The notes under the pieces are model-generated. The model had not been told where the DNA came from. It did no database searches and was given only the letters and a program-made list of their open reading frames with translations. Source: Candidatus Methylomirabilia bacterium (GTDB taxonomy: Bacteria > Methylomirabilota > Methylomirabilia > Rokubacteriales > CSP1-6). Taken from it: DNA of 64,000 nt. Both the position numbers and the translations under genes were made by a program. The stretch lies in contig JBGQEL010000006.1 of the NCBI GenBank assembly GCA_041496385.1, positions 222 to 64,221 on the forward strand, given 5' to 3'. This document shows, in pieces, positions 1 to 64,000 of the stretch; within the stretch, counting starts at the first letter, position 1, and the number at the start of each line of letters is the position of its first letter.

Positions 1-106
1 CGCACTGCGCGAGGAACACCTGGCGTCCGCGCTCGGCACTCGGCGAGAGCTGCTGCCGGTCGCAGGCGGCCAGCGTCAGGACGGCGAGCAGCAGCGCGGC
101 GGCGAG
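1..106 (-). CDS. Partial lipoprotein or c-type cytochrome N-terminus; the gene continues beyond the window start
   Basis: The minus-strand translation reads (GTG)LLAAALLLAVLTLAAC-DRQQLSPSAERGRQVFLAQC..., which is a lipoprotein-type signal peptide followed by the start of a mature domain. It is cut off by the window edge and lies in the same orientation as the rubrerythrin/DUF3501 operon. Confidence 0.3.
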
Positions 107-131
107 CAGCACTCTCGACAGGCCGGGCACG

Positions 132-713
132 CTACGCGAGGTCCTCCCGCAGGCTCCGCTTCGTCTCCTCGGACAGCACGGCCCGTGCGCGCTCGTTCGG
201 GTGCTCCACGACGAGCGCGACCTCGGCGGCCGTGAAGATGCGTCGCGCCTCGGGCGGGAGCGCGAAGCGCGCGAAGTGGACCGCGGAGAGCTTGCCACGC
301 TCCTCGTCGGAGTGGCCCGTCTCGAAGTCGCCCACGATGACGTGGGGGCCGACCGTCAGCGTCACGTAGTCGCGCGTGTCGATGCCCAGCAGCTTGTCGA
401 GCACGGGCTTGATCTGCGACGGCTCGGTGATCTCGATCAGCATCGTCGCCGCCAGCTCGCCCGGCCGCGGGAGAAGCGAGTTGTAGACCTCGACCTCCTC
501 GGCGATCTTCGTCTCGTCCACGAGCCGCTCGGCCCTGACCATCTCCTGGATCTGGAACCACACGGTCTCGCGGTTCTCGAACACGAAGTTGAGATAGCGC
601 CCCACCTGGACCCGACGCGGCCGCTTCAGCTCGATGATCTGGCGCCGCCGGGCCTCGCGGACCTTCTCGTACTCCACCAGGTTCAGGATCTCGGACGTCT
701 CCAAGAGCTTCAC
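132..713 (-). CDS. DUF3501 family protein
   Basis: A 193-aa ORF with a clean start. The sequence (MKLLETSEILNLVEYEKVREARRRQIIELKRP...) matches the DUF3501 family, which commonly sits next to HdrD-like Fe-S proteins and rubrerythrin. It lies 4 nt downstream of the upstream gene. Confidence 0.75.
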   Translation of the reverse strand: MKLLETSEILNLVEYEKVREARRRQIIELKRPRRVQVGRYLNFVFENRETVWFQIQEMVRAERLVDETKIAEEVEVYNSLLPRPGELAATMLIEITEPSQIKPVLDKLLGIDTRDYVTLTVGPHVIVGDFETGHSDEERGKLSAVHFARFALPPEARRIFTAAEVALVVEHPNERARAVLSEETKRSLREDLA

Positions 714-717
714 CGCG

Positions 718-2064
718 TCACTCCTCGAGTCCGTAGGCCTCGGCCAGCACCCGGATCGGGTGCTTCGCCGGTCGCCCCGTTCCCTGCTCGATCTGCAGCC
801 CCGCCAGCGGGCAGTCGGTCGACGGCGTCGCGGCGCCGCCGCTCTCGACCGCGTCGAAGAGTGGCTTCGCCAGCTTCATCGACAGCTCGTAGTACTCTTT
901 CTTGAAGCCCCACGTCCCGTCCACCGCTGAGCATTTCTCGACGACGTTCACCGAGCAGCCGGGGATGAGCCTCAGCACCTCGGCCGACTTCACGCCGATG
1001 TTCTGGGCGCGCAGGTGGCAGGGCACGTGGTACGTGACGGCGCCGCCCGGTCTGGTGAAATTCGTGTCGAGCCGGCCCTCGGCGTGGAGCTTCGCCAGGT
1101 ACTCGAAGAGGTCGCGCGTGTTCGCCGCGACGAGCTTCGCGTCCTCCCCGCCGTCGAGCCACGGGTACTCCTGCTTGAGCATGTAGCTGCACGTCGGCCC
1201 CGGCACGACGATCTCGCGCCCCTCGCGGACCGCCGCCGCGAGGCTCCGCACGTTCTCCTTGATCAGCGCCTTCGCCTCGTCCACGGCGCCGCCGTCGAGG
1301 TAGGGCATGCCGCAGCAGCGCTGCGCCGGTACCGACACGTCGACGCCGTTCCGCTCGAGCACGCGCACCGCCGCCCGCCCGGTGGCGGGGTCGTTGTAGT
1401 CCACCGTGCACGTATGAAAGAGCGCGACTTTGTAAGCGGCGGGCACCCGGGCTGGCGCCACGCCCGCCGCGCTCGCGCGCTCCCCGGACGCCGCCACGCC
1501 CGCCGCTTTTACGCGTGCCGCGGACTCCCCGCGCCGGGTCCGTCGCCTGAACCAGGAACTGAACGTCTCCCGGTGGAACTTCGGGAGGTTGCGATCCTTG
1601 TGGATCCCGGTGACCGCCTGCATGAAGGCGCGGTGCACCGCCAGCTCGTTCATCCAGTTCGAGAGCGGTGCCGCGAGGCTTCCCAGCTTGCCGACGAGCT
1701 CGGTGTTACCCAGCATCCTGTCCTGCCGGGTCACGCCGCGCCGCCGGGATTCGGCGGCCCGCGCGCGCAGCATCAGGCGCGGGAAGTCCACCTCCCACCG
1801 GTGCGGCGCGGTGTACGGGCAGTGGTTGAAGCAGAGCTTGCACTGATAGCAGAGATCGACGACTTCCTTGACGTCGGCCGCGGGCAGCTTCTCGACGTCG
1901 CCATCCACCGCGTCGACGTCCAGGCGGTCGAAGAGCACCTTGAACGAGGGGCAGAGCGGCAGGCAACGCCGGCAGCCGGAGCAGATGTCGTAGACTCTCC
2001 GCAGCTCCGTATCGACGGCCGACGGATCCCAGAACTCCGGCGACTTCAGATCGAGCGTTCCCAT
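718..2064 (-). CDS. (Fe-S)-binding protein, heterodisulfide reductase subunit D / GlcF-like, with CCG domains
   Basis: The N-terminus MGTLDLKSPEFWDP...CSGCRRCLPLCPSF carries a 4Fe-4S Cys motif, followed by a second C-x2-C-x2-C...CP motif and a CCGMPYLDGG (CCG domain). The start was chosen at the internal ATG at 2062-2064, because the track's longer ORF has an Arg/Ser-rich extension that is a GC artefact. Confidence 0.8.
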   Translation of the reverse strand: MGTLDLKSPEFWDPSAVDTELRRVYDICSGCRRCLPLCPSFKVLFDRLDVDAVDGDVEKLPAADVKEVVDLCYQCKLCFNHCPYTAPHRWEVDFPRLMLRARAAESRRRGVTRQDRMLGNTELVGKLGSLAAPLSNWMNELAVHRAFMQAVTGIHKDRNLPKFHRETFSSWFRRRTRRGESAARVKAAGVAASGERASAAGVAPARVPAAYKVALFHTCTVDYNDPATGRAAVRVLERNGVDVSVPAQRCCGMPYLDGGAVDEAKALIKENVRSLAAAVREGREIVVPGPTCSYMLKQEYPWLDGGEDAKLVAANTRDLFEYLAKLHAEGRLDTNFTRPGGAVTYHVPCHLRAQNIGVKSAEVLRLIPGCSVNVVEKCSAVDGTWGFKKEYYELSMKLAKPLFDAVESGGAATPSTDCPLAGLQIEQGTGRPAKHPIRVLAEAYGLEE

Positions 2065-2131
2065 GGTCGCGCGCGGGCGATGTCGCCTCGGCGCGGGGTC
2101 GGATGCGGTCATCCGGCCCCGCCCTGGCGAG

Positions 2132-2581
2132 CTAGATCGCTTCTGCGGGGTCCTTGCCTGCGATCTGCGTGAGGCCCTTGCTGAACCGGCCGGCGTGCGA
2201 CTTCTCCGCCTTCGCGAGCGTCTCGAACCACTCGGCGAGCTCGGCGAAGCCTTCGTCACGCGCCGTCTTCGCCATGCCCGGATACATCTGCGTGTACTCG
2301 TACGTCTCGCCGGTGACGGCCGACTTCAGATTCTTCTCCGTCTTGCCGATCGGCTCGCCCGTCACCGGGTCGCCGACCTCTTTGAGGAAGTCGAGATGAC
2401 CGAAGGCGTGGCCCGTCTCGGCGTCGGCCGTGTCCTTGAAGAGGCCCGCGATGTCCGGAAAGCCCTCGATGTCCGCGACGCGCGCGAAGTAGAGGTACCG
2501 GCGGTTCGCCTGCGACTCGCCGGCGAACGCCTCCTTGAGGTTCTCGAAGCTCTTGGTGCCCTTGAGGTTCTTGCCTGCCAT
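2132..2581 (-). CDS. Rubrerythrin-family diiron protein without a rubredoxin domain
   Basis: A 149-aa protein with four E..E/H ferritin-like ligand motifs ([41 protein letters not shown]). There is no C-terminal CxxC rubredoxin module. Confidence 0.85.
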
Positions 2582-2584
2582 GTG

Positions 2585-3034
2585 TCAGCTCCTCCTTTGC
2601 CCTTTCGGGGACGTTCGACCGCCGCGCCGGCGGCAGCCGCCGCAGCGGCCGTAGTACTCGGTGCGCTGGTTCAGGACTTCGAAGCCCGTGTGCGCCGCGA
2701 CCCGCGCGCGTTCGACCCGCCCTCGGCGCGCCGGCACATCGTAGATCCGGCCGCACGCGAGGCACGTGAAGTGATCGTGGGGCGCGATGTTGCCGTCGAA
2801 GCGCACGCCGACCGCGTCCGCGCGCTCGTTCAGGAATCCCTCGCCGGCCAGTACGCGCAGGTTGCGGTAGACGGTCGCGAGGCTCACCCGCGGAAGTCGT
2901 CGCCGCACGCGGCGATACACGAACGCGGCGGTCGGGTGGACGTCGGTCGCGCGGACGACGTCGAGGATGAGGCGCCGGGGCTTCGTGAGCCGAAGCCCGC
3001 GCGCCCGCAGCGTGTCGTCGCCGGCGCCCGCCAT
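2585..3034 (-). CDS. Fur family transcriptional regulator (PerR-like)
   Basis: A 150-aa protein starting MAGAGDDTLRARGLRLTKPRRLILDVV... with HDHFTCLACGRIYDV, which is the Fur-family DNA-binding and metal-site pattern. It is the first gene of the operon, ahead of rubrerythrin. Confidence 0.8.
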   Translation of the reverse strand: MAGAGDDTLRARGLRLTKPRRLILDVVRATDVHPTAAFVYRRVRRRLPRVSLATVYRNLRVLAGEGFLNERADAVGVRFDGNIAPHDHFTCLACGRIYDVPARRGRVERARVAAHTGFEVLNQRTEYYGRCGGCRRRGGRTSPKGQRRS

Positions 3035-3043
3035 CGCGCCAGG

Positions 3044-3068
3044 GTTGTTTTTAGTAATCATTCTCAAC
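3044..3068. promoter_or_regulatory. Fur/PerR-box-like AT-rich element: TTGTTgagaatgattactaaaAACAA inverted repeat with GAnAAT-type hexamers
   Basis: This is the only AT-rich stretch in the 3.0-3.2 kb intergenic region. It lies between the -10 and the ATG of the fur-like gene and upstream of the divergent uvrA. The outer arms TTGTT/AACAA are complementary, and the core GAGAATGATTACTAA resembles Fur-box hexamer repeats. Confidence 0.4.
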
Positions 3069-3080
3069 AAGCACGAGCGC

Positions 3081-3109
3081 AGTCTACCGGGCGGCCGCGC
3101 GCGTGTCAA
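3081..3109 (-). promoter_or_regulatory. Sigma70-type promoter for the perR-rubrerythrin operon: -35 TTGACA, 17-nt spacer, -10 TAGACT on the minus strand
   Basis: The reverse complement reads cTTGACAcgcgcgcggccgcccggTAGACTgcgc. This is a perfect -35 hexamer, a 17-nt spacer and a -10 hexamer with 4/6 matches. Confidence 0.5.
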
Positions 3110-3178
3110 GCGCGGCGCCGCACGCTGGCGCCGTGGCGCCCGTTCCAGTAGACTACCCACCTCAGGAGGACAGCTCGA

Positions 3179-5965
3179 ATGGCCCAGCCCCCCGGGCTCC
3201 TGATTCGTGGAGCCCGCCAGAACAACCTCAAGAACATCTCGCTCGAGATTCCCCACGACAAGCTCACCGTCGTCACCGGCGTGTCGGGCTCGGGCAAGTC
3301 GTCGCTGGCGTTCGACACGCTCTTCGCCGAGGGCCAGTGGCGCTACATCGAGTCGCTCTCCACCTACGCGCGGATGTTCCTGGACCGCGTCGACCGTCCG
3401 GACGTGGACCGCATCGAGCATATCCGCCCCGCCGTCGCGCTGGAGCAGAAGAACCCGGTCCGGACGGCGCGCTCCACGGTCGGCACCGCCACCGAGGTCT
3501 ACGACTACCTGCGCCTGCTCTACGCGAAGATCGGCCGGGTCCACTGCCCCCGGTGCGGCTCGCCCGCGGCCTCGCACTCGCCCGACTCGATCGTGAGCGC
3601 GCTCCTGGCCGAGCATCCCGGCGCCCGGGCGCTGATCACGTTCGGCCTGTCCGTGCCGGCGGGCCTGCCGCCCGCGGAGCTCTGGGCCGGCCTCACCCGG
3701 CGCGGCTTCGCCCGGGTGCGCGTGAACGGCGCCATCCTCGATCTGACGTCCCCGCCGCCCGCGGACTTCGGCGAGCACAAGGAGATCTCGGTCGTCCTCG
3801 ACCGCGTCGTGCTCGAATCGTCGCATCGCGCGCGGATCGCCGAGTCGGTCGAGGCGGCGCTGCGCGAGGGCGGCGGGCAGGTCGAGGTCGAGGTGCTCGG
3901 CCACGGCAGCCGCGCGTTCGCCGAGGACTACCGGTGCAGCGGGTGCGGGACGCTCCTCGAGCGCCCCCAGCCGCTCCTCTTCTCGTTCAACCACCCGCTC
4001 GGCGCCTGTCCCGAGTGCAAGGGGTTCGGCAACGTGCTCAAGTACGACGAGGCCCTCGTCGTGCCCGACCGCGCGCGGACGCTCGCCGAGGGCGCGGTCG
4101 AGCCGTGGACGCACCCGTCGGGCAAGTGGTACCAGAAGGAGCTGATCAAGGCCGCGCGCCGCCGGAAGATCGACCCCGACACGCCCTGGGAGAAGCTCGG
4201 GGACAAGGCGCGCCGGGTCGTCTACGACGGCGACGGAAGCTTCCCCGGCATCACGGGCTTCTTCGAGGAGATCGAGTCCTATCGCTACAAGCTCCACGTG
4301 CGGGTGTTCCTCTCCCGCTACCGGAGCCAGTCCCGCTGCCAGACGTGCCGTGGCGCCCGCCTCAAGCCCGCGGCGCTCGCGGTGCGCGTCGCGGGTCTCA
4401 CGATCTCCGAGTTCACCGCGCTCACGATCGAGGGCGCGTCGCGTCTGCTGGCCGATCTCAAGCTCACCGCGTGGGAGGCGGTCGTCGCGCGCGAGATCAT
4501 GCGCCAGCTGACCGCGAAGCTGACGTTCCTCCTGCGCGTGGGCCTCGGCTACCTCACGCTCTCGCGCCAGACGCGCACCCTGTCCGGCGGAGAGGCGCAG
4601 CGGATCAACCTGGCCAACCAGCTCGGCTCGCAGCTCGTCGGCACCCTCTACGTCCTCGACGAGCCCTCGATCGGCCTCCACCCCCGGGACACGATGCGGC
4701 TCGTGGATCTCTGCCGGGAGCTGGCGCAGGCGGGCAACACCGTCGTCGTCGTCGAGCACGACCGTGAGTTCATCGCCGCCGCCGACCACGTCGTCGAGCT
4801 GGGGCCCGGCTCCGGCGACCGGGGCGGCGAGATCGTCTTCAGCGGCCCGCAGGCCGAGTTCCAGAAGGCGACGCGTTCGCTGACCGCCCGGTACGTCACG
4901 GGGCGCGAATCGATTCCGGTGCCGCTGTTCCGGCGGAGCGGGCGGCGCCATCTGTCGCTCGCGGGCGCGCGCGAGCACAACCTCAAGGGCGTGACCCTCC
5001 GGATCCCGCTCCACACGCTCACCGTGGTCACGGGCGTCTCGGGCTCCGGCAAGTCCACGCTCGTGCGCGACACGCTCTACCGGGCGGTCGCGCGCGCCTT
5101 CAAGACGGAGTTCGCGCCGCCGGGCGCGTACGACGCGCTCGCCGGCCTCGAGTACCTGAAGGGCGCGCGGCTGATCGATCAGGAGCCGATCGGCCGCACG
5201 CCGCGTTCGAACCCCGTCACCTACGTGAAGGCCTTCGACGAGATCCGGAAGCTCTTCGCCGCGCTGCCGCGCGCGCAGGCGCTGGGCCTCGACGCCGGCG
5301 CCTTCTCGTTCAACGTGCCGGGCGGCCGCTGCGAGTCGTGCCAGGGCGACGGGTTCCAGAAGCTCGAGATGTACTTCTTCGAGGACGTCTACGTCAGCTG
5401 CCAGGAGTGCGAGGGGCGCCGTTACCGTCCCGACGTGCTCGGCGTGAAGCACCGCGGGCGCTCGATCAGCGACGTGCTCCAGATGACGGTCGACGACGCC
5501 GTCGAGTTCTTCGCGGCGCAGGGCGCGCTGGCGCGCCGCCTACGCGTGCTGCAGGACGTGGGCCTCGGCTACCTGCGGCTCGGCCAGCCGGCGACGACGC
5601 TCTCGGGCGGCGAGGCGCAACGGCTCAAGATCGCCGCCGAGCTCGGCGCGCGCGAGTCGGGCGAGATGCTCTACATCATGGACGAGCCGACGACGGGCCT
5701 GCATCTCGACGACGTCAAGAAGCTCCTCGGCGTGCTCAACCGCCTGGTGGACGCGGGGAACACGCTCCTTGTCGTCGAGCACCATCTCGACGTCATCAAG
5801 TCGGCCGACCACGTCGTCGACCTCGGCCCCGAGGGCGGCGAGGAGGGCGGTGACATCGTCGCGGAAGGCACGCCCGAGGCGGTCGCCCAGACGCCGGGGT
5901 CCTACACGGGCAAGTTCCTCGCGGAGGTCCTCCCGAAGCTCAACGGCAAGAACGGGCGCGCCTGA
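3179..5965 (+). CDS. uvrA: Excinuclease ABC subunit A
   Basis: A 928-aa protein with [25 protein letters not shown] and CxxC zinc modules, and a second Walker [15 protein letters not shown]. An AGGAGG ribosome-binding site lies 7 nt upstream of the ATG. Confidence 0.95.
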
Positions 5966-5967
5966 GC

Positions 5968-7179
5968 GTGCCCGCGTTTCGCGGCTGGATCATCGTCGCG
6001 GGCGCGTTCCTCGTCTTCTTCTCGGCCTACGGCGCGCAGTACTCATTCGGCGTGTTCTTCTCCGCGCTGCTGGACGAGTTCCACTGGAGCCGTGCGAGCC
6101 TCGCCGGCGTCTTCTCGCTCTACGCGCTCCTCTATCCCGTCGTGGGGTTCCCGGCGGGCCGGCTCACCGATCGCTGGGGGCCGCGCGCCGTGATCGCCAC
6201 CGGCGCGATCTTCCTCGGTGTGGGGCTCGCCGGCATGTCGCTGGTCACCCGGCTCTGGCAGCCCTACGTGCTCTACGGCGGGATCGCGGCGCTCGGCATG
6301 GGCACGGCGTACGTGCCGTGCAGCACGACCGTCGTGAAGTGGTTCGTGCGGCGCCGCGGGCTCGCCGTCGGGATCGCCTCGAGCGGCGGGAGCGTCGGGA
6401 CGTTCGTTCTACCCCCGCTCGCCCAGGTCCTGGTGGCCGCCGTCGGCTGGCGCGCGGCCTACGTGATCTTCGGCGCGGCGATCTTCATCGTCCTGAGCCT
6501 CGTGGCGCGCCTGATGCGCCGCGATCCCGAGAGCGTCGGGCTCCACCCCGACGGCGACGCGGCACCGATCGCCGTGGATACCGTCGCGCGGGGCTGGCCG
6601 GTCCGGCGGGCCCTCCGCTCGCGCGCGTTCTGGATGCTCGGCGCCGCGTTTGCCGCAACGTGGATGCCGGTCTTCATCCCCCTCGTGCACATGGTCCCGT
6701 TCGCGCGCGACCTCGGCTACTCGCCGCTGACCGGCGCCTGGGTCGTCTCGACGCTCGGTGCCGGCGCCGTCATCGGCCGGCTCGTGATGGGCGGCGTCTC
6801 GGACCGGATCGGGCGGAAGCCGGCCATCGCCATTTCGATGGCGCTCCAGGCCGTCGGCTTTCTCGGGTTTCTCCTGGCGGGGCTCGGGCCGGCGCTGCTC
6901 TTCGGCACGGCGCTCGTCTTCGGCTACTCCTACGGCGCGACCTCGACCCTCTTTCCGGCCATCGTCGGCGACTTCTTCGGCCGCGGCCAGGCGGGCGCGC
7001 TCGTCGGCGTCCTCTTCGCGATGGCGGGATCGATGGGCGGCTGGGGGCCGCTGATCGCGGGCGCGCTCTACGACGCGACCGGCGGCTACGACCTCACGTG
7101 GCTCCTCGCCGCCGGCCTGAACGTCCTGGCCCTCCTGCTGCTCGCGCTGTCCCGGGCGCCGCGCGAGGCGCGCGCGTGA
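5968..7179 (+). CDS. MFS transporter
   Basis: A 403-aa protein with 12 predicted TM helices and an MFS signature (GRLTDRWGPR). It starts at a GTG. Confidence 0.8.
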   Translation: MPAFRGWIIVAGAFLVFFSAYGAQYSFGVFFSALLDEFHWSRASLAGVFSLYALLYPVVGFPAGRLTDRWGPRAVIATGAIFLGVGLAGMSLVTRLWQPYVLYGGIAALGMGTAYVPCSTTVVKWFVRRRGLAVGIASSGGSVGTFVLPPLAQVLVAAVGWRAAYVIFGAAIFIVLSLVARLMRRDPESVGLHPDGDAAPIAVDTVARGWPVRRALRSRAFWMLGAAFAATWMPVFIPLVHMVPFARDLGYSPLTGAWVVSTLGAGAVIGRLVMGGVSDRIGRKPAIAISMALQAVGFLGFLLAGLGPALLFGTALVFGYSYGATSTLFPAIVGDFFGRGQAGALVGVLFAMAGSMGGWGPLIAGALYDATGGYDLTWLLAAGLNVLALLLLALSRAPREARA

Positions 7180-8480
7180 GCGCCGCGCGGGCGATCGTCA
7201 TCAGCATCGACGGCCTCGCGGCCTTCTACTGGCGCGACGCCGCCGCGCGCATGCCGGGCCTGCGGGCGCTCGCCGAGCGCGGCGTCGTCGCCGACCGCAT
7301 GGAGACGGTGTTCCCGAGCACGACGTGGCCGACCCACGTGAGCCTCGTCACCGGCGTCGCGCCGGAGCGCCACGGCGTCGTCGGCAACAGCATCCTCAAC
7401 GGCGGGACCGGCGCGCGCGAGGACCTGACGGGCGATCCCGTCTACGACGCGACGGATCTCGTGCGCGCGCCGACCGTCTACGACCGTGCGCACGCCGCCG
7501 GCCTCCGCACCGCGGCGATCGACTGGCCGGCGACGCGGAACGCGCCGTCGCTCGACTTCAACCTGCCGTTCTTCAAGGATCAGGCGGTGTTCGAGTCGCA
7601 GACGTCGCGCGCCGTCTGGGCCGAGCTGCGGGCGCACGGCTACGCCGTGGACCGCCAGGGCGACTGGGCCCAGCTTCCGAGGCGCTTCCTGAAGGACGCG
7701 ATGGTGGCCGATCTCGCGGCCCACGTCTGGCGCCGTCACGCGCCTCGGCTGATGCTCCTGCACTTCCTGTGCGTCGACAGCTTCCAGCACCTCCACGGCC
7801 CGCGCTCGCCCGAGGCCTACTGGGCGATCGATTACGTGGACGGGCTCATCCGGCGGCTCCTCGACACGCTCCCGGCAAACGAGCTCGCCGAACGCACGGC
7901 GTTGTTCGTCGTCTCCGACCACGGCTTCCTGCCGGTGGAGCACGACGTCAAGATCAACGCGCGCCTGCGCCAGCTCGGTCTGCTGCGCGTCGACGCGGCG
8001 GGCCGCGTCGCGGCCGCGGAGGCGCGCTTCGTGATGAATCACGGCGCGGGCTATGTCTACTGCCGCGCCGCCGGCGATCGTCCACGCCTGGCGCGGGACC
8101 TGATCCCGGAGCTCGTCCGGCTGGAGGGCGTCGCGAACGTCTGGGCGGAGAGCGACTACGCGCACCTCGGGCTGCCGACGAGCGCGGCGAACCCCCGCGT
8201 CGGCGACCTGCTCCTCGAAGCCGTTCCCGGCTACTGCTTCGCCGACGACGCGCTCGGCGACGAGCTCGTCTGCGCGCCCCACTACCGGGGCAGCCACGGC
8301 CACCTGCCGACGCACGCCGACAACGGCGCCTTCTTTCTCGCCACGGGGCCCGGCATCGCGCGGGGGCTGACCCTGCCGGCGATCCGGAGCCGCGACGCCG
8401 GCCCGACGATCGCGCGCGTCCTCGGCCTCGCGATGGACGGGGTCGAGGGCCGGGTGCTCGACGAGATCCTCACCGTCTGA
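7176..8480 (+). CDS. Alkaline phosphatase superfamily: type I phosphodiesterase / nucleotide pyrophosphatase (ENPP-like)
   Basis: The sequence VISIDGLAAFYW...FPSTTWPTHVSLVTG...VVSDHGF matches the ENPP catalytic core. The GTG start overlaps the MFS stop (GTGA). The N-terminal 470 aa of the track ORF are a GC artefact. Confidence 0.8.
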   Translation: MSAARAIVISIDGLAAFYWRDAAARMPGLRALAERGVVADRMETVFPSTTWPTHVSLVTGVAPERHGVVGNSILNGGTGAREDLTGDPVYDATDLVRAPTVYDRAHAAGLRTAAIDWPATRNAPSLDFNLPFFKDQAVFESQTSRAVWAELRAHGYAVDRQGDWAQLPRRFLKDAMVADLAAHVWRRHAPRLMLLHFLCVDSFQHLHGPRSPEAYWAIDYVDGLIRRLLDTLPANELAERTALFVVSDHGFLPVEHDVKINARLRQLGLLRVDAAGRVAAAEARFVMNHGAGYVYCRAAGDRPRLARDLIPELVRLEGVANVWAESDYAHLGLPTSAANPRVGDLLLEAVPGYCFADDALGDELVCAPHYRGSHGHLPTHADNGAFFLATGPGIARGLTLPAIRSRDAGPTIARVLGLAMDGVEGRVLDEILTV

Positions 8481-8515
8481 ACACCGGCGCCACGGGCCTG
8501 CTAGAATCGCGCGGG

Positions 8516-9307
8516 ATGCCGATGGAGATCGCCGGCCTGAAGGTCGAGCGCGCGGGGCCGCGGGTGCCCGAGCGCGACCGCCCCGTCCTCTTCGTCCACG
8601 GCATGTGGGGCGGCGCGTGGATGTGGGACGACTACCTCGGCTTCTTCGCTGGGCACGGCTACACCTGCTACGCGCTGAACCTGCGCGGGCATCACGGCTC
8701 GAAGCCGGTGCCCGACGGCGGCCGCGTGCCCTTCGCCGACCACGTGACCGACGCGCGCGGCGTCGTCGCCGCGCTCGGCAACCCCATCCTCGTCGGCCAC
8801 TCGATGGGCGGCCTCCTGGTGCAGAAGCTCGCCGAGCTGCTAGACCCGCCGGCCGTGGTCGCGCTCACGCCCGCCGCGCCCCGGGGCATCCTGCCGCTCT
8901 GCACGCTGGAGCTCGCGCGGCTGTCGCTGAAGCATCTCCACGAGATGCTGCTCGCCCGGCCCGTCGTGCCGTCGTTCGATGAGGCCGAGGCGCTGCTCTT
9001 CGGCCGGATCCCGCCCGCCGAGCGCCGCAGGGCGTACGAGCGTCTCGTGCCCGAGTCGGGCCGGATGACGTTCGACATCGCCGTCCGGGGCGTGCCCGTG
9101 GCCGCCGCCCGCGTGCGGAGCCCGATGCTCGTGGTGGCGGCCCGCGAGGACCGCATCACGCCCGCGACGATGGTGCGCAAGATCGCGCGGAAGTACGGTG
9201 CCGAGCTGCGCACGTACGACGATCACGCGCACATGGTCCTGCTGGAGCCCGGCTGGGAGCTCATCGCCGGGGAGATCGTGAGCTGGCTCGAGAAGGAGGC
9301 TCGATGA
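8516..9307 (+). CDS. Alpha/beta hydrolase
   Basis: The sequence LFVHGMWGGAWMWD...VGHSMGG carries the nucleophile elbow GHSMG. The protein is 263 aa. Confidence 0.75.
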   Translation: MPMEIAGLKVERAGPRVPERDRPVLFVHGMWGGAWMWDDYLGFFAGHGYTCYALNLRGHHGSKPVPDGGRVPFADHVTDARGVVAALGNPILVGHSMGGLLVQKLAELLDPPAVVALTPAAPRGILPLCTLELARLSLKHLHEMLLARPVVPSFDEAEALLFGRIPPAERRRAYERLVPESGRMTFDIAVRGVPVAAARVRSPMLVVAAREDRITPATMVRKIARKYGAELRTYDDHAHMVLLEPGWELIAGEIVSWLEKEAR

Positions 9308-10518
9308 AGACCCTTCGGGACAAGTACTGCATCGTGGGCGTGGGAGAGACCGAGTACTCGCGCGGCTCGAAGCGGACGACGCGCGCGATGGCCGTCGAGG
9401 CCGTCCGTACGGCGATCCTCGACGCGGGACTCACGGCCCGCGACGTGGACGGCATGCTGGACTACCAGTCCGGCGACTCCACGCTCGCCAGCCACGTCGC
9501 GTCCGACCTCGGCATCCGCCTCAACTTCTTCATGGACGTGGTCGGCGGCGGCTCGTCCACCGAGGCGCTGATCGGCCTGGCGATGGGCGCGATCGAGGCC
9601 GGGATGTGCAACGCGGTCGCCATCTACCGCTCGATGAACGGCTACAGCGAGTTCCGCATCGGCGGCACCGGCGCGCGCGCCGCCCAGCCCGTGCGCGGCC
9701 TCGACCTCGCCCAGGTGCCCTTCGGCATGCGGAGCGCCGGCCAGAACTTCGCGCCGACCTTCCTGCGCCACATGTACGAGTACGGGACCACCTCGGAGCA
9801 GGTCGCCCACGTGAAGGTCGCCCACAGCAAGCACGCCTCGAACAACCCGAAGGCGCTCCTGAAGGAACGGGTGACCGTCGCGGACGTCGTGGGCTCGCGC
9901 TGGATCGTGAAGCCGCTCCACCTCCTCGACTGCTGCCTGGAGACCGACAACGCGACCTGCCTGGTCGTGACCACGGCCGAGCGCGCCCGCGACCTCCGGC
10001 GGCGTCCCGTGCACATCCTGGGCGTCGCCGGGCGCGTGTCGAAGCCGCGCCTCGATTTCCACTGGGCGCACGGCCCCATCACGCGCGTGGCCGGTTACTA
10101 CGCGAAGGACATCGTCTTCGGCCAGGCCGGCGTCGGCCCCGAGGACGTGGACGTCACGGGCTCCTACGACGCGTTCACGTTCACGACGATGCTGCAGCTC
10201 GAGGAGTACGGCTTCTGCAAGAAGGGGGAGGGCGGGCAGTACGTCTCGAGCGGGATCATCGAGCTCGGCGGCGGGCGCCCGAACAACACCGCCGGCGGCC
10301 ATCTCTGCGAGGGCTACACCCACGGGATGTCGATGGTGATCGAGAACGTCCGTCAGCTCCGGGGCACCGTGGACGACTACTGCCCGAGGGCCGCGGAGGG
10401 TGTGCACACCTACGACTACGCCGCGGGCCGCTGTCGCCAGGTGAAGGACACCGAGGTCACGATGAACCTCGGCTGGGCCATGCCGCCGATTGGCAGCGCG
10501 CTGATCATGCGTCGATGA
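9304..10518 (+). CDS. Thiolase-like lipid-transfer protein (SCP-x / Ltp type thiolase fold)
   Basis: The sequence MKTLRDKYCIVGVGETEYSRGS...GGHLCEGYTHG is typical of Ltp/SCP-x thiolase-like proteins that pair with DUF35 proteins. It overlaps the upstream gene by 4 nt. Confidence 0.8.
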   Translation: MKTLRDKYCIVGVGETEYSRGSKRTTRAMAVEAVRTAILDAGLTARDVDGMLDYQSGDSTLASHVASDLGIRLNFFMDVVGGGSSTEALIGLAMGAIEAGMCNAVAIYRSMNGYSEFRIGGTGARAAQPVRGLDLAQVPFGMRSAGQNFAPTFLRHMYEYGTTSEQVAHVKVAHSKHASNNPKALLKERVTVADVVGSRWIVKPLHLLDCCLETDNATCLVVTTAERARDLRRRPVHILGVAGRVSKPRLDFHWAHGPITRVAGYYAKDIVFGQAGVGPEDVDVTGSYDAFTFTTMLQLEEYGFCKKGEGGQYVSSGIIELGGGRPNNTAGGHLCEGYTHGMSMVIENVRQLRGTVDDYCPRAAEGVHTYDYAAGRCRQVKDTEVTMNLGWAMPPIGSALIMRR

Positions 10519-10525
10519 ACCCGCC

Positions 10526-11047
10526 ATGGAGGTGTCGCTGATGCCCGAGCCCGTCCAGTACCGCGGGATGTCGCTCATCGTCCCGGACAACGACACGGAG
10601 TGGAAGGAGTTCTACGCGCACGCGCGCGCCCACCGGCTCGTCGTGCGCAAGTGCGCCGCCTGCGGCCTCCTGCGGTACCCGGCGACGCACGCCTGTCCCT
10701 GGTGCATGGAGCTCGGCTGGACCTGGCAGGAGGTCTCCGGGCGCGGCGCGATCTACTCCTACGAGATCGTCCATCACGCGATCCAGCCTGGCTTCCGCGA
10801 GCTCACGCCCTACGCCGTCGTGCTCGTCGAGCTCGACGAGCAGCGGGGGACGCCCACGCCCGACGAGGCGCTCAGGATCATCGGCAACCTCCTGAAGCCC
10901 GACCTCTCCCCCGAGGCCGAGGAGCAGGTCGCCATCGGCAAGCGCGTGCGCGTGATCTTCCAGGACCTCGCCGACCACATGGCGCTGCCGCAGTTCGCGC
11001 TGACCGACGAGCCGGCGCAGGGACGCGTGTGGCGCCTCACGCCGTGA
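10526..11047 (+). CDS. Zn-ribbon OB-fold protein (DUF35 / ChsH2-like partner of Ltp thiolases)
   Basis: The sequence RKCAACGLLRYPATHACPWC is a rubredoxin-like zinc ribbon, and an OB-fold region follows. The protein is 173 aa. Confidence 0.8.
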   Translation: MEVSLMPEPVQYRGMSLIVPDNDTEWKEFYAHARAHRLVVRKCAACGLLRYPATHACPWCMELGWTWQEVSGRGAIYSYEIVHHAIQPGFRELTPYAVVLVELDEQRGTPTPDEALRIIGNLLKPDLSPEAEEQVAIGKRVRVIFQDLADHMALPQFALTDEPAQGRVWRLTP

Positions 11048-11555
11048 GCCTCCTCACGATGTCGTCGAACGCCCCCTCGGCCAGCGCGCGGACCTCGTCA
11101 CGGGTGAGCGGCTGGATGGGATGCGCGACGACGACGGTCGGATAGTCCCGGGCGCCGAGGGCGCCCGCCTGGGCGCGCGCGGCCTGCACGAACTCCGACG
11201 AGATGATCGTCGCGGTGGGAATGCCGTTGTCCTCGAAGAACACGCCGTCGTGCACACTGCACGTTGTGCAGGACCCTCAGTCCGCGAGCGCCTCGATCAG
11301 CACGTCGGTCGCCCCGACGATCTCCCGCCTGAGATCGTCCGGCGCCGGTCGCGCGAACGTGGGCTTTCGCTTCCTCACGATGGCCTTCGGCCTCGCACGC
11401 TCACGCAGCAGCTCCTCGATCCGCTCGAGGAGGTGATCCCCCTTGGCCTTGGAGATGTCGAGCAGCGTGACGATCTTGCCGTCGAGGCTCGACGGCCGCG
11501 GGGCGGTCTTCCGCGGAACGGCGACGGAGGCGGTCGGGTCGAGGTAGTCGGACAT
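11037..11555 (-). CDS. Candidate UGSC-family selenoprotein, with an in-frame TGA at 11277-11279 read as selenocysteine
   Basis: Track ORFs 11277..11573 and 11037..11255 are in the same frame and are separated only by a TGA plus 7 codons. Read-through gives ...VLIEALAD-U-GSCTTCSVHDGVFFEDNG... The true start is the ATG at 11553-11555 (MSDYLD), which follows a strong ribosome-binding site (GACAGGAGGAGAGACC). The downstream ORF has no ribosome-binding site or ATG of its own. Confidence 0.55.
11250..11276 (-). promoter_or_regulatory. SECIS-like hairpin immediately 3' of the in-frame UGA
   Basis: The mRNA reads UGA GGGUCC CUGCAC AAC GUGCAG UGUGCAC. This is a 6-bp perfect stem (CUGCAC/GUGCAG) that starts 6 nt after the UGA, with alternative extended pairings. 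The position and size are compatible with a bacterial Sec insertion sequence, but this was not modelled. Confidence 0.3.
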
Positions 11556-11569
11556 GGTCTCTCCTCCTG

Positions 11570-12613
11570 TCACGGGGTCTGGATCGGCCTGAACACCAGC
11601 GTCGAGCTCTTGGCGAACGTCCAGCCGGGGACGATCGCCGAGAACCGTCCGGCCGTGCCGCCTGCCACCAGGATCTTCAGATTGTCGGGCGCGCGGAACT
11701 TCGGCATCGGCGTGGCGTCGTTCGAGGGATCGGCGAACTTCCTCAGCACGTGCTCCGGGAGTCCTTCACCGCCGTCCCGGCCGGGCACCAGCTCGCGCAC
11801 CGGGCGGCGCAGGCGCTCCCAGAGCCAGCGGCGCACGTCGTCCTTCGTCCAGCGGGCGTCGCCGAGCGTCTTCGCGTGCTCGGGCGAGAGCACCACCAGC
11901 GTGTCGCCCCAGTGCGTCGCCTTGTGGTGCGAGACGACGCCGAGGCTCGCGGCGATCGTCGCCAGGAGGTCCTCGGGCCGCCGCGATTGATGGTCGTAGA
12001 CGCCGAGCGGCGCATCGGCCGCGAGGACCGCGACGGTGCTCCCCCCGCGCGCGAATCCGTGCTCGACGGCCAGCGACTCCCAGGGGCTCGCCTCTTCGTG
12101 CTCGCCGATGCAGTAGGTGTAGCGGCCCGGGTGGGCCAGCGTGGACATGCTGACGACGCCCGGCGTCGCGCCGCCGACGTTGACGCAGACGAGGCGCAGG
12201 GCGCGGCCGATCGTCGCGTTGGCCCGCCAGCCCGAGCCGAAGACACCGGCGGCGCAGTTGATGTCGAGGGCGCCGCGGATCGGACCGTTGACGATGACGA
12301 GGGGCGCCGGCGAGTTCGTGGTCGCCGACACGCCGTGGAGATCGAAGCGCTCGTCGCAGACCGCCTCGACGGCGGCGAGGACGACGGGGAGGTACTCCGG
12401 GCGGCAGCCCGCCATGACCGCGTTGGTCGCGATCTTCTCGACGGTGGCGGCGCCGTAGTTGGGGGGAACGAGGGCCACCACCTCGCTCGCGTCCCGCCCC
12501 GCCGCCCCGACCGCGCGCGCCACGCGTTCGCGCGTCGGCGGGACGACGGGCAGCCCGTCGGTCACGCCGCGCGCGTAGAGCTCCTCGATGAGGTCGGGGT
12601 CGGCGAGTGACAT
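11570..12613 (-). CDS. Hypothetical protein (347 aa) translationally coupled to the candidate selenoprotein
   Basis: The start was chosen at MSLADPDLIEELYARG. The stop TGA at 11570-11572 lies inside the ribosome-binding-site region of the next gene. The protein has coding-like composition and several conserved-looking Cys (MAGCRPEY, AVCDERF, DINCAAG, LVCVNVGG), but I do not recognise a family. Confidence 0.55.
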   Translation of the reverse strand: MSLADPDLIEELYARGVTDGLPVVPPTRERVARAVGAAGRDASEVVALVPPNYGAATVEKIATNAVMAGCRPEYLPVVLAAVEAVCDERFDLHGVSATTNSPAPLVIVNGPIRGALDINCAAGVFGSGWRANATIGRALRLVCVNVGGATPGVVSMSTLAHPGRYTYCIGEHEEASPWESLAVEHGFARGGSTVAVLAADAPLGVYDHQSRRPEDLLATIAASLGVVSHHKATHWGDTLVVLSPEHAKTLGDARWTKDDVRRWLWERLRRPVRELVPGRDGGEGLPEHVLRKFADPSNDATPMPKFRAPDNLKILVAGGTAGRFSAIVPGWTFAKSSTLVFRPIQTP

Positions 12614-12664
12614 GCCCAGAAGGCTAACACACGCCGACCCCAAGGGCGCCGCGCGCGGGGGCCG

Positions 12665-14143
12665 CTAGCGCCGGATGATGTGCTCGGCGATCTCGAACGC
12701 CTCTCGGAACTCGTTCACCGCGCGCTGGAAGTAGCCGTGGGCGAGCGCCGCCAGCCCGTCGTTCAGCTGCTCCTGCGCCTGCCGGACGCGCCGGTCGCGC
12801 GCGCCGACCTTCGCGATCGCGAGCGCCAGCTCGTGCTGGGCCGCGTCGCGCGCCGCCGCGGCGACGTTGGCGTCCGTCCGCCCACCGAAGAGGCGGCTGA
12901 CAAACGACGCGAGCATCAGGTTGGCGGCGTTCAGGTCGCTCTTCAGCTTGACGTTGTCCGCCGTCAGCGCCGCGTTCGGCTTCTTGAGGTCCGCGACCTG
13001 CTGCTGCAGCCCGGTGATCTGCGTGTTCAGCGCGGCGTTCTTCTTCCAGAGGTCGGAGAGCGCCGCGTTCGCGTCGGCGAGCTGCTGCCGGAGCTTGTCC
13101 AGCTCGGTCGAGCACGCCCCGCCGGCAGCCGGCGCGCCCGCGACGAAGGCGCCGAACGCCTCCGGATGCTCCCCGACGGCGACCGTGGCGGCGATCGTGT
13201 TCGTGGCCGCGTCGATCACCGACACGCTGGCACCCATGTCGTTGCCGACGAAGACCCGCGTGCCGGTCGGATCGACCGCCAGGCCGAAGGGGCTCCGCCC
13301 GACGGGCACGTTCGCGATGACCGTGTTCGTCGGGGCGTAGATCACGGAAACCGTGTCCTCACCGGCGTTCGTCACATACACGAGAACGCCGGTGGGGTTC
13401 ACCGCCACGCTGACCGGCGAGCTGAAGGGCGCCGCGCCGACCGGCACGGTGGCCACGACGGTGTTCGTGGACGTGTCGATCACGGAGACCGTGTTGTCCA
13501 CCTGGTTGGCCACGTAGACCCGCGAGCCCGATGGGCTCACCGCCAGGCCCATCGGAAAGGCGCCGACCGGGACCGACGTGATGACGGTGTTGGCGCCGGC
13601 GTCGATCACCGCGACGCTGTTGGTCGCGGAGTCCACGACGTACACGCGCGTGCCGGCCGGGTTGACCACGACGCCGATCGGCGTGCTCGGAAACGGGTGC
13701 ACCGTGATCGTGCGGACGACCGTATTGGTCGCGGCGTCGAGCACGGAGACCGTCCCGTCCCCGTTGTTGGCGACGTAGACGAGCGTGCCGGCCGGATTGA
13801 CCGCGATACCGCTCGGCGAACTGCCGACGGGCACCGTGGCGATCACGGTGTTCGTGGCGGTGTCGAGCACCGAGACCGTGCCCCCGTTGAAGTTGCCGAC
13901 GTACGCGCGTGTGCCGGCCGCATTCACCGCGACGCCGAACGGCTGATCGCCGACCGCGACGGTCGTCACGACGGTGTTGGTCGCGCCGTCGATCACTGAG
14001 ACGTTGTTCGAGCCGAAGTTCGGGACGTACGCCAACGGCGCCGCGTCCGCGGTCGAAAGCGCGGCGCTCACGACGAGCGCGAGCGTGATGAAGCCCAGAA
14101 AGATTCCGGAAAGTCGCGTGGGGAGCGGGCTTTGGTTCACCAT
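12665..14143 (-). CDS. YVTN-family beta-propeller repeat protein with signal peptide and C-terminal coiled-coil
   Basis: About nine degenerate ~40-aa repeats (e.g. AYVPNFGSNNVSVIDGATNTVVTTVAVGDQPFGVAVNAAGTRAYVGN) lie behind a signal peptide. The last ~130 aa are a heptad-like coiled coil (LDKLRQQLADANAALSDLWKKNAALNTQITGLQQQVADLKK). The start could instead be the ATG at 14179. Confidence 0.8.
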   Translation of the reverse strand: MVNQSPLPTRLSGIFLGFITLALVVSAALSTADAAPLAYVPNFGSNNVSVIDGATNTVVTTVAVGDQPFGVAVNAAGTRAYVGNFNGGTVSVLDTATNTVIATVPVGSSPSGIAVNPAGTLVYVANNGDGTVSVLDAATNTVVRTITVHPFPSTPIGVVVNPAGTRVYVVDSATNSVAVIDAGANTVITSVPVGAFPMGLAVSPSGSRVYVANQVDNTVSVIDTSTNTVVATVPVGAAPFSSPVSVAVNPTGVLVYVTNAGEDTVSVIYAPTNTVIANVPVGRSPFGLAVDPTGTRVFVGNDMGASVSVIDAATNTIAATVAVGEHPEAFGAFVAGAPAAGGACSTELDKLRQQLADANAALSDLWKKNAALNTQITGLQQQVADLKKPNAALTADNVKLKSDLNAANLMLASFVSRLFGGRTDANVAAAARDAAQHELALAIAKVGARDRRVRQAQEQLNDGLAALAHGYFQRAVNEFREAFEIAEHIIRR

Positions 14144-14312
14144 GCGCGCAGTATAGTGCAGCGCCGATGCCAGCCCCAAAAACGCCCTATCGTTCAGGAG
14201 CTTGGCGTGCGGGCGCCGCCCTCCGGCGAGTCAGGACGGCGTGACGGAACGGCAGCGGATGGCAAATTTCGTCAGTGGCGAGCCCGATGGAGGCGCCGGC
14301 CGCGGCGCCCGG

Positions 14313-14984
14313 CTACTCCCGGCAGGCGCGGAAGTTCGCGTAGTCCCCCTGAGCGCTCGACCGGGTGTCGTCGGAGTCCGTGAGGACCGCGATGCCCGCG
14401 GGCTTGGGTGTGTCCGATTCGCCGAACAACCTCTTGTAATCGGCGAGCGCGTTCACCTTCTCGTCCATCCAAGCGGCGCCGGCGCCCTTGCCCGGGACCC
14501 CGGTCCGGAGAACCAGCACCTGGGTGAGACCGTAGTTGGAGTTCAGGTGGGTGCCGACCGGCACCTTTTCGCTCCACACGTACTTCACGGCCTTCGGCCC
14601 GGTGAAGCGCGAGTAGGGCACCAGCAAGTAGACGGCCAGCGCGCTGTCGTTGGTTCCGCGGTCGCGCTCGTCGGCGTCCTTGGGGAACTCACGCGGGCGC
14701 CACGCCCAGGCGAGCATCGGATACCGGCCGAGATTCCACGGGAGCTGTTTCGCCGCCTGGACGCCAAGCCCCTTCGCGGCACCGCGGAGGAAGCGGAGCC
14801 CCTGCTCCTCCAGAACCGTGTAGACGTCTTTGCCCACGTCCTTCCGCGGCTTCCAGCCCGTCGGGAACTCGCCCACCTTCGCGTTCGCGAAATCCTCGAT
14901 CGAGATGCAGTCGGGCTGCTGACCCGAGGCCCGCTGCACGCCGACGCCGGCGAACGCCACACCGACGATTCCGAGCCATTTCAT
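14313..14984 (-). CDS. Secreted protein, DUF3047-like
   Basis: The sequence begins MKWLGIVGVAFAGVGVQRASG, a signal peptide, and the mature protein is ~200 aa. The family call comes from memory of DUF3047 and is not verified. Confidence 0.5.
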   Translation of the reverse strand: MKWLGIVGVAFAGVGVQRASGQQPDCISIEDFANAKVGEFPTGWKPRKDVGKDVYTVLEEQGLRFLRGAAKGLGVQAAKQLPWNLGRYPMLAWAWRPREFPKDADERDRGTNDSALAVYLLVPYSRFTGPKAVKYVWSEKVPVGTHLNSNYGLTQVLVLRTGVPGKGAGAAWMDEKVNALADYKRLFGESDTPKPAGIAVLTDSDDTRSSAQGDYANFRACRE

Positions 14985-15019
14985 CGCCAGGCGCGCGCCG
15001 TCGCGGCGCCAAGCGCGCA

Positions 15020-16429
15020 CTACCGGCCGCGTCTCCACCAGTGGTGCACCAGGTTGTCGACGACCTCGCCGAGCTGATCGATCGTCCGGCATTCCCGCAC
15101 GAAGTCGCACGCCGGCGCGTAGAGGGGCATGACGCTGTCGCCGATGCCCCAGCCCCACTGCCCCTCGGGGTTGAGCCAGATGATCCCCTTCACGCGCTCG
15201 CGAATGAGCCGGAGCGCCCACGCCTGCGGGTCGTTGTAGTTGTTGCGCGCGTCCCCCAGCACCATGATCGTGGTCTTCCGGTCGAGCGACTCGAGCTCGG
15301 TCCGCGCGAATCGGTTGAACGCGAAACCGAAATCCGAGCGGCAGTGGTAGTCCACGGGCGAGCCCTTGAGCGCCCATTCGATGGCGCGCTCGACCGGGTA
15401 GGTGTTGAACGCCTGCGTCACCTCGGCGATCTCCGAGACGAAGACGTACGAGCGTACCCGGCTGAAGCACTCCTGGAGGCTCCAGACCAGCTGCAGCATG
15501 AAGCGCGAGGCGTTCCGGACCGAATCCGAGACGTCGCAGATCGTGACGAGCTTGGGCTTCTCGCGATGGCGGCGCTTGAGAAAGATCTCCATCGGCACAC
15601 CGCCGTACTGGAGGCTCCGGCGTGTGGTCCGGCGCGTGTCGATGCGGCCGCGGTGCTCCTGCCGCTGGCGCAGCGCGAGCGCGTCCTTGATCCTGCGGGC
15701 GAGCCGCGCGACCACCGACTTCATCTGCGCGATCTCGTCGGGCGTGAGCGCGAAGAGCGGCTTCTCGGAGAGCACCTCACGCGTGAGCTTCTCGCCCTGC
15801 CGGTACGCGCGCCGCTCCAGCTCGCGCTCGACGTGCTGGCGGATCATCCGCTTGAACGCCTCGAGGCGGAGCTCGAGGTAGTTCCGGATGCGGGCGAGCT
15901 GGCCGGGGTCCAGGGCGCGCCCCTCGAGCATCTTCATGATCCGCTCGAGGTCCGCCTCGATCGCCGACCAGTCGAAGCGGTCCGAGATCCGGCGCGAGAA
16001 GAAGCCGACCTGGAGGAAGTACATGAGCCGTTCAAGCCCGGCGCCCTGGCCGGAGGCGCGGATGGCCATTTCCATCTCGCTGCCGCCGCCGCGCATCAGG
16101 AGCTCGGTCAGCTCGTCGAGCTCCATCCCTTCCTCGGCGAGCATCTGGTCCAGCATGTCCTGGACGCGCGGGTCGGCGGGGCCGAGGGCCTTCTTGAGTC
16201 CCTGGCCGAGCGCCTCGAGGTCGAGAAAGTAGAGGTCGAAGAGGCGGTCGAAGGTCGGGCGGTCGCGAAACTCCTTGATCAGAGTCGCGGCGAGCGTGGT
16301 CTTGAACGTGTCGCGGTCGGCGAGTCCCACCTCGGACGCCGCGGCGAGCGCGTCGAGCGCCTCCGAGGGCGAGATGCGGATCTCCGCGCGGCGGAGGTCG
16401 CCGATGAACTCCAGGATGCGCTCGTCCAT
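15020..16429 (-). CDS. VWA domain-containing protein, CoxE-like (MoxR partner)
   Basis: A C-terminal von Willebrand A region (LVTICDVSDSVRN...IMVLGDARNN, the MIDAS motif DxSxS) follows a long helical N-terminal region. It sits immediately downstream of a MoxR ATPase, which is the typical arrangement. Confidence 0.8.
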   Translation of the reverse strand: MDERILEFIGDLRRAEIRISPSEALDALAAASEVGLADRDTFKTTLAATLIKEFRDRPTFDRLFDLYFLDLEALGQGLKKALGPADPRVQDMLDQMLAEEGMELDELTELLMRGGGSEMEMAIRASGQGAGLERLMYFLQVGFFSRRISDRFDWSAIEADLERIMKMLEGRALDPGQLARIRNYLELRLEAFKRMIRQHVERELERRAYRQGEKLTREVLSEKPLFALTPDEIAQMKSVVARLARRIKDALALRQRQEHRGRIDTRRTTRRSLQYGGVPMEIFLKRRHREKPKLVTICDVSDSVRNASRFMLQLVWSLQECFSRVRSYVFVSEIAEVTQAFNTYPVERAIEWALKGSPVDYHCRSDFGFAFNRFARTELESLDRKTTIMVLGDARNNYNDPQAWALRLIRERVKGIIWLNPEGQWGWGIGDSVMPLYAPACDFVRECRTIDQLGEVVDNLVHHWWRRGR

Positions 16430-16433
16430 CGCT

Positions 16434-17342
16434 CTACTCGGCGAGCACCTTGTCCATCGCGCCCTTCACGCGCTCCAGGTCCTTTTCGTGCTTCACGAGC
16501 ATCGTCAGCGTGGACTCGACGAGCTCCGGGGAGAGCTCCCGGGCGTTCAGGATCACGAGGGACCGCGCCCAGTCGAGCGATTCCGACACGGACGGGAGCT
16601 TCCGGAGGTCCATCGCCCGGATCTTCTGCACGGCGTCCACGACCGCGCCGGCGAGCTTCTCGGGAAGCTCCGGCACCTTCAGCCGGATGATCGCCAGCTC
16701 GTCCGCCGGCGACGGGAAGTCGATGAACAGGTGCAGGCACCGCCGCTTGAGCCCGTCGGACAGCTCACGCGCGTTGTTCGACGTGAGCACGACGAGCGGG
16801 ATGTGCCTGGCCTTCACCGTGCCGAGCTCGGGGACGGAGACCTGAAAGTCCGAGAGCACCTCGAGCAGGAAGGCCTCGAACTCGGGCTCGGCCTTGTCGA
16901 TCTCGTCCACGAGCAGCACGACCGGCTCCGGCGACAGGATCGCCGAGAGCAGCGGGCGCGGCGAGAGGAAGCGGAAGGAGAAGAACGCGTCCTCCTGCCC
17001 GGCGATCTTCGCCACGGCATCGGGCAGCGACGGCGCGTCGGCGATCAGCTCGCCGATGCGCTCGCGCAGGAGCTGCGTGTAGAGGAGCTGCTTGGCGTAC
17101 TTCCACTCGTAGAGCGCCTTGCCCTCGTCGAGCCCCTCGTAGCACTGCAGGCGGATGAGCGCGCGGCCGGTCACCTCCGACAGCGTCTTCGCGAGCTCGG
17201 TCTTGCCGACACCCGCGGGCCCCTCGATGAGCACCGGGCGGCCCATGCGCGCGGCCAGGTACACGACGGTGGAGATCCGGCGAGTCGCGATGTAACGCGC
17301 GTCGCGGAATCGCTGCTGCACCTCTTCGACGGACTCGAACAT
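16434..17342 (-). CDS. MoxR-family AAA+ ATPase (CoxD-like)
   Basis: The sequence carries Walker A (VLIEGPAGVGKTELAK) and Walker B (VLLVDEIDKAEPEF) motifs and has the MoxR length and order. The start is the ATG at 17340-17342. Confidence 0.9.
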   Translation of the reverse strand: MFESVEEVQQRFRDARYIATRRISTVVYLAARMGRPVLIEGPAGVGKTELAKTLSEVTGRALIRLQCYEGLDEGKALYEWKYAKQLLYTQLLRERIGELIADAPSLPDAVAKIAGQEDAFFSFRFLSPRPLLSAILSPEPVVLLVDEIDKAEPEFEAFLLEVLSDFQVSVPELGTVKARHIPLVVLTSNNARELSDGLKRRCLHLFIDFPSPADELAIIRLKVPELPEKLAGAVVDAVQKIRAMDLRKLPSVSESLDWARSLVILNARELSPELVESTLTMLVKHEKDLERVKGAMDKVLAE

Positions 17343-17396
17343 GGTCGCTCCCTTCGCAACTGAATTGCCGTTCATTCTAGCAGGGTACAATGCCAC

Positions 17397-18488
17397 ATGC
17401 CCGACGCCGCCCGCTACCATCGCCTGCAGCTGGCGTTCACGCTCGCGGGACTGACCCTCACCGTGGTCTACCTTCTGGCCGCGCTCCTGACGGGCGCCGC
17501 CCACGCCGTCGCGCGCGCCGCGGCCGGCGTGACGGCGGGCGCGTGGGGACAGGTCGCCATCGTCACGCTCGCGCTCGGCGCCGTCCATGGAGTCCTCACG
17601 GCTCCGCTCGCCTGGATACGCGGCTGGTGGCTGCCGCGCCGCTACGGGCTCCTCCACCAGCCGTTCGGCGCCTGGCTGCTCGACCGCGCGAAGGGAACGC
17701 TCCTCGCCGGCGCGCTCGGGCTCGCGGCGGTGGAGATCGTCGAGGCGCTCCTGGGGCTCACGTCCTGGTGGTGGCTCGCGGCCGCCGCCGTGTTCTTCGT
17801 GGCGCAGGCGGCGATCGCCTTCGTGCTGCCCCTCTGGATCGTGCCGCTGTTCTACCGGCTCGGCCCGCTCGAGGACGCGTCGCTGCGCGAGCGTTTGCTC
17901 GCCCTCGCCCGCCGGGCGGGCGTCCCGGCGATCGCCGTCCAGGTCGCGGATCAGTCGCGCCGGAGCCGCACGGCGAACGCCGCGGTCGTCGGCCTCGGCC
18001 GCACGCGGCGCATCATCCTGTTCGACACCCTCCTCGTGAGCTTCACCCCCGACGAGATCGAGTCGGTCCTCGCCCACGAGCTCGGCCACCACGCCCACGG
18101 CGACCTGCGACGCGGCCTCGCGGTCCACGGCGCGCTGACCGTCATCACGTTCTGGCTGGCCGACCTGCTCCTCCGCGCCGGGGCGCCGGCGCTCGGCCTC
18201 ACGGGGCTCGCCGATCCGGCCGGCATCGCCTGGCTCGCGCTCGTCCTGCTCCTCCTGGGTCTCGTGGCCCTTCCGATCGGCAATGGCTTCTCGCGGCGGA
18301 TCGAGCGCGAGGCCGACGACTTCGCCCTCGCCACGACCGGCAACCCGGCCGCGTTCGTCGGCGCGCTGGAGCGGCTCGGCGCGCTCAACCTGGCCGAGCG
18401 GCGGCCGAGCCGGCTGAAGGAGCTGGTCCTGTATTCGCACCCTGCGCTCGACCGACGGATCGCGCGCGCCAGAGGAGAGCCCGCATGA
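17397..18488 (+). CDS. M48 family metallopeptidase (HtpX/Ste24-like)
   Basis: Multiple TM helices flank a HELGHH zinc motif (a HEXXH plus a downstream E). The ATG lies ~5 nt after a TACAAT -10-like hexamer, so the mRNA is probably leaderless. Confidence 0.85.
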   Translation: MPDAARYHRLQLAFTLAGLTLTVVYLLAALLTGAAHAVARAAAGVTAGAWGQVAIVTLALGAVHGVLTAPLAWIRGWWLPRRYGLLHQPFGAWLLDRAKGTLLAGALGLAAVEIVEALLGLTSWWWLAAAAVFFVAQAAIAFVLPLWIVPLFYRLGPLEDASLRERLLALARRAGVPAIAVQVADQSRRSRTANAAVVGLGRTRRIILFDTLLVSFTPDEIESVLAHELGHHAHGDLRRGLAVHGALTVITFWLADLLLRAGAPALGLTGLADPAGIAWLALVLLLLGLVALPIGNGFSRRIEREADDFALATTGNPAAFVGALERLGALNLAERRPSRLKELVLYSHPALDRRIARARGEPA

Positions 18489-19366
18489 CGCCCCGCCGTA
18501 GCCTCCGCGCGCTCGTCGCGAAGAAGCAGGGCCTGGTCGTTCCCGGCGCCTACGACGGCATCTCCGCGAGGCTCGTCCAGCGCGCCGGATTTGCCGCCGT
18601 CTACATGACGGGCTACGGCACCGCCGCCTCGCGGCTCGGCCTGCCCGACCTCGGCTTCGCCGGGCTCGCGGAGATGGCGGACCACGCGCGCAACATTGCG
18701 GCGGTCGTCGACATCCCGCTCATCGCCGACGCCGACACGGGCTACGGCAACGCGCTCCATGCGCGCCGGACCGTGCAGACGTACGAGGCGGCGGGCGTGG
18801 CCGCGCTCCACATCGAGGACCAGGTCAACCCCAAGCGCTGCGGCCACCTCGCGGGCCACCAGGTCATCCCGCGGGGCGAGTTCGCCGGCAAGATCCGCGC
18901 CGCGGTCGAGGCGCGGCGCGACCCGGACCTCCTCATCATCGCGCGCACGGACGCGATCTCGGCGGTGGATCTCGACGAGGCGCTTCGCCGCGGCGAGGCC
19001 GCGGTGAAGGCCGGCGCCGACGTCCTCTTCGTCGAGGCGCCGCGCGACGAGGCGCAGGTGGAACGGGTCGCGCGCGCCTTCGACACGCCGCTGCTCTACA
19101 ACTACGCACCCGGCGGCCGCTCGCCCCTCCTGCCCTTCGGCCGGCTCCGCGCGCTCGGCTACGCGATCATCCTGCTGCCGGTGGACACACTCCTCGTCGG
19201 GGTGCAGGCGATCGGCGCGTTCCTCGCCGAGCTGAAGTCGCGTGACGACGTGCTGTCGCTGGCCGAGCGCTACATGAGCTTCCGCGACTTCAACGAGCTG
19301 ATCGGCGTGACCGCGCAGCTCGAGCTCGCCGAGCGCTATCGCGACGACGAGCGCTCGGCCACGTAG
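18485..19366 (+). CDS. Isocitrate lyase / PEP mutase family enzyme (methylisocitrate lyase or carboxyvinyl-carboxyphosphonate phosphorylmutase-like)
   Basis: The sequence LVVPGAYDGISARLVQRAGFAAVYMTGYG...DADTGYGN...KRCGH matches the ICL/PEPM superfamily core. It overlaps the upstream gene by 4 nt. Confidence 0.8.
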   Translation: MTPRRSLRALVAKKQGLVVPGAYDGISARLVQRAGFAAVYMTGYGTAASRLGLPDLGFAGLAEMADHARNIAAVVDIPLIADADTGYGNALHARRTVQTYEAAGVAALHIEDQVNPKRCGHLAGHQVIPRGEFAGKIRAAVEARRDPDLLIIARTDAISAVDLDEALRRGEAAVKAGADVLFVEAPRDEAQVERVARAFDTPLLYNYAPGGRSPLLPFGRLRALGYAIILLPVDTLLVGVQAIGAFLAELKSRDDVLSLAERYMSFRDFNELIGVTAQLELAERYRDDERSAT

Positions 19367-20211
19367 ACGGCGAGCGCCCGGTCCCAGGGCCGGAGGTCGT
19401 CCTCGCCGAGCGCCGCGAGACAGCCGTGGCCGAGCACCGAGTAGGCGGGCCGGTGGGCCCGGGCGCCGAACTCGGCCGCGGTCACGGGCGTGAGGTCCGG
19501 CGTCACGCCGGCCAGGTCGAAGACACGCCGCGCGAAATCGTACCAGCTCGTCTCGCCCGCGTTCGTCAAGTGGTAGATCGGGTGCGTGGCCTTCGGGAGC
19601 ACCCGCCAGACCTTCCTCGCCAGATCGAGCGTGTAGCTCGGGCCGAGCACCTGGTCCGCGACCACGCGGATCCGCCGCCCCTCGGCGGCGAGGCGCAGCA
19701 TCGTCTCGACGAAGTTGGTCCCGCCCTTGCCCGAGCTCCGCGCCACGCCGAAGAGCCCGCAGACGCGGAAGACGAGGGCGTGCTCGCAGCGCTCCAGTGC
19801 GAGCCGCTCGCCGGCGAGCTTCGACTCGCCGTAGGCGGAGAGCGGGTTCGCCGCGTCCGACTCGAGGTACGGCGTGGCGCGCCGGCCGTCGAACACGTAG
19901 TCGGTGGAGAAATGGACGAGCCTCGCGCCGAGCCGCTGGCAGGCGTTCGCGAGCTCGCCGACGGCGTGCGCGTTGAGCGCGAAGGCGGCGGCCCGATCCT
20001 CCTCGGCCTGGTCCACGCGGTTGTAGGCCGCGGTGTTGACCACGTGCGTGGGGCGGAGCTCAGCGAGGAGCGTCCGGACCCGGGCCGCGTCGAGCAGGTC
20101 GAGGTCCCGTCGCGCGAGGGGGATCAGCTCGCCGTCGAGATCGAACGTCCGGACGAGATCGGCGCCGAGCTGCCCGGCGGCGCCGATCAGGACGATCCGG
20201 AGCCGGCCCAC
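19336..20211 (-). CDS. rfbD: dTDP-4-dehydrorhamnose reductase
   Basis: The sequence begins MGRLRIVLIGAAGQLG (a Rossmann fold), contains YGESKLAGE (the YxxxK motif) and has the RmlD length. Confidence 0.75.
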   Translation of the reverse strand: MGRLRIVLIGAAGQLGADLVRTFDLDGELIPLARRDLDLLDAARVRTLLAELRPTHVVNTAAYNRVDQAEEDRAAAFALNAHAVGELANACQRLGARLVHFSTDYVFDGRRATPYLESDAANPLSAYGESKLAGERLALERCEHALVFRVCGLFGVARSSGKGGTNFVETMLRLAAEGRRIRVVADQVLGPSYTLDLARKVWRVLPKATHPIYHLTNAGETSWYDFARRVFDLAGVTPDLTPVTAAEFGARAHRPAYSVLGHGCLAALGEDDLRPWDRALAVYVAERSSSR

Positions 20212-20214
20212 CCC

Positions 20215-20646
20215 TCAGCGCTTGGGGGGGCCGCCCGGCGGGGTGCCGGCGGGCCGCGGAGACGGATCGAGCGCGAGCCCGACGAGCAGGTCGAGGTGGC
20301 GGAAGTCGAAGGGCTTCGGGATGTACGCGAACACGCCGGCCGTCTGCGCCTCGGCGGCCGCCTGCGTATTCGCGTTCGCGGTGACCATGATGACGGGCAC
20401 GCGCGCGTCGAGCGCGCGGATCTGCTTCAGGAGCTGGAGCCCGTCCATGCCCGGCATGTTCATGTCGAGGAGGACGAGATCCGGACGCGTGCGGAGAAAC
20501 GCCAGGTACGCGTCGCCGCCGTTCGTCGCCGTTTCGATCTCGTATGCACGCCCGTGCCGGAACTGCCCGAAGAATTCCTTGAGCACGTCGATGACCGATT
20601 GCTCGTCGTCGACGATGAGCACGCGCTTGGGCGGGGGGCTGGTCAC
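20215..20646 (-). CDS. Response regulator, stand-alone receiver domain (CheY-like)
   Basis: The sequence KRVLIVDDE...LLDMNMPGMDG...VIMVTA has the D-D-D-T-K receiver signature. There is no output domain. Confidence 0.85.
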   Translation of the reverse strand: MTSPPPKRVLIVDDEQSVIDVLKEFFGQFRHGRAYEIETATNGGDAYLAFLRTRPDLVLLDMNMPGMDGLQLLKQIRALDARVPVIMVTANANTQAAAEAQTAGVFAYIPKPFDFRHLDLLVGLALDPSPRPAGTPPGGPPKR

Positions 20647-20694
20647 GTGGGTCAGTATATCCGGATACCCCGCGAACGGTCGTCGTCGCGGAGA

Positions 20695-21090
20695 CTAGGG
20701 CGTCGCCCGGGAGGGCACCCCGAAGACGAGAGCGATCAGGTGCTCGAGCTGCTGGAAGTCGCAGGGCTTGGGCGCGTAGGCGAAGACGCCGGCGCTGAGC
20801 GCCTCCGCGATCACGCTGCTCGCCTGCGTTCCCGTGATGACGATGACGGGGATCGAGCGGTCGATCGTGCGCACCTGCTTGAGGAGCGCGAGGCCGTTGA
20901 GCCCCTTCATCTGCGGATCCAGGAGGATCAGGTCCGGACGGCCGCGTCTGAGCGCCGCCACGGCCTCGGCGGCGTTCGATGCCGGCTCGAGCTCGTAGTT
21001 GTACCCGTGCTCGAACCGTCCGAAGTAGCCCTTGAGCATGTCGACGTCGCCCGTGGGATCGTCGAGGATCAGAACTCGCTTGTCAGGCAG
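20695..21090 (-). CDS. Response regulator, receiver domain only, paralogue of the upstream one; probable CTG start
   Basis: The track ORF starts at the Met in ...GDVDMLKGYF, which would delete the first beta-strand and the acidic pair. The same open frame continues upstream as LPDKRVLILDDPTGDVD, which aligns with KRVLIVDDE of the paralogue. It is preceded by AAGGTGA with a 7-nt spacer and then CTG, and there is no ATG/GTG/TTG in frame. Confidence 0.65.
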   Translation of the reverse strand: MPDKRVLILDDPTGDVDMLKGYFGRFEHGYNYELEPASNAAEAVAALRRGRPDLILLDPQMKGLNGLALLKQVRTIDRSIPVIVITGTQASSVIAEALSAGVFAYAPKPCDFQQLEHLIALVFGVPSRATP

Positions 21091-21289
21091 CGCTGGTCAC
21101 CTTTCCGAACTTGTGCCAGTTCTCGAGAATGGTGTCGATGGTCGCGATGCGCCGGCTCGCGCACGCGGTGCACCGCTCGTGCTCGACGGTGTCGAAGCAG
21201 TGCTGGCAGTCGAGGCATACCCCGAGCCGCCAGGGCGGCAGGTGTGGCACTTGACTCGACCCATCGTTGTGGAAGATCACGGGGATCAA
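21083..21289 (-). CDS. Small Cys-rich hypothetical protein (possible zinc-ribbon), TTG start
   Basis: A 68-aa ORF with C-x2-C-x2-C-x10-C-x2-C (CLDCQHCFDTVEHERCTAC). It has locally lower GC and an AT-rich promoter-like region upstream. It could be non-coding leader. Confidence 0.3.
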   Translation of the reverse strand: MIPVIFHNDGSSQVPHLPPWRLGVCLDCQHCFDTVEHERCTACASRRIATIDTILENWHKFGKVTSAA

Positions 21290-21407
21290 TAGTGCAGTCT
21301 TGATACCAGCCAGGTTGTGTCTTCTAAGCTATTGATTTCCGGCAATTTATGAACCAGTAGGCCTCCCCCTCGGGTCCAGGCGTCGTTTTTTCGCCCACGC
21401 GTGCTGG

Positions 21408-22001
21408 TCAGGAATCGCCCGGGCCCGGTCCTGACTCGAAGAGCCGCGTGCTGAGGAAGAAGTGCGCGAGGCCGCCGAACTCGTGGAGTCCCACCTTGAT
21501 CCGCCACCACGAGCGCCACCAGCCGGAGTCGAACCGCTCGTGGGGTGTCGGGTGGACGATGGCGGGCACGGCGCGCTCATGGAGATGGTTCCAGATCAGC
21601 CGCACGCGGCGCGTGTGCGCGGGTGACGTCACGAGGATCAACCTTCGAAATCCCTGCGCCTGCGCGTAGGCGAAGACGGCGTCCAGCTCTTCGCGCGTGT
21701 TCAGGACCGGCCGCGTCAGCTGGACGATCGCCTCGGCCGGCACCCCCGCGCGATGGAGGACGCGGTGCTCGCGCGACTGCCGGAGGGCCGAGCCGCTCGG
21801 GAACGAGACGACGATGCGGCCGGCCAGACCCTGGTGGTAGAGATCCGCGGCGCCCAGCGCGCGCGAGGGAACCGCTCCGCTCACGACGACGATCGCGTCG
21901 GCAGGTTGCAGGCGATCGGCCACGACCAGCCACGGCCCGGCCATCGCCAGCAGCACCAGCCCGAGCCCGAGGACGGCCAGGCCCGACGCCAGGAGCCTCA
22001 T
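21408..22001 (-). CDS. YdcF / DUF218 (ElyC/SanA-like) family protein
   Basis: An N-terminal TM/signal region is followed by the DUF218 core (DAIVVVSGA...LILVTSPAH). Confidence 0.75.
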   Translation of the reverse strand: MRLLASGLAVLGLGLVLLAMAGPWLVVADRLQPADAIVVVSGAVPSRALGAADLYHQGLAGRIVVSFPSGSALRQSREHRVLHRAGVPAEAIVQLTRPVLNTREELDAVFAYAQAQGFRRLILVTSPAHTRRVRLIWNHLHERAVPAIVHPTPHERFDSGWWRSWWRIKVGLHEFGGLAHFFLSTRLFESGPGPGDS

Positions 22002-22020
22002 CCCGGTGAAGCGCCCGGGT

Positions 22021-22944
22021 CTAGAGCCTGGGCGCGATAGCCGAAGCGAAAACGTCGAGCTGCTCGAGCTCGTCGAACACCGGGTTCAGCATGAGAAAGC
22101 CGACGCCCCCGCAGACGATCTCCGCGAGCCGGTCCGTGCATTCCTGCGGATCGCCCCACACCGACACCTCGGCCGCCAGCTCGGGCTTGCCGTAGAAGGC
22201 GCCGAACCATTCGGCGAGCCGCCGCCCCGCGCGCGCGCGGTCTCGATCCACCGCGATGTAGACGCGCTTGCCGAGCGGGAACGTCGCCGGGTCGTGGCCC
22301 GCGTCCTTCAAGAGCCGGCGGAGGAGCCCGACCTCCTCGAGGAAGGCGGCCGTCGGGATCGAGCCCGCACCGATGAAGCCGTCGCCGAGCTCCACGGCGC
22401 GCCTCAGCGCGTTCGGATGATGGCCGCCGAACCAGAGCGGCGGGTGCGGCCTCTGGAGCGGCTTCGGCTGCATCGAGGCGTTCTGGAGCTTGTAGAACTC
22501 GCCGTCGAAGGTGACGCGCTCCTCGGTCCACAGGCGCTTCATGAGCCGGAGGCCCTCGGCGAAGCGCGCCGCGCGCCGCTCCGCGCTCAGGCCGAACGCG
22601 GGATAGACGCGCGGGTTGCCGCCGAGGCCGACGCCGACCGTGAGCCGCCCGCCCGAGAGATGATCGAGCGTCGCGAGCTCCTTGGCGAGCTGCACGGGGT
22701 TCCGTAGCGCCGTCAGGAGCACGGCCGAGCCGAGCCGCAGCCGCTCGGTGCACGCGGCCGCGTAGGTGAGCAGCGCGACGGGCTCCAGGCTCCGGATCCC
22801 TCCCAGGATCTGCTCGACGACCCAGACGCTGTCGAAGCCCAGCGCCTCCGCGCGCGCGAGGTACGCGCGCACGCAACCGAGGTCGAACCCGCCCTGGAGG
22901 ACCGTCTGGGGAATCGCGACGCCGAGCGTGACGCGGGTCTTCAC
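22021..22944 (-). CDS. LLM-class flavin-dependent oxidoreductase (luciferase-like)
   Basis: A 307-aa protein with the TIM-barrel LLM pattern (FDSVWVVEQ...LGSAVL...GRLTVGVGLG). Confidence 0.8.
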   Translation of the reverse strand: MKTRVTLGVAIPQTVLQGGFDLGCVRAYLARAEALGFDSVWVVEQILGGIRSLEPVALLTYAAACTERLRLGSAVLLTALRNPVQLAKELATLDHLSGGRLTVGVGLGGNPRVYPAFGLSAERRAARFAEGLRLMKRLWTEERVTFDGEFYKLQNASMQPKPLQRPHPPLWFGGHHPNALRRAVELGDGFIGAGSIPTAAFLEEVGLLRRLLKDAGHDPATFPLGKRVYIAVDRDRARAGRRLAEWFGAFYGKPELAAEVSVWGDPQECTDRLAEIVCGGVGFLMLNPVFDELEQLDVFASAIAPRL

Positions 22945-23033
22945 GCGGCGAATCGTACCATGGCGCGCCGGTGATATAGTTGACGGCTGTCGGCGCGCGA
23001 GCCCGAGACCCGCACGAATCCAGGAGACCGCGC

Positions 23034-24206
23034 ATGAACGGACTGAAAGACGCGATCGCGAGCGCCGTGGACCGCCTCGGCGACGATCTCGAGAAGCTCT
23101 CGCATCAGATCCACGCCAATCCCGAGCTGGGCTACCAGGAGGTCAAGGCGGCCGGCTGGCTCACCGAGTTCCTGGCGCAGCAGGGATTCAAGGTCGAGCG
23201 CGGCGTCGCGGGCGTCGAGACCGCGTTCCGCGCCACGATCGAGACGGGCGAGGGTCCGACGATCGCGATCCTCTGCGAGTACGACGCGCTGCCGCAGATT
23301 GGCCACGCGTGCGGCCACAACATCATCGCCACCGCCGGTGTGGGCGCCGGCGCCGGGCTCGCCGCCGTGCGCGACAAGCTCCCGAAGGGGCGCGTCCTGG
23401 TGATCGGCACGCCGGCCGAAGAGGGCGGCGGCGGCAAGGTGAAGCTCATCGCCGGCGGCGTGTTCAAGGGCGTTGACGCCGCGATGATGGTCCACGGCTT
23501 CGACCGGTGGATCCCCCACTCCGACCTCCTCGGCATCGTGCGGGTGGCGTTCGAGTTCAAGGGCAAGGCGGCGCACGCCTCGGCCGATCCGTGGGAGGGC
23601 GTGAACGCCCTCGACGCGGCCATCCAGACCTACAACAACGTCGCGATGCTGCGCCAGCAGGTGCGTCCGGACGCGCGCGTCCACGGCATCATCACGCACG
23701 GGGGCGCCGCGCCGAACATCATCCCCGAGTTCGCCGCGGCGACCTTCTACGTGCGCTCCAGGAACATCGACTACATGTGGGCGCTGCAGAAGCGCGTGAT
23801 CCAGTGCGCCGAGGGTGCGGCGAAGGCCGCGGGTTGCGAGCTCAACGTCATCGAGCACCGCGATACCGTGTACGAGCCGATGAAGCGCAACCGGACGCTG
23901 CTCGACACCTTCCGGGCGAACCTCAAGACATTCGCGGTCATCGAGTCGCCCGAGCCGACGGATCGCATGGGCTCGTCCGACATCGGCAACGTGAGCCAGG
24001 TGATCCCGACGATCCAGCCGATGGTGAAGATCGCTCCCGATGGCACGCCGATCCACTCGCGCGCCTTCGAGGCCGCGGCGCGGGGTCCACTCGCGCGCGA
24101 GGGCATGCTGATCTCGGCGAAGGCGATGGCCATGACGACCTGTGATCTCCTCGCCGACCCGTCGCTCGTGAAGAAGGCGCAGGCCGAGTTCCGGGGCGCC
24201 AAGTGA
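23034..24206 (+). CDS. M20 family metallopeptidase / amidohydrolase (AbgB-like)
   Basis: The sequence contains GHACGHN (the metal-binding His motif), GTPAEEGGGGK and the dimerisation-domain pattern. The ATG at 23034 follows the ribosome-binding site AGGAGACC. Confidence 0.85.
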   Translation: MNGLKDAIASAVDRLGDDLEKLSHQIHANPELGYQEVKAAGWLTEFLAQQGFKVERGVAGVETAFRATIETGEGPTIAILCEYDALPQIGHACGHNIIATAGVGAGAGLAAVRDKLPKGRVLVIGTPAEEGGGGKVKLIAGGVFKGVDAAMMVHGFDRWIPHSDLLGIVRVAFEFKGKAAHASADPWEGVNALDAAIQTYNNVAMLRQQVRPDARVHGIITHGGAAPNIIPEFAAATFYVRSRNIDYMWALQKRVIQCAEGAAKAAGCELNVIEHRDTVYEPMKRNRTLLDTFRANLKTFAVIESPEPTDRMGSSDIGNVSQVIPTIQPMVKIAPDGTPIHSRAFEAAARGPLAREGMLISAKAMAMTTCDLLADPSLVKKAQAEFRGAK

Positions 24207-25390
24207 GCGCGTCCGTCGACGCGCTCAAGCCGAAGGTCGCCCAGGCCGTCGACGGCCTGGCGGACGAGCTCGAGACGCTGTCTCACAAGATCCACGACAG
24301 CCCCGAGCTGTGCTTCAAGGAGGAACGGGCGCACGCCTGGCTCACCGAATTTCTCGAGAAGCACGGGGCGAAGGTCGAGCGCTCCATCGGCGGGCTTCCG
24401 ACCGCGTTCCGCGCCACCATCGAGGGCGCCGGACCCGGGCCGACCGTGGCGATCATGGCCGAGTACGACGCCCTGCCGGGCATCGGCCACGCCTGCGGTC
24501 ACAACGTGATCGCGACCGCGGGGACGGGCGCGGGCGCTGCGCTCGCCGTGGCGCTCCGCACGCTCCCCTTCCCCGGCCGCGTCCAGGTCATCGGCACGCC
24601 GGCCGAGGAGGGCGGCGCGGGCAAGGTCCGCCTCATGGAGGCCGGCGTCTTCAGGGACGTCGACGCGGCCATGATGATCCACGGCCGCTGCGGCACGATG
24701 GTCTGGCGGCCGTCGCTCGGCATCATCAAGGTGAAGGCCGAGTTCCACGGCAAGGCGACACACGCCTCGTCGTGGCCGTGGCGGGGCGTGAACGCGCTGA
24801 ACGCGGTCGTCCAGCTCTTCGTCGGGCTCGACCAGATGCGCCAGCAGCTCCGCCCCGACGCGCGCGTCCACGGGATCATCGTCAAGGGCGGCGAGCAGCC
24901 GAACATCATTCCGGAGTACACGCGCGCCGATTTCTACCTGCGCGCGCTGACCAAGGACTCCTGCCACGAGCTGCTCCGGCGATTCACGAACTGCGCCGAG
25001 GGCGCCGCGGTGGCCACGGGCTGCCGGGTCGAGGTGACGGCGGAGCCCACGATCCACGACCCGCTCAAGGCCAACGCGACGATGGCCGGGCTGTTCGAGA
25101 AGAACCTCGCGTTCATCGACTTCCCCGTCGATCCCGAGGACGGCGAGGCGGGTTACGGCTCGACCGACTGCGGCAACGTCAGTCAAGCGCTGCCGACGAT
25201 CCACCCGTATATCAGGATCTCTCCCGACGGCGTGCCCGGCCACTCGCGCGAATTCGCCGAGTGGGCACGCTCGCCGCTGGCGCGCGCCGGCCTCGTCGCC
25301 GGCGCGAAGGCGCTCGCGCTGACGGCGCTCGATCTGCTCGCCGCCCCGGAGCAGCTCAAGGCCGCGAAGGACGAATTCAACCGCACGTGA
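24203..25390 (+). CDS. M20 family metallopeptidase / amidohydrolase (tandem paralogue)
   Basis: This is ~55% identical to the upstream gene by eye and carries the same GHACGHN and GTPAEEGG motifs. The GTG start overlaps the upstream stop (GTGA). Confidence 0.85.
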   Translation: MSASVDALKPKVAQAVDGLADELETLSHKIHDSPELCFKEERAHAWLTEFLEKHGAKVERSIGGLPTAFRATIEGAGPGPTVAIMAEYDALPGIGHACGHNVIATAGTGAGAALAVALRTLPFPGRVQVIGTPAEEGGAGKVRLMEAGVFRDVDAAMMIHGRCGTMVWRPSLGIIKVKAEFHGKATHASSWPWRGVNALNAVVQLFVGLDQMRQQLRPDARVHGIIVKGGEQPNIIPEYTRADFYLRALTKDSCHELLRRFTNCAEGAAVATGCRVEVTAEPTIHDPLKANATMAGLFEKNLAFIDFPVDPEDGEAGYGSTDCGNVSQALPTIHPYIRISPDGVPGHSREFAEWARSPLARAGLVAGAKALALTALDLLAAPEQLKAAKDEFNRT

Positions 25391-25406
25391 TCCCGAGGAG
25401 GATGTC

Positions 25407-25760
25407 ATGACGCGCCACCTCGCACTCGTCACCGCGCTCGCCCTCGCGGGCGCCCTCGTCCCGCCCGCGCTCGCCGGCGAGCTCAACCTGACCGTCGTCA
25501 ACGTCGTCTCTCCCCAGGACGTGAAGATCTGGGAGCCGACGTCCATCGTCGCGAAGAAGGGCGACAAGGTCACCCTGCGGCTCGTCAACAAGCACACCGA
25601 CGAGCACGGTTACGAGATCGCGGCCTTCGCGGTGAAGGAGGTCGTGCCGGGCGACAAGACCGCGACGGTCAGCTTCACCGCGGACAAGGCCGGCATCTTC
25701 CCGATCAAGTGCCATCTCCACCCGGCGCACGTGGTGGGCCAGCTCCTCGTCATCGAGTAG
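25407..25760 (+). CDS. Cupredoxin-domain protein (type-1 copper-like), secreted
   Basis: A signal peptide is followed by ...NKHTDEHGYEI... and the C-terminal KCHLHPAHVVGQ, which is the His...Cys-x2-His arrangement of blue-copper ligands. The protein is 117 aa. Confidence 0.7.
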   Translation: MTRHLALVTALALAGALVPPALAGELNLTVVNVVSPQDVKIWEPTSIVAKKGDKVTLRLVNKHTDEHGYEIAAFAVKEVVPGDKTATVSFTADKAGIFPIKCHLHPAHVVGQLLVIE

Positions 25761-25765
25761 CGCGC

Positions 25766-26542
25766 GTGGCCGCGCGGCGCGCGGCGCTGGCGCTCCTCGC
25801 GGCGGTCGCGTGCGCCCTGGCCGCGCCGGGCGCGCGCGGGCAGCCCGCCGACGCCGAGCTCGGCGCGCGCGTGTTCCGCGACGACTGCACGATCTGTCAC
25901 GGCGTCGCGGGCGACGGGCGGGGCACCGCCGCGCATCACTTCGCGACCGCGCCGCGCGATCTCACGCAGGGGCGCTTCAAGTTCCGCTCGACGGCGTCGG
26001 GGCAGGTCCCGACCGATGCCGACCTCCGGCGCTCGATCGTGCGGGGCATTCCCGGCACCGGGATGCTGCCGCAGGATCAGCTGAGCCCCGCGGAGCTCGA
26101 CGCTGTCGTCGCCTACGTGAAGGGCCTCTCGCCGCGCTTCGCCACGAATCCCGGCCCGAAAGTCGTGGCGTTCCCTAGGGAGGGGCCCGGGGGCGCCGCG
26201 GCCCTCGCGCGCGGACGCAAGGCCTACGAGAAGGGGGAATGCGCCGAGTGCCACGGCACGGAGGGGCGCGGTGACGGGCCGTCGGCGAAGGACCTCTCCA
26301 TCAAGCCCGCCGATCTCGCGCGCCGGCCCTTCAAGGGCGGCCCCGACGTGCGCGACGTCTTGCGCACGCTCCTGACGGGCCTCGACGGCACGCCGATGCC
26401 GTCGTATCACCAGGTGCTCGAGGACGACGAGCTCTGGGACCTCGCGCGCTACGTGGACTCGCTCGGGACCGCGCCCGTGGTGACGGACGACGAGCGCGCC
26501 GCCCGGCACGTGGTGCGCATGCACCGGCGCCCGCGGCGGTAG
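25766..26542 (+). CDS. Diheme c-type cytochrome, secreted
   Basis: There are two CxxCH motifs (CTICHG and CAECHG), each followed by a distal Met-containing region. The GTG start lies 5 nt after the cupredoxin stop, and a signal peptide is present. Confidence 0.8.
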   Translation: MAARRAALALLAAVACALAAPGARGQPADAELGARVFRDDCTICHGVAGDGRGTAAHHFATAPRDLTQGRFKFRSTASGQVPTDADLRRSIVRGIPGTGMLPQDQLSPAELDAVVAYVKGLSPRFATNPGPKVVAFPREGPGGAAALARGRKAYEKGECAECHGTEGRGDGPSAKDLSIKPADLARRPFKGGPDVRDVLRTLLTGLDGTPMPSYHQVLEDDELWDLARYVDSLGTAPVVTDDERAARHVVRMHRRPRR

Positions 26543-26543
26543 A

Positions 26544-27707
26544 TCAGCCCGCCGGCGAGGGCTCCGCGTCCAGGAGCGCGGCGAGGTGTGCGGCGAGCCA
26601 GCCACCCGCGAGCCCCGCCACGAGCGTCAGCCCCAGCGCCACGAGGGTCTCGCCCGCGCCGGGCACGAGCGCCCGGTACGCCGGAAGGGCGCCGAGCCGC
26701 ACCGCCATCAGGGCGAAGAGCGCCGCCGCGTAGGCGACGCTCGCGGCGACGGGGCGACGCCGCGGGTCCAGCGCCACCATGGCGGCGAGCGGGATCAGGC
26801 CGAGGAGCTGCACGACGTTCGTCGTCGCGCCCGGCGTGGTGCCGTTCCGGCGCGCGACGATGTTGGCGACGGCGATCGGCGACGTCGGGTCCTTCGCGAT
26901 CTCCTCGTGGATGACCGACACGGGCTGGAGGATGTCGAAGCCCAGGCGCGCGACCTGCTGGCCCACCAGTCCCAGCGCGACGCCGCCGGCCAGCACGAGC
27001 GCGGGCGCCCACCGGCTGCCCGACAGGCGCGCGGTCACGACGTACGCGACCGGCAGAATGAGGGCGGCGAGCATCGAATACAGGTGGAAGAACACGCCGC
27101 CCTGGAGGTAGGCGAGCCTGAAGCTCGGTTGCACCGCCAGATGCAGGCCGGTGAAGAGCAGCGCGCCCGATACCAGGATCGCGACGTGGGCGGCCCGGCT
27201 CATCGCAGGATAGACCTCACGCGCGATCACGAAGCAGCCGAGCGTGTTCACGACGGCGCCGAGCAGGCCCAGGAGATGCGGCGGACTCCAGAGCGTGACG
27301 TCGATGCCGAAGAGGCGGTGCCAGAGGTCGTCGATCGGCGCCGCGAGGACCGTCAGGCCGATGCCCCACGCCGCCAGGTGGAAGCCGCGCGTGCCGACGA
27401 GGCCCAGCGCAGAGACGACGTCACCCGCCGCGGGTGACGGCCGGAGCGTCGTCCAGGCAAGCATGCCGAAGCTGAGGAGCACGAGCGCCGCGACGCCCGA
27501 GTACGTCATGACGTGCGGAGCGATCCAGAAGGAATCGCGCCCGATGATGGTGTGCCATTGAATGTCCCACTGGACGCCCCAGCTCGAGATCACCTTGGCG
27601 GCCAGCAGGCCCCAGAGCGCGGCCCGCCGCGTCGCGAGCGAGGCGGCGCCCGTGTCGGCAAACGCCGACGCGCCGGGGATCGTCGCGGTCCTCGCGTCGC
27701 TGGGCAT
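26544..27707 (-). CDS. Integral membrane protein (~10 TM) with conserved His/Trp; family not recognised
   Basis: A 387-aa protein with ten hydrophobic segments and several His at helix ends (WHTIIGRDSFWIAPH, WHRLFGID, SPPHLL). It is convergent with the cupredoxin / cytochrome c pair. Confidence 0.55.
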   Translation of the reverse strand: MPSDARTATIPGASAFADTGAASLATRRAALWGLLAAKVISSWGVQWDIQWHTIIGRDSFWIAPHVMTYSGVAALVLLSFGMLAWTTLRPSPAAGDVVSALGLVGTRGFHLAAWGIGLTVLAAPIDDLWHRLFGIDVTLWSPPHLLGLLGAVVNTLGCFVIAREVYPAMSRAAHVAILVSGALLFTGLHLAVQPSFRLAYLQGGVFFHLYSMLAALILPVAYVVTARLSGSRWAPALVLAGGVALGLVGQQVARLGFDILQPVSVIHEEIAKDPTSPIAVANIVARRNGTTPGATTNVVQLLGLIPLAAMVALDPRRRPVAASVAYAAALFALMAVRLGALPAYRALVPGAGETLVALGLTLVAGLAGGWLAAHLAALLDAEPSPAG

Positions 27708-27715
27708 GGCCCACT

Positions 27716-28162
27716 CTACCCGTTTTCGCCGCGCGCCGGCAACACGGCCGGCGCCGCGGGCCTGGCGTAGGTCACGCTCGAGTGGGTCAGAAGCCTGCCG
27801 TCCTCACCGACGCACTCGGCGACACCGTAGACGAGCCGCCGCCCCAGCTTGAGCACACGCGCCTCGCAACGGAAGGGCGCCGCCTGGAGGGCGCCGAGGA
27901 AAGCCGTGCTCATCTGCGAGGTCACCGACATGTCGGCCCGACCGAGCCGAGTCATGATCGCGAGCCACATGGCGACGTCGGCCGCGGCCATGAACACCTG
28001 CCCGCTCACGATGCCGCCCGGCCGCTCGAACGCCTTCCGGAACGGCACGTCGAGGACGCAGCGCCCATCGCCGAGCGCGCCGAGCGTGAACCCGTACGCT
28101 CGCGTGAACGCCACGGCCCCGAGCAGGTCCCGCAGCTCGGCCTCGCTGACCGCGATCGCCAT
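27716..28162 (-). CDS. PaaI-family (hotdog fold) thioesterase
   Basis: A 148-aa protein containing GGIVSGQVFMAAADVAMWLA, the PaaI/4HBT signature. Confidence 0.75.
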   Translation of the reverse strand: MAIAVSEAELRDLLGAVAFTRAYGFTLGALGDGRCVLDVPFRKAFERPGGIVSGQVFMAAADVAMWLAIMTRLGRADMSVTSQMSTAFLGALQAAPFRCEARVLKLGRRLVYGVAECVGEDGRLLTHSSVTYARPAAPAVLPARGENG

Positions 28163-28167
28163 CGGCC

Positions 28168-28740
28168 TCACCCCCGCGCCGCGGCCAGGACCTTCCGGGC
28201 CTGGTTCAGATGATCGAGTGCGTGGAGCCGCCACACGATCGCGTACGCCTTCCAGTCGAGCTCCTCCACCCACTCGAGCGGAGTCATCCTGCCGTCCGGC
28301 GCCTTGACGTTGACGACCATGACGAGCGGCGCGCGGGCGTCGGTGGCGAAGTCGTCGCGCGCCGAGGCGAGCGTCTCGAGGATGCCGCCGTGCACCCGCC
28401 GCAGCTCCTCGCGGAGCCACGGCCACGGACGCAGGAGCGCGGCCTTGGACTGGAGGCTCGCCGGGATGGGCTCGCCCGGCGGCCGGCGGCCCGCGAGCAG
28501 GCACCAGAGCTCGTCCAGCCCCGGACGGTGCGTCTCGATCAGGTGGTCCACGATCTCGTGGACCGCCCACTCGCCGGCGATCGAGACCTGCGCGGCCTCG
28601 CCGGGCGCGAGCGGTGCGACGAGGGCGTCGAGCGCCGCGAACGCGTCGGCGACGCGGGATCGGATCTCGGCGAGGGGCGCCTCCGTGCCCCGCGTCCGGA
28701 AGTACTCGCGCGCCTTGGCGCGCGCCTCGGTGGCCGCCGC
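28168..28740 (-). CDS. DinB-family (DinB_2) four-helix metal-binding protein
   Basis: A 190-aa protein starting MNQAAATEARA... with H-x-x-x-H patterns (WAVHEIVDHLIETH). Confidence 0.65.
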   Translation of the reverse strand, partial: AAATEARAKAREYFRTRGTEAPLAEIRSRVADAFAALDALVAPLAPGEAAQVSIAGEWAVHEIVDHLIETHRPGLDELWCLLAGRRPPGEPIPASLQSKAALLRPWPWLREELRRVHGGILETLASARDDFATDARAPLVMVVNVKAPDGRMTPLEWVEELDWKAYAIVWRLHALDHLNQARKVLAAARG

Positions 28741-28745
28741 CTGAT

Positions 28746-29354
28746 TCATCGCGCCTCCTTGGCGAGGTAGCGCAGCACCGCGTCCTCGCAGAACCGCGTG
28801 GCCTCGGCCACGCCGAATGCGCCGGGGTCGAACGTGAGCTGCAGCGACACGCCGTCGACCAGGCCGAGCACGACCGCCGCCGCCTGGAGGGCGTCCACCC
28901 GGCGGAAGCGCCCGTCGCGGATCCCGCGCGCCACGACGGCTCCGATCAGCCGCCGCGTCCGGTCGTAGAGCGCCGCGTTGATCGCCCGGAGGCGCCTGTC
29001 GTGCATCATCTCGCCCCAGAACTCGACGAACACGATCCAGAACTCGCGCTCCGCCGCGGCCAGCGCCAGGCAGGCCCCGATGAGCGCGCGCAGACGCCGC
29101 CGCGGGTCCCGGCCGCCGCGCGCCTGGGCGGCGGCCACCCGTCGGTCGAGGTCGGCCGTGACGGCGTCGAGCGCCGCGACGAGGATGGCCCGCTTGTCCG
29201 TGAAGTAGTAGTGGAGGATCCCCTGGCTCACCCGCGCCTCGCGGGCCACCTTTTTCATGGTGAGCCCGGAATACCCGTCGCGCGCGAGGCAGCGGATCGT
29301 CGCGCGGACGATCTGCTCGCGCCGGACGGGGGCCACGCCGATCTTGGGGCTCAT
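28746..29354 (-). CDS. TetR/AcrR family transcriptional regulator
   Basis: An N-terminal HTH (RREQIVRATIRCLARDGYSGLTMKKVAREARVSQGILHYYF) is followed by a ligand-binding domain. Confidence 0.85.
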   Translation of the reverse strand: MSPKIGVAPVRREQIVRATIRCLARDGYSGLTMKKVAREARVSQGILHYYFTDKRAILVAALDAVTADLDRRVAAAQARGGRDPRRRLRALIGACLALAAAEREFWIVFVEFWGEMMHDRRLRAINAALYDRTRRLIGAVVARGIRDGRFRRVDALQAAAVVLGLVDGVSLQLTFDPGAFGVAEATRFCEDAVLRYLAKEAR

Positions 29355-29431
29355 GTGTTGTTTTTATTGATCGGTCGACCAATTATCTACCGCCCGGCGG
29401 CGCCCGGTCAAGCGTCGACGCGGGAGGGCGT

Positions 29432-31054
29432 TCAGCCGCGCGTGCGGCGGCGCTCGGCGGCGCGCTCGGCCTCGAGGCGCTCGAGCTCGACCGCCGAGTG
29501 GTCGGCGAAGGTCATCGCCGCGGCGAGGGCTCGGTGGCCCGCCTGCTCGGCGATGAGACGGTGCATCCGCTGGCAGATGCGCCGGTACGCGGGGTGACCC
29601 TGTGGCGCCGTGCGCAGCTCGATCACGTGCATGGCCTCGCGGGCGTTCATCTCCATGTAGAACCGGACGCGGTACGCCATGGACACCGCGTAGGAGGCCG
29701 CCTCGGCGAGCCCGGCGGCGGCGATCGCGTCGTGCAGCTCGGCCGATTCGCCGAGCACGCGGCGCCAGTCCGCCTCGGCCCCCGCCTCGGCGATCGCCTC
29801 GGGCATGACCGAGCCGTGACGCGGCGAGAGCCGCTGCCACTCGAGCGTGAGCAGCCGGTGACGCTGCAGGTCGCGGAACGCGCCGTAGTCGCCCAGCACG
29901 TCGAAGCGGTACGCTGTGCGCTCGAAGGCCCGCCCGGGCTTGTGGCGCCGGTTCCCCCGGATCCCGACGTAGGCGGCGAGCACGGCCGAGCGCTCCTCCC
30001 GGCTCATCTTGCGCGCGCGCGCGAGGAGCTCGTCGTCGGGCAGGTCCGAGACCGCGTAGAGCGCCGCCGCGACCACCTTCGCCTCCCCGTCGGGGTCGAA
30101 ATCGGTCAGCGTGACCTCCTCGCGCGGCTCGACCGCGGTGTCCCCCAGCAGCCGTGCCGCCGCCGCGCCCGTCGCCTGGCGCGTGGCGGCGAGGTAGGCG
30201 GACCACGCGGCGCCCCGGTCGGGGAGATCCACGCGCCTGAGGAACGCCGGGATCACCTTGCGCAGCTCGACGAGCATGAGGTCCGCGTAGGCGCGCGCCT
30301 CGGCGAGCGGGTGCGCGCGCATCCGAAGCAGGAGTTGCTCGTACGCCTGGCCGGTCGCGTAGATGCCGACGTTCGACGTCGTCGCCGCCGGCAGCATGCC
30401 GCGCAGCGTGTCGAGGGCCTTCGCGCGGATCGTCATGCGATGCACACTCTCCGCCTCGGCGGGATCGCGCGGGTGCTTCGCCTCGAGGAACGCGCGCATC
30501 CGCGGAAGCCACGCGCGGTAGGTGTCGAAGCCGCGGTCGAGCGTGGCGGCGTATCGCTCGCGCAGTGCGCCCGCGAGCTCGGCGGGAACGTGATAGCGAT
30601 AGCGCCCACCCGGCGTGTCGTCATAGGGGATGTAGCGCGTGGACTGCTCGAGGTAGGCCATGAGCCGACCCCACTCGAGCACCTTCGTGAGGATGTTCGA
30701 CGCGCCCTCGCAGGCCAGGTGGACGCCGCCGAGCTGGGCGACGGAGTCGTCGCCGTACTCGACGAAGACGCGTTCGTAGAGCTGCTCGGCGCGCGCGCGC
30801 GTCGACTCGCCGAGCGCCCGCGAGGGGTCCCCCGTCGCGGCGTCCTCCAGGCTGCCCTTGGGGAGGAACTCGTCGAGGAAGAGCCGGCGGAGCGATTTCG
30901 GCGAGCGCGAGTAGCGCGCGAAGAGCGCCCCCTTGGCGACCTCCGGGAGGTTGACGAGCGCAAAGACGGGGCCGTCGAGGTTCGTGAAGTACGGGGCGAG
31001 CGCGGCGCGCTCCAGCGTCGTGAACTCGTCGGCCATCTCCCGCGATCTTAGCAT
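29432..31054 (-). CDS. thyX: FAD-dependent thymidylate synthase ThyX, double-length (two ThyX-like halves)
   Basis: A 540-aa protein. The C-terminal half carries the ThyX motif RHR-x7-S (DLQRHRLLTLEWQRLS). The N-terminal half has ThyX-like helices with a degenerate motif (ARYSRSPKSLRRLF). A canonical ThyX is ~250 aa. Confidence 0.7.
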   Translation of the reverse strand: MLRSREMADEFTTLERAALAPYFTNLDGPVFALVNLPEVAKGALFARYSRSPKSLRRLFLDEFLPKGSLEDAATGDPSRALGESTRARAEQLYERVFVEYGDDSVAQLGGVHLACEGASNILTKVLEWGRLMAYLEQSTRYIPYDDTPGGRYRYHVPAELAGALRERYAATLDRGFDTYRAWLPRMRAFLEAKHPRDPAEAESVHRMTIRAKALDTLRGMLPAATTSNVGIYATGQAYEQLLLRMRAHPLAEARAYADLMLVELRKVIPAFLRRVDLPDRGAAWSAYLAATRQATGAAAARLLGDTAVEPREEVTLTDFDPDGEAKVVAAALYAVSDLPDDELLARARKMSREERSAVLAAYVGIRGNRRHKPGRAFERTAYRFDVLGDYGAFRDLQRHRLLTLEWQRLSPRHGSVMPEAIAEAGAEADWRRVLGESAELHDAIAAAGLAEAASYAVSMAYRVRFYMEMNAREAMHVIELRTAPQGHPAYRRICQRMHRLIAEQAGHRALAAAMTFADHSAVELERLEAERAAERRRTRG

Positions 31055-31076
31055 CCCCGCCGCCGGGGCGAACGGG

Positions 31077-31442
31077 CTAGGCGAGGAACACCCGCTGCAC
31101 GAACCACACGAGGCCCACGAGGGCGACCGCGGGAGACAGCGCCCGGGACACGCGCGGCGCCCATGCGCGCCGCCGCAGCCCGAGGCCGAGCGGGAGCGTC
31201 GCCGCGATCACCGCGGCCTGCCCGGCTTCCACACCGAGGTTGAACCCGACGAGCGCCAGCGCGAGGTTCCAGGGCGGCAGCGCCAGCGGCGTGAGCGCCG
31301 AGGCGAATCCGAATCCGTGGACGAGGCCGAACGCGAGGCTCACGAGCCATCGGCGTGTGAGCCCGCGCGCGAACCACAGGTTCTCGACCGCCACCCAGAC
31401 GATCGACGCGGCGATCGCCGGCTCCACGACCGCGTCGGGCAC
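31077..31442 (-). pseudogene. HupE/UreJ family protein, C-terminal fragment only
   Basis: The sequence ...LAFGLVHGFGFASAL...GFNLGVEAGQ matches the C-terminal two-thirds of HupE/UreJ. The upstream part of the reading frame is occupied by a different, out-of-frame ORF. Confidence 0.4.
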
Positions 31443-31624
31443 GGCGACGGCGCCGGCTTCTGGTAGAAGTACGTGACGTCGACGTCGGCGCGCAGGCCCT
31501 CGACGACCCGGCGCGCGTCGGCCGAGGGCGTGAAGGCCTTCTCGCTCGTGACGTCGACGTGGACGTCGTGACGGAACAGCGCGACGTTGGCGCCGAGCGT
31601 GAGCGCGGCCGCCGCGAGGGTCAT
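31340..31624 (-). pseudogene. GldG-like N-terminal fragment (remnant of an ABC auxiliary protein)
   Basis: The sequence MTLAAAALTLGANVALFRHDVHVDVTSEKAFTPSADARRVVEGLRADVDVTYFYQ aligns with the N-terminus of the GldG at 50357-51880 (LSYRHSWRWDLTESKRYSLSSQTIQLLRGLKTDVNAVGFF). It then runs out of frame into the HupE fragment. Confidence 0.35.
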
Positions 31625-31688
31625 GACTACGCGCTCGGCGACGTGAACGTGGCGTGGAGCTCCTTCTTCAGCAGGACGGCGAGCGCGC

Positions 31689-32309
31689 TCACGTCAGCGA
31701 CAGGAAGAGGGCCTCGAGGTCGGGCGTGTCGGCGACCGACCGGACCGCGAGCAGCTCCCCGCGCAGCAGGATGGCCACCCGATGCGCCACCTTCTCGATC
31801 TCGCCCAGGATGTGCGAGCTGATGAGCACGGTGTGCTCGCCCGTCAGCTCCTGGATGAGCCGTCGCGTCTCGATGATCTGGCGCGGGTCGAGGCCGTTCG
31901 TCGGCTCGTCGAAGACCACCACGTCGGGCTCGTGCACGAGCGCCTGCGCGATCGCGACGCGCTGCCGGTAGCCGCGCGAGAGCGTCCGGATCGGCGCCCG
32001 CAGCACGTCCGCGATGTGCAGGCGCGCGGCCGCCCGGGCGATCGCCTCCGCCACGCTGCCCCGTGGCACGCCGCGGAGCCGCGCCATGAAGGCCAGGAAC
32101 TCACGCACGCGCATGTGGGCGTACAGCGGCACGGACTCCGGGACGTAACCGATGCGGCGGCACGCCGCCATGGCGTCGCGGACCGTGTCGTGGCCGGCGA
32201 CGGTCAGGCGGCCGGCCGTGGGCGTGAGAAACCCCGTCAGCATGCGCAGGAGCGTCGTCTTGCCGGAGCCGTTGGGGCCGAGCAGGCCGAGGACCTCGCC
32301 GGGCCGCAC
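31689..32309 (-). CDS. ABC transporter ATP-binding protein, paralogue of 52641-53597; N-terminal start codon unresolved
   Basis: The sequence carries Walker A LLGPNGSGKTT, the signature LSRGYRQRV and Walker B VVVFDEPT. The homologous frame continues upstream as ARSLADNVTKRYGRVTAVRGVRLEVRPGEV with no ATG/GTG/TTG until the track's GTG, and it lacks the C-terminal extension of its paralogue. Confidence 0.65.
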   Translation of the reverse strand: MRPGEVLGLLGPNGSGKTTLLRMLTGFLTPTAGRLTVAGHDTVRDAMAACRRIGYVPESVPLYAHMRVREFLAFMARLRGVPRGSVAEAIARAAARLHIADVLRAPIRTLSRGYRQRVAIAQALVHEPDVVVFDEPTNGLDPRQIIETRRLIQELTGEHTVLISSHILGEIEKVAHRVAILLRGELLAVRSVADTPDLEALFLSLT

Positions 32310-32376
32310 CTCGAGGCGGACGCCGCGGACGGCCGTGACGCGACCGTAACGCTTCGTGACGTTGTCGGCGAGGCTC

Positions 32377-32742
32377 CTAGCCCTTCCGCATGTACGCCGG
32401 CATCTCCCCGGTCAGGAAGTCCTCACGCGGCGGCGCGAAGATGTCCACGACCTCGGTGTCCTCGGGGAACCATGCCTCGTGCTCGACGCCCCCCGGGATG
32501 ACGCCGATGTCGCCCGGGCCGCACGACTTCTTCTCCTGGCCGAGCCGGAAGTCCATGCGGCCCTTGGTCACCCAGAAGAGCTGCTCGTGCGGGTGCTTGT
32601 GCGCCGCCGCGTGCGCGCCGGCCTTCATGGACCACCAGACGATCATCCCCTTGTCGCCCGCGAGGATGCGGCGGGAGATCTTGTCCGTGACCTTCTCCTC
32701 GGGCAGATGCTCGAGGGCCTCGAACCCTTTCGTGCTGGGCAT
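32377..32742 (-). CDS. Cupin domain protein
   Basis: The sequence HKHPHEQLFWVTKGRMDF...GGVEHEAW is a two-His cupin motif. The start ATG at 32740-32742 follows the ribosome-binding site GAAGGAGG. Confidence 0.75.
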   Translation of the reverse strand: MPSTKGFEALEHLPEEKVTDKISRRILAGDKGMIVWWSMKAGAHAAAHKHPHEQLFWVTKGRMDFRLGQEKKSCGPGDIGVIPGGVEHEAWFPEDTEVVDIFAPPREDFLTGEMPAYMRKG

Positions 32743-32783
32743 CGCGGAGCCTCCTTCGGCGTGGTGGCCCAACCTAATCGGGC

Positions 32784-32813
32784 GCGCGGGCGGGTGTCAA
32801 GTGACGCGCCCGC
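32784..32813. promoter_or_regulatory. 30-bp imperfect palindrome, a candidate operator in the divergent cupin / LLM promoter region
   Basis: The sequence is CGCGGGCGGGTGTCA-AG-TGACGCGCCCGCG. The arms are complementary at 13 of 15 positions and are centred 45 bp upstream of the LLM ATG. Confidence 0.4.
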
Positions 32814-32855
32814 GGACACCATGCTAGGCTCGGGCGTCGCGCGCGAGGAGGCATC

Positions 32856-33845
32856 ATGCCACGACTGCAGATCGGCTTCATTCCCATCGAGGGCGGCCAC
32901 TACTACACGGAGTCGCTCGAAGAAGTCACGCGGGCCGAGGCGCTGGGCTTCGACTCCGTCTGGATGGAGGAGCATCACTCGGTCACGAACCACTACTGGC
33001 CCTCGCCGCTCACCGTCCTCGCGGGCTTCGCGACGCGCACCTCGCGCGTCCGGCTCGGCACCGACATCGCCGTCGCCGCGTTCCACCACCCGGTGAGGCT
33101 CGCGGAGGACGTGGCGATGCTCGACGTGATGTCGGGCGGACGCGTGACCCTCGGCATCGCCATCGGCTACAAGCCCGACGAGTTCGCCCTCTACGGCGTC
33201 GATCTCGAGAAGCGCGGCGCGCGGTTCGAGGAGCAGCTCGCGATCATGCGCGGCCTCTGGTCGGGCGCGCGCGTGAGCTTCAAGGGCACGTACTACACGG
33301 TCGAGGGGCGGCTCGAGCCCGGGCCCGTGCAGAAGCCGCACCCGCCGCTCTGGATCGGCGGCTGGGGCGACATCACGCTGCGGCGCGCCGCGACGCTCGC
33401 CGACAACTGGATTCCGGGGCCCACCGCGGACCTCGAGCGCCTCCTCCGGGCCAAGAGCCAGTTCCTCGAGAACCGCAGGGCCGCCGGGCGAGCGGAGCCG
33501 ATCGTCGAGTGGCCGCTGACGCGCGACCTGATCATCGCCGACACGGACAGGAAGGCCCGCGAGCTCGCCGAGGAGCACATCATGATGGCCTATCGCCGCG
33601 AGTACGCCGGCGGCTGGCGCCACCCGTTCATCGACGCCTCGATCGCGACCGATCTGGACCGGCTCATGGAGGACCGCTTCATCATCGGCGGGCCGGATCA
33701 GTGCATCACGAAGATCCGGCGCTTCGTGGAGGAGTACGGAATGACGCACCTCATCTGCCGGACGTTCTTCCCCGGCATGCCGCACGCTCACATCATGCGA
33801 GAGCTGGAGCTCGTGGCGAAAGAGGTGATGCCGGCGTTCCGTTGA
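32856..33845 (+). CDS. LLM-class flavin-dependent oxidoreductase (F420/FMN luciferase-like)
   Basis: The sequence begins MPRLQIGFIPIEGGHYY and contains FDSVWMEEHH and GRVTLGIAIGY. The ribosome-binding site is GAGGAGG. Confidence 0.85.
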   Translation: MPRLQIGFIPIEGGHYYTESLEEVTRAEALGFDSVWMEEHHSVTNHYWPSPLTVLAGFATRTSRVRLGTDIAVAAFHHPVRLAEDVAMLDVMSGGRVTLGIAIGYKPDEFALYGVDLEKRGARFEEQLAIMRGLWSGARVSFKGTYYTVEGRLEPGPVQKPHPPLWIGGWGDITLRRAATLADNWIPGPTADLERLLRAKSQFLENRRAAGRAEPIVEWPLTRDLIIADTDRKARELAEEHIMMAYRREYAGGWRHPFIDASIATDLDRLMEDRFIIGGPDQCITKIRRFVEEYGMTHLICRTFFPGMPHAHIMRELELVAKEVMPAFR

Positions 33846-33892
33846 GGCGCCTGATCTTTGCCGTTGCGCTTCGTAAGTATGTGATAAACTAG

Positions 33893-34987
33893 GTGCTTGC
33901 GGGTACTTCTCCGAGAGATGGGAGTGTGAGAGCGATTCCGCAGAGCGCCTGGCGGTTCGATCGGTCGTACCAGTGGAACTACGGACACGCGCCGTCCCTT
34001 CCCCGAGTGCGGCGAATGCCGTCGGGACCAGGGGGCAAGCTCTTCGACTACCGCCTGAACTCGAGTCTCGGCATCTCCGCGGGTCCCTTGCTCAACTCCA
34101 AGTGGGTCGAGGCCTACGCCCGCCTCGGCTACGACATCCTGACCTACGCCACGGTGCGCTCGGCGTACCGGGCGGCCTGGAGCCTGCCGAACATCCGCCA
34201 CGTCGAGAACCAGGACGAGGCGGCCATCGTGACGCGCCGGGGGACGGCAAATGGCGCGCCGACGGTGGCCGTGTCCCTCGGCGAGCCCTCGATGGAGCCG
34301 GACGTGTGGCGCAAGGACGTCCGCCGCGCGAAGGAGCGGACGGGCCGGGGCCAGATCCTGATCGTGAGCGTCCTGGGGACGCCCGAGCCCGGCGGCGACG
34401 CGGACGCGCTGGTCGCCGACTACGCGCGCTGCGCGGCGTGGGCGGCGGAGAGCGGCGCCGACGCCGTCGAGGTTCACCTCGCGGTGCCCGATCCGTTCGC
34501 CGAGCAGCCCAGGCTGATCTACGAGAACATCGTTCTCGCGGCTCAGATCCTCTACCGCGTGCGCGCGAGCGTCGCCGTGCCGGTGCTCGCCAAGCTCGGC
34601 GTCTTCAAGACCCCGCGCGTCCTCCACGACACGGCCACGAAGCTCGCCGCGTGGGCTCACGGCTTCGTGCTGGTCCACGGCGTCCACCGCCGCGTCCTCG
34701 ACGAGCGGGGCAACCCGGCGTTCGAGGGCACGGCACGCGAGCGCGGCGACGTCGTCGGCCACGACGTGTTCCCCATCGCGTCGCGCCAGGTGCTCGAGAT
34801 GCTCGCGTGGCGCCACGCGGGCGCGTGGGACCGCGCCGTGCTGGCCGTCGGCGGCGTCTCGACGGTGGAGCGCGCCCACTATCTCCTGCGCGAGGGGGCC
34901 GACGCCGCGCTCGTCGCCACGGCCGCGCTCTTCGATCCGCTGTTCGCCGCCCGCTTTCGCCAGACGCGCGCGACCGCCGTCGCCTGA
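33893..34987 (+). CDS. Dihydroorotate dehydrogenase-like TIM-barrel protein (DHOD/DHPD family; catalytic motif divergent)
   Basis: The GISAGPLLNSKW...PVLAKLG...VGGVSTVERAHYLLREGADAALVATAALFDP pattern parallels DHOD, but the NxSCPN active-site loop is replaced (HLAVPDP). Confidence 0.6.
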   Translation: MLAGTSPRDGSVRAIPQSAWRFDRSYQWNYGHAPSLPRVRRMPSGPGGKLFDYRLNSSLGISAGPLLNSKWVEAYARLGYDILTYATVRSAYRAAWSLPNIRHVENQDEAAIVTRRGTANGAPTVAVSLGEPSMEPDVWRKDVRRAKERTGRGQILIVSVLGTPEPGGDADALVADYARCAAWAAESGADAVEVHLAVPDPFAEQPRLIYENIVLAAQILYRVRASVAVPVLAKLGVFKTPRVLHDTATKLAAWAHGFVLVHGVHRRVLDERGNPAFEGTARERGDVVGHDVFPIASRQVLEMLAWRHAGAWDRAVLAVGGVSTVERAHYLLREGADAALVATAALFDPLFAARFRQTRATAVA

Positions 34988-35027
34988 CGGGTCGCCGCGG
35001 CCCGGCCGGGGTGCTACGCTACGGCGC

Positions 35028-36020
35028 GTGCGCTGGCTCATCGTCCTCCCGTTCGAGCGCCCCGGGCTCATGGGCATGGACTTCGCCGAGGAGCTGCGGG
35101 CGCTCGGCCACGAGGTCCGCACCTTCGAGTACCGGAAGGACAATCCGCTCTACAAGAACCGGGGCACGAAGGCCGCGTACCAGATCTGGCTCCTGCGCCG
35201 CCTGGAGCGGCTGTGCCTCGCCTGGCGCCCGGCGCTCGTGCTCGTAATCAAAGGGGGACCGATCACGCCCGGGCTCATCCGCCGGGTGAAGCGCCGGCTC
35301 GACACGCGGTTCCTGAACTTCTTCCCCGACAACCCGCTCTGGATGATGCCGTTCGAGCACATCGAGGCGTACGACCTCTTCTTCACGAAGGAGCGCTACG
35401 CGCTGCGGAGCCTCCAGCAGGTCGGGCTCCGGAACCTGCACTACCTGCCCATGTACTGCGTGCCCGCGGCGCACCACCCGGTCGAGCCGACACCCGACCT
35501 GGCGCGACGCTGGGGCTCGCCCGTCTCGTTCGTCGGCAACCGCTACCCGTACCGCGAGCGCTTCGTGCGCGAGCTCCTCGAGTACCCCCTGCGGCTCTGG
35601 GGCGACGGCTGGTCGGGCTCGCCGGACGCGAAGGTGCGCGCGATCGCGGGGCCGCAGGTGTGGGGCGACGAGAAGCTCTGCGTCTACGCCGCCTCGACGC
35701 TCTCGCTCAACCACCACCATCCGATGAACGACATCGACGGCGTGAACACGCGGACCTTCGAGCTGGCCGCCGCCGGCGCCTGCCAGCTCGTGGACGACAA
35801 GGACGCCCTGCGCGGCCTCTTCAAGCCGGGTGAGGAGGTCCTCGCCTATCGCGATCTCGGCGAGCTCCGGCGCCAGCTCGACTTCTACCTCGCGCGCCCC
35901 GACGAGGCGCGCGCGATCGGCGCCAACGCGCGCCGGCGGGCGCTGGCCGAGCACACGCTCCGCCACCGGATCGAGGAGATGCTCAGCGCGGTCGACGACC
36001 GCTTTGGGAGGCGGACGTGA
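35028..36020 (+). CDS. CgeB-family / GT1-like glycosyltransferase
   Basis: The sequence ...FVGNRYPYRERFVRELLEYPLRLWGDGW...RTFELAAAGACQLVDD resembles the CgeB spore-maturation glycosyltransferase family. Confidence 0.6.
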   Translation: MRWLIVLPFERPGLMGMDFAEELRALGHEVRTFEYRKDNPLYKNRGTKAAYQIWLLRRLERLCLAWRPALVLVIKGGPITPGLIRRVKRRLDTRFLNFFPDNPLWMMPFEHIEAYDLFFTKERYALRSLQQVGLRNLHYLPMYCVPAAHHPVEPTPDLARRWGSPVSFVGNRYPYRERFVRELLEYPLRLWGDGWSGSPDAKVRAIAGPQVWGDEKLCVYAASTLSLNHHHPMNDIDGVNTRTFELAAAGACQLVDDKDALRGLFKPGEEVLAYRDLGELRRQLDFYLARPDEARAIGANARRRALAEHTLRHRIEEMLSAVDDRFGRRT

Positions 36021-37243
36021 CGGACTCACTCGCGCAGAGCCTCGTCTGCATCGACTGCGGCGCCGCGCAGAAACTCGGCTACGTGCTCGAGTGCGACCGC
36101 TGCCAGGGCCTCCTCGAGCTTCGCTACGACATTCCCCGCCTCTCCCGCGCGGGCGCCGCGCTCTTCTCGGGCACCGGCCTCTGGCGCTACGCGCCCGTCC
36201 TGCCGGTCGCCGATCCCGCGCATCGCGTGACGCTCGGCGAGGGCGCGACGCCCCTCCTGGACTGCCCGCGCCTCGCGAAGGAGCTGGGCGTCCGCCGGCT
36301 CCTCGCGAAGTTTGACGGGCCGAACCCGACGGGGACGGTGAAGGACCGCTCGTCGGCGACCGCCGTCGGCGCGGCGCTGCAGTTCGGCTACGCAGCGACG
36401 TCCGTCGTGAGCTCCGGCAACGCGGGCTCGTCAATCGCCGCCTACTCGGCGCGCGCGGGGCTGCGCTCGCTCATCTTCGCCTACGAGCGCGCGTCGGCCC
36501 CGAAGCTCCTGCACATGGCGGCGACGACCTCGGACCTGATCATCTACAAGGGCGTCTACGACGACCTGATCTCGCTCTGGGACCGGCTCGTCGGGGAGAA
36601 GCTCTTCTTCGACTGCGGCGCCTCGCGCAACGCCTACAAGCAGGAGGGCAAGAAGACGCTCGCCTACGAGATCGCCGAGCAGACCGGGTTCGCCCCGCCC
36701 GACGTCGTCGTCGCGCCCGTCGCGGTCGGCGAGACGTTCATCGCGATCGCGCGCGGCTTCCGGGAGATGCGCGAGGCGGGCTGGCTCGCGAAGGCGCCGC
36801 GCATGGTCGCGGCGCAGGCGGCGCGGGCGAACGCGGTCGTGCGCGCGTTCCGCGACGGCGGCGCGATCGCGCCGCTCAAGATCGGCTACACCGTGGCCGA
36901 GGGGCTCGCCGCGGGCGATCCCGGGAAGAAGGGGGCCTGGGTGCTGCGGCTCCTCCGCGAGCAGCAGGGCCTCGCCGGCGACGCGGAGGACGAGGAGATC
37001 CTCGCGGCGCAGCGCCGGCTCGCGCGCGCGGAGGGCATCTGGGCGGGGCCCACGGGCGTGGCCACGCTGGCCGTGCTGGTCCGCCTGCTCGCCGAGAAGC
37101 GGCTCGACCCCGCGCAGACGATCTGCGTCGTCCTGAGCGAGACGGGGCTCAAGACCGAGGCCGAGCCCCCGAGCCGGAGCGGCACGGCCTTCGACGCCGA
37201 CTCGCTCCGGCGTCTCGTCCACGAGCGCCTCGCAGCGCGGTAG
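36017..37243 (+). CDS. Threonine synthase-like PLP enzyme with N-terminal zinc ribbon
   Basis: The sequence begins CIDCGAAQKLGYVLECDRCQG and contains the PLP lysine motif (PTGTVKDRSSA) and SSGNAGSS. The protein is 408 aa. Confidence 0.8.
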   Translation: MTDSLAQSLVCIDCGAAQKLGYVLECDRCQGLLELRYDIPRLSRAGAALFSGTGLWRYAPVLPVADPAHRVTLGEGATPLLDCPRLAKELGVRRLLAKFDGPNPTGTVKDRSSATAVGAALQFGYAATSVVSSGNAGSSIAAYSARAGLRSLIFAYERASAPKLLHMAATTSDLIIYKGVYDDLISLWDRLVGEKLFFDCGASRNAYKQEGKKTLAYEIAEQTGFAPPDVVVAPVAVGETFIAIARGFREMREAGWLAKAPRMVAAQAARANAVVRAFRDGGAIAPLKIGYTVAEGLAAGDPGKKGAWVLRLLREQQGLAGDAEDEEILAAQRRLARAEGIWAGPTGVATLAVLVRLLAEKRLDPAQTICVVLSETGLKTEAEPPSRSGTAFDADSLRRLVHERLAAR

Positions 37244-37256
37244 CGCCGCCGCCCGG

Positions 37257-37850
37257 ATGCCGTTGCCGCGCCCCTTCTACCTGCGCCCCGCGCGGGCGGT
37301 CGCGCGCGACCTGCTCGGCTGCGTGCTCGTGTCGCGCCGCGCCGGCGCGGTCACCGCGGGCCGGATCGTGGAGACGGAGGCGTATCTCGGCCCCGAGGAC
37401 GGGGCGTCGCACGCCGCGATGCGGCCGGGGAGCCACGCGCTCCTCTACGGCCCCGGCGGCCACGCGTACGTCTACCTCAACTACGGGATGCACCACCTGC
37501 TCAACGCGGTCGCGGGCCCGGCGGGTCGCCCCGGGTGCGTGCTGATCCGCGCCCTCGCGCCGGTCGCCGGACTCGCCCTGATGGCGCGCCGGCGCGGTGT
37601 GCCGCGGAATTGCCCGCGGCTGGCGAGCGGGCCCGGCAACCTCGGGCGCGCGCTCGGCATCACGCTCGGGGACAGCGGGGCGGACCTCACGGCGGGCCGC
37701 CTGACGATCGAGCCGCCCGATCAGCCACGCGACTTCCGCATCGCGTCGGGCCCGCGCATCGGCATCACGCGCGCGGTACGCCTGCGCCTGCGCTTCTGGA
37801 TCGCGGGCGATCCCTGCGTCTCACGCGGCGCCGCCGCGGGAGGCGCCTGA
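37257..37850 (+). CDS. DNA-3-methyladenine glycosylase (Mpg/AAG family)
   Basis: The sequence FYLRPARAVARDLLGCVLV...RIVETEAYLGPED...HAYVYLNYGMHHLLN is the AAG-family signature. Confidence 0.8.
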   Translation: MPLPRPFYLRPARAVARDLLGCVLVSRRAGAVTAGRIVETEAYLGPEDGASHAAMRPGSHALLYGPGGHAYVYLNYGMHHLLNAVAGPAGRPGCVLIRALAPVAGLALMARRRGVPRNCPRLASGPGNLGRALGITLGDSGADLTAGRLTIEPPDQPRDFRIASGPRIGITRAVRLRLRFWIAGDPCVSRGAAAGGA

Positions 37851-37857
37851 CGCCGCG

Positions 37858-38610
37858 TCAGGGCTCCCGGCGGAGCGCCTCGGGGTCGAAGAGCGAGTCG
37901 GCCAGGTTGGTGTTGGCCCGGATGGAGCGCACGGTGATCAGCAGGAGGAGCTTGCCGTTCACGAAGGCCTCCTGCCGGTACGGGAAGTAGAAGCCGCCGA
38001 CGAGCGGGCGGTGCTCCGAGAACGCGAGATCCAGGAACACCGGCCCGCTCGACAGCCGCTCGCGCGTGACGAAGCGGACGACGCCGTACTCGCCGTCCAC
38101 CCACACGGAGGGCACGTCGCGATCGCCGGGCCTGGCGCCGATGACGGTGAGCGTGCGTCCCGCCACGCGCACGACGTGGCTGACGTCGTCACGCACGCCC
38201 TGGGCCTTCCACTCGGCCAGGAGGTCGGCGGCGCTACGCCGCAGGGGCACGAGGAGGCGCGTGCGATCGCTCCCCCGCTCGCCGCCGGGCGCGTCGTAGA
38301 CCTTGCCGTCGGCCCGGCGCTCCCAGACCCGGTCGCCGACGCTGAGCCGGACCTCGCGCTGTCCCTCGACGGTCTGCTCGAGCCGCTGCCGCAGCGGAAG
38401 CTTGAACAGGACGCGCTGCTCGCCCGTCGAATAGGGATGCTGCCCGTCCGGGTTGTAGAGCGTGAGGGTCTGGACGATGACCAGATCGGTCACGTTCACG
38501 CCCGCGAGCCGGGTCACGAATGCCTCGACCGCGGGCCGGGCGTCCTGCGCCGTGCTCGCGCCCGCGCCGAGCGACACCAGAACGAGAAGGAGGACGACGG
38601 CGCGGGCCAC
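37858..38610 (-). CDS. Hypothetical periplasmic protein (signal peptide; LolA-like size)
   Basis: A 250-aa protein starting MARAVVLLLVLVSLGAGASTAQ. There is no recognised motif. It is divergent from tolQ. Confidence 0.5.
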   Translation of the reverse strand: MARAVVLLLVLVSLGAGASTAQDARPAVEAFVTRLAGVNVTDLVIVQTLTLYNPDGQHPYSTGEQRVLFKLPLRQRLEQTVEGQREVRLSVGDRVWERRADGKVYDAPGGERGSDRTRLLVPLRRSAADLLAEWKAQGVRDDVSHVVRVAGRTLTVIGARPGDRDVPSVWVDGEYGVVRFVTRERLSSGPVFLDLAFSEHRPLVGGFYFPYRQEAFVNGKLLLLITVRSIRANTNLADSLFDPEALRREP

Positions 38611-38661
38611 GTCTCTGGTTATAATGGCTCGGTATCATGAACGCAAACCAAAGGAGCGCTC

Positions 38662-39372
38662 GTGCCTAGCGACACCCTGAACACCGGCATCCTCGCGCTC
38701 GTCTGGAACTCCGGGCCCATCGCGAAGGTCGTCCTGGCCGTCCTGCTGGTCTTCTCGATCGTGAGCTGGGCCCTCATCGTGGACAAGGCGTGGCAGCTGC
38801 GGCGCGTGCGGCGCCAGACGGTCGAATTCCTCCGGGCCTTCCGCGAGGGCCGCCGGCCGTCGATCATCCAGAGCGCTGCGCGCCGGCTGCGCGACAGCCC
38901 GCTCGCGCAGCTCTACACGGCCGCCTACCAGGAGGGGGCCGGGATGGTGGAGGCCCCCGACCGCGCGCTCGACGATCTCGACGACGGGTTGCCGCCCGAG
39001 CGGCTGGAGGCGGTCCACCGCGCCCTGCGGCGGGCCTCGTCGCACGAGATCGCGCAGCTCGAGCGCTACCTGCCCTTCCTCGCGACGACCGCGACCGCGA
39101 CGCCCTTCATCGGCCTCTTCGGCACGGTCTGGGGCGTCATCGCGGCCTTCCACGGCATCGGCCAGCAGGGCTCCGCGAGCCTCGCGGTCGTCGCGCCGGG
39201 CATCTCCGAGGCGCTCATCGCGACGGCCGCCGGCCTGGGCGCCGCGATCCCGGCCGTCATCGGCTACAACTACTTCATCAACCGCGTGAAGCACTGGGCG
39301 ACCGAGATGGACGGGTTCTCGCTCGATCTCCTGAACCTCCTGAGCCGGCCCGCGCCGAAAGTGAGCCGCTGA
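38662..39372 (+). CDS. tolQ: Tol-Pal system protein TolQ (MotA/TolQ/ExbB proton channel)
   Basis: Three TM helices are present and the C-terminal region matches TolQ (ATTATATPFIGLFGTVWGVI...APGISEALIATAAGL). The GTG start has an AAGGAG ribosome-binding site, and a TATAAT -10 lies ~35 nt upstream. Confidence 0.9.
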   Translation: MPSDTLNTGILALVWNSGPIAKVVLAVLLVFSIVSWALIVDKAWQLRRVRRQTVEFLRAFREGRRPSIIQSAARRLRDSPLAQLYTAAYQEGAGMVEAPDRALDDLDDGLPPERLEAVHRALRRASSHEIAQLERYLPFLATTATATPFIGLFGTVWGVIAAFHGIGQQGSASLAVVAPGISEALIATAAGLGAAIPAVIGYNYFINRVKHWATEMDGFSLDLLNLLSRPAPKVSR

Positions 39373-39377
39373 GCGCG

Positions 39378-39806
39378 ATGGCGTTCAACATCGAGCCCTC
39401 CGACGGCTCGCGGCGCGTCGGGTCGACGCTGGCCGAGATCAACATCATCCCGCTCGTGGACGTCGTGCTCGTCCTCCTGCTCATCTTCATGCTGACCGCG
39501 CCGATGATGTACCGCGGCATCGACGTCAACCTGCCGAAGGCCGCGGCGAAGCCCACCGCGGTCGAGGAGCGCCTGGTCCTCACCCTCACGAAGGACCAGT
39601 CGCTGTTCCTGAACGACAAGCGCGTCGCGGCCGGCGGCCTCGAGCAGGCGCTCCGCGGCGCCTTCGCCAACCGGACGGACAAGACGCTCTACCTCAAGGC
39701 GGACGCGGGACTCGCCTACGGTGCGGTGATCGAGACGATGGACCGCGTGCGACGGGCGGGCATCGAGCGGCTCGGGATGGTCACCGAGCCCGCGCGGGAG
39801 CGCTGA
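39378..39806 (+). CDS. tolR: Tol-Pal system protein TolR (ExbD/TolR)
   Basis: A 142-aa protein with a single TM helix and the conserved EINIIPLVDVVLVLLLIFM. Confidence 0.9.
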   Translation: MAFNIEPSDGSRRVGSTLAEINIIPLVDVVLVLLLIFMLTAPMMYRGIDVNLPKAAAKPTAVEERLVLTLTKDQSLFLNDKRVAAGGLEQALRGAFANRTDKTLYLKADAGLAYGAVIETMDRVRRAGIERLGMVTEPARER

Positions 39807-39829
39807 CGGCCCCCACGGCGGCCCCGGCC

Positions 39830-40654
39830 GTGAGACCGCGAGGGCGCCTCCACGTCGGTCCCGCGCTCCGGCGGCCCCGGCTGCCCCTCCGCTTCGCGCT
39901 CGTCTCCGTGGTCTTCCACGCGGCGTTCGTCGCGGCGGTGCTCTGGGGCAACTCCGTGTGGGGCGACAGCCGATCGAAGACCGTGTACGTGAACCTCGTG
40001 CCCGCCGTCGCCGCCGTCGGCCGCGCGCAGGGCGTCGCCGCGCTCCCGCCCCGGCCCGAGGACACGCCGCCGCGCGCGGCGCGCACGAGTCCGACCGACC
40101 TGCCCACACGCGAGCCGGCACGCGACCTGCCGGCGCGGGACCGTCCGCGCGAGAGCCTCGGGCTGCCCGATCCGGGCCTGCCCTCGCGCGCGCCCGGCCT
40201 TCCGCGTCCGGACGACCGCGATCTCCCGCGCGCGGCGAGCACCAGCGTCCCGCGGCCGACACCGGCGCCCGCGCCGGCGTCCACCCCGCGCGAGAGCAGC
40301 GCGCCGACCCCGCCGCTCGGCGCGCCGGGCGGCTCCGCGCAGGGCGCCGGCGCGCTCACCCTGAACGTCTCGGACTTTCCCCACGCGTGGTACATCGCGG
40401 CGATCCACCGGAAGATCAAGGAGCGGTGGGACAGCGTGGCGCTCGCCGGCCAGCAACCCGCCGTCGTCTTCGAGATCGCCCGCGGCGGCGAGCTCCGCGG
40501 CGTCCGCGTGGACAAGAGCTCCGGCAACCCGTACTACGATCAGGCCGCTGTCCGCGCCGTCACCGAGGCGAATCCCTTCCCGCCGCTCCCCGCCGACTTC
40601 AAGAAGCCGGTGCTGACCGTCGGGTTGCAGTTCGCGTTCGATCCGCAGCGATGA
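39830..40654 (+). CDS. tolA: TolA/TonB-family energy transducer (TolA by position)
   Basis: An N-terminal TM helix is followed by a long Pro-rich linker and a TonB-C-like C-terminal domain (GELRGVRVDKSSGNPYYDQAAVRAV). It lies between tolR and tolB. Confidence 0.7.
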   Translation: MRPRGRLHVGPALRRPRLPLRFALVSVVFHAAFVAAVLWGNSVWGDSRSKTVYVNLVPAVAAVGRAQGVAALPPRPEDTPPRAARTSPTDLPTREPARDLPARDRPRESLGLPDPGLPSRAPGLPRPDDRDLPRAASTSVPRPTPAPAPASTPRESSAPTPPLGAPGGSAQGAGALTLNVSDFPHAWYIAAIHRKIKERWDSVALAGQQPAVVFEIARGGELRGVRVDKSSGNPYYDQAAVRAVTEANPFPPLPADFKKPVLTVGLQFAFDPQR

Positions 40655-40663
40655 GGTAGCTCC

Positions 40664-41995
40664 GTGAGACGACACAGCGTCGCGGTCCTGATCGCCGTCC
40701 TCACGCTCGCGGCCGTCGCGGCGCCGTGGTCGCGCACGCCCGCGCCGCGGGCGCAGGCCGTGGACGTCTACATCAACATCACCGGCGGCGGCGGCAAGAA
40801 GCTCAACATCGCGATCCCGGAGTTCACCGTGGTCGCGGGCGCGGATCCGACCGGTCTGGGCAAGCAGCTCGCGGCGGTCGCCGGCAGCGACCTCACGTTC
40901 TCGGGTCTCTTCAGCGTCGTGGCGGGCACGGGCTCGATTCCCGCCAACAACCCCGACGCGCTCCGGCGGTCGTGGACGGAGTTCGCGGCGGCCGGCGCGC
41001 ACGCCGGGGTCCACGGCCTCCTGGCGCTCCGCGGCGAGCGGCTCGAGGGCGAGATGCGCCTCTACGACCTCACGACGCCGGAGCACCGTCTCATCGCGAC
41101 GAAGAAGTTCGAGGCGCAGGCGACCCAGCCCCGGCGCCTCGCGCACAAGATCGCCGACGACGTCGTCCTCCAGTTCACCGGCGAGGCGGGCGTGGCGGAC
41201 ACGAAGATCGCGTACGTGCGCGGGCCGGCGGGCGCGAAGGAGATCTGGATGGCGGACTACGACGGCGCGGGCGCCGCCGCCGTCACGCGCAACGGCTCGA
41301 TCAATCTCATGCCGGTCTGGAGCCCCGACGCCCGCTCGCTCGCGATCACCTCGTTCATGCAGGGCTACCCGGACCTCTACCGCATCTTCCCCTTCGAGCG
41401 CCGGCCGGCGCAGACGCTCGCGGCGTTCGCCGGCATCAACTCGTCGCCCGCGTGGAGCCCCGACGGGCGCTCGCTGGCGCTCACGCTCTCGAAGGACGGC
41501 AACCCCGAGATCTACGTCCTCACCGTCGCGAGCGGCACGCTGCGCCGTCTCACGCGTCACGCCGGCATCGACACCGAGCCCGTCTGGTCGCCGACCGGCC
41601 AGCAGATCGCGTTCGTGTCGGACCGCAACGGCGCGCCGCACGTCTTCGTCATGGACCTGGACGGCTCGAACGTCCGTCCGCTCACGTCGGGCGGCTTCCA
41701 CACGCAGCCGCGGTGGTCGCCCAGGGGCGACGCGATCGTCTACACGCAGCGCCAGGGCACCCACGATCTCTGGGCGATCAATCCCGACGGCTCGAATCCG
41801 CGCCGCATCACCGCGGGGCCGGGCGACAACCAGGGCGCGGCGTGGGCGCCGAACGGCCGCCATCTCGCGTTCCAGTCGAACCGGCTCGGGCGATGGCAGG
41901 TCTTCGCAATGGCGCTCGACGGCGCGCCGCCGCTCCAGGTCACCCAAGGGGCCGGCGAGTCCACAAGTCCCTCTTGGTCGCCGCGCATGCCGTGA
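40664..41995 (+). CDS. tolB: Tol-Pal system beta-propeller protein TolB
   Basis: A signal peptide is followed by the TolB N-terminal domain and repeated WSPDG/PxWSP propeller blades. The start is a GTG. Confidence 0.9.
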   Translation: MRRHSVAVLIAVLTLAAVAAPWSRTPAPRAQAVDVYINITGGGGKKLNIAIPEFTVVAGADPTGLGKQLAAVAGSDLTFSGLFSVVAGTGSIPANNPDALRRSWTEFAAAGAHAGVHGLLALRGERLEGEMRLYDLTTPEHRLIATKKFEAQATQPRRLAHKIADDVVLQFTGEAGVADTKIAYVRGPAGAKEIWMADYDGAGAAAVTRNGSINLMPVWSPDARSLAITSFMQGYPDLYRIFPFERRPAQTLAAFAGINSSPAWSPDGRSLALTLSKDGNPEIYVLTVASGTLRRLTRHAGIDTEPVWSPTGQQIAFVSDRNGAPHVFVMDLDGSNVRPLTSGGFHTQPRWSPRGDAIVYTQRQGTHDLWAINPDGSNPRRITAGPGDNQGAAWAPNGRHLAFQSNRLGRWQVFAMALDGAPPLQVTQGAGESTSPSWSPRMP

Positions 41996-42050
41996 TAGGA
42001 TGGTTTTCGATCTTGAGAATCAGCACCCAGAAAGTTCACAAGGAGGTGTC

Positions 42051-42638
42051 ATGGTCACGCGTGGGCTGAATTTGACGGTGCTGTCGTTGCTGCTGTTGGG
42101 CGTGGTCGCCGCCGGCTGCGCGAAGCGCCCCGCGACCACGTCGGTGTCGGCGCCGGCGCCGACCGCGCCTCCCGCCGCGGCCGCTCCTGCCGCCGCCGCT
42201 CCCATGGCCGCCGCTCCCGCGGCCGCCGCTCCCGCCGCGGCCGCACCCGCCGCGCCGGCCGCATCCACCGCGCGTCCGTCGCCGGCCGAGTTCATGGCGA
42301 TCCCGCAACTCGCGGACGTCGGCTTCGACTTCGACAAGTACGATATCCGGCCCGGCGACGCGAAGACGCTCGACGCGAATGCCGCCTGGCTGAAGACCAA
42401 CGCGAATCACCTGCTGCTCATCGAGGGCCACTGCGACGAGCGCGGCACGAACGAGTACAACCTCGCGCTCGGCGAGCGTCGTGCCAAGTCGACGATGAAC
42501 TACCTCGTGTCGCAGGGCGTGCAGGCGAGCCGCATCACGATCATCAGCTACGGCGAGGAGCGGCCGCAGTGCTCCGAGCACAACGAAGCGTGCTGGAGCA
42601 AGAATCGCCGCGCGCACTTCCTCGTCAAGCCCCGCTGA
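42051..42638 (+). CDS. pal: Peptidoglycan-associated lipoprotein Pal (OmpA family)
   Basis: The ribosome-binding site is AGGAGG, and the lipobox is LLGVVAAGC. The OmpA-like domain contains NLALGERRAKST...RITIISYGEERP. Confidence 0.9.
   Translation: MVTRGLNLTVLSLLLLGVVAAGCAKRPATTSVSAPAPTAPPAAAAPAAAAPMAAAPAAAAPAAAAPAAPAASTARPSPAEFMAIPQLADVGFDFDKYDIRPGDAKTLDANAAWLKTNANHLLLIEGHCDERGTNEYNLALGERRAKSTMNYLVSQGVQASRITIISYGEERPQCSEHNEACWSKNRRAHFLVKPR
42166..42262 (+). repeat. About six tandem 15-nt repeats (GCYCCNGCSGCSGCC) encoding the (AAAAP)n linker in Pal
   Basis: The DNA reads gct ccc/t gcc/g gcc/g gcc iterated. The protein reads APAAAAPAAAAPMAAAPAAAAPAAAAPAAP. Confidence 0.6.
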
Positions 42639-43552
42639 GCCACGCTGAGCCGTTCGCGAGGAGGAGAACCAAGGTTCTCCTCCTCGTCGTCGTTCTGGCC
42701 GCGGGCGGCTGCGCGAGCGCCGCCGAGGTGACGGGCGTCGCGACCCAACAGGATCTGTTCGAGGTCCGCACGGACCTGGCCCGGACCCAGCAGACCGCCC
42801 AGCGCGCGAAGACCGACGTCGACGGCCTCGCCGCACAGCTCGAGCGGCGCGCGCGCGAGCAGAGCGCGCAGGCCGAGCGCCAGGACAAGGCCCTGGCCGA
42901 ACGGCTGGACGGCCTCGCCGCAACCCTCTCCGCCCTCGCCGCGCGCGTCGACGAGCTCTCGACGCGCCTCGAGACGCTCGGCCGCCAGACGCGCGCCGCC
43001 ACCCCGGGGCCCGCCGCCACGCCCGGCCCCGCGGCGCCCGCGGTGACGGCGACACCCACGCGCCCCGCCCCCGCCACCCCGCCCCCGACGTCGCCCGCGC
43101 CCGCCGGACCCAGCCGGCCCACGACGGGCGCGCTCCAGCCCCAGGACACCTACCAGGCCGCGTACATCGATTTCAGCAAGGGCAGCTACTCCCTGGCGAT
43201 CGCCGGCTTCCGCGAGTTCCTGCGGCGGTATCCCGAGCACGAGCTGGCCGGCAACGCGCAGTACTGGATCGGTGAAGCGTACCTGAGCCTCGCGCGCGGC
43301 TACGTGTCGGGCAGTCAGGCGGACAAGGCGACGGAGTCGCTGAACCAGGCCGTGCTCGAGTTCAGGAAGGTGCTGGCGAACCATCCGCGCGGCGAGAAGG
43401 TGTCGACGGCGATCTACAAGGAAGCGCTCGCGCTGATCGAGCTCAAGCAGCCGCAGGTCGCGCAGCAACGCCTGCAGTACCTCGTGGACAATTTTCCGCA
43501 GGCCGAGGAAGTACCGCTCGCGCGCGAGCGGCTCGCCGCGCTCAAGCAGTAG
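42569..43552 (+). CDS. ybgF: Tol-Pal system protein YbgF/CpoB (TPR lipoprotein); start codon uncertain
   Basis: The lipobox VLAAGGC is followed by a coiled-coil, a Pro/Thr linker and C-terminal TPRs (ELAGNAQYWIGEAYL...). The only canonical in-frame starts lie inside pal, at the ATG at 42569 or a GTG at ~42590. A strong GGAGGAG ribosome-binding site lies 7 nt upstream of a GTT codon at ~42672. Confidence 0.75.
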   Translation: MLRAQRSVLEQESPRALPRQAPLSHAEPFARRRTKVLLLVVVLAAGGCASAAEVTGVATQQDLFEVRTDLARTQQTAQRAKTDVDGLAAQLERRAREQSAQAERQDKALAERLDGLAATLSALAARVDELSTRLETLGRQTRAATPGPAATPGPAAPAVTATPTRPAPATPPPTSPAPAGPSRPTTGALQPQDTYQAAYIDFSKGSYSLAIAGFREFLRRYPEHELAGNAQYWIGEAYLSLARGYVSGSQADKATESLNQAVLEFRKVLANHPRGEKVSTAIYKEALALIELKQPQVAQQRLQYLVDNFPQAEEVPLARERLAALKQ

Positions 43553-43564
43553 GGGGACGTCCGG

Positions 43565-44053
43565 CTAGTCGTCGAGCCCGAAGACCCACACGACCGTCAT
43601 GTCCTTCTCGGGCGCGTGGTAGATCATGACGCTGCCACCGGGATGATCGGTGTCGGCGGAGCTGACGACGACCGCGTTCTCGAGGGACGTGGGGACGAGC
43701 GCCTGCCACTCCCAGATCGTCACGGAGGCGAGCGCCGCGGCGGCCAGCGCGCCGCCGAGGGCCCAGCGCGGCTGCCGCCAGACGGGCCGGCGCCTGGGCG
43801 CGGGCACGAGTCGCGCGGCGTCGATCCCCCGGACGACGCCGGGCCAGAACCCCGTCCAGTCGGGCTCGGCGGGCACGACGGCCCGGCCCAGCGAGCGCTG
43901 GAGGAGCGCCTTCATGCGTCGCAGTCCCTCGGCCTGGCGCTGGCAGGCCGCGCATCCTGCCAGGTGGCGCTCCGCGGCCGACGCGGCGGCACCCTCCAGG
44001 GCGCCGTCGAGATAGGCACCGATTCTCCGCCGCGTCCGAAAACAGTTCAGCAC
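43565..44053 (-). CDS. zf-HC2 (ZAS) domain anti-sigma-factor-like membrane protein
   Basis: The sequence begins (GTG)LNCFRTRRRIGAYLDGALEG...ERHLAGCAACQ, with the H-x3-C-x2-C zinc motif, and has one TM helix (LGGALAAAALASVTIW). No adjacent ECF sigma gene is present. Confidence 0.55.
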   Translation of the reverse strand: MLNCFRTRRRIGAYLDGALEGAAASAAERHLAGCAACQRQAEGLRRMKALLQRSLGRAVVPAEPDWTGFWPGVVRGIDAARLVPAPRRRPVWRQPRWALGGALAAAALASVTIWEWQALVPTSLENAVVVSSADTDHPGGSVMIYHAPEKDMTVVWVFGLDD

Positions 44054-44097
44054 GGCTGTTGGACGGAGCTGCCCCCTGCCCGTATTCTCATGCCGGC

Positions 44098-44742
44098 ATG
44101 ATACCCGAACGTTCGACGAGCCTGGCGCCCGGCGCCGGCGTCCTACTGGAGGCCAGGCTCGCCGTCCCGCCCGGGGCATCCGCGGGTGTCGTGCTCTGCC
44201 ACCCCCACCCGTTGTACGGCGGTGACATGGAGAACCCCGTGGTCGTGCGAGCCCAGGAGGTCTGCGTCGAGCTCGGCCTGGCCACGCTTCGCTTCAACTT
44301 CCGCGGCGTGGGCGCCTCGACCGGCACCCACGGCGGCGGGGCCGCCGAGCAGGACGACGCCCGCGCGGCCCTGGACGTGCTCGCCCGCGAGGGGGCGATC
44401 CGGTCGCTCGCGATCGCGGGCTACTCGTTCGGGGCGTGGATCGCCGCCCTCGCCGGCAGCCGCGACGCCCGAGTCGGCGCCCTGGCGCTGATCGCGCCGC
44501 CACTCGCCCACTACGATTTCGGCGCCCTCGAGGGCACGCGCGTGCCGACGCTGGCCGTGTGCGGCACCGCCGACGCCTATTGCCCGCTCGCCGACTTCGA
44601 GCGCTTCACGGCGCGCTTCGGATGGGTGTCGCCCGTCGTGGTCGACGGGGCGGATCACTTCTTCCTCGGCAAGCTCTACCGGCTGGGCGAGGCCGTCCGC
44701 GAGTGGGCGCGGCGGCACGTCGTGCCGGGCGGCGGGAGCTAG
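44098..44742 (+). CDS. Alpha/beta hydrolase (dienelactone hydrolase/KANL3-like fold)
   Basis: The sequence VVLCHPHPLYGGDMENPVV...AGYSFGAW carries the nucleophile elbow GYSFG. The start was chosen at MIPERS. Confidence 0.6.
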   Translation: MIPERSTSLAPGAGVLLEARLAVPPGASAGVVLCHPHPLYGGDMENPVVVRAQEVCVELGLATLRFNFRGVGASTGTHGGGAAEQDDARAALDVLAREGAIRSLAIAGYSFGAWIAALAGSRDARVGALALIAPPLAHYDFGALEGTRVPTLAVCGTADAYCPLADFERFTARFGWVSPVVVDGADHFFLGKLYRLGEAVREWARRHVVPGGGS

Positions 44743-45344
44743 CCGCGCGGCAGCCGGCCCGGCGTGGCGCCGCCGGCCGACAGGATGATGCGGATTCCCT
44801 CCTCGACCGTCAGCCCGGTGGGGATCACGTCGTCCTGGGGCAGGACGACCACGTCGCCGAGGTACAGGTTGTTGGACGGGATGAAGACGGTGACCATGTC
44901 ACGCTTGCCGTCGGGCGTGTCGAGCAGGACCTGGCTCGTCACGAAGCCGAAGGCGTACTCGCCGACGCGGGGATGCTGGGCGAGGACGACGGCGCGGAAC
45001 GCGCTGCGCCGCTCGGGCGAGAACGAGTCGATCAGCATCTTCACCGACGGGTAGAGCCGCCGGTAGATCGGCACGCGCAGGAGCAGCGTGTCGCCCCAGG
45101 CGAGCACGCGGCGGCCGACGACGTTCCGCGCGATCGTGCCCATCAGGAGGATGATGGTCACCGCCGTGAGGAAGCCGAGCCCCGGCACGGGCCGGCCGAG
45201 GATCCGGTCGTAGATGGGGGCGAACACGTCGTCGATGCGGCTCCAGAAGATCCAGAGGAGCCATGCGGTGAGGAAGACGGGAACCGTGAAGAAGAAGCCC
45301 GTGATGAAGCGGACCTTGAGCCAGTTGCGGACGGGACCGGACAT
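44739..45344 (-). CDS. DUF502 family membrane protein
   Basis: The sequence NWLKVRFITGFFFTVPVFLTAWLLWIFW...LLLRVPIYRRLYPSVK is the DUF502 pattern. The start could instead be at MLERT (45359). Confidence 0.7.
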   Translation of the reverse strand: MSGPVRNWLKVRFITGFFFTVPVFLTAWLLWIFWSRIDDVFAPIYDRILGRPVPGLGFLTAVTIILLMGTIARNVVGRRVLAWGDTLLLRVPIYRRLYPSVKMLIDSFSPERRSAFRAVVLAQHPRVGEYAFGFVTSQVLLDTPDGKRDMVTVFIPSNNLYLGDVVVLPQDDVIPTGLTVEEGIRIILSAGGATPGRLPRG

Positions 45345-45348
45345 GGTG

Positions 45349-46065
45349 CGTTCGAGCATAACATCGGTGCGCCGCCGGGCGCTCATTACGGGCGGCGCCG
45401 TGCGCGTGGGGCGCGCCATCGCGCTCGCGCTGGCCGGGGCGGGGTTCGACGTGGCGATCGGCTACCATCGGTCGGGGCGGGACGCGGCCGCGCTCGTGCG
45501 CGAGGTGCGGGCGCTGTGCGTGCGCGCGGTCGCGCTCCGCGCCGACCTGGCGAAGCCCCTGGCGGCGCGCGGGCTCGTCGAGGCGGCCGCGCGCCGGCTC
45601 GGCGGGCTCGAGGTCCTCGTCAACAGCGCGGCGCGCTTCGAGCGGACGCCGTTCCTGCGCACCTCGCCGACCGCCTACGATCGCCACCTCGATCTGAACC
45701 TGCGCGGCGCGTTCTTCTGCGCGCAGGCGGCGGCGCGCGTGATGGGCCGGCGGGGCGGGCGCATCGTCAACGTCGGCGACGCCGGCGCCGGCCGCGCCTG
45801 GCCGAGCTACGTTCCCTACACGCTCTCCAAGGCCGGGATCGTCGCCCTCACGCGGAGCCTCGCCGCCGCGCTCCGCCCGCGCGGGATCGCGGTCAACTGC
45901 GTGGCGCCGGCCGCGGTGCTCCGGCCGCCCGGCTTCCCGCGGGCGCGCTGGACGCGGATCACCCGCGGGCGCGCGGGCGGGGTCGAGGAGGTGGCCGCGG
46001 CGGTCGTCTACTTCGCCACGTGCCCGCCGCGGGTGACGGGACGGGTGCGGACTATCGGCGCCTGA
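45349..46065 (+). CDS. SDR family oxidoreductase
   Basis: The sequence contains ALITGGAVRVGRAIA (a Rossmann fold), NSAA and YTLSKAG (the YxxxK motif). The start is uncertain because the N-terminal Lys-rich extension of the track ORF is unlikely to be real. Confidence 0.75.
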   Translation, partial: RSSITSVRRRALITGGAVRVGRAIALALAGAGFDVAIGYHRSGRDAAALVREVRALCVRAVALRADLAKPLAARGLVEAAARRLGGLEVLVNSAARFERTPFLRTSPTAYDRHLDLNLRGAFFCAQAAARVMGRRGGRIVNVGDAGAGRAWPSYVPYTLSKAGIVALTRSLAAALRPRGIAVNCVAPAAVLRPPGFPRARWTRITRGRAGGVEEVAAAVVYFATCPPRVTGRVRTIGA

Positions 46066-46759
46066 TTCGCCCGCCGCCCATCGTCTGCAGAAAGTCGGCC
46101 AGCGACGGGAAGCGCATGAAGGGGTTCCCCCGCTTCTCGTCGCCGATCGTCGAGGCGGGGCCGCCGTAGTTGTGGCCGGGGAGCAGGATCGTGTCGTCGG
46201 GCAGCGCCGCGAGCCGCTGCGTGAGGGAGTAGTACATCTCCGCGGGGTCGCTCCCGGGCAGGTCGGTGCGGCCGCACGAGCCGATGAAGAGCGTGTCGCC
46301 CGAGACCAGGCGCCCGTCCACGAGGAAGCACTGCGAGCCCGGCGTGTGGCCGGGCGTGTGCATGAAGGTCAGCTTGAGCCGCCCGACCATGAGCGTGTCG
46401 TGATTGTCGACCTGCGCGAGGTCGGAGCCGAAGCCCCGGAGGAACTCGCGCTCGGCCTTGTGGACGTAAACCTTCATCGGCGCGCGCGCGAGGAGCTCCT
46501 CGACGCCGGGGATGCGGCCCGGCATCCCCCAGGACTCGAGGCTGCCGCCGACGTGGTCCTGGTGCGTGTGCGTGACGAGCGCGCCCGTGAGCGTCATGCC
46601 GTCGGCCTGGACCGTGTCGAGGAGCGTGTCGATCTCCCAGGCCGGGTCCACCACCACGCATTCGCGCGCCACCGGGTCGCCGATGAGGTAGACGAAGTTC
46701 TGCATCGGCCCGAGCTCCATCTGCCGCACGTAGATCGCGTCCCCACTCACGGCGTCCAT
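46052..46759 (-). CDS. MBL-fold metallo-hydrolase (glyoxalase II-like)
   Basis: The THTHQDHVGG motif (HxHxDH) and downstream His/Asp ligands are present. The protein is 235 aa. Confidence 0.85.
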   Translation of the reverse strand: MDAVSGDAIYVRQMELGPMQNFVYLIGDPVARECVVVDPAWEIDTLLDTVQADGMTLTGALVTHTHQDHVGGSLESWGMPGRIPGVEELLARAPMKVYVHKAEREFLRGFGSDLAQVDNHDTLMVGRLKLTFMHTPGHTPGSQCFLVDGRLVSGDTLFIGSCGRTDLPGSDPAEMYYSLTQRLAALPDDTILLPGHNYGGPASTIGDEKRGNPFMRFPSLADFLQTMGGGRIRRR

Positions 46760-46828
46760 GGTACCCTGCGCGAACGGAGTGCGCTAGAATCGGCGCGCGC
46801 GAACGAGATTTCCGGAAGAGGTGGGTGG

Positions 46829-47794
46829 ATGACGACGACGCAAACGAAGGCGGCGACGCGTGTGACGTACCAGCTCGAGACGCTCTGGGACTACGACTAC
46901 GAGCCGACGCACGACGAGCTCGAGACGCTCTACGAGACCGCCAAGAAGAACCAGTGGAACGGCTCGACGGCCATCGACTGGAGCCGCCCGGTCGGCAAGG
47001 AAGGGCCGGTCCTGAACGTCCAGGTCGCCTTCGCCGGAACGAACTTCTTCAGCCGCCTGAACGCGGAGGAGCAGAAGGAGGTCGAGGTCCGGGTCTCCGC
47101 GTGGCGCCTCTCGCAGTTCCTCCACGGCGAGCAGGGCGCCCTGGTCGTCTGCGGCCAGCTCGTCAACTCCATCCCCGAGCTCGACGCCAAGCTCTACGCC
47201 GCCACGCAGGTCGTGGACGAGGGCCGGCACGTCGAGGTCTTCGAGCGCTACGTGAAGAAGCTCCACAAGATCTACCCGGTCGATCCGCTCCTCAAGGCCG
47301 TGCTCGACGAGATCCTGGCGACGAACCTCTGGGAGCTGAAGCTCCTGGGCATGCAGATGATCGTCGAGGGGCTCGCGATCGCCGCCTTCAACCTCATGCG
47401 CAAGCAGACGGCCGACGCGACGCTCGGCCAGCTCCTCGACTACGTCCTGCAGGACGAGGGGCGGCACGTGAACTTCGGCTACTTCGCCCTGCGCCGCTCC
47501 ATTCCCGTCATGGAGCCCTCGCGGCGCGAGTACCTCGAGGACTTCACCTTCAAGGTCTGCGATCTCATGTACGCGCGGGACGAGCGCACGGGCTTCCAGT
47601 CGATCAAGAACGTCTGGGAGGAGATGGGCTGGGACGGCGACAAGATCTGGCGCGACACCATCGAGCACTCGCAGACGACGAAGGCGTTCAACAGCTTCCT
47701 GTTCCACGACAACCTGATGCCGCGCCTCCAGCGGCTGGGGCTGATCTCCTCGCGCATCGAGCCGCGCTATCGCGAGATCGGCCTGATCGCCTAG
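46829..47794 (+). CDS. Ferritin-like diiron-carboxylate protein (AurF / diiron oxygenase-like)
   Basis: There are two E-x2-H motifs in helical context (VDEGRHVEVF and QDEGRHVNFG) plus upstream Glu ligands. The protein is 321 aa. Confidence 0.65.
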   Translation: MTTTQTKAATRVTYQLETLWDYDYEPTHDELETLYETAKKNQWNGSTAIDWSRPVGKEGPVLNVQVAFAGTNFFSRLNAEEQKEVEVRVSAWRLSQFLHGEQGALVVCGQLVNSIPELDAKLYAATQVVDEGRHVEVFERYVKKLHKIYPVDPLLKAVLDEILATNLWELKLLGMQMIVEGLAIAAFNLMRKQTADATLGQLLDYVLQDEGRHVNFGYFALRRSIPVMEPSRREYLEDFTFKVCDLMYARDERTGFQSIKNVWEEMGWDGDKIWRDTIEHSQTTKAFNSFLFHDNLMPRLQRLGLISSRIEPRYREIGLIA

Positions 47795-47802
47795 TCCCCC
47801 GC

Positions 47803-48594
47803 GTGCCGCTCCGCCCGCTCGCCCTCGCGTTGCTCGCGCTGCTGGCGGGCGCCTGCGCGTACCCCGTCGAGGGCGACTTCGCCGGGCGCGGCCTCGACCG
47901 CGTCCAGAGTCCCGCGACGACGATCGTCGTCATCCACAACCACGGCTTCTCGAGCGCCCAGGCGGGCACCTACCGGCCGCTGACGCCGCCCATCCTGCGT
48001 CTGGCCGCCGAGCGGAACGCCGACGTGGTCGTCTTCTCGCAGGTCCGCAACACCGCGAACCTCACGGCGGCGGACCACGCGGCGTACATCGAGTCGGCGA
48101 TCGCGTACTTCCACCGGGAGCGCGGCGTGCCGCTCGAGAACATCATCCTCGCGGGCCAGAGCTGCGGCGGCTGGGGCTCGCTCCAGGCGGCGGCGTTCAC
48201 CTACCCGCAGCTCGGCGGCGTCATCGGCTTCGCGCCCACGTGCCACGGCAAGCTCCCCCACCCGACGGCCGTCCGCATCCGGCGCGAGATGGAGATCGCC
48301 CAGCTCGCGAGCCGCCTCCGCACGCCGGGCACCATCTTCCTGTACGAGGGCGACTCGTACTACGACGTGGCGGAGTGGGACGCGTTCGCCGCGCGCGTGA
48401 ACGGCGTGTCGGGGCTCCGCCTCGAGCGCGTCGAGCGCGCCCGGATCCTCGAGCTCTGCGCGCGCTGCGCGACCGACAGCCACGGCGCCTACTGGGACGC
48501 GCGGTTCGCCGAGGCGTTCTACGAGCGTCACGTGCAGGCGCTGATCGACCAGGTGCGCGCGCGGATCCGCGCGCGGACGGTGGCTAGCCCTTGA
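47803..48594 (+). CDS. Lipoprotein, alpha/beta-hydrolase-like esterase
   Basis: The GTG start lies 8 nt after the upstream stop, and the lipobox is LLAGC. The sequence VIHNHGF...LAGQSCGGW is a nucleophile elbow GQSCG. Confidence 0.55.
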   Translation: MPLRPLALALLALLAGACAYPVEGDFAGRGLDRVQSPATTIVVIHNHGFSSAQAGTYRPLTPPILRLAAERNADVVVFSQVRNTANLTAADHAAYIESAIAYFHRERGVPLENIILAGQSCGGWGSLQAAAFTYPQLGGVIGFAPTCHGKLPHPTAVRIRREMEIAQLASRLRTPGTIFLYEGDSYYDVAEWDAFAARVNGVSGLRLERVERARILELCARCATDSHGAYWDARFAEAFYERHVQALIDQVRARIRARTVASP

Positions 48595-49747
48595 GGTCGT
48601 CGGGGAGCTTCGGCAGCTCGCCGAGCGCCTTGGGGTCGACCGCGTAGATCGCGGGCAGGGCCTTGAGCTTCGCGTAGACCGTCTCGCCCTCGCGCCGGCC
48701 GACGAGGACCGTCGCGATCTCGCCGCCGTCGGCGCGCAGCAGGGTGGCCTCGAACGCGGGCGCGGCGAGGCCGTACTTCGCAGCCTCCTGGCTGCCGGGC
48801 GCGGCGATCGCCTTCCACTTGAGGCCGCGGAGCGTGTAGAGCAGGTTCTCGACGCTCCCGCCCTTCGTGGCGCCCGAGCCGCCCTCGACGAACTTCCACT
48901 CGAGGTCTCCGCTCCGCTCGAGGACGACCGTCGTCCCGCCCGCGCGCAACCGCAGGCGCCTGACCTCCTTGGGGTCGAGCCCCGGCAGGAAGGTCCGCTC
49001 GCGCAGATCCGTGACCGAGCGGGCGAGCTCGGTCACCGTCTTGCCGTCGACGAGCACCACCGGTCCCCGGCCCGCGACGGCGGCGTAGGCGCTCGCCGCC
49101 CCGCCCCGCGTCTCCGGCGACGGCGCGAGCAGGACGGTCTTCGGCGCCGGCGCGCCCTCCTCGGTGAGCGTGACGCGCACGGTGGGACGGCCGAGATACC
49201 GGGGAATCGCGGCGGCGTCCTCGGAGAGGAAGCCCTGGGCGCGGAGCTCCCGCAGCTTGAAGAGGATCGCGCCGGCCTCGACCTGGTCGGCGGGCAGCGG
49301 CTCGGGCGCCGTGATCCGCCAGCGCGTCCCCTCGCGCGCGAGCGCCACCGCGCCCTTCGGGCTCTCCAGGTCGATGCGCGTGACCTTGTCGCGGTCGAAC
49401 TCGACCACGAGCTTGTTGCGGAGCGCGCCGACGTTCTTCGGCACCGCCGCCCACGCCGCCTCCGGCAGCAGCAGCACCGACGACTCGCCGGGACGCATCG
49501 CGTACACGCCCTGCTTCGCCTTGTCCACGGCGCCCAGCAGCAGCTCCTTCGTGGCGCGGTCCTTGTCGCGGCCCGTGTGGATCGCCACCCGCACGGGCCG
49601 GTCGAGGCCGTAGGGCTGGAGCGACGGCGGCGACTCGGCGACGAAGTCCTTGACCTTCTGCGCCTGGAGCTTCTCGAGGAAGTCGCCGATCGTCTCGCCG
49701 TCGGCGGCGAGCGCCACCGGCTTCGTGAGCCTCCACTTGCCGTCCAC
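48584..49747 (-). CDS. DUF4340 domain protein, C-terminal part (follows an in-frame TAG)
   Basis: This part is in the same frame as 49751-50350 and is separated from it only by a TAG at 49748-49750. Its GTG start lies 4 nt after that TAG. Confidence 0.6.
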   Translation of the reverse strand: MDGKWRLTKPVALAADGETIGDFLEKLQAQKVKDFVAESPPSLQPYGLDRPVRVAIHTGRDKDRATKELLLGAVDKAKQGVYAMRPGESSVLLLPEAAWAAVPKNVGALRNKLVVEFDRDKVTRIDLESPKGAVALAREGTRWRITAPEPLPADQVEAGAILFKLRELRAQGFLSEDAAAIPRYLGRPTVRVTLTEEGAPAPKTVLLAPSPETRGGAASAYAAVAGRGPVVLVDGKTVTELARSVTDLRERTFLPGLDPKEVRRLRLRAGGTTVVLERSGDLEWKFVEGGSGATKGGSVENLLYTLRGLKWKAIAAPGSQEAAKYGLAAPAFEATLLRADGGEIATVLVGRREGETVYAKLKALPAIYAVDPKALGELPKLPDDLKG

Positions 49748-49750
49748 CTG

Positions 49751-50350
49751 CTAGGCGGCGAGCGTCTCCTCGCGCGTCTGGATCTCCAGCGCCGACACGC
49801 TCCTGCCGTCGAACGCGAGCACCGTCTTGTCGCGGAAGTCGGCGAGCGGACGCGTCACGTCGCGGAGCACGCCCTCCGAGAGGGCGACGACCGCGGCCTT
49901 CTGCGACTCGCGCGCGTAGACCCAGACGCCGGTGGGGCTCTTCGCCCCGAGGGCCACGCCGAGCTGCCGGCCGTCCTTCAGCGTGAGCGTCGCCTGGGCT
50001 TCGGGCTTGGCGAGCCCGAACTCCGCGACCTGTCCCGGGGTCGCGGCGATCTCCCGGTCCACGCGCGCCGTCGTGAGGCTCACCAGCGTCTCGTCGATCC
50101 GGGCGCGGTCGCCGCGCGCCTTGAGGGGCTCCACGATCTGCCAGCCGTCCCCCTCGCGCTTGAGCCGGATGACCTCGGCGCCGCGCCGGAGCTCGGCCTC
50201 CGTGACGTCCGACGCCTCCACGGTCCAGAGTCGCCCCTGCTGCGCGGAGGCCTTCTCGCGCTCGGGGCCGCCCCTGATCTCGTAGAGGTAGTAGAAGGCG
50301 CCGAGGCCGACGAGGACGACGGCCAGCACCGCGCTCGTCTGCCAGCGCAT
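49751..50350 (-). CDS. DUF4340 domain protein, N-terminal part (signal anchor)
   Basis: It begins MRWQTSAVLAVVLVGLGAFYYLY and ends at an amber codon. Together with the downstream ORF it would give a ~588-aa DUF4340 protein, which is the typical partner of GldG. Confidence 0.6.
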   Translation of the reverse strand: MRWQTSAVLAVVLVGLGAFYYLYEIRGGPEREKASAQQGRLWTVEASDVTEAELRRGAEVIRLKREGDGWQIVEPLKARGDRARIDETLVSLTTARVDREIAATPGQVAEFGLAKPEAQATLTLKDGRQLGVALGAKSPTGVWVYARESQKAAVVALSEGVLRDVTRPLADFRDKTVLAFDGRSVSALEIQTREETLAA

Positions 50351-50356
50351 GCGACG

Positions 50357-51880
50357 CTACTTCGCGGCGCGGCGGCGGACGACGGCGACGATGCCGCCGG
50401 CGAGCACGAGCCCGGGCAGGACCACGACGGGCAGCAGGAAGACGAGCTGCGCCTGGTTGGCGTTGAAGAAGACCGGCGTCTGCTTGGCGTCCTTCGGGCG
50501 GACCGAGATCTGGTCCTCCTCCTCGGCGAGCCAGCTCACCGTGTTGAGGAAGAAGTCGCGGTTGCCCTGCAGGTTCAGGAACTGGTTGGACGCCAGGTTC
50601 GAGGTGCCGTAGACGACGAGCCGCGCCTTGTCCTTCGTGGCGACCGCGGCGACCGTGAGCGGGCCCTTCGGATCCTCGGGGTCGGGCTTCGCCTCGCCGC
50701 GCTGGAGCGCCTGGCGGTTGGTCTCGCCCCAGCTCTGCGGGCTGGTCCGCGCGAGCGGGTCGAAGGTCACGCCCTGGGGCTGCGGCTTGGCCTGGCTGAT
50801 CGAGCGCGTCAGCGGAAAGAGCGTGGTGATGCCCGCCATGTCGCGCGTGATCGGGTGCCGCTCGTACTGCTGGACGATGGGCACCTCGGGCCCGATCCCG
50901 AAGAGCTGGCCGATCGGGTTGTTCTCGACGACGAGGTCGTTGTCGAGCACGAACCCGTACTTCTCGAGATGCTTCCGGAGCCCCTCGTTCTGGAACGGGT
51001 TCACCATGACCAGGAGCTTGCCGCCGCGATTGACGTGGGCGTCGAGGGCGTCGAGCTCGGGCTGGAAGAGGTCGTTGCGCGGCCCGGGCAGGAGCACGAC
51101 CGCGGCGTCCTCGGGCACCTTGCCCTCGCGCGCCAGCACCAGCGGCTTGACCTCGTAGTTGGCGCGCTCGAGCGCGCCCTTGGCCTCGCTGAAGCCCGGC
51201 CGCTCGGTGCTCGTGAGCTCGTGCTCGCCGTGCCCCTGCACGACGTAGACCGTGCGCTTGCCCGCGCGCGTCACCTTCACGAGGCCGTTCGTGAGCTTCT
51301 CCTCCTCGGCGTCGAGCACCTTCTCCGACTTCCCGCCGGACTCGAGCACGATCGTGCCGTAGCTCTCGATGCCGTACCGCTTGGCCAGGCCGGGCTCGCG
51401 GTCGGGATCCGCGGTCCGCCAGGTGAAGCGCCCACCCGCGTAGCGCGCGTACTGCTTGAAGAGGTCCTCCGCGACGCGCTTGCCGGGCTGGTCGGTCCGG
51501 AAGAAGCCGACCGCGTTCACGTCGGTCTTGAGGCCGCGCAGCAGCTGGATGGTCTGCGACGAGAGGCTGTAGCGCTTGGACTCGGTGAGGTCCCAGCGCC
51601 AGCTGTGGCGGTAGGACAGGGCCTGCACGATCGTCGTCACCCCGAGGACCAGCAGGATCATGACCGCGGCGTTCAGGCCGTAGCGCGTCATGCGGGCACC
51701 GAAGAACGCGCCGAAGTTCTCGATGCGCCCCAGCAGCGACGCCGCGACGAGCAGGATGCCCCCGATGATCAGGAAGCCGCGATACTGCCCCCACTCGGGC
51801 CGGGCGAACGGCAGGATCGCCCCCGCGGCCAGCGCCGCGAGCCCGGCGTAGCCCGCCCAGTCGAGGATCTTGCGGATCAT
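50357..51880 (-). CDS. GldG-family ABC-transporter auxiliary protein (ABC_transp_aux)
   Basis: It has an N-terminal TM helix, the RWDLTESKRYSLS motif and a C-terminal TM helix. The protein is 507 aa and overlaps the upstream permease by 4 nt. Confidence 0.8.
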   Translation of the reverse strand: MIRKILDWAGYAGLAALAAGAILPFARPEWGQYRGFLIIGGILLVAASLLGRIENFGAFFGARMTRYGLNAAVMILLVLGVTTIVQALSYRHSWRWDLTESKRYSLSSQTIQLLRGLKTDVNAVGFFRTDQPGKRVAEDLFKQYARYAGGRFTWRTADPDREPGLAKRYGIESYGTIVLESGGKSEKVLDAEEEKLTNGLVKVTRAGKRTVYVVQGHGEHELTSTERPGFSEAKGALERANYEVKPLVLAREGKVPEDAAVVLLPGPRNDLFQPELDALDAHVNRGGKLLVMVNPFQNEGLRKHLEKYGFVLDNDLVVENNPIGQLFGIGPEVPIVQQYERHPITRDMAGITTLFPLTRSISQAKPQPQGVTFDPLARTSPQSWGETNRQALQRGEAKPDPEDPKGPLTVAAVATKDKARLVVYGTSNLASNQFLNLQGNRDFFLNTVSWLAEEEDQISVRPKDAKQTPVFFNANQAQLVFLLPVVVLPGLVLAGGIVAVVRRRAAK

Positions 51881-52644
51881 CCCTTCCACCGCCGCGCCTC
51901 GAGGGTGCGGAGCGTCAGGAAGAGCGCGAGCGCGATGAAGTTCACGTAGTAGAGGAGGTCCTTCGTGTCGAGGACGCCCTTGGCGAAGTTCTCGTTGTGC
52001 TCCAGGATCGAGAGGTGCTGGAGCACCTTGCCGCCCCAGCCGCCGAGGGAATCCGCCTGCCAGCCGATGATCCAGAGGATCAGCAGGATCCCGAAGGTCG
52101 TGATCGAGGCGATGATCTGGTTGTCGGTGATCGACGAGGCGAAGATGCCGACCGCGATGAACGTGCCGCCCATCAGCAGGAGCCCCAGGTAGCCCGTCAC
52201 GAGCGGCCCCCACTCGAGCCGCGCGAACCAGGCGACCATCGCCGGATAGAGAAGCGTACAGGCCAGCATGATCGCGTAGAGCGCCACCGCGGACAGGTAC
52301 TTGGCGATCAGCACCGCGCCGTCGCGGACCGGGTAGGTCAGCAGCAGCTCGATCGTCCCCGAGCGGCGCTCCTCGGCGAAGAGCCGCATCGTGACCAGCG
52401 GCATCAGGAGCAGCAGGATGACGCTGACGTTCGAGAACAGCGGCCGCAGCACGCTGTCGGTCACGTTCAGCTCGCGGGCCATCGAGGGGTTCATCGCCGA
52501 CTGCATCGAGGCGAGCGCGAAGAAGGCGAAGATGTTGTAGAAGAAGTAGCCCGCGATCACCAGGAAGACCGCGACGACCACCCAGGCCACGGGCGAGGAG
52601 AAGTAGAGCCGCATCTCCTTCTTGAAGATCGGCCACACCTTCAC
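51877..52644 (-). CDS. ABC-2 type transporter permease
   Basis: A 255-aa protein with six TM helices. The GTG start overlaps the ATPase stop. Confidence 0.8.
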   Translation of the reverse strand: MKVWPIFKKEMRLYFSSPVAWVVVAVFLVIAGYFFYNIFAFFALASMQSAMNPSMARELNVTDSVLRPLFSNVSVILLLLMPLVTMRLFAEERRSGTIELLLTYPVRDGAVLIAKYLSAVALYAIMLACTLLYPAMVAWFARLEWGPLVTGYLGLLLMGGTFIAVGIFASSITDNQIIASITTFGILLILWIIGWQADSLGGWGGKVLQHLSILEHNENFAKGVLDTKDLLYYVNFIALALFLTLRTLEARRWKG

Positions 52645-53597
52645 GCCGCGCCCTCCGCGGCCGCCTGCTCGCCCGCGACGACCCGCATGAACACCTCTTC
52701 GAGCGTCGTCCCGACCCGGCGCAGCTCGAGCAGGGTCCAGCGCTGCTGCGCGGCGAGCTGGGAGATCTCGCCCCGCACGTCGCGCCCGCGCTCCGACTCG
52801 ACCAGGTAGCGCCCCGCGCCGTCCGTCGCCGCGAGCTCCTGCACCCCCACGACGCCCGCGATCCGGCGCATGCCGTCGCGGACCGCGGCGGGCGGCCCCA
52901 CGATCTCGACCTCCACGCGCGAGGTCGGGAAGAACTGCTCGACGAGCGTGTCGATCGGACCCTGCGCGACGATCGCGCCCCGGTTGATGATGACGACCCC
53001 GGTGCACACCATCGAGACCTCGGGCAGGATGTGCGTCGACAGGATGACCGTGTGCTTGCCCGCGAAGGACTTGATGAGCGCCCGGATCTCGGTGATCTGC
53101 TGCGGGTCGAGCCCGATGGTCGGCTCGTCCAGGATCAGCACCTCGGGGTCGTTGATGATCGCCTGCGCCAGCCCGACGCGCTGACGGTAGCCCTTCGAGA
53201 GCCGCCCGATCAGCCGGTTCTGGACGTCCGCGATGCGGCAGCGGTCCATCGCCTCGGCGACCCGCTTCCGGCGCTCGCCGCGGCCCACCCCCTTCACCTC
53301 GGCGACGAAGTCGAGGTACGGCGCCACGCGCATCTCGCCGTAGAGCGGCACGCTCTCGGGCAGGTAGCCGATGCGCTTGCGGACTTCCAGGGACTCGCGG
53401 AAGACGTCACGCCCGGCCACGCGCGCGGTGCCGCTCGAGGCGGGCATGAAACATGAGAGGATTCTCATCGTCGTGGACTTCCCCGCGCCGTTGGGCCCGA
53501 GAAAGCCCACGATCTCCCCCGGCGCGACGTCGAACGACACGTCGCGGATCGCGGTGACGGGGCCGTAGTGCTTCGTCAGGTTCTTTACTTCGATCAT
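52641..53597 (-). CDS. ABC transporter ATP-binding protein
   Basis: The sequence begins MIEVKNLTKHYG and carries Walker A GPNGAGKST, the signature LSKGYRQRV and Walker B LILDEPT, plus a ~100-aa C-terminal extension. Confidence 0.9.
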   Translation of the reverse strand: MIEVKNLTKHYGPVTAIRDVSFDVAPGEIVGFLGPNGAGKSTTMRILSCFMPASSGTARVAGRDVFRESLEVRKRIGYLPESVPLYGEMRVAPYLDFVAEVKGVGRGERRKRVAEAMDRCRIADVQNRLIGRLSKGYRQRVGLAQAIINDPEVLILDEPTIGLDPQQITEIRALIKSFAGKHTVILSTHILPEVSMVCTGVVIINRGAIVAQGPIDTLVEQFFPTSRVEVEIVGPPAAVRDGMRRIAGVVGVQELAATDGAGRYLVESERGRDVRGEISQLAAQQRWTLLELRRVGTTLEEVFMRVVAGEQAAAEGAA

Positions 53598-53631
53598 TCG
53601 AGGCCGAGTCCGGCTATGGAGTATACAACGG

Positions 53632-54036
53632 CTAGCCGACAGGAACGACCGGCATGATCGCCTGGAGCCAGGGCGGGACGCCGATCATCTTGCTCGTGGC
53701 GGGGTCCCAGCAGGCGTGCTGCGTGGAGCCCGTCGCCACGGTCTCGCCGGCGCCGTTCAGGATCTCGTAGGCGAAGCGGAAGCTGGCGCGCTTGCGCTCG
53801 CTGACCCAGCAGCGGATCTCCAGGAGGTCGTCCAGGCGCGCGGGCCGGACGTAGCGCACCAGCGCCTCGACGACCGGGAGGTGGACCTTCTGGTCCACCT
53901 CCGAGATCGGGATGCCCTGCTGGCGGAGAAACTCGACGCGGCCCACCTCGAAGTAGGTCAGGTAGTTGCCGTAGTAGGCGACCTTCATGCAGTCCGTGTC
54001 CTTGTAGCGGACGCGGATCGTCGTGGACGCGACCAT
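53632..54036 (-). CDS. Acyl-CoA thioesterase, 4HBT/YbgC-like hotdog fold
   Basis: The sequence begins RVRYKDTDCMKVAYYGNYLTYFEVGRVEF with the catalytic Asp. The protein is 134 aa. Confidence 0.8.
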   Translation of the reverse strand: MVASTTIRVRYKDTDCMKVAYYGNYLTYFEVGRVEFLRQQGIPISEVDQKVHLPVVEALVRYVRPARLDDLLEIRCWVSERKRASFRFAYEILNGAGETVATGSTQHACWDPATSKMIGVPPWLQAIMPVVPVG

Positions 54037-54038
54037 CT

Positions 54039-54980
54039 CTAGAGGTACTGGCCGTAGCGGATCTTCTCGACCACCACGCGGACGCCCTTGTAGGCGTCGA
54101 TCGCCTCGAGCAGGTTCTCGGTCGTCACGAGCGTGGCGGGCGCACCGGCGGCGGCCGCGTGCACCTTCGCCTCGAGGGCGCGCTTGACGATCACGGAGAT
54201 GTCGGCCCCGCTCATGCCGCCCATCACGGGCAGCACCTTGCGATACTCGATCGGCTCGAACAGCGGGCGGCCCGCGTTCTTCTCGGTGCGGATCCGCACC
54301 AGCTCGAGGATCTCGCGCTGGCCGTCCGGATCGGGCAGCGCGACCTCGATCAGGTGGTCCAGGCGGCCCGGCGCCACGAGCGCCGGGTCGAGCGCGTCGG
54401 TCCGCGTCGTCGCGGCGACGACGAGGACGCGCGCGTCGGCCGCCACGGCGTCGAGCTTCTCGCAGAGCGCGGCGACCAGCCGCGCGCTCGCCTCGCGGGC
54501 CTGGGGCGGCGGTAGCAGGTGCTCGAGCGAGAGCGCCTCGGCCTCGTCCAGGAAGAGCACGCCCTTCCCCTCGCCCATCGCGATACGGAGGATCTCCTGG
54601 AGGAGCTCGCCCGTGTTGGCGCCGAACTTCGAGGTGAGGTTCGTCAGCTTGAGGTGGTAGAAGATCGCGCCCGAGGCGGTCGCGAGCGCGTGCGCGAGCT
54701 TGGCCTTCCCGGTGCCCGGCGGTCCGTAGAGCAGGAGCCCCCTGGGCGGCGTGATCCCCCACCGCCCGAAGACGTCGGGGTCGGTGAGCGCGACGGCGAA
54801 GCCGCGCAGCGTGGCCTTGGCCTGCGGGACGCCGCCGATGTCGTCGAACGTGACCGTCGGCCGGATCTTCGTCTCGACGCGGCCGGTGAGGTCGCCGAAC
54901 TTCTCGCCGAGCTTCACGAAGACGTCCTCCAGCCGCCGCTGGAGCGCCCACTCCTGGCTGTTGGGTTCGGGCTCGGCCAT
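54039..54980 (-). CDS. AAA+ ATPase (classical AAA clade; FtsH/CDC48-like module)
   Basis: The Walker A reads GPPGTGKAK, where the usual T/S is replaced by A. The Walker B is VLFLDEAEA, and sensor-1 and the arginine finger are present (ATTRTDALDPALVAPGRLD). Confidence 0.85.
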   Translation of the reverse strand: MAEPEPNSQEWALQRRLEDVFVKLGEKFGDLTGRVETKIRPTVTFDDIGGVPQAKATLRGFAVALTDPDVFGRWGITPPRGLLLYGPPGTGKAKLAHALATASGAIFYHLKLTNLTSKFGANTGELLQEILRIAMGEGKGVLFLDEAEALSLEHLLPPPQAREASARLVAALCEKLDAVAADARVLVVAATTRTDALDPALVAPGRLDHLIEVALPDPDGQREILELVRIRTEKNAGRPLFEPIEYRKVLPVMGGMSGADISVIVKRALEAKVHAAAAGAPATLVTTENLLEAIDAYKGVRVVVEKIRYGQYL

Positions 54981-54985
54981 CGGCG

Positions 54986-55525
54986 TCAGATGGACGGGCC
55001 GCGAGGCGACCGCGGGCTCCCGCCCAGATCGAAGACGCGGTCCTCGACGAGCACCGGCGCCTTGGCGCGGATCGCCAGCGCGATCGCGTCCGAGGGCCGC
55101 GAGTCGAGCTGCAGCTCGGTGCCGCCCGCCGTGAGGTAGACCGTTGCATAATAGACGTCGTCGCGGAAGTCGTTGATGACGACGCGGTTGAGCGTCACCT
55201 TGAGGCGACCGAAGAGCGTCAGGAAGAGATCGTGCGTGAGCGGCCGGGGCGGCGTCACGCCCTGGAGCGGGATCGCGATGCCGACCATCTCCGGGAGCCC
55301 GATCACCATCTGGAGGCTGCGCCGATCGCGCTTGCCCTGGAGCACCACCACGGGCTGCTGCGTGAGCTGGTCGAGCACGACGGCGACGACCTCGACCTCC
55401 TGCGGTCCCGCCGCCTTCGGCGGCGTCACCTCGGCGCCGCCGGGCGCCAGGTGCGCGGGCTCGGGCGCGCCGAGCAGCACCGCGCCCAGGAGCGCGATCG
55501 AGACGTAGCGAGCGTGTCGCGTCAT
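54986..55525 (-). CDS. Bifunctional nuclease family protein (DUF151)
   Basis: The sequence VLDQLTQQPVVVLQGKRDRRSLQMVIGLPE...SRPSDAIALAIRAKAPVLV is the DUF151 pattern. A signal or TM region lies at the N-terminus. Confidence 0.65.
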   Translation of the reverse strand: MTRHARYVSIALLGAVLLGAPEPAHLAPGGAEVTPPKAAGPQEVEVVAVVLDQLTQQPVVVLQGKRDRRSLQMVIGLPEMVGIAIPLQGVTPPRPLTHDLFLTLFGRLKVTLNRVVINDFRDDVYYATVYLTAGGTELQLDSRPSDAIALAIRAKAPVLVEDRVFDLGGSPRSPRGPSI

Positions 55526-55563
55526 GCGGCGCCGCCTCCCCTCACGATGGGAGGGAGTCTAGC

Positions 55564-56733
55564 CTATTTCTCGTCGAGTTTCAGGGCGAGGGACGCGCCG
55601 AAGAAGAGAAGCGACGTGAGGAGCATCCACATGAACGCGTAACCGACCGCGTGCGTCACGTAACCGAAGACGAACGCGCCCGTCGTCTGGCCGGCGAGGA
55701 ACACCGCGCTGAAGATGCCGACCACGACGCCCCGCCGCGTCTCGGGCGTCCGGTCGGTGACGAGCGCGGCGAGGCCGGGATAGAGGAATCCGTGGCCGCC
55801 GCCGAGCATGAGCCCCGCGAGGAAGAGCACCGGCACGACGGGCGTCGCGGAGGTCCGGCTCACGAGGAAGCCGACCGCCGCGAGGAGCGTCGTCGCGGCC
55901 GCCTGGACGAACATCGACGGCACGATCACCGCGCGCCGGCCGTGCGTGTCCGAGAGGCGCCCGCCGAAGACGCGGACGCCGATCGCGGAGAGGGAGAACG
56001 CGGTGAAGAACACCGCGAGCGTCCGCACGCCCACCTCCTCGGCGAAGGTCGGCAGGAAGACGAAGATGGTGCCGGCCCCGAGGCCGAAGAAGAACGTCAC
56101 GGCCATGCTGAGCTGGAACGCCTCGGCCAGCCCGCCACGCTCCCAGATGAACCCGCGCACCGGCAGCGTCCCCTCGCGCCCGCGCTCGCGCAGGCCCCAG
56201 ACGAAGAAGCCCGCGACGGCCATCATTGCCGCCGCCCCGGCGAAGAGCGGGCGGAAGCCGAAGTAGCGGATCGTCCACTCGCCGATGAGCGGCGCCACCG
56301 CGGTGCCGACGAGCCCCGCGACGCCGTAGATGCCGAGCGCCCAGCCCCGCTGCGCCTGCGGCACGAGGTCGATCACGTAGGAGTAGTTCGCGACGAAGAA
56401 GCAGGAGAAGCCGAGTCCCTGGAGCACGCGGACGAAGGCGAGCAGGCCGATCGAGGGCGCCACCGTCGCCAGGATCGCCGCCGCGAGGGCGAGCGCGGCG
56501 CCGGCCAGCATGAAGGGCCGGCGGCCGAGCGCGTCGACCCACGGGCCGATGAGCGGCTGGCAAAGAATGCCGACCGCGTTGTAGACGCCCATGACCATGC
56601 CGACCTCGACCTCCGTGCCGCCGAGATTCTTGATGTAGAGCGGCAGGAGGAGGAAGCCGTTCATGCCGAGGAAGAAGAAGAAGTTGGTGACCGTCGCCCG
56701 AACGAAGAGATTGTCGTTTAGAATGGACGGCAC
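55564..56733 (-). CDS. MFS transporter
   Basis: A 389-aa protein with 12 TM helices and an MFS motif (GPWVDALGRRP). Confidence 0.8.
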   Translation of the reverse strand: MPSILNDNLFVRATVTNFFFFLGMNGFLLLPLYIKNLGGTEVEVGMVMGVYNAVGILCQPLIGPWVDALGRRPFMLAGAALALAAAILATVAPSIGLLAFVRVLQGLGFSCFFVANYSYVIDLVPQAQRGWALGIYGVAGLVGTAVAPLIGEWTIRYFGFRPLFAGAAAMMAVAGFFVWGLRERGREGTLPVRGFIWERGGLAEAFQLSMAVTFFFGLGAGTIFVFLPTFAEEVGVRTLAVFFTAFSLSAIGVRVFGGRLSDTHGRRAVIVPSMFVQAAATTLLAAVGFLVSRTSATPVVPVLFLAGLMLGGGHGFLYPGLAALVTDRTPETRRGVVVGIFSAVFLAGQTTGAFVFGYVTHAVGYAFMWMLLTSLLFFGASLALKLDEK

Positions 56734-56746
56734 ACACGATTATTGC

Positions 56747-57610
56747 ATGACGACGATAGACACCGTACTGCGGCGGTCGCTCGAGGGCCGCGGCGGCGAC
56801 TTCGTGCTCACCCTCGATGGGGCGTTCCAGGGCCTGCCCGAGACGGCGCACGGTGGTTCGGTGCTCGCGGCATTCGACGCGCTCGCGGACCTGACCGCGC
56901 CCCGCGCGGTCAGCGGCGTCTACCGCAAGCGCGTGCCGCTCGGCACGCCGCTCCGGCTCGCCGTGGGCCGCGACGACGGCGCCCACACGTTCGTCCTGCG
57001 CGACAAGGACTCGGTGCTGGTCGACGGCCGTGTCGCGCCGGCAGCGGACGACGGCGGGCCGGTGATGCGGCATCCCCTCGGCGAACGCCGCATCCCCGGC
57101 GCGGGGCATTCGCTGCCCCTCTCGCACACGTGTTTCGCGTGTGGCGTCGACAATCCGCTCGGGCTGCGCGTACGGCTCGAGTTCGACGAGTCCGAGGTCC
57201 GCGGCGCGTGGGAGCCGCGCGAGAACTTCCGCGCGGCCGGCGGCGCGCTCGCGACGGCGGCGCTCACGACGCTGCTCGACGAGGCCGCGTTCTGGCTCGG
57301 CGCGCTCGCCAGCGGCGAGTCGGGCATGACGACCGACCTCCGCGTCTCGCTCGGGGGTCCGGTCCCGTTCGGCGCCGCGCTCGTCGTTCGCGGCGACCGC
57401 GCCGCGGTCCGCCCGCACCCCGACGACGGCCGCTACTGGGACACCGAGGTCGTCGCCGCGACGGCGGACGGCCGGCCCGTCGCCTCGGCCCGGGTCACCT
57501 TCGTCGCCGTGCGGGGCGCCGCCCGGCGCCTCGTCACGGGCCTCCTGGCGATGAACGACCCGGACGTGCTGCGCCGGGTCTTTCCCGCGTACGTCCCGGC
57601 GCGCGCGTGA
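56747..57610 (+). CDS. Thioesterase/hotdog-fold protein (PaaI-like); start chosen at MTTIDTV
   Basis: The sequence ...AHGGSVLAAFDALADL...LLDEAAFWLGA shows two hotdog-like segments. The upstream Lys-rich extension overlaps the opposite-strand MFS gene and is discounted. Confidence 0.5.
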   Translation: MTTIDTVLRRSLEGRGGDFVLTLDGAFQGLPETAHGGSVLAAFDALADLTAPRAVSGVYRKRVPLGTPLRLAVGRDDGAHTFVLRDKDSVLVDGRVAPAADDGGPVMRHPLGERRIPGAGHSLPLSHTCFACGVDNPLGLRVRLEFDESEVRGAWEPRENFRAAGGALATAALTTLLDEAAFWLGALASGESGMTTDLRVSLGGPVPFGAALVVRGDRAAVRPHPDDGRYWDTEVVAATADGRPVASARVTFVAVRGAARRLVTGLLAMNDPDVLRRVFPAYVPARA

Positions 57611-57620
57611 CGGGTCCCGC

Positions 57621-58916
57621 GTGACGCTCCGGAGCGCGCGCTGGCTCATGCTCGCCGTCCCCGCGTCGCTCTACGTCTTCTCCTGGGTCCACCGCGTCGC
57701 CCCCGCGGTCGTGGCGACCGACCTGATGCGCGCGTTCGCGATCACCGCCGCCTCGCTCGGCAGCCTCGCCGCCATCTATCCCTACGTGTTCGCCGCGATG
57801 GCGCTCGTCGCGGGGAGCCTCGCCGACACGCTGGGGCCACGCTGGACGATCGCGGCGGGCGGCGTGACGATGGGCGGCGGCGCGGTCGTCTTCGGGCTGG
57901 CGCCGACCTTCGACGTCGCCTTCGCCGGACGGCTCCTCGTCGGGCTCGGCGCCTCGGTGCTGCTCGTGGCCTGGCTGAGCCTCGCCTCGGCCTGGTTCCG
58001 CCCCGACGAGTTCGCGACGATCTCGGGCTGGACGCAGACGGTCGGCAACGTCGGCGCGCTCGCCGCGGCCTCGCCGCTCGCGCTCCTCGTGGAGGCCCTG
58101 GGCTGGCGTCAGACGTTCGTCATGATCGGGGGCGTGACGCTGGTGCTCGCCGTCGTCGCCGCCGGGCTCATCCGCGACCGGCCCGAGGCGCTGGGGCTGC
58201 CGCCCGTCAACACCGAGCGCGCCGGCCGGGCCGCCTCGCTCCGCGACGTGCTTCGCGGCGTGCCCGCCGTCGTCGCGAACCGGCGCACGTGGCCCCCGAT
58301 CCTCGCGGCCGGCGGCGTCTACACGACGCTGATCACCTTCCTCGGGCTCTGGGGCGTGCCGTATCTGACGCAGGTCTACGGCCTCACGCGCGTGAACGCG
58401 GCCACCGTCGTCTCGATGCTCGCCGTCGGCATGGGCGTGGGCTCGCCGGTCGCCGGCTGGCTCTCCGATCGCAAGCTCCGGCGCCGGCGCCTGCCGATGC
58501 TCGTCTTCGCCGCGGTCTACGCGGCCTGCTGGGCGCCGCTCGCGCTCTCCGCCACGACGCGTCTGCCCGCGCCGCTCCTGATCCCGTTCTTTCTCGTGAT
58601 GGGCTTCGCCTCGTCGGGCCTCGTCCTCGTCTGGAGCTGCGTCCGGGAGGTCAACAACCCCGCGCTCGTCGGCATCGCCGTCGGCTTCTGCAACATGCCC
58701 ATCTTCCTCGGCTTCGCGTTGCTCCAGTGGCTGACCGGTGTCATCCTCGACGCGAACTGGAGTGGGCTCATGGCGGGCGGCGCGCGGCTCTATCCGCCGG
58801 CGGCGTACCAGGCGGCCTTCGGTGTCTGCCTCGCCCTCGCCGCGGGCGCCGTGCTCGCCGCCACGCTCATCACCGAAACGCACGGCCGCAACGTCTGGGC
58901 GCCGGCCCGGCACTAG
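57621..58916 (+). CDS. MFS transporter
   Basis: A 431-aa protein with 12 TM helices and a GTG start. Confidence 0.8.
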   Translation: MTLRSARWLMLAVPASLYVFSWVHRVAPAVVATDLMRAFAITAASLGSLAAIYPYVFAAMALVAGSLADTLGPRWTIAAGGVTMGGGAVVFGLAPTFDVAFAGRLLVGLGASVLLVAWLSLASAWFRPDEFATISGWTQTVGNVGALAAASPLALLVEALGWRQTFVMIGGVTLVLAVVAAGLIRDRPEALGLPPVNTERAGRAASLRDVLRGVPAVVANRRTWPPILAAGGVYTTLITFLGLWGVPYLTQVYGLTRVNAATVVSMLAVGMGVGSPVAGWLSDRKLRRRRLPMLVFAAVYAACWAPLALSATTRLPAPLLIPFFLVMGFASSGLVLVWSCVREVNNPALVGIAVGFCNMPIFLGFALLQWLTGVILDANWSGLMAGGARLYPPAAYQAAFGVCLALAAGAVLAATLITETHGRNVWAPARH

Positions 58917-58935
58917 GGAAGGGAGAATCTCGCGC

Positions 58936-60264
58936 ATGCTCCGGATGCGTCACCTGTCGATCGCGCTGCTCCTGGTGCTGCTCATGGCGACGCGCGGCCT
59001 CGCCGCCGACGCGCCGCCGCCGATCGTGTTCGTCCACGGCAACGGCGACAGCGCCGCGCTCTGGATCACGACGATCTGGCGGTTCGAGTCCAACGGCTAC
59101 GATCCGTCGCGGCTCTTCGCGATGAACTTCCCGAATCCCGTGTCGCGGAGCGACGACACCAAGCCACAGCCGAACCGGAGCGGCACCGCCGACCAGCTCG
59201 CCGCGCTCGCGGCGAGGATCGCCGAGATCCGGGCCTCGACCGGCGCGCCGCGCGTGGCCCTCATGGGCAGCTCGCGCGGCGGCAACTCGATCCGGAACTT
59301 CATCAGGAACGCGGGCGGCGCGGCCGTCGTGTCGCACGTCGTGCTCTGCGGCGTCCCGAACCACGGCGTCTGGGCGACGGACCGGGACCTCAACAACGAG
59401 TTCAACGGCCGCGGACCGTTCCTGGCGGGGCTCAACGCCGGTGACGAGATCCAGCCGGGCGTCCGCTTCATGACGATCCGCAGCGACCTGAACGACAAGT
59501 ACGCCCAACCCGACGGGCGGTTCATCGGCCGGCCCGGCGAGCCGACCAACGTGACCGCCGAGGGCCCGGAGCTGCGCGGCGCCACGAACGTCGTGCTGCG
59601 CGGCCTCGATCACCGCGAGGTCGCCTTCCACCGCCTCGCGTTCAAGAAGATGTACGCGTTCATCACGAATCGCGAGCCGGAGCGGCTCAGCATCGCCCCG
59701 GAGCCGCGGCCGGTGCTGACCGGCACGGTCAGCGGCTGGGCCGATCGGGCGCCGACGAACCTGCCGCTCGCGGGCGCGACGGTGGAGATCTTCCAGGTGG
59801 ACCCGGCGTCGGGCCGGCGCCTGGGCGAGGTGGTCCACCGGCAGACGACGGGCGCCGCCGGTGTCTGGGGGCCCTTCGCCGCGGCGGACGAGGCCTACTA
59901 CGAGTTCGTGATCGTCGCCGCCGGGTACCCGACGACGCACGTCTACCGGACGCCGTTTCCGCGCTCGAGCCGCCACGTCCACCTGCGCCTCCGGCCGCTG
60001 GACGAGAGCGAGCGGGGCGCCGGCAGCGTCGTGACGCTGACGCGGCCGCGCGGCTATCTCGGCCACGGGCGCGACACGTTCACGATCGACGGCAAGGTGC
60101 CCGACGGCGTACCCGCGGGCGTGCCGACCGCGTCGGAGGCGAGGGCGCGCTTCCCCGAGAGCCCGCCGCGCTCCGTGCGCGTGGTGCTGAACGGCGAGGC
60201 GCTCGGCGTGCTCACCTACCCGCTGGACGGCGGGCACGTGGTCATCGCCGAGTTCCATCGCTAG
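58936..60264 (+). CDS. Secreted alpha/beta-hydrolase-like lipase/esterase with C-terminal beta domain
   Basis: A signal peptide is followed by IVFVHGNGDSAALW...LMGSSRGGN, a lipase-type GxSxG with S replaced (GSSRG), and a beta-rich C-terminal region. Confidence 0.55.
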   Translation: MLRMRHLSIALLLVLLMATRGLAADAPPPIVFVHGNGDSAALWITTIWRFESNGYDPSRLFAMNFPNPVSRSDDTKPQPNRSGTADQLAALAARIAEIRASTGAPRVALMGSSRGGNSIRNFIRNAGGAAVVSHVVLCGVPNHGVWATDRDLNNEFNGRGPFLAGLNAGDEIQPGVRFMTIRSDLNDKYAQPDGRFIGRPGEPTNVTAEGPELRGATNVVLRGLDHREVAFHRLAFKKMYAFITNREPERLSIAPEPRPVLTGTVSGWADRAPTNLPLAGATVEIFQVDPASGRRLGEVVHRQTTGAAGVWGPFAAADEAYYEFVIVAAGYPTTHVYRTPFPRSSRHVHLRLRPLDESERGAGSVVTLTRPRGYLGHGRDTFTIDGKVPDGVPAGVPTASEARARFPESPPRSVRVVLNGEALGVLTYPLDGGHVVIAEFHR

Positions 60265-60267
60265 CGG

Positions 60268-61113
60268 CTACGCCTTGAGGTGCCTGTCGAAGAAGGCGGT
60301 GCAGCGCTTCCAGCCGTCCTCCGCGGCCTCCTTCTTGTAGACCTGCGGCCGGTCGTCCGAGAAGAACGCGTGGGGCGCGCCCTCGTAGAGCACGAACTCG
60401 ACGTTCTTGTTGGTCTTGCGCAGCTCGGCCTCGAAGCGCTTGACGTCCTCGCTCGGGATGCCTTGATCGGCCGCGCCGTAGAGGCCGAGCACGGGCATGG
60501 TGAGCTTCGCCGTGAGGCTGAACGCGTCCACGCCCGGCGCGTCGGGATAGGTGCGCTTGACGTGGCCGTACCACGGCACCGCCGCGGCGACGCCGGGATA
60601 CTCGCCCGAGAAGTGGAGCGTGAGCGCGCCGCCGCCGCAGAAGCCGGTGACGCCGACGCGCTCGGGGCGCGCCCAGGCCTGCTGTTTGGCGTAGTCGCCC
60701 GCGGCGGCGATGTCGCCGAGGTACTGCTTGCGCGTGACGCTGCCCGAGATCTTGGCCATCTCGGGCTGGGCCTTGCCCTGCATCCCGCCCTCGCGGTGGT
60801 AGAGCTCGGGCGCGATAGCATAGAAGCCGGCGTGGGCGAAGCGGCGGACGACGTCCTTGTGGTGCTCGGACATGCCGGTGAAGCCCGAGATCGCGACCAC
60901 GATCGGGTAGCGCCCCTGCTTCTCGGGCCGCGCGTCGTACGCCGGGATCATCGTGCCGCCGACGTTGAGCTGGATGTCGCGCGCGGTGATGCCCTTGGTG
61001 TCGGTGCTGATCGCCTGCGCCAGCGAGATGCCCGGCGTGAGCACGCCGCCGACCGTGGTGAACGCGCCGAACTTCAGGACTTCCCGGCGACTCAGCGGAT
61101 TGGTAGCAGCCAT
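60268..61113 (-). CDS. Dienelactone hydrolase family protein with twin-arginine (Tat) signal
   Basis: The Tat signal is SRREVLKFGAFTTVGGVL. The sequence also contains GFCGGG (a nucleophile elbow with Cys) and HAF. The ribosome-binding site is AAGGAGAG. Confidence 0.85.
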   Translation of the reverse strand: MAATNPLSRREVLKFGAFTTVGGVLTPGISLAQAISTDTKGITARDIQLNVGGTMIPAYDARPEKQGRYPIVVAISGFTGMSEHHKDVVRRFAHAGFYAIAPELYHREGGMQGKAQPEMAKISGSVTRKQYLGDIAAAGDYAKQQAWARPERVGVTGFCGGGALTLHFSGEYPGVAAAVPWYGHVKRTYPDAPGVDAFSLTAKLTMPVLGLYGAADQGIPSEDVKRFEAELRKTNKNVEFVLYEGAPHAFFSDDRPQVYKKEAAEDGWKRCTAFFDRHLKA

Positions 61114-61132
61114 TCGCGCTCTCCTTTAAACG

Positions 61133-61155
61133 GGTCCGCGAGCACGGCGCGGACC
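61133..61155 (-). promoter_or_regulatory. 8-bp GC hairpin (GGUCCGCG-n7-CGCGGACC) between the epoxide hydrolase stop and the ribosome-binding site of the dienelactone hydrolase gene
   Basis: The mRNA reads GGUCCGCGccgugcuCGCGGACC CGUUUAAAGGAGAG..AUG. It may be a weak terminator or attenuator. Confidence 0.3.
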
Positions 61156-61241
61156 GTGGGTGGCCTGAGAAAGATGCTGGTGGCTCCGTCCCTCCAAGAA
61201 CGATCGATCGTATGTCCGGGTTCCCGGCGGGCAGGCCGGCC

Positions 61242-62387
61242 CTACCGCAGGGCGCGGAAGAACGCGCGCACGTCGGCCGCCAGCGCCTCGGGCTCCTCGA
61301 GCGCGGCGAAGTGGCCGCCGGCCTGCATGACCGTCCAGCGGCGGATGTCGTACGTCCGCTCGGCCCAGGCGCGCGGCGGCAGCAGTATCTCGCGCGGGAA
61401 CGCGGCGTAGGCCGTGGGCACCGTGACGCGCTTGCCGTCGGGCAGCGGCCACGGGCGGTGCAGGCGCGCGTAGTAGGGCCAGAACGAGGAGTTGATCGCG
61501 CCGGTCACCCAGTAGAGCGTCACGTTGGTGAGGAGCGTGTCCTTCGAGAAGCGGCGCTCGACATCGCCGCCGCAGTCGCTCCAGGTCCGGAACTTCTCGA
61601 CGATCCACGCGGCGAGCCCGACGGGCGAGTCGGTGAGGCCGTAGGCGAGCGTCTGCGGCTTCGTCCCCTGGATCCACTGGTACCCCGTCTCCTCGCGCAG
61701 CCAGCGCTGGAGCTGCTCCATGTACGCGCGCTCCTCGTCGCTCGGGTTCGCGGGCGCCTCCGGGTCGCGGCGGACTGCGAGGAGGTTCACGTGAATGCCG
61801 GCGAGCCGTTCGGGGTACGCGAGCCCGAGCCGCGAGGTGACGAAGGCGCCCCAGTCCCCGCCCTGCGCGGCGAAGCGGCGATAGCCGAGGACATCGGTCA
61901 TGAGAGCGGCGAAGACGTCGGCCATCTCCTCCACGCCGAAGCGCGGCTGGTTCGGCTTGAACGAGAACCCGTACCCGGGCAGCGAGGGCGCGACGACCGT
62001 GAAGGCGTCGGCGGGGTCGCCGCCGAAGCGCGCGGGGTCGGTCAGCATGGGGATGATCCGCTCGAACTCCACGATGGACCCGGGCCAGCCGTGCGAGAGC
62101 AGCAGCGGCATCGGGTTCGGTCCCACGCCGGGCTCGTGGATGAAGTGGAGGTCGATCTCACCCAGCTCGACCGTGAATTGCTTGAGCCGGTTGAGCCGCG
62201 CCTCGTGGACGCGCCAGTCGTACCGCGCGCGCCAGTACTCGACCAGCTCCTTCATGTAGGCCAGGCTCGTGCCGTAGCGCCAGCCCGCCTCCGGCGGCTC
62301 GTCGGGCCAGCGCACGCGCTCGAGCCGGCCGCGAAGATCGGCCAGCACCGCGTCGGGCACCTGGATGCTGAACGGTCGCGGCGTCAC
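61242..62387 (-). CDS. Epoxide hydrolase (microsomal EH-like alpha/beta hydrolase with N-terminal EHN domain)
   Basis: The N-terminal motif is EPPEAGWRYGTSLAYMKELVEYW. The sequence contains HGWPGS (the oxyanion-hole motif) and GGDWG (the nucleophile Asp). The GTG start overlaps the upstream stop. Confidence 0.85.
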   Translation of the reverse strand: MTPRPFSIQVPDAVLADLRGRLERVRWPDEPPEAGWRYGTSLAYMKELVEYWRARYDWRVHEARLNRLKQFTVELGEIDLHFIHEPGVGPNPMPLLLSHGWPGSIVEFERIIPMLTDPARFGGDPADAFTVVAPSLPGYGFSFKPNQPRFGVEEMADVFAALMTDVLGYRRFAAQGGDWGAFVTSRLGLAYPERLAGIHVNLLAVRRDPEAPANPSDEERAYMEQLQRWLREETGYQWIQGTKPQTLAYGLTDSPVGLAAWIVEKFRTWSDCGGDVERRFSKDTLLTNVTLYWVTGAINSSFWPYYARLHRPWPLPDGKRVTVPTAYAAFPREILLPPRAWAERTYDIRRWTVMQAGGHFAALEEPEALAADVRAFFRALR

Positions 62388-62758
62388 TTCGGGCTCCCCG
62401 CGCCCTGCTTGGCGGCGGCCACCCACGCCTGCCAGTCCTCGGGCGCATGTCCGATCGCCACGCGCGGGCCGCAGCGCACGAGCGGCGTCCTGAGCAGCCG
62501 CGGCTCCGTAAGCGCGCGCTCCAGGAGGCGCTCCGGCGAATCGCCCGCGACGCGCAGGCCGAGCGCCTTGAAGCGCGGGTTCCCGCGGTCGATCAGCGCG
62601 GCGGCGCCGAACTTCTCGGCGAATCGCCGCAGCTCGCCGCGCGCCGCCGGGCGCTCTTTCATATCGACGAAGTGCACGGAGACGCCGCGCTCCTTGAAGA
62701 AGCGCTGGGCCTTGCGCGTCTCCTGGCAATCCGTGAAGCCAAAGATCTGGGCTCTCAT
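62384..62758 (-). CDS. ArsC/Spx family protein (thioredoxin-fold arsenate reductase-like)
   Basis: The sequence begins MRAQIFGFTDCQETRKAQRFFKERGVSVHFVDMKE, with the Cys-x-x-T/S motif at the N-terminus. The protein is 124 aa. Confidence 0.75.
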   Translation of the reverse strand: MRAQIFGFTDCQETRKAQRFFKERGVSVHFVDMKERPAARGELRRFAEKFGAAALIDRGNPRFKALGLRVAGDSPERLLERALTEPRLLRTPLVRCGPRVAIGHAPEDWQAWVAAAKQGAGSPK

Positions 62759-63588
62759 CGGAGAGATTCGACCCGGCTGCGTAGCTCCTGCCAGACGCTT
62801 TCCGGTACCTGCTGCGTCCCCGGGTGCTGGGCGCGGCTGACCTGCGGGCCGTGGAAGTCGGAGCCGCCCGTCGCGACGAGGCCGAGCCGCGCGCACATAT
62901 CCTTGTACGCCGCCGTCTGCGCCGACGAGTGCTCGGGATAGTAGGTCTCGATACCCATGAGGCCGGCCTCCACCAGCTCCGGGATCAGCGCGTCGCGATC
63001 GGCAAGCCCCGGGTGCGCCAGCACGGGCACGCCGCGCGCCCGGCGGATGACGCGCACGGCCTCCACGGGCGTGAGCCGCCGGCGCGGGACGGAGGCGGGG
63101 CCGTTCGCGCCCAGGTACTTGTCGAAGGCCTCGCGCACCGTCTTGACGTAGCCGCGATCGACCATGACCTGCGCGACGTGCGGCCGGCCGGCCGAGCCTT
63201 CCTTCACGAGGGCGAAGACCTCGGCCGGGTCGATCGGCACCCCGAGCTCCGCGAGCCGCTCGGCGATGCGGTAGACGCGCTGGCGCCGCTCCTCACGCTG
63301 CGCCTCGAGGAACTCCTGGAACCATCGCGCCTCCCAGTCCACGCCGTAGCCGAGGATGTGGATCTCCGCGCCCGGGACGTCGCAGTTGATCTCGAGGCCG
63401 GGGACGATCTCGAGCGTCCCGAGCATCCGCGCCTCGTCCATCGCCTCGGGGAGGCCGGACGTGGAGTCGTGATCCGTGACGGCGAGGACGCGGACGCCGT
63501 GGCGGGCCGCCAGGCGCACCAGCGCGCGCGGCGCCAGCGTCCCGTCGGACGCGGTCGTGTGCGAGTGCAGGTCGACCGCGCCGCCCAC
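62755..63588 (-). CDS. PHP-domain phosphoesterase (TrpH/YciV-like)
   Basis: The sequence begins VDLHSHTTASDG and contains AVTDHDS and ...HPG. The GTG start was chosen at SVGGAVDLH. It overlaps the downstream gene by 4 nt. Confidence 0.75.
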   Translation of the reverse strand: MGGAVDLHSHTTASDGTLAPRALVRLAARHGVRVLAVTDHDSTSGLPEAMDEARMLGTLEIVPGLEINCDVPGAEIHILGYGVDWEARWFQEFLEAQREERRQRVYRIAERLAELGVPIDPAEVFALVKEGSAGRPHVAQVMVDRGYVKTVREAFDKYLGANGPASVPRRRLTPVEAVRVIRRARGVPVLAHPGLADRDALIPELVEAGLMGIETYYPEHSSAQTAAYKDMCARLGLVATGGSDFHGPQVSRAQHPGTQQVPESVWQELRSRVESLR

Positions 63589-63590
63589 GC

Positions 63591-64000
63591 TCAGCTCGAG
63601 AGGTACGTCAGCAGCGTGCGGACGGCGGTCCCCGTCGCGCCCTTCGGCGCGAGCGGCAGATCCTTCTCGGTGAACGCGGGCCCGGCGATGTCCAGGTGCG
63701 CCCACGCCATGGCGCCGGCGAACTCCTTCAGGAAGAGGCCGGCCGTGATCGCGCCGCCGCCCCGCGGGCCGACATTGTTGAGGTCGGCGACGTCGGATTT
63801 CAAGCCCTCGCGGTACTCCTCGACCAGCGGCAGCTCCCACAGGTGCTCGCCGGCGGCGTCGGCGGCGCCGAGGAGGCGTCGGGCGAGGGCGCGGTTGTTA
63901 GCCATGAGACCCGCGCAGAGCGGGCCGAGCGCGACGACGCACGCGCCGGTGAGCGTGGCCATGTCCACCACCTCGTCGGGCTTCACGCGCGCGGCCGCGT
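63591..64000 (-). CDS. Leucyl aminopeptidase (M17) C-terminal part; the gene continues beyond the window end
   Basis: The sequence ...VKPDEVVDMATLTGACVVALG...NNVGPRGGGAITAGLFLKEF...MAWAHLDIAG is the M17 catalytic-domain C-terminus. Confidence 0.7.
   Translation of the reverse strand, partial: AAARVKPDEVVDMATLTGACVVALGPLCAGLMANNRALARRLLGAADAAGEHLWELPLVEEYREGLKSDVADLNNVGPRGGGAITAGLFLKEFAGAMAWAHLDIAGPAFTEKDLPLAPKGATGTAVRTLLTYLSS

Follow-up and report, generated by a model that had tools for sequence, protein, structure and literature searches.

A conserved operon of Rokubacteria combines a PerR-like regulator with an aerobic-type rubrerythrin system and probably serves peroxide defence

The 64-kb stretch of DNA analysed in this study (termed the window) contains a cluster of five genes encoding a PerR-like regulator, a rubrerythrin, the Fe-S/CCG protein RFO, a DUF3501 protein and a small cytochrome c (Table 1), which we interpret, with a probability of about 0.65, as a defence operon that is autoregulated and inducible by peroxide, in a Rokubacteria/Methylomirabilota bacterium. 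The locus is a fairly ordinary oxidative-stress operon of an uncultured soil bacterium (Rokubacteria). The trio of rubrerythrin, RFO and DUF3501 is itself not new, and what is added here is its PerR-type control, a cytochrome c specific to the phylum and, in convergent orientation, a conserved gene encoding a short DUF989 protein.

Table 1. Features of the five-gene cluster and its promoter region in window coordinates.
Feature	Position	Strand	Match or remark
Fur-family regulator	2585..3061 (ATG in box, 158 aa) or 2585..3034 (ATG of gene caller, 149 aa)	minus	PF01475, E 6e-23
Rubrerythrin, aerobic-type (sulerythrin-like), 149 aa	2132..2581	minus	PF02915, E 5e-30
GC-rich stem-loop in rbr-rfo spacer	2083..2130	minus	without U tract
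RFO, Fe-S/CCG protein with two [4Fe-4S] motifs and CCG domain	718..2064	minus	PF02754, E 6e-16
DUF3501 protein, 193 aa, no Cys	132..713	minus	PF12007, E 4e-57
Small lipoprotein monoheme cytochrome c, 5' part of gene (43 codons), GTG start	1..130	minus	clipped by window edge
-35 hexamer TTGACA	3104..3109	minus	
-10 hexamer TAGACT, 17-nt spacer	3081..3086	minus	
Operator-like box TTGAGAATGATTACTAA, Fur/PerR-family near-palindrome	3051..3067	minus	13 nt downstream of -10

All five genes are located on the same strand with a Fur/PerR-family regulator in first position, as a first-pass annotation of the sequence had claimed and as is borne out by the open reading frames and their domain matches and, for the regulator, by its match to PF01475 and its PerR metal ligands. 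The compact spacing described there is equally found, with gaps of 3, 67, 4 and 1 nt along the cluster, except that the smallest gap amounts to 1 nt instead of the 3 nt given as lower limit. As read from the sequence, rbr, DUF3501 and cytc are preceded by good Shine-Dalgarno motifs residing within the respective upstream genes, with that of rbr (GGAGGAG) falling within the terminal part of the regulator gene.

Expression of the distal genes may be unequal due to the GC-rich hairpin in the spacer between rbr and rfo. An 81-nt fragment encompassing this region (2060-2140) folds with a minimum free energy of -41.2 kcal/mol, and its centroid structure, which essentially corresponds to the stem-loop, with -35.6 kcal/mol. 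It is conceivable, albeit in our view doubtful, that the hairpin attenuates or terminates most transcripts, or that it stabilises a processed perR-rbr mRNA, and that rfo, DUF3501 and cytc consequently reach far lower expression or depend on a separate promoter. Besides the stability of the stem-loop, such uneven expression would be in line with the GC hairpins and 150-300 nt spacers that most relatives have at this junction and with the lack of a recognisable Shine-Dalgarno motif in the sequence preceding rfo. Conversely, the stem is not followed by a U tract and a terminator scan of the minus strand returned no hit, its z-score is only -1.9 with 7 of 200 shuffled sequences folding equally well, 6 kb of sequence contained no further promoter-like site and the order of the genes is strictly kept.

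The near-consensus promoter TTGACA-17-TAGACT, previously proposed to precede the cluster, is found at 3109..3081 of the minus strand, where it constitutes the sole sigma-70-like site in 6 kb (0.2 expected). An AT island at 3040-3079 shows a GC content of 0.43 compared to about 0.75 in its surroundings. In a scan of the 64-kb window for the classical Fur 7-1-7 box TGATAATNATTATCA that allowed up to three mismatches, the stretch 3067..3051 was the single match (0.02 expected), and the TTGAGAATGATTACTAA box is also the single strong match of the family matrix in the window. The sequence TGAGAATGATTACTA agrees with the Fur 7-1-7 consensus TGATAATnATTATCA, an AT-rich inverted repeat, at 11 of 14 positions, whereas its symmetry is imperfect, with six of eight pairs being symmetric by reading. 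The presence of a Fur-box-like AT island, which the first-pass annotation had placed between the -10 element and the start codon, was confirmed in this way, but not its position in the leader, as the box overlaps with the probable start of the regulator: an ATG within the box (3061..3059) is in frame and open into the regulator in 28 of 32 orthologous loci, and the box thus appears to cover its start codon. The true start is most likely this ATG at 3061 and not the one at 3034, which would result in a protein of 158 residues beginning with MITKNNPGAMAGAG.

About 30 Rokubacteria genomes have promoter, box and gene order in common but differ in the flanking DNA. In the 32 orthologous loci, the -35 hexamer is TTGACA in all except one, the -10 element always conforms to TAnnnT at a spacing of 17-18 nt and the box invariably follows 11-18 nt downstream of the -10 element, with the DNA in between being variable. 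The order fur-rbr-rfo-DUF3501 is held in 31 of the 34 Rokubacteria loci that extend far enough upstream, and the exact 17-mer of the box, when searched in metagenomes, is located at the same operon in 17 of 19 high-GC contigs. On the basis of these comparative data, promoter and box are both very likely functional. The same 17-mer is also found in unrelated contigs of low GC content, where the box overlaps with or abuts the -10 element. In one of them (L114, GC 0.31), it heads a gene for a PerR-like protein followed by genes for a 1-Cys peroxiredoxin, a classical rubrerythrin and a desulfoferrodoxin, and in another (L160, GC 0.43), it is placed between the promoter and the proper Shine-Dalgarno motif of a PerR-like gene, which is followed by a reverse rubrerythrin. 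In loci of Acidobacteriota, Bacteroidota and HR30, box-like palindromes additionally precede rbr at a distance of 30-100 nt.

The in-frame ATG, as probable start in 28 of 32 loci, would also be expected if the AT-rich element were a feature of coding and translation initiation, combining an unstructured start devoid of a Shine-Dalgarno motif with a conserved N-terminal MIT(K/N) peptide, instead of an operator. In accordance with such a role, matrix positions 16 and 19, which vary, coincide with third codon positions, the regulator lacks a Shine-Dalgarno motif, with a predicted leader of only about 12 nt, and no structure is predicted for the start region. We nevertheless regard this explanation as highly improbable. 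Conservation is equally high for the six bases on the 5' side of the ATG, and the ATT codon persists in a genome of 70% GC. In L160 and a second contig (L159), the 17-mer is non-coding because it is located upstream of a proper Shine-Dalgarno motif and start codon, related palindromes precede rbr where no regulator gene follows and the element resembles the boxes of Fur and of Desulfovibrio PerR. Irrespective of its function, the conservation of the box could partly reflect coding for M-I-T/P-K/N.

Since an L28-like gene in the high-GC contig L133 is likewise preceded by the very same 17-mer, a Fur-family box alone has no power to name the effector. Such L28-like genes are typical targets of Zur and their presence defines a Zur-type context. 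The regulator itself finds its closest match in the PDB in B. subtilis PerR (2fe3, 78.6 bits, E 4.8e-21, residues 7-137), whereas entries named Fur or Zur reach E-values of 1e-14 or weaker. The two best NCBIfam models both describe PerR, although their scores (96.3 bits for NF047406 and 89.2 bits for NF052545) stay below the respective equivalog cut-offs of 200 and 180 bits, and models of Fur, Irr and Zur score at 45 bits or less. The regulatory ligands H37, D85, H91, H93 and D104 of PerR, which correspond to H33, D80, H86, H88 and D99 in the 149-residue numbering of the window protein, are kept together with four cysteines in 32 of 32 orthologues, and equivalents of C96, C99, C136 and C139 of the structural Zn(Cys)4 site are present. 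Position 104 is occupied by Asp and not Glu in all 36 regulators examined, a residue that confers sensitivity to H2O2, while Arg at position 61 reads a TGA half-site in the manner of Fur (PMC8638851). Instead of the canonical Asn61 of PerR, all 32 orthologues and four regulators from other phyla contain Arg (VYRNLRV), which fits the TGA-type half-site TTGAnAAT of the box. Judged by its metal ligands, the assignment of the regulator as PerR-like is supported, and regulators of this type are linked to peroxide-detoxifying genes, here to rubrerythrin and in homologues with the same box to peroxiredoxin, rubrerythrin and desulfoferrodoxin.

The arginine at this discriminating position, the agreement of the box with the Fur consensus and its occurrence at a typical Zur target in L133 would all be compatible with a metal sensor related to Fur, Mur or Zur, in an operon dedicated to iron or metal homeostasis where rubrerythrin mainly binds or stores metals, as would be the promiscuous binding of several metals by B. 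pseudomallei Rbr (bioRxiv 2025.06.01.657255). We consider this interpretation unlikely in light of the consistent presence of Asp at position 104, the scores of PerR models and the PerR structure, which are about twice those of Fur or Zur, and the fact that the same pair of box and regulator heads operons for peroxiredoxin, rubrerythrin and desulfoferrodoxin. Moreover, the operon does not contain metal-uptake genes, and catalase and peroxidase activity is reported for sulerythrin-type proteins (cited in bioRxiv 2025.06.01.657255).

The rubrerythrin matches PF02915 as only rubrerythrin-type family, besides a weaker, overlapping match to the ferritin-like PF00210. Its 149 residues contain neither a rubredoxin domain nor any Cys, and it aligns with B. 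pseudomallei Rbr (4di0) at an E-value of 3e-60 and with sulerythrin (1j30) at 1e-56. RFO contains two CxxCxxCxxxC motifs, matches to 4Fe-4S dicluster domains, a single canonical CCG motif and an N-terminus, MGTLDL, that is common to its orthologues. It passes the NCBIfam GlpC model NF008369 (299.9 bits at a cut-off of 278) and fails the GlpC model TIGR03379 (193 vs 280 bits), and a sequence search found no solved structure for it. In the DUF3501 protein, neither a conserved Cys nor a recognisable cofactor motif is present, and a comparison of its fold found no functional analogue. All three proteins lack signal peptides and transmembrane segments. The combination of an HdrD-like protein with DUF3501 and rubrerythrin is indeed recurring, as noted in the first-pass annotation, but it is not unassigned, having been named the 'aerobic-type rubrerythrin system' (RBR/RFO/DUF3501) in 2016 (Cardenas et al., 2016, PMC5114695). 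The hypothesis of electron delivery to rubrerythrin via RFO and DUF3501 was likewise published earlier (PMC5114695; PMC7050145; bioRxiv 10.1101/2025.06.01.657255). A literature search found no paper pairing Rokubacteria with rubrerythrin.

The proposed identity of the fifth gene as cytochrome could not be recovered from the window, where it stops after 43 codons at ...FLAQC and has no Pfam match, and is instead supported by a contig of 99-99.9% identity (L081), which encodes the full protein of 109 residues with a lipobox (LAAC), a CVSCH motif and a PTNVMPP segment. An orthologue (from L001) matches PF13442/PF00034 just above the cut-offs. In all 40 Rokubacteria loci, DUF3501 is followed by a cytochrome c gene, the two often overlapping by 4 nt (GTGA), and at this position the cytochrome gene is confined to Rokubacteria/Methylomirabilota. 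Owing to its lipoprotein signal peptide, the protein is predicted to be periplasmic and, as the trio contains neither signal peptides nor transmembrane segments, it would therefore have no direct part in a module that delivers electrons within the cytoplasm. The conserved, convergent gene of a short-DUF989 membrane protein is located immediately outside the window. The role of the cytochrome is probably a distinct one at the membrane or in the periplasm, under shared regulation, and may involve this neighbour.

In the mechanism that we propose for the peroxide-inducible operon, a dimeric PerR-like repressor whose regulatory site contains Fe2+ or Mn2+ would bind the 17-bp box, which spans the regulator's start codon immediately past the transcription start, and block the strong sigma-70 promoter. 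By analogy to B. subtilis PerR, oxidation of the iron-bound histidine ligands by H2O2 would release the repressor and permit transcription of perR-rbr-rfo-DUF3501-cytc. The rubredoxin-less, sulerythrin-type diiron rubrerythrin would then convert H2O2 to water in the cytoplasm and its diferric form could, as hypothesised in the literature, be re-reduced via the GlpC/HdrD-like RFO, with DUF3501 acting as cofactor-poor adaptor or metal-binding partner beside it. Relatives containing CCG domains suggest quinol or a thiol as candidates for the primary electron donor. The co-expressed cytochrome c would be exported to the periplasm.

Among known systems, RFO shares two ferredoxin-type [4Fe-4S] motifs and a cysteine-rich CCG region with the GlpC/HdrD/GlcF family, whereas its neighbourhood does not contain the glpA/glpB, hdrE or glcD/E partners. 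By sequence, the rubrerythrin is likened to sulerythrin of S. tokodaii (1j30) and B. pseudomallei Rbr (4di0, 8fuh, 9onm), which are rubredoxin-less diiron four-helix bundles of about 145 residues. The joint encoding of a DUF989/PF06181 membrane domain and a c-type cytochrome is reminiscent of PuuD, a membrane cytochrome c urate oxidase combining DUF989 with cytochrome c (PMC4562309), except that here both are encoded by separate convergent neighbours, purine-catabolism genes are absent nearby and the protein is of the short DUF989 form, which is described as lacking the cytochrome domain and occurring in other gene contexts (PMC4562309). The similarity to the aerobic-type rubrerythrin system extends to the rubredoxin-less rbr, the GlpC-like COG0247 Fe-S/CCG protein and PF12007, to the order rbr-rfo-DUF3501 and to the proposed role of RFO as electron donor replacing the missing rubredoxin domain (PMC5114695). 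It differs in the PerR-like gene in first and the lipoprotein cytochrome c gene in last position, and the text of PMC5114695 mentions neither a regulator nor a cytochrome. Rokubacteria were apparently not part of the 2016 data set of Cardenas et al. (PMC5114695). With B. subtilis PerR (2fe3, 3f8n), the regulator shares the Fur fold, the structural Zn(Cys)4 site and the regulatory ligands, at a modest alignment score (78.6 bits) and with scores below the NCBIfam PerR cut-offs, while it contains Arg in place of Asn61 and is associated with a box of TGA-type rather than TTA-type half-sites. Finally, the perR-rbr-rdl operon of D. vulgaris and the perR-rbr-roo operon of Geobacter, both with predicted PerR boxes (Rodionov et al., 2004, PMC545781), equally place a PerR-family gene first together with rubrerythrin and contain a palindromic promoter box implying autoregulation. 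The Rokubacteria box shares the core AG/GAnAATnnTTnCT with these PerR boxes, and those predicted for Desulfovibrio ahpC, rbr2 and perR-rbr-rdl match this core, as exemplified by cACAGGAATGATTCCTGTT (PMC545781, Table 7). The operons of these anaerobes encode a classical rubrerythrin, in which a rubredoxin domain is present, along with rubredoxin-like or Roo partners, whereas in Rokubacteria an aerobic-type rubrerythrin is combined with RFO and DUF3501, and the box is located downstream of the -10 element, over the start codon.

The perR-like fur gene, the rubrerythrin gene rbr, the gene rfo encoding a GlpC/HdrD-like Fe-S protein (RFO), the DUF3501 gene and a fifth ORF follow each other on the minus strand with intergenic gaps of 3, 67, 4 and 1 nt. 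GGAGG-type ribosome-binding sites of rbr, DUF3501 and the fifth ORF are located inside the 3' end of the respective preceding gene, and no site of this type precedes the regulator gene or rfo. A terminator scan of the coding strand detected no intrinsic terminators within the cluster. The gene cluster, promoter and Fur-family box proposed in the first-pass annotation are confirmed, with two corrections, which concern the start of the regulator and the fifth gene, whose identity as a cytochrome is evident only from the related contig L081. Alternative starts of rfo at ATG 2112 and GTG 2259 were rejected in favour of position 2064, because the N-terminus MGTLDL... encoded there is conserved in orthologues.

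Features of the operon and its surroundings (window coordinates), and box-like palindromes at related loci of other phyla
Feature	Position or sequence	Strand	Basis or remark
-35 hexamer TTGACA	3109..3104	minus	promoter scan
-10 hexamer TAGACT	3086..3081	minus	17-nt spacer after -35
AT-rich box TTGAGAATGATTACTAA	3067..3051	minus	13 nt past -10
Fur-family gene	end at 2585	minus	Pfam FUR 6e-23
Rubrerythrin gene rbr	2581..2132	minus	Pfam Rubrerythrin 5e-30; 67-nt spacer downstream
Fe-S/CCG gene rfo	2064..718	minus	Pfam CCG and 4Fe-4S dicluster domains
DUF3501 gene	713..132	minus	Pfam DUF3501 4e-57
Fifth ORF, GTG start at 130, cut by window edge	130..1	minus	sequence
uvrA	3179..5965	plus	sequence; divergent from operon
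Box-like palindrome L044	TTCGGAATGATTCCTAT		30-100 nt upstream of rbr
Box-like palindrome L046	TTAATAACGATTCTTAA		30-100 nt upstream of rbr
Box-like palindrome L054	TCGAGAATCATTACTTC		30-100 nt upstream of rbr
Box-like palindrome L045	GTGAGAATAATTCTCGG		30-100 nt upstream of rbr

The spacer between rbr and rfo contains a GC-rich stem-loop (2083-2130, minus strand; -41 kcal/mol, z -1.9) that is not followed by a U tract. In most related loci this spacer extends over 150-300 nt and carries GC hairpins of its own, and the hairpin of the window may lower the expression of the genes distal to rbr. The spacer of related loci also includes a partly conserved segment (GGGAACGGGTCC...CGTGCGGTAGCTAAACGC). 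On the other side of the operon, the motif GCGCCAG just upstream of the perR -35 hexamer is conserved in many Rokubacteria loci, and the uvrA strand of the intergenic region (3110-3178, plus) displays the arrangement CTGGCG-18-TAGACT at 3125-3154 followed by AGGAGG, a possible uvrA promoter.

The promoter scan identified exactly one sigma-70-like site in 6 kb, compared to 0.2 expected, and a search for the classical Fur 7-1-7 box that allowed at most three mismatches gave a single match in 64 kb, at 3052-3066, compared to 0.02 expected. Scoring the window with the consensus of the family or with a position matrix points to this site alone, and its GC content of 0.43 contrasts with a value of about 0.75 in the surrounding region. 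No further regulon members were found in the 64-kb window in the matrix and consensus scans. The runner-up (TTGAGAATCAGCACCCA, 42013-42029, plus strand), with a good left half-site only and located where overlapping long ORFs meet, was rejected as a regulon member at 12.9 bits compared to 42 for the real box and is probably a chance match.

When 32 loci are anchored on the box, the promoter footprint shows a -35 hexamer of sequence TTGACA in 31 cases and TTGACC in the remaining one, a spacer of 17 or 18 nt and a -10 hexamer of the form TAnnnT, which is placed 11-18 nt before the box, with spacer and flanks varying freely. The box itself follows the consensus TTGA(T/G)AATGATT(A/C)C(T/C)AA, in which positions 5 and 13 show no strict pattern of compensatory covariation, both asymmetric combinations being present. 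The ATG contained in the box (3061..3059) is in frame and open into the regulator in 28 of these loci, where the segment linking the two varies between about 7 and 27 codons, and it is the sole available start in several of them, such as L004. This argues for a regulator that is most likely 158 residues long (MITKNNPGAMAGAG...) rather than the 149 residues that result from the called ATG at 3034, the start also chosen in the gene call of L081. If transcription begins about 7 nt past the -10 hexamer, the leader would encompass about 12 nt and lack a Shine-Dalgarno sequence, and the start region of the regulator is predicted to be unstructured. Individual loci are natural variants of this layout: in L012 (3550-3616) a short duplication (CCTAACAGAG) generates a stop after the in-box ATG; in L023 (5815) the perR 5' end has been fused by a deletion to a remnant, and rbr and rfo are lost; L025 lacks both perR and rfo; and the in-box codon of L035 and L038 does not share the reading frame of the regulator.

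Since the box includes a start codon, it might be conserved as a mere coding or translation feature. Four observations from sequence comparison favour its assignment as an operator. The six bases 5' of the in-box ATG are conserved as strongly as those 3' of it, and the ATT codon of the box is invariant despite the 70% GC content of the genome. In a scan of metagenome contigs for exact matches of the 17-mer, whose counts are lower bounds, the sequence was found in at least 19 high-GC contigs, with 17 of the 19 matches listed residing in the same operon, and the matches listed also include unrelated low-GC contigs. Three of the latter (L114, L117 and L139, GC 0.31) show the arrangement TTGACA-17-TAAAAT-4 nt-box, with a PerR-like protein starting at the in-box ATG, and in L114 the -10 hexamer is only 4 nt away from the box, so that the mRNA would be nearly leaderless. 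In this contig (L114 1512-4207, minus strand, for the whole gene group), the PerR-like gene is followed by a 98-residue NrdD-C-terminal-like ORF and by genes encoding a 1-Cys peroxiredoxin, a rubrerythrin of the classical type, which retains its rubredoxin domain, and desulfoferrodoxin. In L159 and L160 (GC about 0.42), where the PerR-like gene precedes one for reverse rubrerythrin, the box is placed downstream of the promoter and ahead of a proper AAGGAG Shine-Dalgarno sequence and is therefore non-coding. Finally, related palindromes are found upstream of rbr in other phyla, at two loci without an adjacent regulator gene, and the core of the box is shared with predicted PerR boxes of Desulfovibrio at ahpC (cACAGGAATGATTCCTGTT), rbr2 and perR-rbr-rdl (PMC545781, Table 7). 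Two further occurrences were noted. In L144 (2478-2530, 32% GC), the box is present twice, in inverted orientation (TTGATAATGATTCCTAA ... TTAGGATTCATTATTAA), beside a divergent Fur-family gene, and in L133 (66% GC) the exact 17-mer, at about 1922-1938 on the minus strand, precedes by 20 nt an ORF that begins MSSICQVTGRKP and resembles ribosomal protein L28. Genes of L28-like proteins are typical targets of Zur; the boxes of the Fur family thus overlap in sequence, and such a box by itself does not define the effector.

The type of regulator is reflected in the protein itself. Its best structural match is PerR of B. subtilis (2fe3, 5e-21), compared to 1e-14 or weaker for hits named Fur or Zur, and the two top NCBIfam models are both PerR, with 96 and 89 bits compared to at most 45 for Fur, Irr and Zur, both PerR scores being far under the equivalog cut-offs. 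In an alignment to 2fe3, the PerR ligands H37, D85, H91, H93 and D104 (H33, D80, H86, H88 and D99 in the numbering of the 149-residue protein) and the four structural cysteines (C91, C94, C131 and C134 in the same numbering) are all present, and this set is retained in 32 of 32 Rokubacteria orthologues and in four rbr-linked regulators of other phyla. According to an account that refers to Parent 2013 and Caux-Thang 2015 (PMC8638851), Asp104 in PerR, which is a Glu in Fur, confers sensitivity to H2O2, and Asn61, whose counterpart in Fur is an Arg, makes the protein prefer the PerR box to that of Fur. The regulator carries Asp at position 104 and Arg at position 61, the latter being consistent with a TGA-type, Fur-box-like operator half-site. 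From these residues, we call the protein PerR-like in its sensing chemistry and Fur-like in its reading of DNA; it would function in the manner of PerR, without sharing every feature that defines the PerR group. In the proposed mechanism, a PerR-like repressor would occupy the box, which spans roughly +8 to +24, and thereby cover its own start codon, and its inactivation by H2O2 would lead to transcription of the operon. The cytoplasmic rubrerythrin would then reduce H2O2 and be recycled through RFO and DUF3501.

The rubrerythrin, a protein of 149 residues with neither a cysteine nor a rubredoxin domain, most closely resembles Rbr from B. pseudomallei (4di0, 3e-60) and sulerythrin (1j30, 1e-56), with far weaker matches to classical rubrerythrins (1e-25). 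RFO contains two CxxCxxCxxxC motifs and one CCG motif, its C-terminal half has eight cysteines, and hydrophobic segments are absent. It passes the NCBIfam model of GlpC (NF008369, 299.9 bits with a cut-off of 278), fails TIGR03379 and did not match any PDB sequence at an E-value of 0.01 or better. The DUF3501 protein is related to the uncharacterised structure 3fjv (1.5e-21), and residues Y15, R19, K30, R33, F45, E46, T50, Q54, E57, M58, E62, E73, Y77, L80, P82, E94, G110, V145 and H171 are invariant among 44 diverse members. Most of these members do not contain a cysteine, which excludes a role in Fe-S or dithiol redox chemistry and leaves that of an adaptor between RFO and rubrerythrin or of a carboxylate/His metal site as options. 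The AlphaFold2 model of the DUF3501 protein has a mean pLDDT of 68.7, too low for a functional assignment; the underlying alignment was shallow because the search had retrieved only close relatives of 81-100% identity.

The scan with the DUF3501 protein, limited to one genome per species, yielded 80 loci. The closest 42 (69-89% identity) all belong to metagenome-assembled genomes of Candidatus Rokubacteria/Methylomirabilota and the other 38 (41-49% identity) to Acidobacteriota, Aquificota, Bacteroidota, Binatia/Myxococcales-type and others. Of the 34 Rokubacteria loci with sufficient upstream sequence, 31 show the order fur-rbr-rfo-DUF3501, usually divergent from uvrA. At the loci of other phyla, the genes are arranged as rbr-rfo-DUF3501 lacking a regulator, as rbr-DUF3501 lacking rfo or DUF3501 lacking a detectable rbr or rfo neighbour (including many Aquificaceae loci), or as rbr-DUF3501-fur (L044, L047 and L052). 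A cytochrome c gene is located 3' of DUF3501, often with a 4-nt overlap (GTGA), in all 40 Rokubacteria loci with any downstream sequence, and is absent from this position at each of the 38 loci of other phyla. In the window, only 43 codons of this fifth gene are present (VPGLSRVLLAAALLLAVLTLAACDRQQ...FLAQC), and the fragment has no Pfam match, so that the cytochrome proposed in the first-pass annotation, although a correct guess, could not be verified there. L081 (GCA_041491865.1), which is 99-99.9% identical to the window, holds the whole protein of 109 residues with the same N-terminus, a lipobox (LAAC), a CVSCH motif and a conserved ...PKRPTNVMPP... segment, and the orthologue in L001 matches PF13442 and PF00034. 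These features identify a predicted small, membrane-anchored periplasmic monoheme cytochrome c, which, being exported, cannot partner directly with the cytoplasmic proteins of the operon.

Directly past the cytochrome c gene, just beyond window position 1, L081 contains a convergent gene (5977-6687, minus strand) whose product is a short membrane protein of PF06181 (Urate_ox_N/DUF989). Convergent short DUF989 genes were also found in 38 Rokubacteria loci, in L001 (6971-7639), L047 (7816-8700) and L052 (7805-8668). In L047 and L052, which lack rfo, the order is rbr-DUF3501-perR, followed by a lipoprotein gene and the convergent DUF989 gene; the lipoprotein has no Pfam match and by eye displays a cupredoxin-like HNVH...CDVHPWM motif. 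Full-length DUF989 fused to cytochrome c constitutes the membrane urate oxidase PuuD, and the short, four-helix form is without known function (PMC4562309). The pairing of a periplasmic carrier with short DUF989 beside perR, rbr and DUF3501 in two lineages, as two independent observations, is suggestive. It would be compatible with a transmembrane conduit from the respiratory cytochrome c/quinone pool to the cytoplasmic RFO/DUF3501/rubrerythrin peroxidase, with cytochrome c as carrier in Rokubacteria and the cupredoxin-like lipoprotein in the Binatia and Myxococcales-type L047 and L052, a reading that we regard as quite unlikely, with somewhat less than one chance in ten. Such a conduit would resemble PuuD run in reverse or an HdrE-HdrD-like system. 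If true, this would reveal where aerobic-type rubrerythrins obtain their electrons, a source long sought, and would provide a function for the short DUF989 family; at this stage, the association of cytochrome c with short DUF989 is a lead only.

The 'aerobic-type' rubrerythrin lineage was defined by Cardenas et al. 2016, who described its co-localization and co-occurrence with DUF3501 and a COG0247 Fe-S oxidoreductase named RFO, the occurrence of all three in 185 genomes, RFO-DUF3501 fusions and GlpC as closest relative of RFO, and proposed that RFO stands in during electron transfer for the rubredoxin domain that was lost (PMC5114695). The electron-delivery module suggested in the first-pass annotation is thus correct in its central idea and had already been published (see also PMC7050145); the same proposal reappears as a hypothesis in a 2025 preprint on B. 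pseudomallei Rbr (bioRxiv 10.1101/2025.06.01.657255). Overall, our results support the first-pass interpretation in part. The questions of the reductant of rubredoxin-less rubrerythrins and of the role of DUF3501 are little advanced by our analysis, cultured organisms like Burkholderia or Nitrosomonas being better suited for that purpose. Among the papers searched, none joins Rokubacteria with rubrerythrin, and our results add Rokubacteria/Methylomirabilota, a phylum that is abundant in soil and uncultured, to the known range of the aerobic-type system. Neither regulators nor cytochromes are mentioned in the 2016 paper (PMC5114695), and the concrete regulatory circuit missing from that description is now supplied by a predicted PerR-like repressor with Asp104 and Arg61 and a predicted 17-bp operator, conserved from Rokubacteria of 70% GC to thermophile-like contigs of 31% GC, a pair that could be of use for predicting peroxide regulons of metagenome-assembled genomes. 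Rubrerythrin operons that are headed by a regulator gene and bear a promoter box are classical, as in perR-rbr-rdl of D. vulgaris and perR-rbr-roo of Geobacter (PMC545781). The core system is already known; the additions are the circuit of regulation and the cytochrome c at the end of the cluster.

What the first reader, a model, noticed from the sequence alone, without database searches (positions are those of the whole stretch)
11037..11573. Candidate selenoprotein with U-G-S-C-x-x-C motif hidden behind an in-frame TGA
Two adjacent ORFs on the minus strand (11277-11573 and 11037-11255) share one reading frame, and only a TGA plus 7 codons separates them.
- The downstream ORF has no Shine-Dalgarno sequence and no ATG of its own, only a GTG directly in the read-through frame.
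- The upstream ORF has a strong ribosome-binding site (AGGAGGAG) and ends exactly at the TGA.
- Read-through gives a 173-aa protein: ...DVLIEALAD-U-GSCTTC-SVHDGVFF...
- A UGSC-containing protein family is known among prokaryotic selenoproteins. U-x-x-C-x-x-C is also the redox motif of glycine/sarcosine/betaine reductase protein B.
- A perfect 6-bp hairpin (CUGCAC AAC GUGCAG, 11256-11270) starts 6 nt after the UGA, which is the position expected for a bacterial SECIS.
- An annotation pipeline would split or truncate this gene.
Basis: partly seen in the sequence, partly recalled or inferred. Interest (0 to 1): 0.8.

Follow-up and report, generated by a model that had tools for sequence, protein, structure and literature searches.

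The report
UGSC-family selenoprotein gene with SECIS
The two short ORFs are one gene for a 172-residue selenocysteine protein of the already catalogued UGSC family, from a Rokubacteria-type bacterium; this is a correct call but not a new kind of thing, and the protein's function, with that of its constant partner gene, is still unknown.

Summary
On the minus strand, ATG 11555 (RBS AGGAGGAG), in-frame TGA 11279-11277 and stop 11039-11037 give one 172-codon frame reading ...ALAD-U-GSCTTCSVHDG.... The read-through product scores above the curated cut-off of NCBIfam NF041046 'UGSC family (seleno)protein' and matches Pfam PF24696 end to end, across the UGA. All 81 related Rokuibacteriota/Methylomirabilota loci, and 8 loci carrying distant split (Sec-form) genes, have TGA at this codon; full-length homologues have Cys there. 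Sequence after the UGA evolves as coding (pN/pS 0.31). From +3 to +37 synonymous sites are almost frozen, including an invariant AGT Ser codon. It is CGUGCA-GUG-UGCACG (11263-11249), which is kept in nine lineages with one compensatory and several wobble changes, has an invariant GU loop, lies 19 nt after the UGA, and is absent from Cys-form genes. Sec machinery could not be checked, because only 64 kb is available. The U-x-x-C-x-x-C/GrdB analogy is not supported. A 347-aa partner gene with no Pfam family is adjacent across three phyla and fused to UGSC in some proteins. Verdict: a real selenoprotein of a known family; low novelty.

The parts
11037..11555 (-). Complete UGSC-family selenoprotein CDS: 172 codons including Sec93, plus stop TGA 11039-11037
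   Evidence: one frame; NF041046 157 bits and PF24696 175 bits, both spanning the UGA. pN/pS is 0.25 upstream and 0.31 downstream of the UGA.
11561..11568 (-). Shine-Dalgarno AGGAGGAG, 5 nt upstream of ATG 11555-11553
   Evidence: Read directly. Homologues start at the equivalent Met.
11277..11279 (-). In-frame UGA, read as Sec codon 93
   Evidence: TGA in 81/81 Rokubacteria-type loci and in 8/8 loci carrying distant split (Sec-form) genes. It aligns with Cys in full-length homologues.
11268..11279 (-). Codons of the redox motif U-G-S-C (UGA GGG UCC UGC)
   Evidence: In alignment A1, D92, C93(=U) and G94 are at least 90% conserved and C96 is invariant. In the AF2 model of fusion homologue P0314 the two Cys sit at the beta3/alpha3 junction and in the first helical turn.
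11249..11263 (-). Best-supported SECIS core hairpin CGUGCA-GUG-UGCACG (6 bp, loop G11257 U11256 G11255), starting 16 nt after the U of the UGA; 19 nt lie between the UGA and the apical loop
   Evidence: All bases are invariant in 81 loci. The stem is kept in 9 lineages: 93.7% of cells paired, one compensatory C-G to G-C change, several wobble changes, and an invariant GU loop. It meets the published bSECIS constraints. It is broken in Cys-form genes, 4/6 and 3/6 pairs, even where the peptide CSVHD is the same.
11242..11276 (-). Stretch of coding sequence under RNA-level constraint (+3..+37), with frozen synonymous sites including GGG Gly and AGT Ser
   Evidence: only +8 and +14 vary within this stretch in 81 sequences.
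11257..11271 (-).
   Evidence: It folds at -6.1 kcal/mol, against -7.4 for the core hairpin and -11.9 for the extended stem. The 8:22 pair is absent in 44/81 relatives. The loop is variable with no conserved G, and there are no double changes.
11570..12613 (-). Partner gene (347 aa from ATG 12613; no Pfam or NCBIfam family; invariant Cys in the NAVMAGC motif). Its stop lies 14 nt upstream of the UGSC start codon.
   Evidence: No family hit; at least 7,988 homologues. It lies directly upstream of UGSC in 76/81 loci, and also in Nocardioides and Steroidobacteraceae. It is fused to the UGSC domain in P0314, P0366, P0357, P0309, P0382 and P0325.

Best explanation
One gene encodes a 172-aa UGSC-family selenoprotein. 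Translation starts at ATG 11555 behind a strong SD, probably on one transcript with the partner gene that ends 14 nt upstream. At UGA 11279-11277, SelB carrying Sec-tRNA(Sec) is recruited by a SECIS hairpin inside the coding sequence; the core is CGUGCA-GUG-UGCACG at 11263-11249, with a GU-containing apical loop 19 nt after the UGA. Selenocysteine is inserted and translation continues to TGA 11039-11037. The product is a Rossmann/flavodoxin-like alpha/beta domain. Sec93 sits at the end of a beta-strand and Cys96 in the first turn of the next helix, so the pair can cycle between selenol/thiol and selenenylsulfide. It most likely acts as the redox-active subunit or dedicated redox carrier of the adjacent partner protein, which carries an invariant Cys and is fused to UGSC in other bacteria. 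Shown here: the frame, family membership, the Sec/Cys pairing, UGA conservation, coding selection after the UGA, the RNA constraint and hairpin conservation, and partner linkage and fusion. Inferred: SelB/Sec use in this genome, the exact SECIS fold, the redox chemistry, and the substrate. The confidence of 0.88 refers to the selenoprotein-gene reading; the redox-partner mechanism alone would rate about 0.4.
For: Family membership. Homologues truncated at the UGA, and a split gene call in a near-identical contig. Cys in full-length homologues. TGA in 81/81 and 8/8 loci. Frozen synonymous sites at +3..+37. pN/pS of 0.31 downstream against 1.57 in a shifted-frame control; Ser at +2 is kept by either AGC or UCN codons. 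TGA is also the ordinary stop of 21 of 36 confident ORFs, so there is no code change. Hairpin conservation with compensatory and wobble changes and an invariant GU loop. bSECIS criteria from PMC13188914. Hairpin absent from Cys forms. Partner synteny and fusions. Fold and motif position. Literature: UGSC is a known selenoprotein family (PMC2398784, PMC13188914), and Methylomirabilota use Sec (PMC13188914, PMC13582414).
Against: No selA, selB, selD or tRNA-Sec was found in the 64-kb window or in the fetched flanks, so Sec competence rests on the lineage and on literature. No Rfam family matches. The local fold is not more stable than shuffled sequence (z = 0.42). Covariation support is thin: nine sequences, one compensatory pair, and 58/500 shuffles reach the observed score. 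Three mutually exclusive hairpins are possible, and relatives with G at +8 prefer a +5..+32 helix thermodynamically. The redox and partner mechanism is inference from motif position, a predicted structure of a homologue, and gene linkage. Neither protein has a solved or characterised relative.
Confidence: 0.88

Rival explanations
1. The UGA is recoded, but to cysteine (through a tRNA-ReC/SelC*-type tRNA that uses the same SECIS) or to Trp/Cys by near-cognate read-through, so the mature protein carries C-G-S-C rather than U-G-S-C.
For: PMC13582414 reports tRNA-ReC-like tRNAs that decode SECIS-dependent UGA as Cys in several MAG lineages. Cys forms of UGSC are functional in many bacteria.
Against: UGA is kept in 89 lineages alongside a costly RNA constraint. 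If Cys were the product, a one-step change from TGA to TGC/TGT would be expected to spread. The family is curated as a selenoprotein family (NF041046), and the phylum is reported to have large selenoproteomes. No tRNA of either kind could be examined here.
Confidence: 0.05
2. The TGA is a genuine stop. The locus encodes two separate small polypeptides (92 aa and 72 aa from GTG 11255) that assemble into a split UGSC domain.
For: Gene callers report two ORFs, each hitting PF24696. The downstream ORF has an in-frame GTG. Many database entries are such fragments.
Against: The stop is always TGA and never TAA or TAG in 89 loci. There is no SD before the GTG. The 7 codons between the TGA and the GTG encode the conserved G-S-C motif, and Ser is kept by AGC or UCN codons. 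A split would delete the catalytic U/C residue and cut the motif. All full-length homologues are single chains. In some lineages the GTG is replaced by UUG, AUG, CUG or AUC.
Confidence: 0.03
3. The gene is a pseudogene inactivated by a nonsense mutation, or the TGA is an assembly error.
For: A single in-frame stop is the usual signature of a pseudogene. Elsewhere in the window a DUF4340 gene is interrupted by an in-frame TAG.
Against: The same TGA occurs in 81 species-level genomes and in 8 loci carrying distant split (Sec-form) genes, with purifying selection on both sides (pN/pS 0.25 and 0.31).
Confidence: 0.01

Closest known systems
UGSC family (seleno)protein: NCBIfam NF041046, Pfam PF24696; the 'UGSC-containing protein' of Zhang & Gladyshev 2007/2008
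   Same: Scores above the curated cut-off and matches over the full length. Has the D-U-G-S-C motif with Sec/Cys alternation, the same size, and a SECIS directly after the UGA. Function is unknown, as for the whole family.
   Different: Nothing essential. This is the Rokuibacteriota/Methylomirabilota clade, about 30-40% identical to Cys-form members. The predicted fold is Rossmann/flavodoxin-like, not the 'likely Trx-like fold' suggested in 2008.
Bacterial SECIS as in E. coli fdhF and the bSECISearch consensus (PMC13188914, Fig. 2A)
   Same: A hairpin inside the coding sequence just after the UGA, with a small apical loop starting G-U, a 6-bp upper stem and 19-nt spacing; all within the published ranges.
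   Different: A very short GUG triloop. The sequence contains three GUGCA/UGCAC units that allow alternative pairings. No Rfam model matches, and no SelB binding data exist.
Glycine/sarcosine/betaine reductase protein B and proline reductase PrdB (Pfam PF07355)
   Same: Selenoproteins with a U-x-x-C redox motif; this protein also happens to read U-x-x-C-x-x-C.
   Different: No PF07355 match, and no grd or prd genes nearby. The third Cys is not conserved in the UGSC family, and its codon is part of the SECIS stem. The size and predicted fold give no sign of homology.
Thioredoxin-fold CxxC/UxxC oxidoreductases
   Same: A redox-type U/C-x-x-C motif with the first residue at the end of a beta-strand and the second in the first turn of a helix. 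It probably works like these proteins, as a (seleno)thiol-disulfide exchanger.

Membership tests
UGSC family (seleno)protein (NF041046 / PF24696) | Score at or above the curated whole-protein cut-off of the family models | tested here: met
   NF041046 (equivalog): 157 bits against a cut-off of 125, profile positions 2-147 of 147. PF24696: 175.1 bits against a cut-off of 25, profile positions 2-171 of 172. The match spans the UGA.
UGSC family (seleno)protein (NF041046 / PF24696) | U/C-G-S-C motif, with Sec aligned to Cys in homologues | tested here: met
   A1 alignment: D92, C93(=U) and G94 are at least 90% conserved and C96 is invariant. Cys forms read GDCGSC.
Bacterial SelB/SECIS-dependent selenoprotein gene | In-frame UGA conserved as UGA (never UAA or UAG), with coding selection continuing downstream | tested here: met
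   TGA in 81/81 and 8/8 loci. pN/pS downstream is 0.31 against 1.57 in a shifted frame.
Bacterial SelB/SECIS-dependent selenoprotein gene | bSECIS model: apical loop 3-9 nt, upper stem 4-16 bp, G in the first two loop positions, 16-37 nt between the UGA and the loop (PMC13188914) | tested here: met
Hairpin 11263-11249: loop GUG (3 nt), 6-bp stem, 19 nt spacing. It is conserved in 9 lineages and absent in Cys forms. The +5..+32 stem has 14 nt spacing.
Bacterial SelB/SECIS-dependent selenoprotein gene | Base-pair covariation supporting the SECIS stem | tested here: inconclusive
   One compensatory pair and five wobble-compatible changes in nine sequences, but 58/500 shuffles reach the observed score. 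There is no covariation within the 81 close relatives, because the core is invariant.
Bacterial SelB/SECIS-dependent selenoprotein gene | selA, selB, selC (tRNA-Sec) and selD present in the same genome | not testable with these tools
   Only a 64-kb window is available. It holds no tRNA and no Sel-family domains in 30 further ORFs scanned, nor in the genes already annotated in L001. Support at phylum level comes only from literature.
Bacterial SelB/SECIS-dependent selenoprotein gene | Match to a curated Rfam SECIS family | tested here: not met
   No Rfam match at gathering score in the window, and none for a SECIS family at E <= 10 in 11150-11350. Bacterial SECIS elements are too diverse for this to count against the call.
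GrdB/PrdB reductase selenoprotein B (PF07355) | Sequence membership in PF07355 | tested here: not met
   The Pfam scan at E <= 0.01 returns only PF24696.
GrdB/PrdB reductase selenoprotein B (PF07355) | U-x-x-C-x-x-C conserved as a functional motif | tested here: not met
   The third Cys (C99) is not conserved in A1, where Trp, Cys, Ser, Ala and Tyr all occur. In L091 it is Trp, with a compensating change in the RNA stem.
GrdB/PrdB reductase selenoprotein B (PF07355) | grd or prd operon context | tested here: not met
   The neighbours are the Pfam-less partner, a DUF35/ChsH2 OB protein, a thiolase-like protein and a YVTN-like protein.
Thioredoxin-fold oxidoreductase | Thioredoxin fold | tested here: not met
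   [not shown]

The most novel reading that the evidence does not exclude
UGSC and its ever-present partner (a 347-aa protein with no Pfam or NCBIfam family, an invariant Cys, no solved structural relative, and at least 8,000 homologues) form a two-component redox enzyme of an undescribed kind, spread over at least three phyla and sometimes fused into one chain. The Sec/Cys-x-x-Cys domain would serve as the built-in reductant. The Rokubacterial Sec form, with its frozen SECIS, would be an experimental handle for finally assigning a function to one of the most abundant environmental selenoprotein families.
Probability: 0.4. Interest if true: 0.5.

Novelty: already known. Interest (0 to 1): 0.25.

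Why it matters
As a selenoprotein call this is routine. The family was described in 2007-2008, has curated NCBIfam and Pfam models, and NCBI already names members in this phylum. The practical value lies in annotation: Prodigal-type gene calls have filled public databases with about 94-aa and about 75-aa fragments of this gene. The side results may be more useful. First, the SECIS core is pinned down to a 15-nt hairpin that is conserved from 54% to 75% GC genomes. Second, there is tight two-gene and fusion linkage to a large uncharacterised protein family. Third, the predicted fold is Rossmann/flavodoxin-like rather than thioredoxin-like. Together these give a concrete starting point for working out what this abundant selenoprotein does.

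Tried and rejected
- Rfam (gathering score on the whole window, E <= 10 on 11150-11350): no SECIS or other credible family.
- Single-sequence folding significance: z = 0.42, uninformative in a 71% GC gene.
- The lower stem pairing the UGA: no covariation.
- Sec machinery in the window and in 60 flanking loci: none found.
- Other TGA-split genes in the window: only ordinary same-frame gene junctions at 40652 and 20217.
- The family alignment was too diverse for locus retrieval.
- PDB sequence searches with both family profiles: nothing.
- Figure S1A of PMC2398784 is an image, so the identity of 'Unknown_1' with the partner could not be checked.
- The closest Cys-form locus had no DNA available.
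- Alternative genetic code: rejected, because TGA ends 21 of 36 confident ORFs.
Full report
**Observation.** On the minus strand the sequence reads AGGAGGAG (11568-11561), a 5-nt spacer, then ATG (11555-11553). After 92 sense codons comes TGA (11279-11277), followed by GGG TCC TGC ACA ACG TGC AGT, then GTG (11255-11253), and the frame stays open to TGA 11039-11037. The product is 172 residues from the ATG, not 173.

**Family.** With U replaced by C, the read-through protein scores 157 bits on NCBIfam NF041046 'UGSC family (seleno)protein' (equivalog, cut-off 125). It scores 175 bits on Pfam PF24696 over profile positions 2-171 of 172. Both matches run across the UGA, so a single domain is split by the stop. 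The family is a long-known, computationally defined selenoprotein family. It was among the most abundant in the GOS metagenomes, with 255 Sec and 21 Cys sequences, and its function is unknown (PMC2398784). It is listed with NF041046 in a 2026 review (PMC13188914).

**Is the UGA decoded?** The 120 best database homologues are almost all about 94-95 aa. All eight of that length whose sequences I read end exactly at ...EALAD, and all named ones come from Rokubacteria/Methylomirabilota MAGs. A near-identical NCBI contig (its partner gene is 99% identical) has the gene called as 92-aa and 72-aa pieces, each hitting PF24696. An exhaustive search with the C-terminal half found two classes. One is fragments of 72-80 aa that begin at the GTG. 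The other is full-length proteins of 175-215 aa carrying D-C-G-S-C where this gene has D-U-G-S-C.

In 80 species-representative genomes plus the near-identical contig, the codon is TGA in 81 of 81 cases and never TAA, TAG or a sense codon. The same holds in eight loci carrying distant split (Sec-form) genes with GC from 54% to 75%. The segment beyond the RNA element evolves as coding sequence, with pN/pS of 0.31, against 0.25 upstream and 1.57 in a shifted-frame control. The Ser two codons after the UGA is kept by either AGC or UCN codons. TGA also terminates 21 of 36 confident ORFs in the window, so UGA has not been reassigned genome-wide.

**RNA element.** Across 81 distinct sequences, third-codon positions from +3 to +37 after the UGA are essentially invariant. 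The codons are GGG, TGC, ACG, TGC, AGT, GTG, CAC, GAC and GGC, and the AGT Ser codon is striking in a genome with about 93% GC3. Only +8 and +14 vary in this stretch, while four-fold sites elsewhere in the gene carry about 1-1.6 bits.

The stretch contains three GUGCA/UGCAC units, which allow three mutually exclusive hairpins:

| Hairpin | Position (relative to U of UGA) | Energy in the window sequence | Notes |
|---|---|---|---|
| A | +5..+32 | -11.9 kcal/mol (-17.7 when +8 is G) | loop GUGCA; 14 nt from the UGA |
| C | +16..+30, CGUGCA-GUG-UGCACG | -7.4 kcal/mol | loop GUG; 19 nt from the UGA |

Within Rokubacteria there is no covariation, because the core is frozen. Across nine lineages, hairpin C is kept in 93.7% of cells, and in 53 of 54 cells for the six core pairs. 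It shows one compensatory change (C20-G26 to G20-C26 in L091) and several wobble-compatible changes, and G22-U23 in the loop is invariant. Hairpin A is kept in 78.9% of cells and is no better than the shuffle control. Hairpin B is kept in 90.7%, but its loop is variable and it has no double changes. With nine sequences the statistics are weak, and 58 of 500 shuffles reach the observed score for C.

Hairpin C is the only one that meets all the published bSECIS constraints: a 3-9 nt loop, a 4-16 bp stem, G in the first two loop positions, and 16-37 nt spacing. As a control, a Nocardioides Cys-form gene encodes the same C-S-V-H-D peptide but spells Ser as UCG, which breaks the hairpin (4 of 6 pairs, loop CGG). 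A Steroidobacteraceae Cys form keeps 3 of 6 pairs. The element therefore goes with the UGA and not with the peptide. The third Cys of 'U-x-x-C-x-x-C' is encoded by the UGC that forms part of this stem, and it is usually Trp in Cys forms. That undermines the GrdB-type motif reading. There is also no PF07355 match.

**Sec machinery.** The window has no tRNA genes. It has no SelA, SelB or SelD domains in 30 further ORFs scanned, nor in the genes already annotated on L001, and the flanks of 60 related loci have none either. This test cannot be completed with 64 kb. The literature reports a Methylomirabilota MAG with 63 predicted selenoprotein genes (reference 66 identified) and Sec-type hydrogenases in this phylum. 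Across all nine phyla in that study, selABCD was found in about 90% of genomes with Sec-type hydrogenases. The same paper notes that tRNA-ReC can decode SECIS-dependent UGA as Cys, which is kept here as a minor rival explanation.

**Protein and partner.** The gene directly upstream (11570-12613; 347 aa from its ATG) has no Pfam or NCBIfam family but at least 7,988 homologues. It lies immediately upstream of UGSC in 76 of 81 loci. It also precedes Cys-form UGSC genes in Nocardioides (34% identity, E = 2e-50) and in Steroidobacteraceae (39%, E = 1e-63), where the surrounding genes are unrelated. In several proteins it is fused to a UGSC domain, in either order; for example it is 43% identical (E = 5e-81) to residues 234-559 of P0314. 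This fusion may be the 'UGSC/Unknown_1' fusion of the 2008 paper, but that figure is held only as an image.

The most economical reading is that UGSC and the partner form a two-subunit redox enzyme, with U-x-x-C as the redox-active centre. This is inference from motif position and gene linkage, not a demonstrated function.

**Verdict.** The SECIS assignment and the GrdB analogy need correcting. The object is a standard member of a known, curated selenoprotein family, so novelty is low. The unexplained part is the function of the UGSC-partner module.

Noticed in passing
window 48584-50356 (-): Two ORFs (201 aa and 388 aa), both PF14238 DUF4340, lie in one frame separated only by TAG at 49751-49753. 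The junction reads ...EIQTREETLAA*QVDGKWRLTKPV..., which looks like one protein interrupted by an in-frame TAG. It could be a pseudogene, an assembly error or read-through.
   Followed up: partly
[not shown]
   Followed up: partly
[not shown]
   Followed up: no
P0265, P0001, L093: Variants at the Sec/Cys position: P0265 has Ser (D-S-G-A-C). P0001, which NCBI names 'UGSC family (seleno)protein' in a Methylomirabilia MAG, has Arg there plus an internal deletion of about 35 aa. L093 has the motif N-U-V-A-C.
   Followed up: no
L065, L018, L043, L029: Contigs carrying 76-83% identical copies of this Rokubacteria-type gene are titled Candidatus Nitrosocosmicus (an archaeon), Binatia and Dormiibacterota. 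They are probably mis-binned contigs in those MAGs.
   Followed up: no
window 9304-11047 (+): A thiolase-like/lipid-transfer gene and a DUF35 (ChsH2-type OB plus zinc ribbon) gene converge on the UGSC gene and overlap its 3' end by 11 nt. Within 4 kb of the UGSC gene, the DUF35 gene recurs in 48 of 81 related loci and the thiolase-like gene in 31, a looser association than the partner's.
   Followed up: partly
L082:5857-6975, L083:5888-6985; P0263, P0253, P0273, P0384: Extra Cys-rich C-terminal tails occur in some lineages: PDCGPD(A/S)C on the partner in Nocardioides and Steroidobacteraceae, and CGCAI, CAC or CPI on some Cys-form UGSC proteins. They may be additional redox or metal sites.
   Followed up: no

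What the first reader, a model, noticed from the sequence alone, without database searches (positions are those of the whole stretch)
11570..12613. Unrecognised 347-aa protein translationally coupled to the candidate selenoprotein
The gene upstream of the candidate selenoprotein is a 347-aa protein that I could not place in any family.
- Its stop codon sits inside the ribosome-binding site of the selenoprotein gene, so the two are clearly co-transcribed and co-translated.
- It has several conserved-looking Cys and a Gly-rich segment (CVNVGGATPGVV).
- A dedicated partner for a UxxCxxC redox selenoprotein could be a substrate-specific reductase subunit, by analogy with GrdE/GrdB or PrdA/PrdB. 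If so, this pair may be an undescribed reductase system.
Basis: inference. Interest (0 to 1): 0.65.

Follow-up and report, generated by a model that had tools for sequence, protein, structure and literature searches.

The report
Uncharacterised obligate partner of UGSC selenoprotein
The 347-aa gene is real and belongs to a very large, unnamed protein family with no solved structural relative that is almost always encoded next to, or fused with, the UGSC selenoprotein, so the pair probably forms an undescribed thiol/selenol-dependent redox enzyme whose substrate is unknown.

Summary
A 347-aa gene on the minus strand (11570-12613) ends 1 nt before the AGGAGG ribosome-binding site of the next gene. 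It has no Pfam, NCBIfam or PDB sequence match.

The downstream "candidate selenoprotein" is a known family of unknown function, UGSC (PF24696 / NF041046). Its in-frame TGA is conserved and followed by a SECIS-type hairpin.

The pairing with UGSC is near-obligate:
- 75 of 80 Rokubacteria loci
- 64 of 80 metagenome loci from another lineage (most of the rest are cut by contig ends)
- 11 of 11 UGSC hits on plasmids
- both gene orders
- natural fusions, in 34 of 112 diverse members

Additional fused or adjacent modules are thioredoxin reductase, thioredoxin, ResA-like, FtrB-like and NifU-like.

Best reading: this is the substrate-binding or catalytic subunit of a UGSC-dependent redox enzyme fed by thioredoxin-type reductases. 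It works like Grd/Prd reductases but is not homologous to GrdE/PrdA. The substrate and the chemistry remain unknown.

The parts
11570..12613 (-). Gene for the 347-aa protein, a member of a large unnamed family (the proposed catalytic or substrate-binding partner of UGSC)
   Evidence: ORF and translation. Start shared with homologues. 5,300 50%-identity clusters. AF2 pLDDT 94.6, pTM 0.93. No Pfam, NCBIfam or PDB match.
12533..12559 (-). Codons for the N-terminal motif D19-G-L-P22-V-V-P25-P26-T27, the most conserved stretch of the family
   Evidence: D19 110/112, G20 109/112, P22 112/112, P25 103/112, P26 107/112, T27 100/112.
12404..12406 (-). Codon of Cys70 (motif A-G-C), a conserved candidate redox or catalytic cysteine at the N-terminus of helix 72-85
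   Evidence: C in 107/112 members; G69 is invariant. Secondary structure. Replaced by Ala or Gly in 5 members that keep C168.
12152..12187 (-).
   Evidence: N145, G147, G148, P151 and G152 are conserved. It lies in a loop after helix 130-146, not in a Rossmann motif.
12095..12112 (-). Codons for C168-I-G-E171-H-E173 (family consensus C-x-A-E-N-E), containing the second conserved Cys and the invariant Glu
   Evidence: C168 102/112, E171 112/112, E173 98/112. C168 is Val, Ala, Phe or Ser in 10 members that keep C70.
11563..11568 (-). Shine-Dalgarno AGGAGG of the UGSC gene. It starts 1 nt after the stop codon of the 347-aa gene and ends 7 nt before the ATG.
   Evidence: Read directly from the sequence.
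11037..11555 (-). UGSC-family selenoprotein gene (172 codons including Sec93; motif D-U-G-S-C-T-T-C)
   Evidence: Translation. PF24696 at 1.8e-51 and NF041046 at 3.3e-46.
11277..11279 (-). In-frame TGA read as selenocysteine
   Evidence: TGA is retained at this position in all 75 Rokubacteria orthologues. Cys is found at the same position in Roseovarius, Natrinema and Arthrobacter.
11247..11274 (-). SECIS-type hairpin immediately after the Sec codon
   Evidence: Predicted hairpin. Third codon positions are 100% invariant in codons +1, +3 and +5..+10 across 60 distinct orthologues. Only the predicted bulge and loop codons vary, against 50-85% conservation further downstream. There is no Rfam hit.

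Best explanation
The 347-aa protein is the substrate-binding or catalytic subunit of a two-component enzyme. Its other subunit is the UGSC (seleno)protein encoded 14 nt downstream.

UGSC is a flavodoxin-like domain that carries a U/C-G-S-C redox motif at the N-terminus of a helix. The two proteins form a tight complex; in many organisms they are one polypeptide.

Proposed electron path: NAD(P)H or ferredoxin, then a thioredoxin-type reductase (TrxR, sometimes with TrxA, a fused ResA-like domain or a fused FtrB-like domain), then the Sec/Cys-x-x-Cys of UGSC, then the active site of the 347-aa protein. That site contains Cys70, Cys168, the invariant Glu171 and a set of conserved Arg, Asn and Thr residues. 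There a small molecule, probably a carboxylate or acyl-CoA-related compound, is reduced or reductively cleaved.

What is shown and what is inferred:
- Shown: the gene is real, the family is large, the fold has no solved relative, the association and fusion with UGSC hold, and Trx-type modules co-occur.
- Inferred: the direction of electron flow, the redox role of C70 and C168, the reductive chemistry and the substrate class.
For: **Real, conserved protein**
- More than 7,990 90%-identity clusters match and 5,300 50%-identity clusters, 1,312 of them at E<=1e-30.
- The family occurs in Rokubacteria, alpha-, beta- and gamma-proteobacteria, actinobacteria, Negativicutes and haloarchaea.

**Pairing with UGSC**
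- UGSC lies directly downstream in 75 of 80 Rokubacteria loci, each with the Sec TGA.
- It is adjacent on the same strand in 64 of 80 metagenome loci of another lineage. Most of the other 16 are cut by contig ends.
- All 11 UGSC hits on plasmids lie within about 150 nt of a family member.
- Both gene orders occur.

**Fusions**
- 34 of 112 diverse members carry a UGSC domain, N- or C-terminal.
- An AF2 model of the natural fusion P0202 gives pLDDT 93.3 and pTM 0.93 over 528 residues despite a low-confidence linker, which implies a defined interface.

**Redox relay**
- trxB or a TrxR-like flavoprotein is adjacent in Roseovarius, Variovorax (two strains), Arthrobacter (with trxA) and Haloterrigena. 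Contiguous TrxR->UGSC->family occurs in L175, L178 and L184.
- Fused modules are ResA/AhpC-like in 5-6 of 112 members, FtrB-like in 2 and NifU-like in 1.
- Even when a Trx-like or FtrB-like domain is fused, a separate Sec-UGSC gene remains adjacent. UGSC is therefore the constant partner and the upstream reductant varies.

**Enzyme-like conservation.** D19, P22, T57, G69, C70, T99, N132, R137, C168 and E171 are conserved.

**Catabolic context.** Recurrent neighbours are LysR regulators, TRAP, TTT and MFS transporters, family III CoA-transferases, MaoC and SDR genes.
Against: - No reaction, cofactor or substrate has been demonstrated for any member.
- No TrxR-like gene lies in the 64-kb window or within 6 kb of the pair in the 80 Rokubacteria loci. 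TrxR adjacency is only 6 of 80 in the metagenome set.
- Neither conserved Cys is universal: C70 is lost in 5 and C168 in 10 of 112 members, never both. A strict C70-C168 catalytic disulfide is therefore unlikely.
- Some paralogues stand alone without UGSC (L080).
- Neighbour genes are heterogeneous, and no single pathway emerges.
Confidence: 0.55

Rival explanations
1. The 347-aa protein is a redox-neutral enzyme (isomerase, racemase, hydratase, lyase or hydrolase) acting on a small organic acid. UGSC only keeps its catalytic cysteine reduced, or switches the enzyme on and off.
For: - The conserved set (one or two Cys, an invariant Glu, Arg, Asn and Thr) also fits Cys-dependent isomerases or hydrolases.
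- Each Cys can be lost singly.
- Sub-domains resemble chorismate-mutase/YjgF-like and Toblerone-type hydrolase units.
- Neighbours include hydratases and dehydratases: MaoC, aconitase X, enolase.
Against: - A purely protective or regulatory partner is rarely obligate, rarely fused in both orders, and rarely kept as a selenoprotein across hundreds of lineages.
- Layering of TrxR, Trx or FtrB on top of UGSC implies stoichiometric electron throughput.
Confidence: 0.2
2. UGSC is the actual enzyme or effector. The 347-aa protein is its accessory factor: a scaffold, a specificity or docking subunit, a chaperone, or a reductase/recycling factor for the Se-S bond.
For: - UGSC carries the only obviously catalytic residue, Sec.
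- The 347-aa protein has no recognisable cofactor motif.
- Two paralogues can flank one UGSC, and tandem double-domain proteins exist, as expected for a scaffold.
Against: - The 347-aa family shows enzyme-like invariant polar residues.
- It is the larger and more diversified partner, with many paralogues per genome, which suggests it confers substrate specificity.
- TrxR, Trx and FtrB already supply the recycling function.
- Stand-alone paralogues exist.
Confidence: 0.12
3. The protein is a very distant relative of class I (4Fe-4S) hydro-lyases such as fumarate or tartrate dehydratase alpha domains. It binds an Fe-S cluster through C70 and C168 plus a ligand from UGSC, and the NifU-like and FtrB-like fusions reflect cluster handling.
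For: - The best Foldseek PDB hits are Leishmania and M. jannaschii class I fumarate hydratases (E about 1e-3, alignments over about 370 columns).
- NifU-like and FtrB-like fusions exist.
- Aconitase X genes neighbour two fusions.
Against: - hhalign against E. coli TtdA and FumA gives probability below 1%.
- Only two Cys are conserved and each is dispensable in some members.
- Most partner modules are dithiol/selenol oxidoreductases, not cluster carriers.
Confidence: 0.08

Closest known systems
Stickland reductases: D-proline reductase PrdA/PrdB and glycine/sarcosine/betaine reductase GrdE/GrdB (+GrdA, TrxB, Trx)
   Same: - A small Sec-containing subunit with a U-x-x-C motif at the start of a helix is paired, and translationally linked, with a larger Sec-free subunit.
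- Thioredoxin reductase or thioredoxin genes appear in the same operon in several organisms.
- A profile alignment of UGSC to a GrdB-like fragment places Sec on Sec and 'E..GIPTV' on 'E..GISTV' (47 columns, E 0.004).
   Different: - The 347-aa protein does not match Pfam Gly_reductase or any other model, and UGSC does not match GRDB.
- hhalign probability is only 8.5%.
- There is no invariant Cys, Ser or Thr that could be a universal pyruvoyl precursor.
- The system occurs mostly in aerobic soil, aquatic and halophilic organisms and in catabolic islands with LysR, CoA-transferase and TRAP/TTT genes, not in Stickland fermenters.
UGSC family (seleno)protein, PF24696 / NF041046, and the 'UGSC/Unknown_1 fusion' of Zhang & Gladyshev 2008 (PMC2398784)
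   Same: - The downstream gene is a clear member of this family.
[quoted passage not shown]
- The fusions found here are most likely that same architecture.
   Different: - The published figure is an image, so identity of 'Unknown_1' with this family could not be verified.
- The literature does not describe the near-obligate gene pairing, the TrxR/FtrB layer or the fold.
- The AF2 model shows UGSC as flavodoxin/Rossmann-like, not thioredoxin-like as the paper suggested.
Thioredoxin-dependent reductases (for example MsrA/MsrB, ArsC, PAPS reductase) and ferredoxin:thioredoxin reductase relays
   Same: - There is a relay of CxxC/UxxC modules ending on an enzyme with conserved Cys.
- The upstream reductant is interchangeable: TrxR, Trx, a ResA-like domain or an FtrB-like domain.
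   Different: - A dedicated, non-thioredoxin-fold carrier (UGSC) is always interposed.
- The terminal enzyme has no sequence or whole-fold similarity to any of these.
Class I Fe-S fumarate/tartrate hydro-lyase alpha domain and Toblerone-fold cyclic amide hydrolases
   Same: These are the weak best structural matches; sub-domains have the beta-alpha-beta(2) chorismate-mutase/YjgF type.
   Different: - Profile comparison probability is below 1%.
- The Cys pattern does not fit a three-Cys cluster site.

Membership tests
GrdE/PrdA-type substrate-activating subunits (Pfam Gly_reductase PF09338) | Detectable sequence similarity to the family profile | tested here: not met
   hmmscan against Pfam-A at E<=1 returned no family for the 347-aa protein. 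None of the 112 diverse members hit it either.
GrdE/PrdA-type substrate-activating subunits (Pfam Gly_reductase PF09338) | Self-cleavage at a strictly conserved Cys to give an N-terminal pyruvoyl group | tested here: inconclusive
   - No Cys is invariant: C70 is present in 107/112 members and C168 in 102/112, with Val, Ala, Phe or Ser replacements.
- T57 is Thr, Ser or Cys in 109/112.
- Cleavage itself cannot be tested in silico.
GrdE/PrdA-type substrate-activating subunits (Pfam Gly_reductase PF09338) | Partner selenoprotein belongs to GRDB (PF07355) | tested here: not met
   The partner matches UGSC (PF24696) and not GRDB at E<=1. There is only a weak in-register hhalign match to a GrdB-like fragment (E 0.004, probability 8.5%).
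Partner domain of UGSC ('Unknown_1', PMC2398784) | Found fused to a UGSC domain in single polypeptides | tested here: met
   - 34 of 112 family members carry PF24696 / NF041046, N- or C-terminal.
- Annotated fusions occur in Vibrio, Sporomusa and Variovorax.
Partner domain of UGSC ('Unknown_1', PMC2398784) | Sequence identity with the published Unknown_1 alignment | not testable with these tools
   Figure S1A is held only as an image.
UGSC family (downstream gene) | Match to PF24696 / NF041046 above the curated cut-off, with the U/C-G-S-C motif | tested here: met
   175.1 bits against a cut-off of 25, and 157 bits against a cut-off of 125. The motif D-U-G-S-C is present. TGA is conserved in 75 of 75 orthologues.
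Class I Fe-S hydro-lyase alpha domain (fumarate/tartrate dehydratase) | Profile-level sequence homology | tested here: not met
   hhalign of the family alignment against E. coli TtdA gave probability 0.8% and against FumA 0.1%.
Class I Fe-S hydro-lyase alpha domain (fumarate/tartrate dehydratase) | Three conserved Cys ligands for a 4Fe-4S cluster | tested here: not met
   Only two Cys are conserved and each is dispensable in some members.
Thioredoxin-system-dependent reductase (functional class) | Genomic or physical linkage to TrxR, Trx or FTR-type reductants | tested here: met
   - trxB, trxA or TrxR-like genes are adjacent in Roseovarius, Variovorax (two strains), Arthrobacter and Haloterrigena, and in 6 of 80 metagenome loci.
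- FtrB-like, ResA-like and NifU-like fusions occur.
- No such gene is present in this window or in the 80 Rokubacteria loci.
Thioredoxin-system-dependent reductase (functional class) | Substrate-dependent oxidation of the dithiol/selenol donor | not testable with these tools
   This requires biochemistry.

The most novel reading that the evidence does not exclude
The family and UGSC together constitute a previously unrecognised, widespread class of selenol/thiol-dependent enzyme. It combines a new fold with a flavodoxin-like U/CxxC subunit and catalyses a reductive transformation of small organic acids or acyl-CoA-related compounds in soil, freshwater and hypersaline microbes. That would finally give a function to one of the most abundant environmental selenoprotein families.
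Probability: 0.4. Interest if true: 0.8.

Novelty: new variant of a known kind. Interest (0 to 1): 0.62.

Why it matters
UGSC has been listed since 2005-2008 among the most abundant prokaryotic selenoproteins in environmental metagenomes, and a 2026 review still lists it among the selenoproteins whose functions remain largely uncharacterised.

This work shows that UGSC has a near-obligate partner from a huge family that curated libraries do not name, with no solved structural relative. It also shows that the pair is wired to thioredoxin-type reductases. Together these turn 'function unknown' into a testable hypothesis with defined components: TrxR + UGSC + partner.

Culturable hosts are available for genetics: Roseovarius, Paracoccus, Variovorax, Arthrobacter and haloarchaea.

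The work also flags a family of more than 5,000 50%-identity clusters that deserves a Pfam or NCBIfam model.

Tried and rejected
- **Curated libraries.** Pfam and NCBIfam scans of the protein and of 112 diverse relatives hit only the fused partner domains.
- **PDB sequence and profile searches.** Nothing beyond chance HisF matches at E>0.06.
- **AFDB search.** Unavailable.
- **Class I fumarase/tartrate dehydratase homology.** Tested with hhalign and rejected.
- **GrdB-UGSC homology.** Only a weak in-register match, left open.
- **Rossmann-type reading of CVNVGGATPGVV.** Rejected from the secondary structure.
- **GOS Figure S1A.** Could not be read, as it is held as an image.
- **Rfam.** No SECIS model hit. 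The hairpin is not more stable than shuffles (z = 0). The SECIS argument therefore rests on synonymous-site conservation.
- **Promoter and terminator scan.** Uninformative.
- **Neighbour-gene census.** No universal third component.
- **Literature search.** No paper describing the partner was found.
Full report
**What is in the sequence**

On the minus strand an ORF runs from ATG 12613 to TGA 11570-11572 and encodes 347 aa. Close homologues start with the same 'MSLAD...', so this start is preferred over an upstream TTG at 12643. One base after the stop comes AGGAGG (11563-11568), and 7 nt further the ATG (11555) of the next gene. The stop thus abuts the ribosome-binding site rather than lying inside it, and the two genes are 14 nt apart.

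The downstream gene reads '...EALAD-TGA-GSCTTC...'. With Cys substituted for the TGA it matches Pfam UGSC (PF24696, 1.8e-51) and NCBIfam 'UGSC family (seleno)protein' (NF041046, 3.3e-46). So the 'candidate selenoprotein' is a catalogued family. The literature calls it a selenoprotein of unknown function and one of the most abundant in the GOS metagenomes (PMC2398784, PMC1976440, PMC13188914).

Sec decoding is credible for two reasons:
- All 75 Rokubacteria orthologues keep TGA at that codon, while Roseovarius, Natrinema and Arthrobacter have Cys.
- In 60 distinct orthologues, the third positions of codons +1, +3 and +5..+10 after TGA are 100% invariant. Only the predicted bulge and loop codons vary, against 50-85% conservation further downstream. 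This is the signature of a bacterial SECIS hairpin (11247-11274). Rfam has no hit, and the hairpin is not more stable than shuffles.

**The 347-aa protein is unannotated but not an orphan**

It has no Pfam or NCBIfam hit at E<=1 and no PDB sequence or profile hit of significance. It nevertheless matches more than 7,990 90%-identity clusters, all labelled 'hypothetical' and without Pfam domains. It also matches 5,300 50%-identity clusters, 1,312 of them at E<=1e-30.

The closest relatives are Candidatus Rokuibacteriota/Methylomirabilota. On plasmids, the family also occurs in haloarchaea, alpha-, beta- and gamma-proteobacteria, actinobacteria and a Negativicute.

Across 112 diverse members the conserved positions are D19-G-L-P22-x-x-P-P-T27, T57, A-G69-C70, T98-T99, N109-G-P, R130, N132, G136-R137, N145, C168-x-x-E171-x-E173, P177-W178, H246, K257 and G318-G319. 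P22, G69 and E171 are invariant.

Only two of the five cysteines are conserved, C70 in 107/112 and C168 in 102/112. Each is replaced in a few members, never both. The Gly-rich 'CVNVGGATPGVV' is a conserved loop after a helix, not a dinucleotide-binding motif.

**Structure**

AlphaFold2 with this alignment gives pLDDT 94.6 and pTM 0.93.
- Foldseek against the PDB finds nothing at E<1e-3. The best matches are class I (4Fe-4S) fumarate hydratases (E about 1e-3, TM 0.26-0.30) and Toblerone-fold cyclic amide hydrolases.
- hhalign of the family against E. coli TtdA and FumA gives probabilities below 1%.

The whole fold therefore has no solved relative, and the fumarase lead is not supported at sequence level. 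The AFDB library was not available.

**Pairing with UGSC is the main result**

*Rokubacteria.* 75 of 80 loci have UGSC immediately downstream. One of the five exceptions (L030) ends inside the family gene. The other four include stand-alone paralogues from genomes that also carry a paired copy; L080 was inspected.

*A different lineage.* I seeded a search with the Roseovarius homologue. A UGSC profile then hits the same strand next to the family gene in 64 of 80 metagenome loci. Most of the remaining 16 end at or within the gene.

*The reverse direction.* All 11 plasmid records with a UGSC hit carry it within about 150 nt of a family member.

*Gene order.* Both orders occur.

*Fusions.* 34 of 112 diverse members contain a UGSC domain in the same polypeptide. 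This is either N-terminal (with CGSC, or truncated by gene callers at the Sec codon) or C-terminal. Tandem double-domain proteins of about 715 aa exist, as do loci with two paralogues around one UGSC.

The 2008 GOS paper mentions a 'UGSC/Unknown_1 fusion'. This is very probably the same architecture, but the figure is held as an image and could not be checked.

**Redox wiring**

Annotated contexts:
- Roseovarius: LysR | family -> UGSC -> trxB.
- Variovorax SRS16: trxB -> TTT binding protein -> SDR -> family -> UGSC.
- Arthrobacter: trxB -> trxA -> family -> UGSC.
- Haloterrigena: UGSC -> family -> Pyr_redox_2 flavoprotein.
- V. boronicumulans: NAD(P)/FAD oxidoreductase -> TTT binding protein -> UGSC-family fusion.
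- Three metagenome loci (L175, L178, L184): TrxR -> Sec-UGSC -> family, contiguous.

Other members are fused to ResA/AhpC-like thioredoxin-fold domains (5-6 of 112), to FtrB-like domains with the CPC...CPC...CHC motif (2) or to NifU-like CxxC domains. P0176 is a UGSC-family-FtrB triple fusion.

When a Trx-like or FtrB-like domain is fused, a separate Sec-UGSC gene is still adjacent. UGSC is therefore the constant partner and the upstream reductant is what varies. This resembles the TrxR -> Trx -> selenoprotein -> substrate-binding protein logic of glycine and proline reductases.

The limits are these. No TrxR-like gene lies in this window or near the 80 Rokubacteria pairs. TrxR adjacency is only 6 of 80 in the short metagenome contigs.

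**Context and substrate**

Neighbours are heterogeneous.
- Among 129 non-redundant neighbours: LysR regulators (9), family III CoA-transferases (7), MpaB/Lcp-like (6), TctC (5), DAO (4), TPP enzymes (4) and TrxR-like (4).
- Among 39 likely operon partners: MpaB-like (6), LysR (5) and CoA-transferase (4).
- Annotated plasmids add TRAP, TAXI and MFS transporters, SDRs, a CoA ester lyase and DUF6282.
- In the window, the pair converges on a DUF35/ChsH2-like gene and an SCP-x-type thiolase.

This points to catabolism of small organic acids or acyl-CoA-related compounds, with different substrates in different subfamilies. It does not identify a substrate.

**Comparison with known systems**

Functionally the closest analogy is PrdA/PrdB and GrdE/GrdB with TrxB/Trx. 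Membership fails, however:
- No Pfam Gly_reductase or GRDB match.
- No invariant Cys, Ser or Thr for a pyruvoyl group.
- Only a weak, although in-register, profile alignment of UGSC to a GrdB-like fragment (E 0.004, probability 8.5%).
- UxxCxxC is specific to the Rokubacteria clade; the family motif is U/C-G-S-C.

**Verdict**

A dedicated, conserved partner in an undescribed redox system is well supported. GrdE/PrdA-like chemistry is an analogy only.
- The window copy is a typical member of the family, not an oddity of this genome.
- The finding is of moderate to high interest. It gives UGSC a defined partner and an electron-supply chain, and it exposes a very large family that curated libraries do not name and that has no solved structural relative.

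Noticed in passing
window 11247-11274 (-), after TGA 11277-11279: A SECIS-type hairpin. Across 60 distinct orthologues, the synonymous positions of codons +1, +3 and +5..+10 after the Sec codon are 100% invariant. Only the predicted bulge and loop codons vary. Rfam has no matching model.
   Followed up: yes
[not shown]
   Followed up: partly
window 9304-11047 (+): An SCP-x-type thiolase (9304-10518) and a DUF35/ChsH2-like OB-fold/zinc-ribbon protein (10526-11047) converge on the pair. The DUF35 gene overlaps the UGSC 3' end by 11 nt. This convergent arrangement is syntenic in 54-58 of 80 Rokubacteria loci.
   Followed up: partly
window 12665-14179 (-): A 504-aa YVTN/lactonase-type beta-propeller with a C-terminal coiled coil lies 51 nt upstream of the 347-aa gene. 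It is found at this position in only 1 of 80 related loci, so it looks like a lineage-specific insertion between the pair and the VWA(CoxE)/MoxR-like genes.
   Followed up: partly
L087 (Vibrio europaeus), L088 (Sporomusa termitida), L091 (Variovorax boronicumulans), L185: Distant UGSC-family fusions sit beside aconitase X + DUF126 in two unrelated bacteria. Related fusions sit near ornithine-cyclodeaminase/mu-crystallin and DHDPS-family genes. This hints at imino-acid (hydroxyproline-type) metabolism for that subfamily.
   Followed up: no
P0129, P0140 (about 715 aa); L090 4319-6981; L095 5001-7230: The family also occurs as tandem double-domain proteins and as two paralogues flanking one UGSC gene. 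This suggests hetero- or pseudo-dimeric assemblies.
   Followed up: partly
L080 6031-7032: A Rokubacteria paralogue (333 aa) stands alone between a response-regulator gene and a convergent CBS-domain gene, with no adjacent UGSC, in a genome that also has a paired copy (L045).
   Followed up: partly
L085 (Paracoccus ferrooxidans pFER4) 10371-12146: selB lies about 3 kb from a Sec-type UGSC/family pair on a megaplasmid, with DsrE, TusA and cysteine desulfurase genes nearby.
   Followed up: no
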